A stretch of 24,524 bases of DNA from Halalkalibacterium halodurans (GTDB taxonomy: Bacteria > Bacillota > Bacilli > Bacillales > Bacillaceae_D). The stretch is from the NCBI RefSeq assembly GCF_004376175.1, contig NZ_SNUY01000064.1, forward strand, positions 1-24,524, written 5' to 3'. The position numbers were made by a program, and so were the translations under genes. Positions 1 through 24,524 of this stretch are shown piece after piece. Numbering within the stretch: the first letter of the stretch is position 1; the number at the start of each line of letters is the position of its first letter. The notes beneath the pieces were generated by a model that saw nothing but the letters and a program-made list of their open reading frames with translations, did no database searches and had not been told where the DNA came from.

Positions 1-1
1 C

Positions 2-115
2 ACTGAAAGACTTGAAAGGCTTTTAAAAGCCCTAAGATTCTTAACAGAGGAGAACCCTAACATTCTGAATTCGCTTACACTCATGAGAATGGAAAATATT
101 CCTCCCACAAAAGGT
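2..115 (+). CDS. 3' end of an upstream CDS (last 37 codons only; product unknown)
   Basis: An open frame enters from the window edge and ends at TGA 113-115 (...TERLERLLKALRFLTEENPNILNSLTLMRMENIPPTKG*). It is too short to assign a family and does not resemble a histidine-kinase C-terminus. Confidence 0.25.
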
Positions 116-130
116 TGACACAATCTTCTA

Positions 131-262
131 ATGACAGGTGTTTGTGGTGGGCTCGGTGTTTTTGGTATGCTGACAGGGAGGCGCAAGCTAGCCAAATGGG
201 GGCTTGCTACAGGCTTTGCCTTTATCGCCATCTATGTTGTGTTCATGTTTATGAGGTTGTAA
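131..262 (+). CDS. hypothetical 43-aa hydrophobic peptide (two short TM-like segments)
   Basis: ATG 131 to TAA 260-262 gives MTGVCGGLGVFGMLTGRRKLAKWGLATGFAFIAIYVVFMFMRL, two hydrophobic stretches split by RRK. It is below the ORF-track size cut-off. The only upstream SD-like element is a weak, distant AAAGG, so translation is uncertain. Confidence 0.3.
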   Translation: MTGVCGGLGVFGMLTGRRKLAKWGLATGFAFIAIYVVFMFMRL

Positions 263-277
263 AGAAAGGGTGGACGT

Positions 278-655
278 ATGAACGTTGGAGATTTTGTGCG
301 TGGTGTTTATAAAACTGGGGTATACGCAGGAGAATTAATGCAGGTCGAGCAAGAGAAGGGGCGTGCCCTTGTGAAAGTTTTGGCTGTTCTAAAACATCCG
401 ATGCAAGGGGATTTACATAACCCAAAAGAAGCTAACGTTCCTTTCTTTCATGAACGGAAGGCATTAGCTTGCTACGAAAAAGCATGGATGCCCTTATCTC
501 AATTAAAGCCGTTTGAAGGAGAACCCCCAGCTTATGAGGCGTCTCTTGAGAAGGCTTTAGAGGAGATGAAGGAATCGTTGGCAAGTGATACAAGTGAATG
601 GGCCAAACGTTCTATTGAAGTGTTAGCCCAAGTTGAAAAGGAGTATGGACGGTAA
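278..655 (+). CDS. kapB: kinase-associated protein B (KapB)
   Basis: 125 aa. The blocks GVYKTGVYAGE, HPMQGDLHNPKEANVPFFHERKALA and SEWAKRS...EKEY match my recollection of B. subtilis KapB almost block for block. SD AAAGGGTGG lies upstream of the ATG. Confidence 0.85.
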   Translation: MNVGDFVRGVYKTGVYAGELMQVEQEKGRALVKVLAVLKHPMQGDLHNPKEANVPFFHERKALACYEKAWMPLSQLKPFEGEPPAYEASLEKALEEMKESLASDTSEWAKRSIEVLAQVEKEYGR

Positions 656-674
656 AAGGTCCGTACTCCTTTTC
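640..674 (+). terminator. intrinsic terminator of kapB (overlaps the stop codon; also readable on the minus strand)
   Basis: Stem GGAGTATGGAC (640-650) pairs with GTCCGTACTCC (659-669), with one G-U pair, followed by TTTT. An A-run on the 5' side gives a U-tract on the other strand too. Confidence 0.7.
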
Positions 675-828
675 CATTCACATTATAAATAAGTGAACAA
701 TAAGGGGTATTAACCAGTGATGTCTAGCGAAGCGCAAATATCATCGGTTCGCAAGCTACTATGATTCCTTTATCCAGATTGCTTCGCTCCAAGCGGCTAC
801 GTTGTTTAGCGAGCGCTTTGCCCTTTTC

Positions 829-2490
829 TTATGAGCCATCGAAAATGCCTGCTTGCCAGAGACGGATACTTAAATCAAGTAAAAACACATCATCTGGATT
901 GTTAAGTGAGCAACCGGTGAGAGATTCTATTTTCCTAAGTCGATAGAGTAACGACTGTCGGTGCAGGTTTAACTGTCTTGCGGTTTGACTCACATTACTT
1001 TTATTACGATGGTAGGTTTGAAACGTGTTCACGAGATCAATTTTCCGGTCAACTGAATAAACGAGAAGAGAATGAAGGAGACTATCGGTCATCTCACGAA
1101 GCTCTTGATTGTCTATTAAACTGAAAAGAACTCGATCGATCCTTGTATCGGCATACAGACTTTGGCACCCTGGTCCCCGTTGTTTACGGCCAACGGTTAG
1201 GGCCTTTCTCGCTTCCTCAAAACTTTCATGAAACTGTTTGTAGCCGGAGGTCTTGCTAATTCCCCAAGAAAAAAACAAGTGGGGAAAGAGCAAATTCATT
1301 CGTTGCTGAAAGCTTTGAATGTAAGTGTAAGCCGTCTCCGTACTACGGTCTTGAACAACCTCTAAAAATACAATCAGATACTCTTTCGCATAGGTAGCCA
1401 TCACTTGCAGGTGTAAACTTTTGGCTACATCGTATGCTTCCTCTTCTAGACAACGAGTCACCCCTTGTAACCAATGATCGAATGTCCCAATTTGTTCTCG
1501 GTCTTGTTGATAGAGCTGTGAAATGTTTTCTGGCATCGCCGTTAAGCAGAGATAAGGTAAATGGACTTGATAGCCAAGAGATTTTGCTCTCGAGAGGGCG
1601 GTATCCCAGGAGCTTACGTCTCCTTTCGCTAAGCTCCAAACGAAATCCCCTTGCAGACGCCATTCCGTTTCTTTGGCAGCGTGTTCATGAAGAAAGTGAA
1701 GAGCAACCGCCGTTGTGACATGTTCAAAAAGTGCCATCTGCTGTTCTAATGTATGCTCCTCTGAGGCTGTGCCAATGAGTAAATAACCTTGAATTTCGCC
1801 AGCAGAACGAATGACTAACTGTAAGGCAGCAGACTCGTCATCATGGAGCCATTTTGATGAACCGGATGAGGCATGGACCGATGGTTGGTAAGCGATGACC
1901 TCGTGCGAAAAGGAGGAGTGCCAAATACGTTCTAGTTGATCACTATTCTCGCTTTTTCCTCGAATGACGCCCCGTCGGTCTAGCAGTAAGATCGGTGCGT
2001 CGAATACGTGTGATACATGCTCGGCAATTTGATGAAAGGTGGTACCATTGAGAATCATTTCCAATAGCTGTTTCCTTAAGCTTTCTGCTTGCTCAATTTC
2101 TTTTTGCTTCCGTTGCTCCATCTGTAATAACACACTTTGAATCAAATCGGCAAACCGAAGCTCCCATGGGATTTCGAGCAAAATGAGCCCATGAGTACTT
2201 GCGTAGTGAAGTACACGATCTGGGATATGCTTGACAAATCGCCCCATGGCAATGGCGAGTGCTGCAGCATTGGAAGCAGCAATATCGTGGACGAATTGAA
2301 GAAAACGCTCCTCATCTTCCCCACAGCCGATCCCTGTCGTTAAAACAAGCTCGTTTTCCCTGACGAAGTTTTCGACAGGTGTTTCGATGACAGAGACCCA
2401 CTCGACTGGCTGAGTTTGGAGAGAGGCTTCTCCTGTTTGCACGACCGCATCACCCATTAGCTCTACTACGTCAGAAACGGTCAAATTCAT
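829..2490 (-). CDS. PucR/CdaR-family transcriptional regulator
   Basis: The N-terminus resembles a PurC-like PucR domain (ENELVLTTGIG..., LLEIPWELRFADL). The C-terminus looks like a PucR-type HTH (NVSQTARQLNLHRQSLLYRLRKIE). I moved the start to ATG 2490 (MNLTVSDV) because GGAGGTGG sits 6 nt upstream; the track start at 2532 has no SD. Confidence 0.85.
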   Translation of the reverse strand: MNLTVSDVVELMGDAVVQTGEASLQTQPVEWVSVIETPVENFVRENELVLTTGIGCGEDEERFLQFVHDIAASNAAALAIAMGRFVKHIPDRVLHYASTHGLILLEIPWELRFADLIQSVLLQMEQRKQKEIEQAESLRKQLLEMILNGTTFHQIAEHVSHVFDAPILLLDRRGVIRGKSENSDQLERIWHSSFSHEVIAYQPSVHASSGSSKWLHDDESAALQLVIRSAGEIQGYLLIGTASEEHTLEQQMALFEHVTTAVALHFLHEHAAKETEWRLQGDFVWSLAKGDVSSWDTALSRAKSLGYQVHLPYLCLTAMPENISQLYQQDREQIGTFDHWLQGVTRCLEEEAYDVAKSLHLQVMATYAKEYLIVFLEVVQDRSTETAYTYIQSFQQRMNLLFPHLFFSWGISKTSGYKQFHESFEEARKALTVGRKQRGPGCQSLYADTRIDRVLFSLIDNQELREMTDSLLHSLLVYSVDRKIDLVNTFQTYHRNKSNVSQTARQLNLHRQSLLYRLRKIESLTGCSLNNPDDVFLLDLSIRLWQAGIFDGS

Positions 2491-2676
2491 AACAGACCAC
2501 CTCCAGTTCATCCCTTTGGTTTCATTGTACAAAGAGGCAAGCCCATACTACAAGAAAGATCGCAACATTTAGACAATTTGTTCAACAGCCGTTTGAAAAC
2601 TTCTTACACAATGGTGAATGGATTTATTTGTAAAGAGTAATAGAATGGAAGTATCAAACGGTCAGGAGGGATCTAG

Positions 2677-3873
2677 ATGAATCCTCATATGATGATGAAC
2701 GACAAAGCACTTGGAACGAAAGCTGTATGGGCTGGAGAACGATCCTTTTTAGCCCATGGGGCAACACAGGTACCGGTCGTCCATAGCGTATCTTTTGGGT
2801 ATGATGATGTGGATGAATGGTATGAAGTAGCAACAGGTAAAAAAGATGGGCACATTTACGGTCGCAATACAAATCCAACTGTTCAGGCGTTTGAAGAAAA
2901 AGTGCGGGAGCTGGAGTTTGCAGAGGCTGCCACAAGCTTTGCCACGGGTATGGCGGCGATCTCAAATTCGTTATTGACCGTATTAAAGCCAGGAGATCGT
3001 GTCGTCTCGATAAAAGATACGTATGGTGGGACGAATAAAATTTTTTCAGAGTTTTTACCCCGTTTAAAGATAGAAGTGACGCTTTGCGAAACAGGAGATC
3101 ATGAAGCCCTCGAAAGGGAAATCACCAAAGGTTGCACTCTTGTATATTTAGAAACACCAACGAATCCGACAGTTAAAATTACCGATCTGGAACGAATCAC
3201 GTCATTTACTCACGAGCATAATGCGCTCGTGTTTGTTGATAACACCTTTGCGACACCGATCAATCAAAATCCACTGCTTACTGGAGCCGATTTAGTCATT
3301 CATAGCGCAACAAAGTTTCTTGGCGGTCATGCGGATGCTTTAGGCGGTGTTGCTTGCGGAAACAAAGAGCTTGTATCGGCCATTTACCATTACCGAGAAA
3401 TTAATGGCGCAACCCTTGACCCGATGGCAGCTTATTTGCTGTTAAGAGGGATGAAGACGTTAAAGCTCCGCGTTGAAAAGCAGCAAGAAAACGCAATGAA
3501 AGTGGCGAGGTTTCTTACCGAACATGACAAAGTGAGAGCTGTCTACTACCCAGGATTAGAAACCCATCCTCACCATGAGGTTGCCAAGCGACAAATGCGC
3601 GGTTTTGGCGGTATGCTGAGTTTTGCGTTAAAAGGAGAGATGGAAGCTGTGCGGAAATTCCTCCCAGCTTTAACTTACGCTAATCGGGCAGCCAACCTTG
3701 GAGCAGTTGAAACGACGGTCGGCCCTGCTCGAACGACAAGTCATGTAGAGAACACGCCAGAAGAACGGGCAGCACTCGGAATTCCTGAAGGATTGGTCCG
3801 GTATTCAGCTGGAATTGAAGATGCCGTTGATCTTATAGAGGATTTGTCCCAAGCTCTTGACTCGATTACTTAA
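2677..3873 (+). CDS. Cys/Met-metabolism PLP-dependent enzyme (cystathionine gamma-synthase / gamma-lyase family)
   Basis: 398 aa with the PLP-lysine motif HSATKFLGGHAD, YGRNTNPT, and a length and layout typical of the family. SD AGGAGGG precedes the ATG. It is divergent from the PucR gene. Confidence 0.85.
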   Translation: MNPHMMMNDKALGTKAVWAGERSFLAHGATQVPVVHSVSFGYDDVDEWYEVATGKKDGHIYGRNTNPTVQAFEEKVRELEFAEAATSFATGMAAISNSLLTVLKPGDRVVSIKDTYGGTNKIFSEFLPRLKIEVTLCETGDHEALEREITKGCTLVYLETPTNPTVKITDLERITSFTHEHNALVFVDNTFATPINQNPLLTGADLVIHSATKFLGGHADALGGVACGNKELVSAIYHYREINGATLDPMAAYLLLRGMKTLKLRVEKQQENAMKVARFLTEHDKVRAVYYPGLETHPHHEVAKRQMRGFGGMLSFALKGEMEAVRKFLPALTYANRAANLGAVETTVGPARTTSHVENTPEERAALGIPEGLVRYSAGIEDAVDLIEDLSQALDSIT

Positions 3874-3894
3874 TCCGAATGCGAGGTGAACGAA

Positions 3895-4923
3895 ATGGCA
3901 CAAAAAGTTGCTTTAATTGGGTTCGGCGGTGTGGCACAAGGGTTCATTCAAATTTTAAGAGAGCGGGGCGAGGAGCTCCCAGAGCATATACAAGTCGTTT
4001 CGATCACGGATTGGCGACGGGGGGCGGTACACGATCCGAATGGACTTGATTTGGATTTCATTGCGAAAATAATTGAAACCGATGGGACGTTTGAGCATTA
4101 TCCTGAACGGTCTGGCGTCATAAAGGGATGGAATAGCTTTGAAACGATTCAGCAAACGAATGCAGACACCATTGTGGAAGTGACCTTCACCGATGTGTTA
4201 ACCGGACAGCCGGCCATTGATCACTGCAAGGAAGCTCTGCGTCTCGGTAAGCATGTCGTGACGACAAACAAAGGGCCCATCGCTGTTGCCTATCAAGAGT
4301 TAAAGGAGCTTGCCGATGCAAACGGCGTTCAGCTGCTGTATGAAGGAACGGTGATGAGTGGCACCCCGGCCCTAAGGCTACCTGAACATACATTAATTGG
4401 TAACAACATTCAGGAGGTTAAAGGCATTCTGAACGGAACGACCAACTACATTTTAACAGAAATGGAACGAGGAAAAACGTTTGAGCAAGCTTTGCAAGAC
4501 GCACAAACGCTCGGATATGCTGAAGCAGACCCGACGAGCGACGTTGAAGGATACGATGTTCTTTACAAAGTAGTTATCCTCGCAAATGTAATGATGGGCA
4601 TTCCTCTGAAGCCATCAGATGTGGAGCGTGTAGGGATTTCCCACTTGACGCCTCGTGATATAAAGGATGCTCATTCAGCGGGAGAACGGTGGAAGCTTAT
4701 CGGTCGAGTGAAAAAAGAGGGGGAGCGGACGATGGCAACCGTTAGGCCTGAGCGTCTGCCGCTCACCGATCCTCTCGCCAATATTAACGGCGCGATCAAT
4801 GCGATTACGTATGAATGTGACATTTCTGGGCCGATCACTTTGATTGGAGCTGGAGCTGGAGTGAAAGAAACAGGCTTTGCCTTATTAATCGACTTATTGC
4901 ATGTGAACAGATTAGGGGAGTGA
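3895..4923 (+). CDS. homoserine dehydrogenase-family oxidoreductase (no ACT domain)
   Basis: It has an N-terminal Rossmann motif (VALIGFGGVAQG), ILNGTTNYILTEM, and LGYAEADPTSDVEGYDVLYK, which is typical of homoserine dehydrogenase. I placed the start at ATG 3895 because GAGGTG is 6 nt upstream; the track GTG at 3886 lies inside the SD. Confidence 0.8.
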   Translation: MAQKVALIGFGGVAQGFIQILRERGEELPEHIQVVSITDWRRGAVHDPNGLDLDFIAKIIETDGTFEHYPERSGVIKGWNSFETIQQTNADTIVEVTFTDVLTGQPAIDHCKEALRLGKHVVTTNKGPIAVAYQELKELADANGVQLLYEGTVMSGTPALRLPEHTLIGNNIQEVKGILNGTTNYILTEMERGKTFEQALQDAQTLGYAEADPTSDVEGYDVLYKVVILANVMMGIPLKPSDVERVGISHLTPRDIKDAHSAGERWKLIGRVKKEGERTMATVRPERLPLTDPLANINGAINAITYECDISGPITLIGAGAGVKETGFALLIDLLHVNRLGE

Positions 4924-4934
4924 GGTGAGAAGAG

Positions 4935-6383
4935 ATGCATACACAAGTCGTACAAGAGAGAATGCTCATTAGCGATCAATGGCAGCACGGCCAGCAATCA
5001 ATAGAGGTGATAGACCCCGGAACGAATCACGTCATCGCTACTGTTCCAGCGGCAACGGAAGCCGATGCGAAGGCGGCGATCGAAGCGGCAAAAGAAGGAG
5101 CGGAAATAGCACGTCAAATGCCGATCCATGAGCGCGCAGCTATTTTGAAAAGAACAGCAGAAATTGTGACACGGGATCGTGAGCTTTTTGCGCAAACTAT
5201 TGCGAAGGAAGGGAGTAAAACGATCCGTGAAGCAAGAAGCGAAGTAAGACGTTGCATTGAAACGCTCACATTAAGCGGCGAAGAAGCCAAACGATTGCAC
5301 GGTGAAACGATCCCCTTTTCACAAATGCCTGGTCATGAAAGGCGTGTTGGCTACTTTTACCGTTTTCCGATCGGAATCATCGTGGCCATTACGCCGTTTA
5401 ATGATCCACTTAATTTAGTCGCTCATAAAATCGGACCAGCGATTGCAGCTGGCAACAGTTTGATTATTAAACCGTCAAGTTTCACCCCGTTAAGTGCCCT
5501 TCGTCTCGTGAAAGCATTGGAGGAGGCAGGATTACCGAAAAAAATTGTGCAAGTGATCACAGGACACGGATCGGTGATCGGTCCTACCTTGACGAAGCAT
5601 AGAGATGTTCGCTTGATCTCCTTTACAGGTGGCTATGAGACAGGTGAAAAAATTGCCCGCTCGGCTGGTGTCAAAAAGCTTGCAATGGAGCTCGGGTCCA
5701 ATTCGCCGACGATTGTTTTACAAGATGCTGAGCTAATGGAGGCTGTTGCTTCTTGTGTATCCGGTGCGTTTTGTGCCGCAGGGCAAAATTGTATCGGCGT
5801 TCAACGGATCTACGTGGAACAATCGGTATTTAACTCGTTTATCCAATCGTTTGTTGCTCAAACAAAGCAATTACGACTTGGTGATAAACAATTGGAGGAG
5901 ACCGATATAGGGCCGATGATCTCGGAAAAGGAAGCGAAACGAATTGAGCGCTGGGTTGAGGAAGCGAAGGAGGAAGGAGCTCGGGTTCTTACGGGCGGAC
6001 GGCGAACCGGAGCCTACTTCGAGCCAACCGTTTTAACGAATGTAAGCCCAAGTTCCCGATTAGCGAAGGAAGAAGCCTTTGCCCCCATTGTGATCATTGA
6101 GGGTGTCCATTCACTTACAGAAGCAGTAGCCCGCGCGAATGATGTGGATTTTGGCTTACAAGCAGGTTTGTTTACGAACAATTTAACGGCTGCTTTTTCG
6201 GCAATTGAAAAGCTTGAAGTGGGTGGAATCATGGTAAACGATTCGAGTGATGTACGAATTGATGCGATGCCATTTGGTGGAATAAAGAAGTCAGGACTCG
6301 GGAGAGAAGGGGTTCGCTATGCGATCGAGGAAATGACGGAGCAGAAGGTAGTCGCTTTTCATTTGCCCGAACATAAAATATAA
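4935..6383 (+). CDS. NAD(P)+-dependent aldehyde dehydrogenase
   Basis: 482 aa with the ALDH motifs ELGSNSP (Glu site) and AAGQNCIGVQRIYV (catalytic Cys). SD GGGGAGTGAGGTG precedes it, and it is tightly packed after the previous gene. Confidence 0.85.
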   Translation: MHTQVVQERMLISDQWQHGQQSIEVIDPGTNHVIATVPAATEADAKAAIEAAKEGAEIARQMPIHERAAILKRTAEIVTRDRELFAQTIAKEGSKTIREARSEVRRCIETLTLSGEEAKRLHGETIPFSQMPGHERRVGYFYRFPIGIIVAITPFNDPLNLVAHKIGPAIAAGNSLIIKPSSFTPLSALRLVKALEEAGLPKKIVQVITGHGSVIGPTLTKHRDVRLISFTGGYETGEKIARSAGVKKLAMELGSNSPTIVLQDAELMEAVASCVSGAFCAAGQNCIGVQRIYVEQSVFNSFIQSFVAQTKQLRLGDKQLEETDIGPMISEKEAKRIERWVEEAKEEGARVLTGGRRTGAYFEPTVLTNVSPSSRLAKEEAFAPIVIIEGVHSLTEAVARANDVDFGLQAGLFTNNLTAAFSAIEKLEVGGIMVNDSSDVRIDAMPFGGIKKSGLGREGVRYAIEEMTEQKVVAFHLPEHKI

Positions 6384-6467
6384 GTAAAACGATGATATGG
6401 CCGTCTAAAGATGACGACAAGTCACGCTTCTTAAGTAAAGATTAGGAAAGAAAGAGGGGTGGAGTCC

Positions 6468-7688
6468 GTGTTTTCGTTAATGGAATACCGCTATCGCTTG
6501 AATGAAACGAAAAAACGGATGATGGATGAAGGGATTGATGTCCTTCTCGTTTCAAATCCATCAAATATGTATTATTTAAGCGGCTATTCCGCTTGGAGTT
6601 TTTATGTCCATCAGCTTCTTGTCGTGACGCTTGACGATCCTCAGCCCCTTTGGATCGGACGGGAGATGGATGCTTCTAGTGTAGTCAAGACGACGTGGCT
6701 AGATGAGCAACAAGTCATTCCGTATCCAGACCATTATGTTCAATCGGAAACACGGCATCCGATGGATTTCGTCACAAATATATTAAAGGAAATTGGTCAA
6801 GGAAACCGAACGATCGGTGTTGAAATGGATGCCCATTATTTTACTGGGCTCTGCTATCAACGGCTTCAGCAAGGGTTGACAAACGGGACGTTTAAAAATG
6901 CAACAACGCTTATCAATTGGGTCCGACTCATAAAATCCGATCAAGAAATCCAGGTGATGCGAAAGGCGGCAAAAATTGCAGAAAACGCTATGAAGGCAGC
7001 TTACGATACGGTAAATGTAGGCGTGCGTGAGTGTGATGTGGCTGCGGCCATCAGTCACGCGCAAATTAAAGGAACAGCTGAGTTTGGCGGGGATTATCCA
7101 TCGATTGTTCCGATGCTGCCGACGGGTGAAAATACGTCATGTCCCCATCTAACTTGGACAGATCGGACGTACCAAGAAGGGGATTATTTAACTGTCGAAA
7201 TCGCAGGGTGCTATAAACGATACCATGTTCCGATCGCTCGGACCGTCTCTCTCGGGGTCGCACCTGAGCATGTAAAGGAGCTAGCAAAAGTGGTTATTGA
7301 AGGCATACACGAAACGTTACAAATGATTAGACCTGGAGTGGCTGCGGAAGAGGTTGCTGCTACATGGAGTCAATCCATCAGCAAGCATGGGTTTGAAAAA
7401 AACTCTCGTCTTGGTTATTCGATCGGCCTAAGCTTTCCACCCGATTGGGGCGAGCATACCGTAAGTTTGCGCCAAGGGGACCGAACGTTACTAAAACCGA
7501 ATATGACGTTTCATTTAATGCCAGGTATTTGGTATGAGGACTACGGAGTTGAAATTACAGAGAGCATCCGAATAACCGATGATGGGGTGGAGTTGTTGAC
7601 GAATGTTTCTCGAGAGATTTTTGAAAAGCCCCCTTCTCCTCCGTTGTGGGTCGATGGTAATTGCGCAATCAAACGAGATGTTGACTAG
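6468..7688 (+). CDS. M24-family hydrolase with creatinase-type N-domain (creatinase / ectoine hydrolase DoeA-like / Xaa-Pro peptidase)
   Basis: It has a creatinase_N-like N-terminus (IDVLLVSNPSNMYYLSGY) and a pita-bread M24 C-domain. The start is ambiguous between GTG 6459, GTG 6468 and ATG 6480. I chose 6468 from its spacing to GAGGGG at 6454-6459. Confidence 0.8.
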   Translation: MFSLMEYRYRLNETKKRMMDEGIDVLLVSNPSNMYYLSGYSAWSFYVHQLLVVTLDDPQPLWIGREMDASSVVKTTWLDEQQVIPYPDHYVQSETRHPMDFVTNILKEIGQGNRTIGVEMDAHYFTGLCYQRLQQGLTNGTFKNATTLINWVRLIKSDQEIQVMRKAAKIAENAMKAAYDTVNVGVRECDVAAAISHAQIKGTAEFGGDYPSIVPMLPTGENTSCPHLTWTDRTYQEGDYLTVEIAGCYKRYHVPIARTVSLGVAPEHVKELAKVVIEGIHETLQMIRPGVAAEEVAATWSQSISKHGFEKNSRLGYSIGLSFPPDWGEHTVSLRQGDRTLLKPNMTFHLMPGIWYEDYGVEITESIRITDDGVELLTNVSREIFEKPPSPPLWVDGNCAIKRDVD

Positions 7689-7833
7689 CCGTAGCAATCG
7701 CTGCGGTTTTCCTATAGTGTATAGGAAAATCGTTCGGTTCTCGTTTTTTTAGGTTTTCGAAAGGTGCCTCTCTTGCGTTATCGTGTTAAAATATAGGGAA
7801 AAGACATCCGTGTATGGGAAGAGGAATGATGGA

Positions 7834-9207
7834 ATGACTCAAATAAAAGAAAGGGCATTAAGTACTCTTTGTTACTTGACCTGTGTGTTCTACCTCGTTC
7901 ACCTATTTTTCCCCTCCGTTTGGCTTCAGATGACATATGGAATGTTAGCTGCCATTTTGTTTTTTTACGCATTTCCGCTTCTCTCACTTGTGAGCAAGAT
8001 TGTTGTCGTTGCTCTTATAGGGATAGGCGGTTTTTGTTTTTGGATAGAGGGGGCGAGCGGAAGTACGCTTGTTTTCAGCTTCGGGCAAAATCTAAACATT
8101 ATCTCTATGTTTTTATTTATCCCATTTATTAGCACTTTTCTGTCTTCTGTTGGCTACATCGACTCGATGAAGCATTGGGTGCAAAAACAAGAGCAAAAGA
8201 GGAGGCTTCGGCCCGATCATACGGCGTTTTGGTTGACATCAATCGTAGGCTTGCTTCTTAATTTTGGCTCGCTTGCAATCGTAAAACGGATCATTGAAGG
8301 TAGTTTCTCTTCGTTCCGTGAACAGCGGTTAATGCTCGTGATTTTACGTGGATTTGGCTCATGTCTACTCTGGTCACCATTTATGGTAAACATCGGGTTA
8401 ATATTAACGATTTTTGACCTTTCATGGTATCAGATTGGCGGAATTGGCTTATTAATGGCTTTGATTTATATCTTTTTATTTTGGCTCTTTTACCCAGCTA
8501 TTCAATTTGATACTGACCCTGTCATTAAATATCATCCAGTCGATAGGAGGAAAGAAGAGGGTGAGACAACGATTAAGCCGTTTGTCGCGTTTTCCGTCTT
8601 GCTGATCGCTAGCTGCTTTACGTTCGATATGCTCTTTAATGTGAACATGGTCACGATTGTCACGATTTTAGCTGTGCTGTTCCCATTTTTATGGGCAGTG
8701 GTGATGAAACAAGTACATACGTTTTTTCAATCTGTAATAGAACAACTATTTACGGCTTTTACAAGGTTAAAGCAAGAGTGGGCAATCTTTGTTAGCGCCG
8801 GCTTCTTTGCCGTCGCCCTTTCAGAAACTGCCTTCGGTACGTTTGCATCCGAATGGCTATACCGGTTGGCAAACGGGTCTGTTTTCATCGTGAGCGGACT
8901 TATTATCTTATTCGCTGTTATTCTTGCACAAGTAGGGATCCATCCGGTAATAGTCCTAACAGGGATCGGCTCGTCCATTTCGCCGGAAGCCTTCGGAATT
9001 AGTTCGGCGTATTTGGCGCTTGTTTTAATCGTTAGTTGGACGCTATCTACCCAACTCTCGCCTTTTTCAGGGCAAGTTCTCTTATCGGCCCATTTGGTAA
9101 AAAGACCTGCGCACATTCTTATTCGCCGAAATATTGGATTTATTTTCACTCAATGGGTAGTCCTAACGAGTGTACTCTATGGCTTACATGCTATGAACTG
9201 GCTGTAA
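7834..9207 (+). CDS. polytopic integral membrane protein, putative transporter (family not recognised)
   Basis: There are ten or more hydrophobic segments throughout, with a Gly/Ser/Pro-rich re-entrant-like motif (GIHPVIVLTGIGSSISPEAFG). The start is set at ATG 7834, with GAGG 9 nt upstream; the track start at 7783 has no SD. Confidence 0.65.
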   Translation: MTQIKERALSTLCYLTCVFYLVHLFFPSVWLQMTYGMLAAILFFYAFPLLSLVSKIVVVALIGIGGFCFWIEGASGSTLVFSFGQNLNIISMFLFIPFISTFLSSVGYIDSMKHWVQKQEQKRRLRPDHTAFWLTSIVGLLLNFGSLAIVKRIIEGSFSSFREQRLMLVILRGFGSCLLWSPFMVNIGLILTIFDLSWYQIGGIGLLMALIYIFLFWLFYPAIQFDTDPVIKYHPVDRRKEEGETTIKPFVAFSVLLIASCFTFDMLFNVNMVTIVTILAVLFPFLWAVVMKQVHTFFQSVIEQLFTAFTRLKQEWAIFVSAGFFAVALSETAFGTFASEWLYRLANGSVFIVSGLIILFAVILAQVGIHPVIVLTGIGSSISPEAFGISSAYLALVLIVSWTLSTQLSPFSGQVLLSAHLVKRPAHILIRRNIGFIFTQWVVLTSVLYGLHAMNWL

Positions 9208-9234
9208 GTTTTTGTATGAAAGGAGAGGGAGCGT

Positions 9235-10155
9235 ATGAATCGCTGGCTTACTTATTTTCTTGTTTTTTTCGTTATGGTGTTATGGGGATTAAATGTGGTG
9301 ATGTTAAAACTACTCGTCACATCGTTCCCACCCGTTACGATGACCGCGCTCCGCATTTTTGTTGCCGGCTTTGTTGTTCTGCTCGTCTTACTTCTTTTAA
9401 AAACATTCCGGCAGCTGACGGCGACGGAGTGGAAATATGTCATATTGGCAGCTATCTTCGGTGTTTTAGGACATCATTTCTTTTTATCGATCGGGTTAAC
9501 GATGACGTCTGCATCCAATGCTGTTTTAATTTTGGCACTGCTGCCACTTACGACTTCGCTTTTGGCTATCCTTTTATTAGGTGACATGTTGACACGCTGG
9601 AGGGGTTTCGGAATTTTCCTTGGACTTACCGGTGTTTGTACAATTGTTCTTTTTGGAGAAGGGGGACTGGCAGGAATTCGAACGGGGGATGGCGTGATTT
9701 TCTTAGCGATGATGATTCAAGCCCTCAGCTTTGTTTACATAAAAAAAGCAACAGATACGCTGGATGCGAAGCAAGTGACAGGAATGATGCTTCTGATCGG
9801 CTCATTGCTATTATTTGTGACAAGTCTTATCATTGAGCCAAATGGTCTTGCCTCGATGGGAGATAAAGCACTGTGGATTTGGTGGGTTTTTGCCATTTCC
9901 GCCGTGTTTGCGACGGGTCTTGGGCACATTATTTATAATCAAGCGATTCATCAGCTAGGTACAGGTGAAACGGCGATTTTTAACAATTTGGTCCCGTTTT
10001 TTGGCCTTTTGTTTTCTGCGCTTTTTTTAGGCGAAGTGATTGCCCTTGCTCAAATTGCAGGCTTGCTTTTTATCGTTGCAGGGGTCATCCTTGGTACTGG
10101 ACATGTAGACGCTTGGATGCAGAAGCGTAAACGTCGCTTCGATCAAGTAGGATAA
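9235..10155 (+). CDS. EamA/DMT-superfamily transporter
   Basis: 306 aa, about 10 TM segments in two EamA-like repeats, with a basic C-terminal tail. A strong SD (AAAGGAGAGGGAG) precedes the ATG. Confidence 0.8.
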   Translation: MNRWLTYFLVFFVMVLWGLNVVMLKLLVTSFPPVTMTALRIFVAGFVVLLVLLLLKTFRQLTATEWKYVILAAIFGVLGHHFFLSIGLTMTSASNAVLILALLPLTTSLLAILLLGDMLTRWRGFGIFLGLTGVCTIVLFGEGGLAGIRTGDGVIFLAMMIQALSFVYIKKATDTLDAKQVTGMMLLIGSLLLFVTSLIIEPNGLASMGDKALWIWWVFAISAVFATGLGHIIYNQAIHQLGTGETAIFNNLVPFFGLLFSALFLGEVIALAQIAGLLFIVAGVILGTGHVDAWMQKRKRRFDQVG

Positions 10156-10160
10156 TGGAA

Positions 10161-10190
10161 AAAAGCACAGGAGGATTCTTCTGTGCTTTT
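10161..10190. terminator. bidirectional intrinsic terminator between convergent EamA-type gene and dapA
   Basis: Stem AAAAGCACAG (10161-10170) pairs perfectly with CTGTGCTTTT (10181-10190). An A-run upstream and a T-run downstream make it usable on both strands. Confidence 0.75.
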
Positions 10191-10202
10191 TCATAAGTAA
10201 AT

Positions 10203-11090
10203 TTAGCTAACAAACATATTGAACTGTGGGTTGATCGCTAGCTCTAATTGCCGCTGTTCTTCAGCCGTTAGCGGAACGAGGGGAAGGCGTACATGCCCAA
10301 CAGGAAGCCCTTTTAGTTCAAGAGCAGCTTTCACTGCAGTTGGGTTGGGTGTCATAAATAAAGTTTTCATGAGCGGTAGTAGTTTCCGATGGATCGCTGC
10401 TGCCCGCTCTACTTGTCCTGACAAAAATAATTGCACCATTTCTTGCATTTCATTTCCGATGATATGCGAAGCAACAGAGACGACTCCTGTCCCGCCGATC
10501 GATAAGAGCGGTAATGTCAATGAATCATCCCCACTGTAGACGCTAAAGTCTGCAGGAGAATGTTCAATAATTTCAGCAATCTGATCAAGATTGCCGCTTG
10601 CTTCTTTAATCGAAACAATATTTCTTAGTTCAGCAAGGCGTAGCGTCGTTTCCGCATCCAAGTTGACACCGCTTCTTCCGGGAATGTTGTAAAGCATGAT
10701 TGGTAAGGAAGTGGATTCGGAAATGGCTTTAAAGTGTTGAAATAAGCCTTCCTGAGATGGCTTGTTGTAGTAAGGGGTCACGAGCATGATACCGTCCACA
10801 CCTAAATCTTCTACTTTTTTACTCAGCTCAATCGAAGCCCTCGTATTGTTGGAGCCTGTTCCTGCGATGACGGGAACTCGGCCACCTGCGGCTTCCACTA
10901 CGGTGTGGAAAAGGGCCATTTTTTCATCTGTCGTTAACGTGGGCGATTCGCCAGTGGTTCCACCAACGACAAGGGCATCGCTCCCATTGGCAATTAATTC
11001 ATTTACAAGTTGACAGGTCGCTTCTAGGTTCACTTGGTCCTGTTCGTTGAACGGTGTGACCATCGCTGTAACAATCCGTCCGATATTCAT
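10203..11090 (-). CDS. dapA: 4-hydroxy-tetrahydrodipicolinate synthase
   Basis: Motifs present are TAMVTPF, VVGGTTGESPTL, LYNIPGRSG and the active-site Lys context VSIKEASG. The start is set at ATG 11090 (MNIGR), 9 nt after AGAGGAGG; the track start at 11099 abuts the SD. Confidence 0.9.
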   Translation of the reverse strand: MNIGRIVTAMVTPFNEQDQVNLEATCQLVNELIANGSDALVVGGTTGESPTLTTDEKMALFHTVVEAAGGRVPVIAGTGSNNTRASIELSKKVEDLGVDGIMLVTPYYNKPSQEGLFQHFKAISESTSLPIMLYNIPGRSGVNLDAETTLRLAELRNIVSIKEASGNLDQIAEIIEHSPADFSVYSGDDSLTLPLLSIGGTGVVSVASHIIGNEMQEMVQLFLSGQVERAAAIHRKLLPLMKTLFMTPNPTAVKAALELKGLPVGHVRLPLVPLTAEEQRQLELAINPQFNMFVS

Positions 11091-11198
11091 TCCGTGCATC
11101 CTCCTCTATTCATGGTTGAAATTGAAGTGCGTGATCGGTTGTCTCATTGGTGAATAGAGCTATACGACCTCATCGCAAAGAAAAAGCTATACGACATC

Positions 11199-11230
11199 AA
11201 AAAAGCAACAATGAGAGGGCTCATTGTTGC
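11199..11230 (-). terminator. terminator of the lysine-riboswitch expression platform
   Basis: The minus strand reads GCAACAATGAG-CCCT-CTCATTGTTGC followed by TTTTTT. An upstream ATGTTGC (about 11284-11290) can pair with the left arm as an antiterminator. Confidence 0.75.
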
Positions 11231-11289
11231 ATGGTATGTGTTGATTAACAACCATTCCGATGCGTGAGATAGCCCTCCATATAGCAACA

Positions 11290-11447
11290 TCCGCTATATG
11301 ACAGTTCTGTATTTATTTAATACAGAACCAGCCTTCAGAACATGAGATTCTTCCAGCTTCGGCAAATTCCCCTTTCCACAATTCTCAACGGATCTCATTC
11401 TCCTCCAATTGTGTACTCTTGGTTTTTGCACCTCTATCCTCACTTCA
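11290..11447 (-). promoter_or_regulatory. lysine riboswitch (L-box) aptamer in the dapA leader
   Basis: The minus strand reads ...GAAGTGAGGATAGAGGTGCAAAAACCAAGAGTA...TTGGAGGAG...GAAAGGGGAATTTGCCGAAGCTGG...AACTGTCAT. This is collinear with my memory of the B. subtilis lysC L-box blocks (GATAGAGGTGCGAACTTCAAGAGTA / TTGGAGA / GAAAGGGGA..GCCGAAG / CTGTCA). Confidence 0.8.
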
Positions 11448-11629
11448 ATAATAAGAAGTTGAGATATATGTGATTGTGTCTCCACCTTAACAGAAGATGA
11501 TTAAGAATGCAATGTAAAATCAATATTTTCGCTTAAGTTTATGTAAATAGTGAGGAAACACTTCTTTATTCGTGAGGGAAGATTAAATTGTTTTTCAAAT
11601 GAAGGGAATGCGATCGTTCTGTAGTTTGC

Positions 11630-11764
11630 TTAATGTTTTTGGACGATGTTGAGAAGCCTGTCTAATTCTTGACTACAGCTGACGGTAATTTCAGCAGTTA
11701 ACCCATATTTTGCAGCTAAATTAAGCATTTGCTCTCGTTTTTTTTCAATTTGTTTCACAACCAT
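11630..11764 (-). CDS. Spo0E-family aspartyl-phosphate phosphatase (44 aa)
   Basis: Not in the ORF track. My translation is MVVKQIEKKREQMLNLAAKYGLTAEITVSCSQELDRLLNIVQKH, which has the Spo0E-family SQELDxL(I/L)N signature and helix-hairpin layout. GGAG lies 10 nt upstream of the ATG. Confidence 0.75.
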   Translation of the reverse strand: MVVKQIEKKREQMLNLAAKYGLTAEITVSCSQELDRLLNIVQKH

Positions 11765-11986
11765 CAATGTTCAGCTCCATTATTCGTATTTCTTAAACAA
11801 CATTCAGATGATTTTAATCACACGACGACTATTATAGTCAATTTCTGACGATTGAAAAGAGGTTCACTAAAAAAAGTCAATATTACTCAAAAGTAGTAGA
11901 ATTTCGACAGGATTAGCGTTTCCTAAATCTTTCAGCATTGAAACGCCAGAGGTATAGGAAAACTATAATCAAAAGGAGGGGAGATA

Positions 11987-12673
11987 ATGAAACGATTAAC
12001 CGTCGTGGTGATTTCATTTGTGACGTTAGTTGCAGGCTGCGCACAGGAACCAACAACTTTCGGGCTTGCTCGTGACCAAGGACATGAGGCGCGCGGGACA
12101 GCCCATACTTGGCAAGGTCTAGAAGGACCACTTACCGATATGATGGTTCCAGAGCGTACAAGAAATGGGCTTGCGCGAAGAGACTCAAAGACGTTTGGTG
12201 AGCAACAAGAGCAAGCAGGGGCGAAACGAGGGCTAGGCTTTCGCCACCAAAGTCAACGGATATTGAAAGATCGAATGGGTACTGTGGAAGATATGCCACA
12301 AATTAGTGATCATCCACACATGAAGCAAAGGCAGCTCCAGGTAGGTGTTCAGGAAGTCCAAACACGAGAACAAGCAATTAAGCAGCGACTGCTTAACTTA
12401 GAATCGGTTCATAATGTCTACGTTCTGTCCAATGGGCATTCGCTTATCATCGGGGTAGATGCGGCAGAATCGAATCGAAAAAAGCTGCATCGAACGATCC
12501 GTGAGACGATTGACGACCTTGTCGATCTGAATCGTGTGACGATCACAACGAAAAGGGCCCACCTTCAAAGGATGAGAACATTTGAAGAAGGGTACCATCT
12601 AGGTCAGCCAATAGAAGCCGTTGAAGGGTTCTGGGGTGAGATGGTCGAGCGATTTAATCAAGATCAATCATAA
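11987..12673 (+). CDS. YhcN/YlaJ-family sporulation lipoprotein
   Basis: It has a signal peptide with the lipobox LVAGC. The C-terminal block VHNVYVLSNGHSLIIGVDAAESNRKKLHRTIRETI resembles the YlaJ/YhcN core. A strong SD (AAAGGAGGGGAG) precedes the ATG. Confidence 0.7.
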   Translation: MKRLTVVVISFVTLVAGCAQEPTTFGLARDQGHEARGTAHTWQGLEGPLTDMMVPERTRNGLARRDSKTFGEQQEQAGAKRGLGFRHQSQRILKDRMGTVEDMPQISDHPHMKQRQLQVGVQEVQTREQAIKQRLLNLESVHNVYVLSNGHSLIIGVDAAESNRKKLHRTIRETIDDLVDLNRVTITTKRAHLQRMRTFEEGYHLGQPIEAVEGFWGEMVERFNQDQS

Positions 12674-12677
12674 AAAG

Positions 12678-12712
12678 GAAAGCACGTTCTTATATAAAGA
12701 CGTGCTTTTTTA
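12678..12712 (+). terminator. intrinsic terminator after the YlaJ-like gene
   Basis: Stem AAAGCACGT (12679-12687) pairs with ACGTGCTTT (12700-12708), followed by a T-run. Confidence 0.7.
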
Positions 12713-12799
12713 TAAGGGCAACTACACTGAGTTTTTTAGAAACGTTAATATACTGGGGAGAGGTAGCCTGCATAAAGAGCGTGCAAACTACCTCTTTTT

Positions 12800-13372
12800 C
12801 TAATATAATCCTTCGTTATCCAGTACAGTCAAGTACGCCCGTTCCACCTGTTTAAGGTTGGACACAGCGTTTTCAAAATGCACCTTCGTTCTGGCGCGGT
12901 TTCCACTGGTTGGGTTTGATACAAGTTCATCGTGTAAGTTGGTTACCGTATTTAATTCAATTTCTAAGCTTTCCAAAACATTTCGCACACCTTGGAACTC
13001 AGAAGGAGTGTCTTTGACAAGCATGGATTTTGTCCAAGCATGAAGTTCTCTTAACCGCTCCCTTGCCTCTGGTTCATTCATTCGTACCGTCTGTCCCTCC
13101 CGGTAAAAAGGGGCAAGAGCTTCTAATTCATGAGCTGCTTCCATTAAATAGTATCCGAAATGGTCAGCATACTCAGTTACATAGTCCTCATGAGTATTTT
13201 GCTGTTGTTGCTGTACCTTCGTATTCGACGGTGGTGTGACCATTTTAGCTTGATCATGCTCCTGTGCGATCATATCGTTTGCTACTTGCTCTTCTGTCGC
13301 TTGTTGGCAACCGCTAAAAATGAAGCCGATCGTCGTCATTAGGAGAATGAACAGAGTGAATCGTCGTTTCAT
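12800..13372 (-). CDS. putative lipoprotein, function unknown
   Basis: It has a signal peptide with the lipobox IFSGC. The mature part is hydrophilic and looks helical, with a Gln-rich linker. No family was recognised. Confidence 0.65.
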   Translation of the reverse strand: MKRRFTLFILLMTTIGFIFSGCQQATEEQVANDMIAQEHDQAKMVTPPSNTKVQQQQQNTHEDYVTEYADHFGYYLMEAAHELEALAPFYREGQTVRMNEPEARERLRELHAWTKSMLVKDTPSEFQGVRNVLESLEIELNTVTNLHDELVSNPTSGNRARTKVHFENAVSNLKQVERAYLTVLDNEGLY

Positions 13373-13514
13373 ATGAATATAGACCCCTTTGTCTTTAAAT
13401 TCTTAACGTTAGTATAGGATGTTTCTTGCTTTGTATGCGTAACGGCTATTGATTGCTCAATTCAACTGACTGTACTAAAATGAAACAGATGACCTTAAAG
13501 GAGTGGACAAATAG

Positions 13515-14363
13515 ATGAAATTAATTGCCATAGATATGGATGGTACATTACTGAATGACGAGCGAAAAATATCAAAAGAAAATGCAGAAGCGATCAAGGC
13601 AGCACAACAAGACGGCATCCATGTGGTTGTTGCAACAGGTCGGGATTTTAAAGAGGCAAGCATGCCGTTAAAAGAAGCTGGATTAACCTGTCCCATTCTC
13701 TGTGTAAACGGAGCTGAGGAACGAAGTGCTAATGGCGAATTGATCCACGCCGTATCTTTGGCTAAAAATGAAGCGCTGACGATTTTAGATATATTAACAG
13801 CTGCGGATGTTTACTTTGAAGTGTACACAAACAGAGGGGCTTTTACTGATGATTATGAAAAAGGATTAGAGATTGTGATTGACGTTTTGCAATCGGCAGG
13901 ATCGGATGATTCATATGAGAAGATGCGTGAAATTGCAAAGCATCGATTTGAGTCTGGTGCTGTTCAGTTGACAGAGGATTATACGAAATTAATCGACTCA
14001 ACAGCTGTCTATAAATTTTTAGCGTTTTCAAGGGATGAAACAAAGCGACAAGCTGCAAAGGACGACCTTGAAAAAAAGGATGTCTTCTCCGTAAGTGCGT
14101 CTGCCTCTGATAACTTAGAGATCACACATTGGCAAGCACAAAAGGGAATTGCTCTCCGTCGGTTAGCTGAGCGCCTCGGCATTAACTCAGACAACGTGAT
14201 GGCAATTGGTGATAACTTAAATGATGTTTCTATGTTGAAGTATGCTGGTACGGCTGTCGCGATGGAAAATGGAGAAGCAGAAGTTAAACAATTAGCTGAC
14301 TTTGTCACAGCGTCAAATGAAGATAATGGTGTAGCTAAAGCGATCAACAAATGGTTGAAATAA
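13515..14363 (+). CDS. Cof-type HAD-IIB phosphatase
   Basis: HAD motif I is IAIDMDGTLL, motif II is VVATGR, and motif IV is AIGDNLNDVSM. The cap domain is typical of Cof/YidA-like sugar phosphatases. SD AAAGGAGTGG precedes the ATG. Confidence 0.85.
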   Translation: MKLIAIDMDGTLLNDERKISKENAEAIKAAQQDGIHVVVATGRDFKEASMPLKEAGLTCPILCVNGAEERSANGELIHAVSLAKNEALTILDILTAADVYFEVYTNRGAFTDDYEKGLEIVIDVLQSAGSDDSYEKMREIAKHRFESGAVQLTEDYTKLIDSTAVYKFLAFSRDETKRQAAKDDLEKKDVFSVSASASDNLEITHWQAQKGIALRRLAERLGINSDNVMAIGDNLNDVSMLKYAGTAVAMENGEAEVKQLADFVTASNEDNGVAKAINKWLK

Positions 14364-14378
14364 GTGAGAATAACGACC

Positions 14379-14411
14379 AAACCTACCTAGAAAAAGCAGG
14401 TAGGTTTTTTG
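14379..14411 (+). terminator. intrinsic terminator after the HAD gene
   Basis: AACCTACCT pairs with AGGTAGGTT across the loop AGAAAAAGC, followed by TTTTT. Confidence 0.75.
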
Positions 14412-14469
14412 CTATATAAAACGAAGTAGCAACAAAGTTCAATGTATTATAACAAATAGAAAATAACTG

Positions 14470-14498
14470 TTGACTATTATAGAACAGATGCGTATACT
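14470..14498 (+). promoter_or_regulatory. sigma-A-type promoter of a small transcription unit
   Basis: TTGACT (14470-14475), a 17-nt spacer, then TATACT (14493-14498). Confidence 0.5.
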
Positions 14499-14555
14499 GT
14501 AACTAAGAAAAAGAAACTTACTGAAAATTTAAAAAGAATGGGGAGTGAGAGTAGA

Positions 14556-14660
14556 ATGTTGAGAATCTCTGCTGATCAACAGGAGAAAAAGCCGGAAACA
14601 ACAACGGAAGAAGAGCCGACGATCCTTGATATGATTAACGACTATTATGGTCGTACGTAA
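14556..14660 (+). CDS. hypothetical 34-aa acidic peptide
   Basis: MLRISADQQEKKPETTTEEEPTILDMINDYYGRT, with GGGGAG upstream. It is bracketed by its own promoter-like element and terminator. There is no signal peptide and no family was recognised. Confidence 0.4.
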   Translation: MLRISADQQEKKPETTTEEEPTILDMINDYYGRT

Positions 14661-14672
14661 TGATTAAATGAC

Positions 14673-14706
14673 AGAGTTTAGCCATTGGGTTAAGCTCTTT
14701 TTTTTG
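14673..14706 (+). terminator. intrinsic terminator of the small transcription unit
   Basis: AGAGTTTAGC (14673-14682) pairs with GTTAAGCTCT (14689-14698), including 2 G-U pairs, followed by a T8 run. Confidence 0.7.
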
Positions 14707-14740
14707 TTCTGTAATATGACAGTAGGAGCATGAGAAACCC

Positions 14741-14769
14741 TTGACACAGAAGAAAAGGAAGTCTAGGAT
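14741..14769 (+). promoter_or_regulatory. candidate bioB promoter
   Basis: TTGACA (14741-14746), a 17-nt spacer, then TAGGAT (14764-14769). The operator-like repeat lies immediately downstream. Confidence 0.4.
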
Positions 14770-14771
14770 TA

Positions 14772-14806
14772 AATTGTTAACTTAAATTTATGATCAGTTT
14801 ACAATT
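14772..14806. promoter_or_regulatory. BirA operator-like inverted repeat (bioO)
   Basis: AATTGTTAAC (14772-14781), 15 nt, then GTTTACAATT (14797-14806). This is 9/10 symmetric and matches the Firmicutes BirA site pattern TGTtAAC-N-GTTaACA. It sits between the promoter and the bioB SD. Confidence 0.65.
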
Positions 14807-14829
14807 GATATTGATTGGAGGAGTGAGCA

Positions 14830-15831
14830 ATGAATTGGATTCAGCTTGCCCAAGAAGTGATTGAGGGGAAACGTATATCAGAAAATGAAGCGTTAGCCAT
14901 TCTTAACAGTCCTGACGACGAACTTTTGCTTTTGTTGCAAGGGGCGTTCACGATCCGGCAAACATACTACGGAAAGAAAGTAAAATTAAATATGATTATG
15001 AACGCAAAATCAGGATTTTGTCCAGAGAATTGCGGTTATTGTTCCCAGTCGTCCATATCGAAGGCACCGATTGACGCGTACCCGATGGTGAATAAAGAAA
15101 CCATTTTGGAAGGCGCAAAACGGGCTCATGAATTAAATGTGGGGACGTACTGTATTGTGGCCAGTGGGCGTGGACCTACGAATCGAGACATTGATCATGT
15201 TACGGAAGCGGTTCGCGAAATTAAAGATACGTATGGATTAAAGATATGTGCTTGTCTCGGTATTTTAAAACCGGAGCAGGCTGAGCAGTTAAAAGCGGCA
15301 GGGGTTGACCGATATAATCACAATGTTAATACATCGGCTCGCCACCATGATCAGATCACGACCTCACACACGTATGAGGATCGGGTAAACACGGTCGAAG
15401 TTGTAAAGCATAGCGGGATTTCACCGTGCTCAGGTGTGATCGTTGGTATGAAAGAAACAAAGGAAGATGTTGTGGACATGGCCTTTCAATTGCGGGAACT
15501 CGATGCCGATTCCATTCCGGTGAATTTCTTACATGCAATAGACGGGACACCGCTTCAAGGCGTCCATGAACTGACTCCTATTTATTGCTTGAAAGTATTA
15601 GCCTTATTCCGCTATGTATGTCCAACGAAGGAAATACGGATCTCAGGGGGAAGGGAAGTCAATTTAAAGAGCCTTCAACCACTTGGCCTTTATGCAGCTA
15701 ACTCCATTTTCATCGGTGATTATTTGACGACAGCAGGTCAGGAGGAAACGGCTGACCATCAAATCCTGAAAGATTTAGGATTCGAAGTGGAATCTGTGGA
15801 AGAAATGAAAGCAAGCCTGCAAGGCCAGTAA
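14830..15831 (+). CDS. bioB: biotin synthase
   Basis: Radical-SAM motif CPENCGYCSQS. Length and sequence are typical of BioB (YCIVASGRG, NHNVNTS). SD GGAGGAG is 7 nt upstream. Confidence 0.92.
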   Translation: MNWIQLAQEVIEGKRISENEALAILNSPDDELLLLLQGAFTIRQTYYGKKVKLNMIMNAKSGFCPENCGYCSQSSISKAPIDAYPMVNKETILEGAKRAHELNVGTYCIVASGRGPTNRDIDHVTEAVREIKDTYGLKICACLGILKPEQAEQLKAAGVDRYNHNVNTSARHHDQITTSHTYEDRVNTVEVVKHSGISPCSGVIVGMKETKEDVVDMAFQLRELDADSIPVNFLHAIDGTPLQGVHELTPIYCLKVLALFRYVCPTKEIRISGGREVNLKSLQPLGLYAANSIFIGDYLTTAGQEETADHQILKDLGFEVESVEEMKASLQGQ

Positions 15832-15843
15832 ACAAAATGGAAA

Positions 15844-15875
15844 GGGAGCGGCTTAGGTGCTGCTCTCTTTTCATT
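15844..15875 (+). terminator. intrinsic terminator after bioB
   Basis: GGGAGCGGC pairs with GCTGCTCTC (2 G-U pairs) across the loop TTAGGT, followed by TTTTCATTTT. Confidence 0.55.
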
Positions 15876-16047
15876 TTGAATCATGAGAAGAAGACAGACA
15901 TGATACACGCGGTCGTTGAGACATTTGCCTTGTCGAGCAATTCCTTCTTCGTAAATGCTCTAATCGCCGACGATTGCTTGTTTTTTTCGTGCAAATCGTC
16001 TGTAAAGAGAGCTACAATAGAGAAAAGGTTTACGAGGGGAGAGGGTT

Positions 16048-16339
16048 ATGCGATATTTTTCAACAGACAGCCCGGAAGTCAAAACAATTGTTGCCCAAGA
16101 CTCTAGACTTTTCCAGTTTATCGAAATAGCCGGTGAAGTGCAGTTGCCGACAAAGCCAAATCCTTTTCAATCGCTTGTATCTTCAATTGTGGAGCAGCAA
16201 CTGTCAATCAAAGCAGCGTCGGCGATATACGGTAGGGTAGAGCAATTAGTCGGTGGGGCGTTGGAAAAGCCTGAACAGCTGTATCGAGTATCAGATGAAG
16301 CGTTACGTCAGGCTGGCGTGTCAAAAAGAAAGATCGAAT
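16048..16339 (+). pseudogene. 5' part of an AlkA-like HhH-GPD DNA-3-methyladenine glycosylase gene, interrupted by an IS
   Basis: MRYFSTDSPEVK...FQSLVSSIVEQQLSIKAASAIYGRV...ALRQAGVSKRKIE. The reading frame then runs into the IS terminal repeat at 16340. Confidence 0.8.
16331..16339. repeat. target-site duplication (left copy), AGATCGAAT
   Basis: The identical 9-mer directly abuts both IS termini (16331-16339 and 17912-17920). Confidence 0.85.
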
Positions 16340-17911
16340 CACTAGCGTTGCACAAAAAAGTGAAGACAAAGTCAAGGGTACAGAAATGGAATATTATTGA
16401 TAATTATTCCATTTTATAACTTTACGAAATATTCAGTTTTATTTTTTTCTTGGTAATCAAGTCAAAAGGATAAGGGGGGTCTGTTTGAAGGTAGTCCTTA
16501 TCCAATTTTTTACAAATTAGTAGATAGGGTCATAACTTAGGTCGTTTAAATGTTGGGTATCACCATCTTCAAATTGTGCTAAGGTTTCGTTGAAAATCCG
16601 GTCATGATCAAGTCGCCTTCGACCCTTTGATGATCGCTTGGGCTTTTTAAATAGCTCCTTTAGAAAAACAGAGAAGCTTCTCCACCAATATTCTTTTATA
16701 AACTCAAGCATCTCAAGGAGAGTTCCTTGATAACGCACTTTCTTCTTCATTAATAAAGTTAAACAGAAAGTAATCATGGCGATATAGACTTGGTTGTAAA
16801 CGGCATTGGCGCTCTTTCCATAACATTTTTTCAGAACCATATGCTGCTTCATCCATTTGAAGAACAACTCGATTTGCCAGCGGCTTCGATAAAGATCACT
16901 GATTTCCTCTGCGCTCATCTTTGCATCATTTATGATAATCGAGATCTTGTTTCCTTGACTGTCCAGCGTTTCAATCAATCGTAGAGGGTATTTCATTTTT
17001 CCTAGCTTGACCACCGCCTCACGAAGAATATCGGAAGATGGGTCCACAGGCAGTTCTTCAATAACCTTGATGACCGTGTTATCTTTTATTCGAGTACAAA
17101 ACCGAACGTTATTTTTACAGTAATCGTCAAACTTATCGAAATCGAAATATCCCCGATCAAATACGTGAAGGGCATCCTTTTCGATGACCATCAAGGCATC
17201 CAGTTGTGTGGAATCTGCCCGCCTGGCAGGGGTGATGATGATCTTATCCGGGGAAATCTCCCCTTCATGAATAACGACACGGGTATGTATTTTCACTCCC
17301 GCTTTTGTATTTCGGAAATGAGCCCATCGATACTGGCTAAGACAAAAAGAGATGGTAGTAGAATCAATGAGATGGATTTTGCCTAATAAAGCATTTCCCT
17401 TTTCCTTCCCGAATTCCCGGTGGATCTGTTGGACTAAATGATGAAGGATGGATTCAAAAATCTCTGGTGGCAAATCAGAAAGTTTACGGGATAATTGGGA
17501 TTTACTGATGCTTTTTAATCCAAGTTCTTTTTGTAATTTTTTCTTATGCCGCACTTTAAAACTAATTTCCTTTAGACTTGATAACTGTTTCAATTGAGCA
17601 TAAATAAAGAGTTTGATAAAGGTGAGGCTATCTAGTTTTTTAACATATTTATCCACTTGCATTTGATCAATGATTTTAGAAATGACTTTCATGTCTGTCG
17701 GTTGAATGTATTCCTTAAAAACCGTTTTTGTGTTATTCTTGTCCATAGGTTTACTCCTTATAATTAGGATATGGACAGGACTTCGTACCTTCTGTCATCT
17801 AATTATAAGGATTTTTTTATGAAGTTGAAGACTAGTATTTACCATAAATTCAATAAAATTGAATTTAATTACACCTTGACAAATCTTTTTTTATTTAATG
17901 CAACGCTAGTG
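16340..17911 (-). mobile_element. complete IS4-family insertion sequence (1572 bp)
   Basis: Perfect 13-bp terminal inverted repeats: CACTAGCGTTGCA (16340-16352) and TGCAACGCTAGTG (17899-17911). A subterminal GTCAAGG is shared at both ends. It carries a single transposase ORF and is flanked by a 9-bp direct repeat. The interior is more AT-rich than its surroundings. Confidence 0.85.
16517..17746 (-). CDS. IS4-family DDE transposase
   Basis: 409 aa. DDE context is IHLIDSTTISF and LHVFDRGYFDF. The Y-(2)-R-(3)-E-(6)-K signature is YRSRWQIELFFKWMK. Confidence 0.9.
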   Translation of the reverse strand: MDKNNTKTVFKEYIQPTDMKVISKIIDQMQVDKYVKKLDSLTFIKLFIYAQLKQLSSLKEISFKVRHKKKLQKELGLKSISKSQLSRKLSDLPPEIFESILHHLVQQIHREFGKEKGNALLGKIHLIDSTTISFCLSQYRWAHFRNTKAGVKIHTRVVIHEGEISPDKIIITPARRADSTQLDALMVIEKDALHVFDRGYFDFDKFDDYCKNNVRFCTRIKDNTVIKVIEELPVDPSSDILREAVVKLGKMKYPLRLIETLDSQGNKISIIINDAKMSAEEISDLYRSRWQIELFFKWMKQHMVLKKCYGKSANAVYNQVYIAMITFCLTLLMKKKVRYQGTLLEMLEFIKEYWWRSFSVFLKELFKKPKRSSKGRRRLDHDRIFNETLAQFEDGDTQHLNDLSYDPIY

Positions 17912-17920
17912 AGATCGAAT
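17912..17920. repeat. target-site duplication (right copy), AGATCGAAT
   Basis: See the left copy at 16331-16339. Confidence 0.85.
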
Positions 17921-18294
17921 ACATCCGTCACGTTTGTGAACATGTTGAATCTGGGCGACTTGATTTTACGGAGTTGGAGGGAGCTGAGGCTACCACAGTC
18001 ATCGAAAAGCTGACGGCTATTAAAGGAATTGGCCAATGGACAGCCGAAATGTTCATGATGTTTTCCCTCGGTCGACTGGATGTGCTATCTGTAGGTGATG
18101 TGGGCTTACAACGAGGGGCAAAATGGTTGTACGGCAACGGTGAAGGTGACGGAAAAAAGTTGCTCATTTATCATGGGAAAGCGTGGGCTCCTTATGAAAC
18201 CGTCGCTTGTCTATATTTATGGAAAGCTGCTGGGACATTTGCTGAAGAATACCGCTCACTGGAAGAGCTTTTACACCATGGGAATCAATGCTAG
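17921..18294 (+). pseudogene. 3' part of the AlkA-like HhH-GPD glycosylase gene
   Basis: Removing the IS and one duplication copy joins ...KRKIE to YIRHVCEHVESGRLDF...IKGIGQWTAEMFMMFSLGRLDVLSVGDVGLQRG in frame. The helix-hairpin-helix/GPD motif and catalytic Asp context are present. The restored ORF is 666 nt (221 aa). Confidence 0.8.
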
Positions 18295-18304
18295 CCTGAA
18301 TCGA

Positions 18305-18333
18305 GAATAGCTTTTGTTCCCCTCCTTATACTA
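18305..18333 (+). promoter_or_regulatory. forespore (sigma-G/F-like) promoter candidate for the SASP gene
   Basis: GAATA (18305-18309), a 17-nt spacer, then TATACTA (18327-18333). The remembered consensus is GHATR ... CATxxTA. Confidence 0.45.
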
Positions 18334-18362
18334 TAGGTAAATGAAAAAGAGAGGTGAAAACA

Positions 18363-18545
18363 ATGGCTAGAAGCAGAAACAAACTCCTCGTTCCTGGGGT
18401 AGAACAAGCGCTTAACGAAATGAAATATGAAATCGCGCAAGAATTTGGTGTTCGTTTAGGATCTGATACAACGTCACGAGCAAACGGCTCTGTCGGTGGA
18501 GAAATCACAAAACGTCTCGTTCAGCAATCCGAAAGAGAATTTTAA
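18363..18545 (+). CDS. alpha/beta-type small acid-soluble spore protein
   Basis: [60 protein letters not shown] carries the two conserved SASP blocks ([10 protein letters not shown] and [12 protein letters not shown]). The start is set at ATG 18363, 8 nt after GAGAGG. Confidence 0.9.
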
Positions 18546-18558
18546 TGATATGAAAGGA

Positions 18559-18587
18559 AGCGCATGCGACGCTGCATGTGCTTTTTT
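18559..18587 (+). terminator. intrinsic terminator after the SASP gene
   Basis: AAGCGCATGC pairs with GCATGTGCTT (one G-U pair) across the loop GACGCT, followed by a T-run. Confidence 0.7.
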
Positions 18588-18827
18588 AAGTTTACCTATA
18601 AAGGGAAACATGTCATCCAGTGTTTCAGTCATCTTTTTTAGTGACGCATGATGCAGGAAGATTAAACAAGTTAATAGAGTCTCGGAATAAATAACAATTT
18701 TCCGGGTGAAATGAACCAAAATTACTGGAAATTGGATTGGAATGGCCTGCACACTCATTATTTTCATTGTATTTTCAAAAATGTGCATGACAAAGAAACC
18801 TATTGCCATTATTTTTTTAAAAATTGA

Positions 18828-20330
18828 CTAGGCGGCTTTAGGAAAGATGATTTCTTCAATATTTAACTGCTCTTTCTGACTGCTGTACCAAGCATCGATG
18901 TGCTGACACATCATTATGGCGTATAGGCGAATGTACCACATTTTTGTTGACCGGTGGCGTCCAGATTCCAAGTGATAATCTATTTTTTCTCTTTTATTAG
19001 AACGTTCAACAGAGGTTCTTCGTTTGTATATAAGTTTCCACTTTTCAGAGGACCTTGGTGTTTTGGTAAATAATCGTAGATTATCCTCTCTGAATGTATG
19101 GAATGTCCGACCATATTTTGCTTTTGAACACGGTGATGAGCATGTATTTTTGGTACCGCAAGCAAGTGGACAACGCCATTTTTGCCGATTTTGAGATTTG
19201 TCAAACCCGTTGGGCTTCATCTCCTTCCCAATCGGACAGATTGGAACACCTGTTGGAGATATTTGAATATCACTTTCTGTACTAAAGTTCTTCTTTGTTC
19301 GAACATTTAAATCGATGAAGGGTTCCACATTTTGATGTTCAAGTAGCTCATAAATGGCCTCAGCATCGTGCGCTGCATCAAGAAGAATTTTATCAATCGT
19401 GCCCAAGGTGTACCGTTGCGAAAATTCAATTGAACTAACCACTAGGCTGACTGAATCATGCCGGGAAGCAGGATGCAGCCGTGGATATAGCGGTAAGTCG
19501 TATTGGCTATCGCTAGTGGATATCATGTAGAGATGATATCCGTTGAAGTACTTTTCCTTAGAACTATCCCAGCCTGAGTCGATGTCGGGTTGTGAATACT
19601 GGCGTGGGTGAGTACAGTTCGTTAGTCCTTGGGCACTACAATTACAGGTTGATTTACTTCTCGGGTACCTAGCTGTTTCAATTGGTGTCCCATCTCCAAC
19701 TACACCTAGAGCTTCGGGATCCCCAAGAAGACCAAGTTTCGTAGAAACCGCTAAAAATTGGGATTGAAAAAACTCAAATAATCGGTCTCCTGGCAGTTGT
19801 TTTTGTTTGGAACCATAACGCATTGCCCGATCAACGAGTTTACGAACAATTCCGGGATTCTTAGGTTCAGCTTTTTCACCCTTTTTAGGCTTCTTTTTCT
19901 TTTTTGACTTTTTCTTTTTAGGTTTGACCTTCGGCATAACATTCGGGCTTTCGAAGGCCCATAAACGTTTGAAAAAGTCTTCAAATGTTCCAACACCTGG
20001 TGTGTCACCGGGTTCAAAACCGCTAAGAATTGCATACAACGGAACGCGACGAAGTTGATCAACCCAATGAGTAATACCTTTTGTAGGTTGAACAAATAAT
20101 GAAAGCAGATAAGAACGCATCATAGAAGCAGGGTCACGAGGCTTTGGTCCCTTTTTGGAATAGGAATCACCAAGCCATGTAGTTACCGAAGAGAGATCAG
20201 TTATCCAAAGCTTTTTAATTACTGGCCAATCCTTATTAACAAGGGTAAGAATGCCGCCAGAATAATGGGCATTTAACTGATTTAGAACGAAGTTTTGATA
20301 AGTTTCGTGGGCAATAAACGTTGGTTTCAT
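18828..20330 (-). CDS. DDE transposase, IS1182-like (DUF772-type N-domain, Cys-rich insert)
   Basis: 500 aa. The N-terminal block is RDPASMMRSYLLSLF...VDQLRRVPLYAILSGF. There is a poly-Lys linker (KPKKKKSKKKKKPKK) and a Cys-rich segment (CPIG...WRCPLACGTKNTCSSPCS). The Y-(2)-R-(3)-E-(6)-K signature is YKRRTSVERSNKREK. Confidence 0.85.
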   Translation of the reverse strand: MKPTFIAHETYQNFVLNQLNAHYSGGILTLVNKDWPVIKKLWITDLSSVTTWLGDSYSKKGPKPRDPASMMRSYLLSLFVQPTKGITHWVDQLRRVPLYAILSGFEPGDTPGVGTFEDFFKRLWAFESPNVMPKVKPKKKKSKKKKKPKKGEKAEPKNPGIVRKLVDRAMRYGSKQKQLPGDRLFEFFQSQFLAVSTKLGLLGDPEALGVVGDGTPIETARYPRSKSTCNCSAQGLTNCTHPRQYSQPDIDSGWDSSKEKYFNGYHLYMISTSDSQYDLPLYPRLHPASRHDSVSLVVSSIEFSQRYTLGTIDKILLDAAHDAEAIYELLEHQNVEPFIDLNVRTKKNFSTESDIQISPTGVPICPIGKEMKPNGFDKSQNRQKWRCPLACGTKNTCSSPCSKAKYGRTFHTFREDNLRLFTKTPRSSEKWKLIYKRRTSVERSNKREKIDYHLESGRHRSTKMWYIRLYAIMMCQHIDAWYSSQKEQLNIEEIIFPKAA

Positions 20331-20472
20331 TTGGGCACCTCAATCACAAGTAGTACGGGAAAATAATCCCTTCACCGGCGAGTATTGTGGTGTTTTTGAC
20401 AAGTCAAGTGTTTCTTGTCGAATTCGAGAAAAAATATTGATAATTAATTTCCAGATTTAAAAAATGAACATT

Positions 20473-20500
20473 AAAAAATCCCACCTAAAATAGGAGGGAT
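20473..20500 (-). terminator. minus-strand terminator-like hairpin upstream of the transposase gene
   Basis: The minus strand reads ATCCCTCCT-ATTTT-AGGTGGGAT followed by TTTTTT (9 bp with one mismatch). It could block read-through into the transposase, or it could be a relic host terminator. Confidence 0.45.
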
Positions 20501-20638
20501 GAAATAAATTGGTTTGAGGAAAATCCTTGAACCACAAAGCTCGGCGAATGCCGAGAGTCTATGTTAAAGGTAGGAGGAAGGAAAAGCGGTACGTCGTTTA
20601 TCATTTGGTAAGTAATTCTTATAACGAGGAGGGATATA

Positions 20639-20788
20639 ATGGAACGAGTTAGTGATCATTATGCAACGATGGCGCTCACAGAGCCACAGTTGAACCAAAT
20701 CCGGCAATTAGAGGAACAGCTTCGTAAAGAAACGAATAAAGATGTTGTGCTCATCGCCTATGAAGAAAGTGATCACAATCCGACATAA
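20639..20788 (+). CDS. hypothetical 49-aa protein
   Basis: Not in the ORF track. MERVSDHYATMALTEPQLNQIRQLEEQLRKETNKDVVLIAYEESDHNPT. A very good SD (GAGGAGGG) is 7 nt upstream, and the stop runs straight into a hairpin terminator. Confidence 0.55.
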   Translation: MERVSDHYATMALTEPQLNQIRQLEEQLRKETNKDVVLIAYEESDHNPT

Positions 20789-20826
20789 AAAAAGGTGCCT
20801 GCTCGCATTAGCGATAAGGCACCTTT
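20787..20826 (-). terminator. intrinsic terminator of the AbgT-family gene (hairpin shared with the convergent 49-aa ORF)
   Basis: AAAGGTGCCT (20791-20800) pairs with AGGCACCTTT (20817-20826). The long U-tract is on the minus-strand side. Confidence 0.75.
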
Positions 20827-20833
20827 CAATGAT

Positions 20834-22378
20834 TTAAGGGCGTGGTGGATAATGGATTGGTGAGTCAGGTCCAAGATCAATGCCGAAGAACATCCAGACC
20901 ATTAACATAATCGTCCAAACGATCGTAAACACAATTGAATAAGGAAGCATCACCGAAATTAACGTACCGATGCCCATTTTTTTATCATACTTTTGCGCAA
21001 AGGCGATAATGATCGCAAAATAGGTCATGAGTGGTGTAATAATATTCGTTGTAGAGTCGGCAATCCGATATGCCATTTGTGTTAATTCTGGCGAATAGCC
21101 GAGCTGCATCATAATTGGAACAAAAACAGGTGCCATGACGGCCCATTTGGCTGAAGCACTTCCGATAAACAGGTTAATAAACCCTGCAATCAAAATAAAC
21201 GCCAAAATGAGCGGAATCCCTGTCAATTGGATGTTATCTAAAAAGGTAGCACCGTATACACCGAGAATGAGGCCCATATTTGTTTCGTTAAAATACGCAA
21301 CAAACTGCCCTGCAGTAAAGGCGAGGACGACGAACATTCCCATCGATGCCATCGTGTCAGACATTTGACTGGCAACGTCCTTGTCATTGCGAATCGATTT
21401 CGTGATTGCCCCATAAACAAGACCAGGGACAAGAAACAGGATCAAGATGACCGGGACGAGCGAACTCATAAACGGCGATTGAATAATCGGGCTGTCTCCT
21501 TCCCCGCGCAGCGGTCCCCATTCAGGAATAACAAGAAGAAGCATAAGCGCGAGCGTGATGATGAACGATATGCTCGCCCACAAAAGTCCTTTTTTCTCTT
21601 CTGGCTTTAAATAATCAATGCTCTGTTTTTCGAGCGATCCTTTAAAGGCTCCGAGCCGAGGCTCTACAATTTTATCGGTTACAAACCAACCAGCAAGTGT
21701 AAGGACGAAGACAGAAGCAATGATAAAGTACCAGTTCATCGCATAGTTGATGGTTTCCGCATAAGCAGGATCAATCGTAGCCGCTGCTTGTTGTGTCAGG
21801 GCGCCAAGCATTGGATCGGTTGCCGACAAGAAGATGTTCGCACTAAACCCTGCCGATACCCCAGCAAAGGCGGCGGCCAAACCTGCGAGCGGGTGGCGTC
21901 CGAGAGCAATAAACAGCATCGCTCCGAGCGGTGGAAGGACCACATAACCAGCATCAGAGGCCACGCTTGACATAATTCCGGCAAACACAAGAGTGACTGT
22001 AATTAGACTTTTCGGTACTGCTGTGACAAGTCCGCGCAAGCTAGCACTAATGAGACCGCTTCGTTCGGCAATCCCAATACCGAGCATCGTTGCTAGAACA
22101 ACACCAAGTGGAGGAAAATTAATAAAATTGCTTACCATACTGGTGAAAATGTAAGCGATCCCTTCACTTGATAATAAGTTCATGACTTCGACTGTTTCCC
22201 CAGGATTGGCAGGATCGTCAACCGAAATGTTAAACGCAGATAAAATACCTGAAGCTACAATAACTAATAACGCTAAGATAGCAAATAATGTAATTGGATG
22301 AGGTAGGCGGTTTCCTGTTACTTCAATAAAGTTCAGGAACTTTGTGAAAATCCCGCCTTTTTTCTTTGGCCCTTCCAT
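20834..22378 (-). CDS. AbgT-family transporter (p-aminobenzoyl-glutamate / short-peptide type)
   Basis: 514 aa. The N-terminus FLNFIEVTGNRLPHPITLFAILALLVIV and FPPLGVVLATMLGIGIAERSGL are characteristic of AbgT/MtrF. SD AAAGGAG is 8 nt upstream. Confidence 0.88.
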   Translation of the reverse strand: MEGPKKKGGIFTKFLNFIEVTGNRLPHPITLFAILALLVIVASGILSAFNISVDDPANPGETVEVMNLLSSEGIAYIFTSMVSNFINFPPLGVVLATMLGIGIAERSGLISASLRGLVTAVPKSLITVTLVFAGIMSSVASDAGYVVLPPLGAMLFIALGRHPLAGLAAAFAGVSAGFSANIFLSATDPMLGALTQQAAATIDPAYAETINYAMNWYFIIASVFVLTLAGWFVTDKIVEPRLGAFKGSLEKQSIDYLKPEEKKGLLWASISFIITLALMLLLVIPEWGPLRGEGDSPIIQSPFMSSLVPVILILFLVPGLVYGAITKSIRNDKDVASQMSDTMASMGMFVVLAFTAGQFVAYFNETNMGLILGVYGATFLDNIQLTGIPLILAFILIAGFINLFIGSASAKWAVMAPVFVPIMMQLGYSPELTQMAYRIADSTTNIITPLMTYFAIIIAFAQKYDKKMGIGTLISVMLPYSIVFTIVWTIMLMVWMFFGIDLGPDSPIHYPPRP

Positions 22379-22664
22379 AGTGAATCTCCTTTCTCGTGTT
22401 AATTCTGTTAGACAAGCAAAAGATTTCTGACAATTCTAGCTGTGCAAGCGCATTCCATTCTATAACAGATTTGTCCTTAGGAAAACCGTTTCCTTGGAAA
22501 ATCAAACTTTAGTCCTAAAAGTTTTATTAGAATAATAATGTCTGTAATAAAACTAATCTCTAAACATTGAAGTTAGCTCATAAAAAAGAGAATTGAATTT
22601 AATTCCAAACCAACAACTAAATTCTAATATGTAGTAATTTATTTCTAATTTAGATTTTAATAGG

Positions 22665-22694
22665 TTGTTATATCTTTTTTTTAATTGGTATAAT
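22665..22694 (+). promoter_or_regulatory. candidate extended -10 promoter for the bacteriocin-like operon
   Basis: TTGTTA (22665-22670), an 18-nt spacer, then TGgTATAAT (-10 hexamer at 22689-22694). It lies in very AT-rich DNA, so the chance of a false match is real. Confidence 0.4.
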
Positions 22695-22883
22695 ATAACA
22701 TGATATGAAATTAATGATCTATTGTTTTATTATAGCATCTGTTAGTCTTTTTACCTATATTGCGGTGCTTGTACCCAACTCCTAATCATTTTAAGGAGGT
22801 GATTATTATAAGAAAAAAATTAGTTTCATCGTTTAATTAAGTATTTAGTTGGTTCAAATTATTTTAAGGAGGACTAATAAAGA

Positions 22884-23288
22884 ATGAAGTTGAATTTAAG
22901 AAAAAAATTGATTGCTGGGGTAACTTTTTTAGGGATTTTTGGCGCAATGTCTGGTGTGGCACTAGCTGAAGATGATGCAGTAGGGGGCTGGGTTGAAGGA
23001 GAAGGCTATTGGACAAGCAAAGACAACTATGAAATAAGAAAGAGTAGCTCACCTACTTCTCATCAAGGATGGAAGCAGGTAAGAGAAAGAAGTGGAGGAA
23101 AGCAGTACCGAGCTGTAGGAGTGACCCAATGGAGCAAACAGCATTATACAAGAGCACAAATGGTAGGCCGGGTATCAGGATATGTACATGCTGATAGTTA
23201 TCGAGTTTGGGGTACTGATTCCACTGAGGCTCGTTCACCATGGATATCAAAAAACTATCAAGCTCGTACATTCTATGGATCAAAATAA
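22884..23288 (+). CDS. Sec-secreted 106-aa mature protein, lactococcin-972-like bacteriocin candidate
   Basis: Signal peptide MKLNLRKKLIAGVTFLGIFGAMSGVALA|EDD. The mature part has no Cys, 6 Trp and many Tyr/Lys/Arg. The blocks GGWxEGxG, NY, H, WSK and a C-terminal FYG loosely parallel Lcn972 (GTWQHGYG ... SNYHH ... VWAKA ... FYYNFW). A strong SD (AAGGAGG) precedes the ATG. The CDS call is firm; the family call is tentative. Confidence 0.6.
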   Translation: MKLNLRKKLIAGVTFLGIFGAMSGVALAEDDAVGGWVEGEGYWTSKDNYEIRKSSSPTSHQGWKQVRERSGGKQYRAVGVTQWSKQHYTRAQMVGRVSGYVHADSYRVWGTDSTEARSPWISKNYQARTFYGSK

Positions 23289-23307
23289 ATGAATACTCTA
23301 AAACTAC

Positions 23308-23334
23308 AATGAAGCTGTCATTGGCAGCTTCATT
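23308..23334 (+). other. intercistronic stem-loop (possible partial terminator / mRNA-stabilising hairpin)
   Basis: A perfect 10-bp stem, AATGAAGCTG (23308-23317) with CAGCTTCATT (23325-23334), and a 7-nt loop. The weak T content afterwards (CCCATTTG) suggests a leaky terminator at best. Confidence 0.5.
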
Positions 23335-23361
23335 CCCATTTGTCAAAAGGGAGTTGACGAT

Positions 23362-24411
23362 ATGAATCAGGCGGCCATGACCAAATTAAGAAAAAATGGA
23401 ACTCTTACGATCGGTGCGTTGTTTGGATTGTTCAGTCTGTTAATGATGGCGCTGAGTGCCTTTCAAATAAAACAAGATGAGTTAAACATGGTCACCCGAG
23501 GATTATATGACCCAAGAGCAGTTGCCTTTACGTTTGAAGACCTTGGTCAAGCGATCGATTGGAAAGAGATAGATACTGATAGACCATTTACTGTTTTCAC
23601 GAATCCAGATGAACCAATTCGTGGGTTTTATTATCAGCGTGAAACGTATATTCCGCCAATGATATCTGGTCGTTTTTTTAAAGAGAACGATTTTTATCGG
23701 GGTCAAAAATATATAGTTGTTGGTCAAGCGATCGACCAGCAGACTATTGACAATTGGCAGCAACAAGGTTATAGGCTACTTGGGATTATGGGTGCCTCCT
23801 ACGCATCTGCCATTGATCATTTAATTCTAGTCAATCTTGATGCTATGGAACAGGGGAAACCGGCTGCTTATTACAATGAAGACGGGGAACCAGTGGCCTC
23901 TGAAATATATGTAATTAACAGTCATGACAAGCTAATTGTAGGGGACGAGTTACACTTTAATCATCATACAGTATTTAGGGTGAACACAATCGCGCGAGAA
24001 GATGTCGGAGTTTTTCGTTTTTTAGAGTTTAGCCTATTCCAGATTATTATTTCGGTTCTTTCGCACGTGCTTATTTTCAGTTTAACACTGTTATTTAGTT
24101 TTTATTGGCTCGAGAAACAAAGAACAGAATGTATAATTCTCTGGCATTTAGGAATTCAGTTAAGAAAGCCGTACAGTCGGTATGCTCTTACGTTATTTGG
24201 TTTGCTATCAATTTCGTATGGTTTAATAGGGATTCTTACATTGAGCTGGATGCTGATATTCAATCATAATCTACAAACAATCATCTTCCACACAAACAAT
24301 ATGTTGATTGGGTATCTCCTTATGCTCCTAGCGATCAGTGCTTCGATTAGCTTAGGCAGTTGGAGAGTGAAAAAGACTATTTATAGAAGGGTAGTGTCAA
24401 AAGTTCTATGA
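23362..24411 (+). CDS. FtsX/DUF1430-like 4-TM membrane protein (putative bacteriocin immunity / ABC permease component)
   Basis: 349 aa. TM1 is about residues 15-36, followed by an extracytoplasmic domain of about 170 aa, then three C-terminal TM segments. This is the classic FtsX/MacB-type topology. ISGRFFKENDF-type and C-terminal segments are reminiscent of bacteriocin-associated integral membrane proteins. SD AGGGAG is 8 nt upstream. Confidence 0.7.
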   Translation: MNQAAMTKLRKNGTLTIGALFGLFSLLMMALSAFQIKQDELNMVTRGLYDPRAVAFTFEDLGQAIDWKEIDTDRPFTVFTNPDEPIRGFYYQRETYIPPMISGRFFKENDFYRGQKYIVVGQAIDQQTIDNWQQQGYRLLGIMGASYASAIDHLILVNLDAMEQGKPAAYYNEDGEPVASEIYVINSHDKLIVGDELHFNHHTVFRVNTIAREDVGVFRFLEFSLFQIIISVLSHVLIFSLTLLFSFYWLEKQRTECIILWHLGIQLRKPYSRYALTLFGLLSISYGLIGILTLSWMLIFNHNLQTIIFHTNNMLIGYLLMLLAISASISLGSWRVKKTIYRRVVSKVL

Positions 24412-24524
24412 AAAACTAGCACGGTTCATACTACCTACCATTTATTAGGTGGAAATGCCACGCTATCGCTCTTGACAAACACACCAATGGTTTATTCAGA
24501 GGTCAATCAAGGGCGAAGGGAACA

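Follow-up and report, generated by a model that had tools for sequence, protein, structure and literature searches.

The pucR-flanked run of four genes found on contig NZ_SNUY01000064.1 of Halalkalibacterium halodurans (the window analysed here is 24,524 nucleotides long) is probably an inducible ectoine catabolic operon of the 'Gram-positive type', in a reduced form, that ends in aspartate through homoserine; related tetrahydropyrimidines are possibly further substrates. The gene for a PucR-family regulator is divergent from genes that encode, in this order, a PLP-dependent enzyme of the Cys/Met family, a homoserine dehydrogenase (HSD), an aldehyde dehydrogenase (ALDH) and an M24 hydrolase (Table 1). 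The positions and families that a sequence-only reading had given for these five genes were confirmed by Pfam and NCBIfam matches. The same reading had put forward a hybrid route, from M24-catalysed hydrolysis through PLP-dependent gamma-chemistry to homoserine and aspartate, which the comparative evidence favours. Between the two substrates that it named as speculative options, the cyclic amidine osmolyte, here ectoine, is strongly favoured over the guanidino-oxy compound.

Table 1. Features of the pucR-flanked gene cluster and its surroundings
Feature	Positions	Strand	Basis
PucR-family transcriptional regulator	829..2532	-	Pfam PucR, GGDEF_2, HTH_30
Divergent control region	2491..2676		two conserved sites and a -10-like TAGAAT
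Cys/Met-family PLP enzyme, PRK08249 orthologous group	2677..3873	+	Cys_Met_Meta_PP, NF006097
ACT-less HSD	3886..4923	+	NAD_binding_3 and Homoserine_dh, PRK06270
ALDH	4935..6383	+	Aldedh, 543 bits
DoeA/EutD-like M24 hydrolase	6459..7688	+	Creatinase_N and Peptidase_M24
Hairpin and U-run	7690..7751	+	RNA fold -22.8 kcal/mol, z = -4.2 vs shuffles, then UCUCGUUUUUUU
Polytopic membrane protein, unnamed Bacillota family	7783..9207	+	language-model neighbours, synteny
EamA (DMT-superfamily) transporter	9235..10155	+	EamA 142 bits, two repeats

The four genes are separated by spacers of 12, 11 and 75 nt in which terminator-like sites were not found, and the strong hairpin directly 3' of the M24 stop codon probably terminates the operon, perhaps with some read-through. 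Probable start codons are ATG 3895 for the HSD, GTG 6468 for the M24 hydrolase and ATG 7834 for the first downstream membrane protein. The pucR frame opens with TTG at 2532, and its true start is probably ATG 2490 because the relatives align from residue 15 on and GGAGGTG precedes this ATG. The regulator combines a PucR N-domain, a GGDEF_2-like domain and HTH_30, and nearly every related locus has an orthologue (37-53% identity) beside the cluster. In the divergent control region, two conserved sites (at about 2570-2586 and 2602-2622) have a core resembling ACAWWTTGT, and the -10-like hexamer lies at 2641-2646; 10-mers of both sites, with at most two mismatches, recur in register in 16-21 of the 22 pucR/PLP intergenic regions from orthologous loci. 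The sites are a putative PucR operator and the hexamer part of a putatively activator-dependent promoter; the divergent PucR probably activates transcription through the sites upstream of the PLP gene. A dapA gene near the cluster is convergent and has its own lysine riboswitch.

The five-gene arrangement is non-random because the same genes occur together in all 16 related loci first examined and in dozens more. Across 251 evenly sampled Bacilli genomes, the scores for PRK08249 were bimodal (at least 673 bits versus at most 423 bits), hence this is a distinct orthologous group. Counted at the cut-off of 600, it is present in 21 genomes, an EutD-like M24 gene is present in 22, and all 21 PRK08249-positive genomes have both genes, at most about 2.5 kb apart, so the neighbourhood conservation on which the sequence-only reading depended was borne out. 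Indeed, the PRK08249 gene of Bacilli always adjoins an EutD-like M24 gene, and the cluster is widespread among halophilic and alkaliphilic relatives of Bacillus.

In the proposed route, the M24 hydrolase, judging from its homology to EutD and DoeA, would open the ectoine ring to yield N-acetyl-L-2,4-diaminobutyrate. Removal of the acetyl group would then give L-2,4-diaminobutyrate, in most relatives by means of a cluster-borne M20 amidohydrolase (a DoeB2-like deacylase) encoded between the PLP and HSD genes. The H. halodurans genome contains neither DoeB nor an orthologue of the cluster-type M20 deacetylase; the closest M20 paralogues in it share 36-38% identity with the latter. The lack of a deacetylase, pointed out in the sequence-only reading, is a lineage-specific loss, one of several independent ones. 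Because of the loss, either a housekeeping paralogue would substitute here or the PLP enzyme would accept the N-gamma-acetyl isomer directly. In what would be the key step of the route, the PRK08249 enzyme, standing in for the canonical DoeD transaminase, is proposed to eliminate the gamma substituent of L-2,4-diaminobutyrate (or of its acetylated form) and to hydrate the resulting vinylglycine intermediate to L-homoserine. Amines and amides leave poorly in gamma-elimination, which counts against this ectoine-homoserine route, as do the missing deacetylase and the absence of a recognised ectoine importer. The last two steps, homoserine to aspartate semialdehyde by a catabolic ACT-less HSD and semialdehyde to aspartate by the ALDH, are predicted from homology to rhizobial enzyme pairs.

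The domain search detected no ACT domain in the cluster HSD, which scores 446 bits against PRK06270 (cut-off 373), is 45% identical to Rhizobium leguminosarum WP_011654697.1 of the oxidation-biased AnHSD family, and shares only 33-35% identity with the products of the two hom genes of its own genome; a catabolic role is proposed. In the ALDH, the catalytic motifs ELGSNSP and GQNC are readable in the translation. The cluster's HSD and ALDH share 45% and 51% identity, respectively, with the adjacent pair in the homoserine-catabolism region of R. leguminosarum, to which WP_011654697.1 belongs, and 46% and 49% with the pair at a PLP-HSD-ALDH-dapA locus in strain WSM2304. A study that reports the canavanine gamma-lyase of the latter strain also reconstituted in vitro the conversion of canavanine to homoserine, aspartate semialdehyde and aspartate (PMC9533460). 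The likeness to the rhizobial pairs supports the assignment of the homoserine-to-aspartate steps to the HSD and ALDH.

The PLP enzyme itself, automatically annotated as 'cystathionine gamma-synthase' next to a 'homoserine dehydrogenase', matches Cys_Met_Meta_PP with 441 bits and PRK08249 with 743.7 bits, and it keeps the alpha-amino-acid binding and catalytic residues of the Cys/Met family (Y61, R63, Y116, D188, S210, K213 and R375 are conserved). It could also be a plain gamma-lyase that converts diaminobutyrate, or its N-gamma-acetyl form, to 2-oxobutyrate and ammonia, with the HSD and ALDH as an add-on for a side product or for another substrate, for instance free homoserine. We consider this rather unlikely, even though minimal clusters of M24 and PLP genes, with or without M20, exist in eight loci and are equally compatible with 2-oxobutyrate formation. 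An operon on Klebsiella plasmids likewise has the PLP gene and no HSD or ALDH gene, and canavanine gamma-lyase yields small amounts of 2-oxobutanoate (PMC9533460). Furthermore, Alkalibacterium has M20 and M24 genes together with an MGL-like PLP gene, followed by those for RidA and acetate kinase, an order that fits a route from the enamine through 2-oxobutyrate to propionate; that PLP protein, however, falls outside PRK08249 (364 bits). All 44 loci with the HSD also have the ALDH, the HSD never occurs without the PLP gene where the contig permits the check, the pair lies directly 3' of the PLP gene (spacers of 11-12 nt in H. halodurans), and strains devoid of it can oxidise or assimilate homoserine by housekeeping enzymes, all of which argues against a plain gamma-lyase.

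The link to ectoine comes primarily from the M24 hydrolase, which matches the EutD structures 6twk/6twj over its full length (phmmer, E = 5e-114) and shares 46% identity, again over the entire protein, with a canonical DoeA of Klebsiella that passes TIGR02993, the NCBI equivalog model for the ectoine hydrolase DoeA. Ring opening of ectoine is its proposed role. Its own score on TIGR02993 is 486 bits, under the cut-off of 613. This cut-off was reached in none of the 251 sampled Bacilli genomes, so the M24 clade is divergent and could act on a related but different substrate. The enzymes might then work as proposed on a related compound other than ectoine, for example N-acetyl-diaminobutyrate or diaminobutyrate in free form, 5-hydroxyectoine alone, homoectoine, or some cyclic amidine or N-acyl amino acid not yet described. 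M24 homologues (~50% identity) in gut and digester Clostridia, for which ectoine is no obvious nutrient, fit this view, as does the lack of a recognised ectoine importer in the window. Nevertheless, we deem it unlikely given the similarity to DoeA and EutD, the presence of eutB, eutC, EhuB-like binding proteins, TRAP systems or ProP in related clusters, and the occurrence of the PLP partner with canonical doeA, doeB and ehuABCD. A hydroxyectoine-only role is disfavoured because the genome has neither eutB nor eutC. The presence of ectC indicates that H. halodurans makes ectoine; among 16 other families of the order, three have both the cluster and ectC, one has the cluster alone, one ectC alone and 11 neither, a co-occurrence that may merely reflect halophily.

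Two transporter-like genes had been noted downstream of the M24 gene, and two membrane-protein genes are indeed found there, whose products probably carry the substrate or product. The first encodes a possible substrate transporter without a Pfam or NCBIfam match; its language-model neighbours are unnamed Bacillota clusters and then the DcuC, DctM, CitMHS and DUF401 families, and homologues (35-41% identity) lie downstream of the cluster at loci L018, L038, L045 and L047. In nearly every cluster arranged alike, an orthologue of the second (EamA, 49-58% identity) lies downstream of the M24 gene, usually as the last gene.

Clusters of this kind are already known: 'pucR-eutBCD-atf / abgB-thrA-adh' clusters in Bacillales were described by bioinformatics without biochemistry (PMC13188858, 2026), in a study according to which ectoine use by Gram-positives had not previously been shown and its own cluster assignments are tentative. 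The PLP gene holds the atf/doeD position in the cluster diagrams and apparently bears the 'atf' label. As an aminotransferase, it would convert diaminobutyrate to aspartate semialdehyde, which the ALDH would oxidise to aspartate, with the HSD diverting some to homoserine. This is quite improbable: R375, Y116, K213 and Y61/R63, which serve alpha-carboxylate and alpha-amino binding and gamma-chemistry, are all kept, the HSD belongs by similarity to an oxidation-biased catabolic family, and a biosynthetic branch in a catabolic operon is hard to justify with two hom genes already present. The Cys/Met family does share fold-type I with aminotransferases; no omega-transaminase is known within it, which counts against such a function.

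A standard methionine/threonine biosynthetic unit, as the automatic annotations would have it, can practically be dismissed, in agreement with the sequence-only reading: because the genome has two other, housekeeping hom genes (frames of 417-439 aa, which would accommodate an ACT domain) as well as five further Cys/Met PLP genes, including those of the methionine pathway, the cluster is not biosynthetic, and it is tied to an M24 hydrolase, an ALDH and a PucR regulator and present in just 21 of the 251 Bacilli genomes.

Catabolism of canavanine or another O-substituted homoserine, as in Pseudomonas and Rhizobiales, is very improbable. The PLP-HSD-ALDH triad and the nearby dapA recall the WSM2304 locus and other rhizobial loci (PMC9533460), but the dapA gene here has the orientation and riboswitch noted above, canavanine breakdown has no use for an EutD-like hydrolase, and a guanidine exporter was not found in the window by Pfam and NCBIfam searches. 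Moreover, the PLP enzyme shares no more than 36% identity with that of the WSM2304 locus and belongs to a separate orthologous group tied to DoeA-like genes. What canavanine gamma-lyase shares with the proposed PRK08249 reaction is the same elimination and hydration to homoserine. On the Klebsiella plasmids, ehuABCD is divergent from genes for a MocR regulator, doeA and doeB, the last followed by the gene for a PRK08249 enzyme 60% identical to ours; unlike the H. halodurans cluster, this operon lacks the HSD and ALDH, and it shows that the association of the PRK08249 family with ectoine genes extends to Proteobacteria.

The genes for the PucR-family regulator, the PLP enzyme, the homoserine dehydrogenase (HSD), the aldehyde dehydrogenase (ALDH) and the M24 hydrolase form a real unit. 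Coordinates and domain matches confirm the layout described in the sequence-only reading, with PucR divergent from four packed genes of these families, and the transporter-like pair that it placed downstream consists of a membrane protein outside any Pfam family followed by an EamA transporter. The four genes are separated by spacers of 12, 11 and 75 nt, no terminator-like site was seen between them, and a stable hairpin followed by a U-run (-22.8 kcal/mol, z = -4.2) is located 3' of the M24 stop codon. The start of pucR preferred in the table is likely because the alignments of its relatives begin at residue 15 and GGAGGTG precedes that ATG.

Features of the window in and around the PucR-PLP-HSD-ALDH-M24 cluster
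Feature	Position	Strand	Remark
PucR-family regulator	829-2532	minus	likely start 2490 (ATG)
Cys/Met-family PLP enzyme	2677-3873	plus	
ACT-less homoserine dehydrogenase	3886-4923	plus	likely ATG start 3895
Aldehyde dehydrogenase	4935-6383	plus	
Creatinase_N + M24 hydrolase	6459-7688	plus	
Membrane protein, no Pfam family	7783-9207	plus	
EamA transporter	9235-10155	plus	
dapA, stand-alone, convergent to the cluster	10203-11099	minus	
Lysine riboswitch, upstream of dapA	11262-11444	minus	Rfam RF00168, 129 bits

Of the 24 other genomes in the family, 23 contain an ortholog of the M24 protein (54-72% identity), as do 4 of 16 further families in the order. The genes that the sequence-only reading had taken to function together are indeed co-conserved: the 16 loci examined first all combine the PucR, PLP and M24 genes, and 15 of them also contain those for HSD and ALDH. 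Among 251 evenly sampled Bacilli genomes, 21 encode a protein that passes the 600-bit cut-off of PRK08249, the NCBIfam model to which the PLP enzyme belongs, with a sharply bimodal score distribution (at least 673 or at most 423 bits); in all 21, the PRK08249 and M24 genes reside on one contig, about 2.5 kb apart at most. The EutD-like M24 gene is present in 22 genomes of this sample, that is, without PRK08249 in a single one. The arrangement found in the window, flanked by kapB and dapA, recurs in several genera, including Halalkalibacter, Alkalihalophilus, Alteribacillus and Salsuginibacillus.

The census of loci shows that the most common gene set, with 35 instances, additionally includes an M20 deacylase gene (M24, PLP, M20, HSD and ALDH), and that the reduced set of the window (M24, PLP, HSD and ALDH) is found again in 7 other loci; 5 loci encompass only M24 and PLP, and 3 combine M24, PLP and M20. 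The HSD gene is accompanied by the ALDH gene in 44 of 44 loci and, among the loci whose contig permits the check, never occurs without the PLP gene. Only one of the clusters seen, that of Alteribacillus iranensis (L045, 5052-13774), combines M20, ALDH and M24 without PLP and HSD, and the joint loss of these two fits their acting in sequence. A locus in a genome of the window's own genus (L017) has a different gene order, pucR-M24-gap-PLP-M20-HSD-ALDH, and encodes proteins only 55-72% identical to those of the window, whose cluster is closer to the Halalkalibacter clusters (PLP about 80%, M24 about 72%) than to that of its congener. The PLP protein of the window also has a long terminal branch (0.4 vs a median of 0.14). 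The contrast with the congener and the long branch suggest that the cluster was transferred or that two old cluster types were differentially lost.

The M24 protein has the Creatinase_N plus M24 pita-bread architecture (both domains in Pfam) and is homologous over its full length to EutD of solved structure (6twk/6twj; phmmer E = 5e-114, residues 5-390). With a DoeA from a Klebsiella plasmid, which passes the equivalog model TIGR02993 (EC 3.5.4.44), it shares 46% identity; its own score against this model, 486.4 bits, is under the 613-bit equivalog cut-off, which none of the sampled Bacilli M24 homologs reaches (417-540 bits). Assignment as a creatinase or a prolidase can be dismissed, with 56 and 117 bits, respectively, against 384 for EutD. 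The fuller related clusters bring along eutB, a cyclodeaminase (eutC), EhuB-like binding proteins with their ABC partners, TRAP systems or ProP. Furthermore, ectC is present in the genome that contains the window; across the 16 other families of the order, 3 have both the cluster and ectC, 1 only the cluster, 1 only ectC and 11 neither, a co-occurrence that is no formal test because the families are relatives. All lines of context agree on ectoine as the likely substrate, and it appears highly probable that the operon handles ectoine-derived diaminobutyrate. The M24 protein carries a tail of about 19 residues (window 7628-7688) past the point, after IFEK, where EutD and most relatives end. Around the same hydrolase, Anaerotignum propionicum (L064, 8422-20703) has what looks like a third, clostridial architecture, regulated by IclR and comprising the EutD-like M24 gene, a TRAP transporter, two M20 genes, a EutB-like PALP enzyme and EamA.

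The PLP enzyme matches PRK08249 (‘cystathionine gamma-synthase family protein’) with 743.7 bits. It retains Y61, R63, Y116, D188, S210, K213 (the PLP lysine) and R375, the residues predicted to bind the alpha-amino acid and to drive gamma-chemistry, and displays family-specific residues W18, Y42, W48, H59, N64, T115, R240, E241, Y253 and E358. The names attached to PRK08249 members in the sources, such as cystathionine gamma-synthase and homocysteine desulfhydrase, are all automatic, and if the ectoine reading is right, these proteins are currently mis-annotated. In the most economical reading of the gene content, the PLP enzyme would take diaminobutyrate, strip its gamma nitrogen and release homoserine, which the HSD would oxidize to aspartate semialdehyde and the ALDH further to aspartate. 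Our literature search found no report of a homoserine-forming PLP activity on diaminobutyrate; the addition of water to a vinylglycine-ketimine intermediate has been demonstrated in canavanine catabolism, and the conversion of canavanine to homoserine, aspartate semialdehyde and aspartate has been reconstituted (PMC9533460). The chances that the PLP enzyme forms homoserine from diaminobutyrate are about evenly balanced. A PRK08249-type gene (61% identical) is also found on a plasmid of the bacteroidete Chondrinema litorale (L114, 9001-10176) with no ectoine genes nearby, which indicates that the link between PRK08249 and DoeA is strong but not universal outside Bacilli.

For the lower part of the pathway, the closest parallels come from rhizobia. 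WP_011654697.1 of Rhizobium leguminosarum shares 45% identity with the HSD, and the ALDH adjoining that protein shares 51% with the ALDH of the window (the BIHB 1217 pair). R. leguminosarum WSM2304 has a Cys/Met PLP gene, HSD, ALDH and dapA in succession, with 36%, 46% and 49% identity to the window for the first three, in agreement with the rhizobial canavanine loci (PMC9533460); the WSM2304 record is without annotation, and we take its PLP gene to be WP_012555980.1. At 36% identity to the product of this gene, the PLP enzyme of the window, a PRK08249 member, is probably no ortholog of canavanine gamma-lyase. The HSD lacks an ACT domain (Pfam), is only 33-35% identical to the products of the two hom genes of its own genome and is nearer to WP_011654697.1 than to the housekeeping Hom. 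WP_011654697.1 is encoded by pRL80071, next to the homoserine catabolism cluster on the R. leguminosarum plasmid, and is of the same family as the Arthrobacter enzyme that oxidizes homoserine with NAD+ and showed no reverse activity. By this similarity, the HSD is probably of the catabolic, oxidation-biased kind (AnHSD/pRL80071), and the HSD-ALDH pair resembles the rhizobial pairs in being of the predicted homoserine-to-aspartate type. The ALDH is not supported as a DoeC/Ssd ortholog (359 bits against the SSADH model, cut-off 646); its best curated match, lactaldehyde dehydrogenase, is likewise under its cut-off. That the cluster is a standard methionine/threonine biosynthetic unit, an outcome that the sequence-only reading had named as fatal to its proposal, is contradicted by two other hom and five other Cys/Met PLP genes in the same genome and by the restriction of the cluster to 21 of 251 Bacilli genomes. 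DapA uses up aspartate semialdehyde, and dapA also ends a rhizobial PLP-HSD-ALDH locus (L136); its position beside the cluster could be coincidental or not.

Most relatives of the cluster contain an extra gene between PLP and HSD, which encodes an M20 amidohydrolase; the M20-type acetyl-diaminobutyrate deacetylase DoeB2 ranks third among its curated matches (246 bits, cut-off 550). A literature search for DoeB2 found no papers. Presence and absence of M20 switch at least 10 times on the PLP-protein tree, in which the window's protein is nested among M20-bearing, Halalkalibacter-type clusters, so M20 was lost specifically in this lineage, in one of several independent events. With spacers of only 12-21 nt, no M20 remnant is possible between the PLP and HSD genes. 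Elsewhere in the genome there is no ortholog of the M20 deacylase, only paralogs with 36-38% identity, and none was found displaced in five other M20-less genomes (best match at most 40% identity). Two generic M20 paralogs of the window's genome, which are candidate deacetylases, are encoded around 60724-61863 of contig C2 and 73501-74592 of contig C24. A tblastn search of the genome with Klebsiella DoeB revealed no DoeB/EutE of the AstE/AspA family, no eutB, eutC, ehuB or ProP-type genes were found in it either, and the window's cluster includes no gene for a DoeD/Atf-type class-III aminotransferase. Because M20 was lost recurrently and M24/PLP pairs exist, the cluster-borne deacylase is dispensable. 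The acetyl group might be removed by a housekeeping M20 paralog; alternatively, M24 would yield the N-gamma-acetyl isomer, from which the PLP enzyme would expel acetamide.

Two sites with an ACAWWTTGT-like core are conserved in the intergenic region between pucR and the PLP gene; they are located at about 2570-2586 and 2602-2622 and precede a -10-like TAGAAT. The 10-mers of both sites are found again in 16-21 of 22 orthologous intergenic regions, which makes them candidate PucR sites. An Rfam scan of the cluster for riboswitches gave the lysine riboswitch of dapA as its sole match. The membrane protein encoded downstream of M24 is polytopic and matches neither a Pfam nor an NCBIfam family; among the Atlas clusters, unnamed Bacillota proteins are nearest to it, and ion-transporter families of the DcuC, DctM, CitMHS and DUF401 types come next. 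Homologs with 35-41% identity follow the same cluster in one of the sampled genomes (G028), Alteribacillus and Salsuginibacillus, which makes this protein a candidate for a new ectoine-related transporter family.

Ectoine is among the most abundant microbial osmoprotectants and is an industrial product; to our knowledge, its breakdown has been worked out in Proteobacteria only. We consider it reasonably probable that the whole scheme represents an ectoine catabolic operon leading to aspartate through homoserine. The hybrid route proposed by the sequence-only reading, which had given only speculative options for the substrate, is supported as the best explanation, given the homology to EutD and the rhizobial HSD-ALDH pairs, with ectoine as the likely substrate. 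A broader proposal is more tentative, and we give it somewhat less than even credence: PRK08249 might be a new gamma-eliminating, homoserine-forming L-2,4-diaminobutyrate ammonia-lyase/hydratase that, with a catabolic HSD and ALDH, provides a second route from ectoine to aspartate, without a transaminase, in many Bacillota and is mobile on Klebsiella plasmids; in the deacetylase-less operons, the PLP enzyme or M24 may have shifted such that N-gamma-acetyl-diaminobutyrate is used directly and acetamide leaves. If so, many halophilic and alkaliphilic Bacillaceae, some of them also ectoine makers, recycle ectoine by PLP-dependent removal of the side-chain nitrogen rather than by transamination. 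The large orphan family PRK08249 would gain a function, and a non-purine PucR regulator its first effector system in such a context. Such a route would also matter for the engineering of ectoine producer strains, where knock-out of degradation helps. With four enzymes and one regulator, the deacetylase-less operon is the simplest natural test bed.

The canonical pathways, DoeABCD of Halomonas elongata and EutD-EutE-Atf-Ssd of Ruegeria pomeroyi, share with the window a homologous first enzyme, an ALDH as the last step and aspartate as the expected end product. In contrast, DoeB/EutE is absent from the window's genome, a Cys/Met PLP enzyme and an HSD replace DoeD/Atf, the ALDH is not SSADH-like, and the regulator is PucR instead of EnuR/AsnC. 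The canavanine loci of Pseudomonas canavaninivorans and Rhizobiales (PMC9533460) and the homoserine region of R. leguminosarum share the Cys/Met PLP enzyme, the NAD-type, ACT-less HSD and the ALDH leading to aspartate, whereas the PLP enzyme of the window is of another orthologous group and neither a guanidine exporter nor a tRNA-editing gene is present; the window adds the ectoine-hydrolase homolog, and the expected leaving group would be ammonia or acetamide, not hydroxyguanidine. In lactic-acid and clostridial lineages, namely in Alkalibacterium putridalgicola (L054, 5679-15150) and five further loci (L052, L053, L068, L078 and L081), pucR is divergent from a PLP gene that is MGL-like and no PRK08249 member, M20 and EutD-like M24. 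Acetate kinase and RidA genes come next in Alkalibacterium, which suggests an anaerobic variant ending in 2-oxobutyrate and propionate. The membrane protein of the window is unrelated to the 395-aa membrane ORF that follows the cluster in Alkalibacterium.

The context line that appears most telling for ectoine is the operon on Klebsiella IncF plasmids (e.g., NZ_CP013713), in which the gene for a PRK08249 enzyme 60% identical to that of the window (651 bits vs the cut-off of 600) is located directly downstream of doeA and doeB, in the place of doeD/doeC. Unlike the window, this operon has canonical DoeA and DoeB and an ehuABCD importer divergent from a MocR-type regulator, and lacks HSD and ALDH. 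The module for ectoine uptake and catabolism (ehuABCD, the MocR regulator, doeA, doeB and the PRK08249 enzyme, with no doeC or doeD; L113, 30321-49499 of the K. pneumoniae plasmid) is borne by many Klebsiella IncFIB/IncHI1B plasmids, including those of clinical isolates.

The closest known relatives are the Bacillales clusters ‘pucR-eutBCD-atf / abgB-thrA-adh (/ eutD-mfs)’, assigned by bioinformatics to putative ectoine/hydroxyectoine catabolism (PMC13188858, 2026); that study notes PucR, calls its assignments tentative, gives abgB-thrA-adh no role and reports no experiments on these clusters. A cluster of this type on the P. megaterium plasmid NZ_CP035096 shares with the window PucR, the EutD-like M24, the PRK08249 PLP enzyme (72%), the thrA-type HSD (57%) and the ALDH, and from its position there we infer that the PRK08249 gene is the ‘atf’ of PMC13188858. 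Of that gene set, pucR, the eutD-like gene, the PLP gene, thrA and adh are present in the window, whereas abgB (the M20 deacylase), eutB and eutC are absent from both window and genome; the window also lacks a ProP, Ehu or TRAP transporter in its cluster and differs in gene order, with M24 last, pucR divergent and the membrane protein and EamA at the end. The kind of cluster was recently noticed by bioinformatics (PMC13188858), and the deacetylase-less form described here is new.
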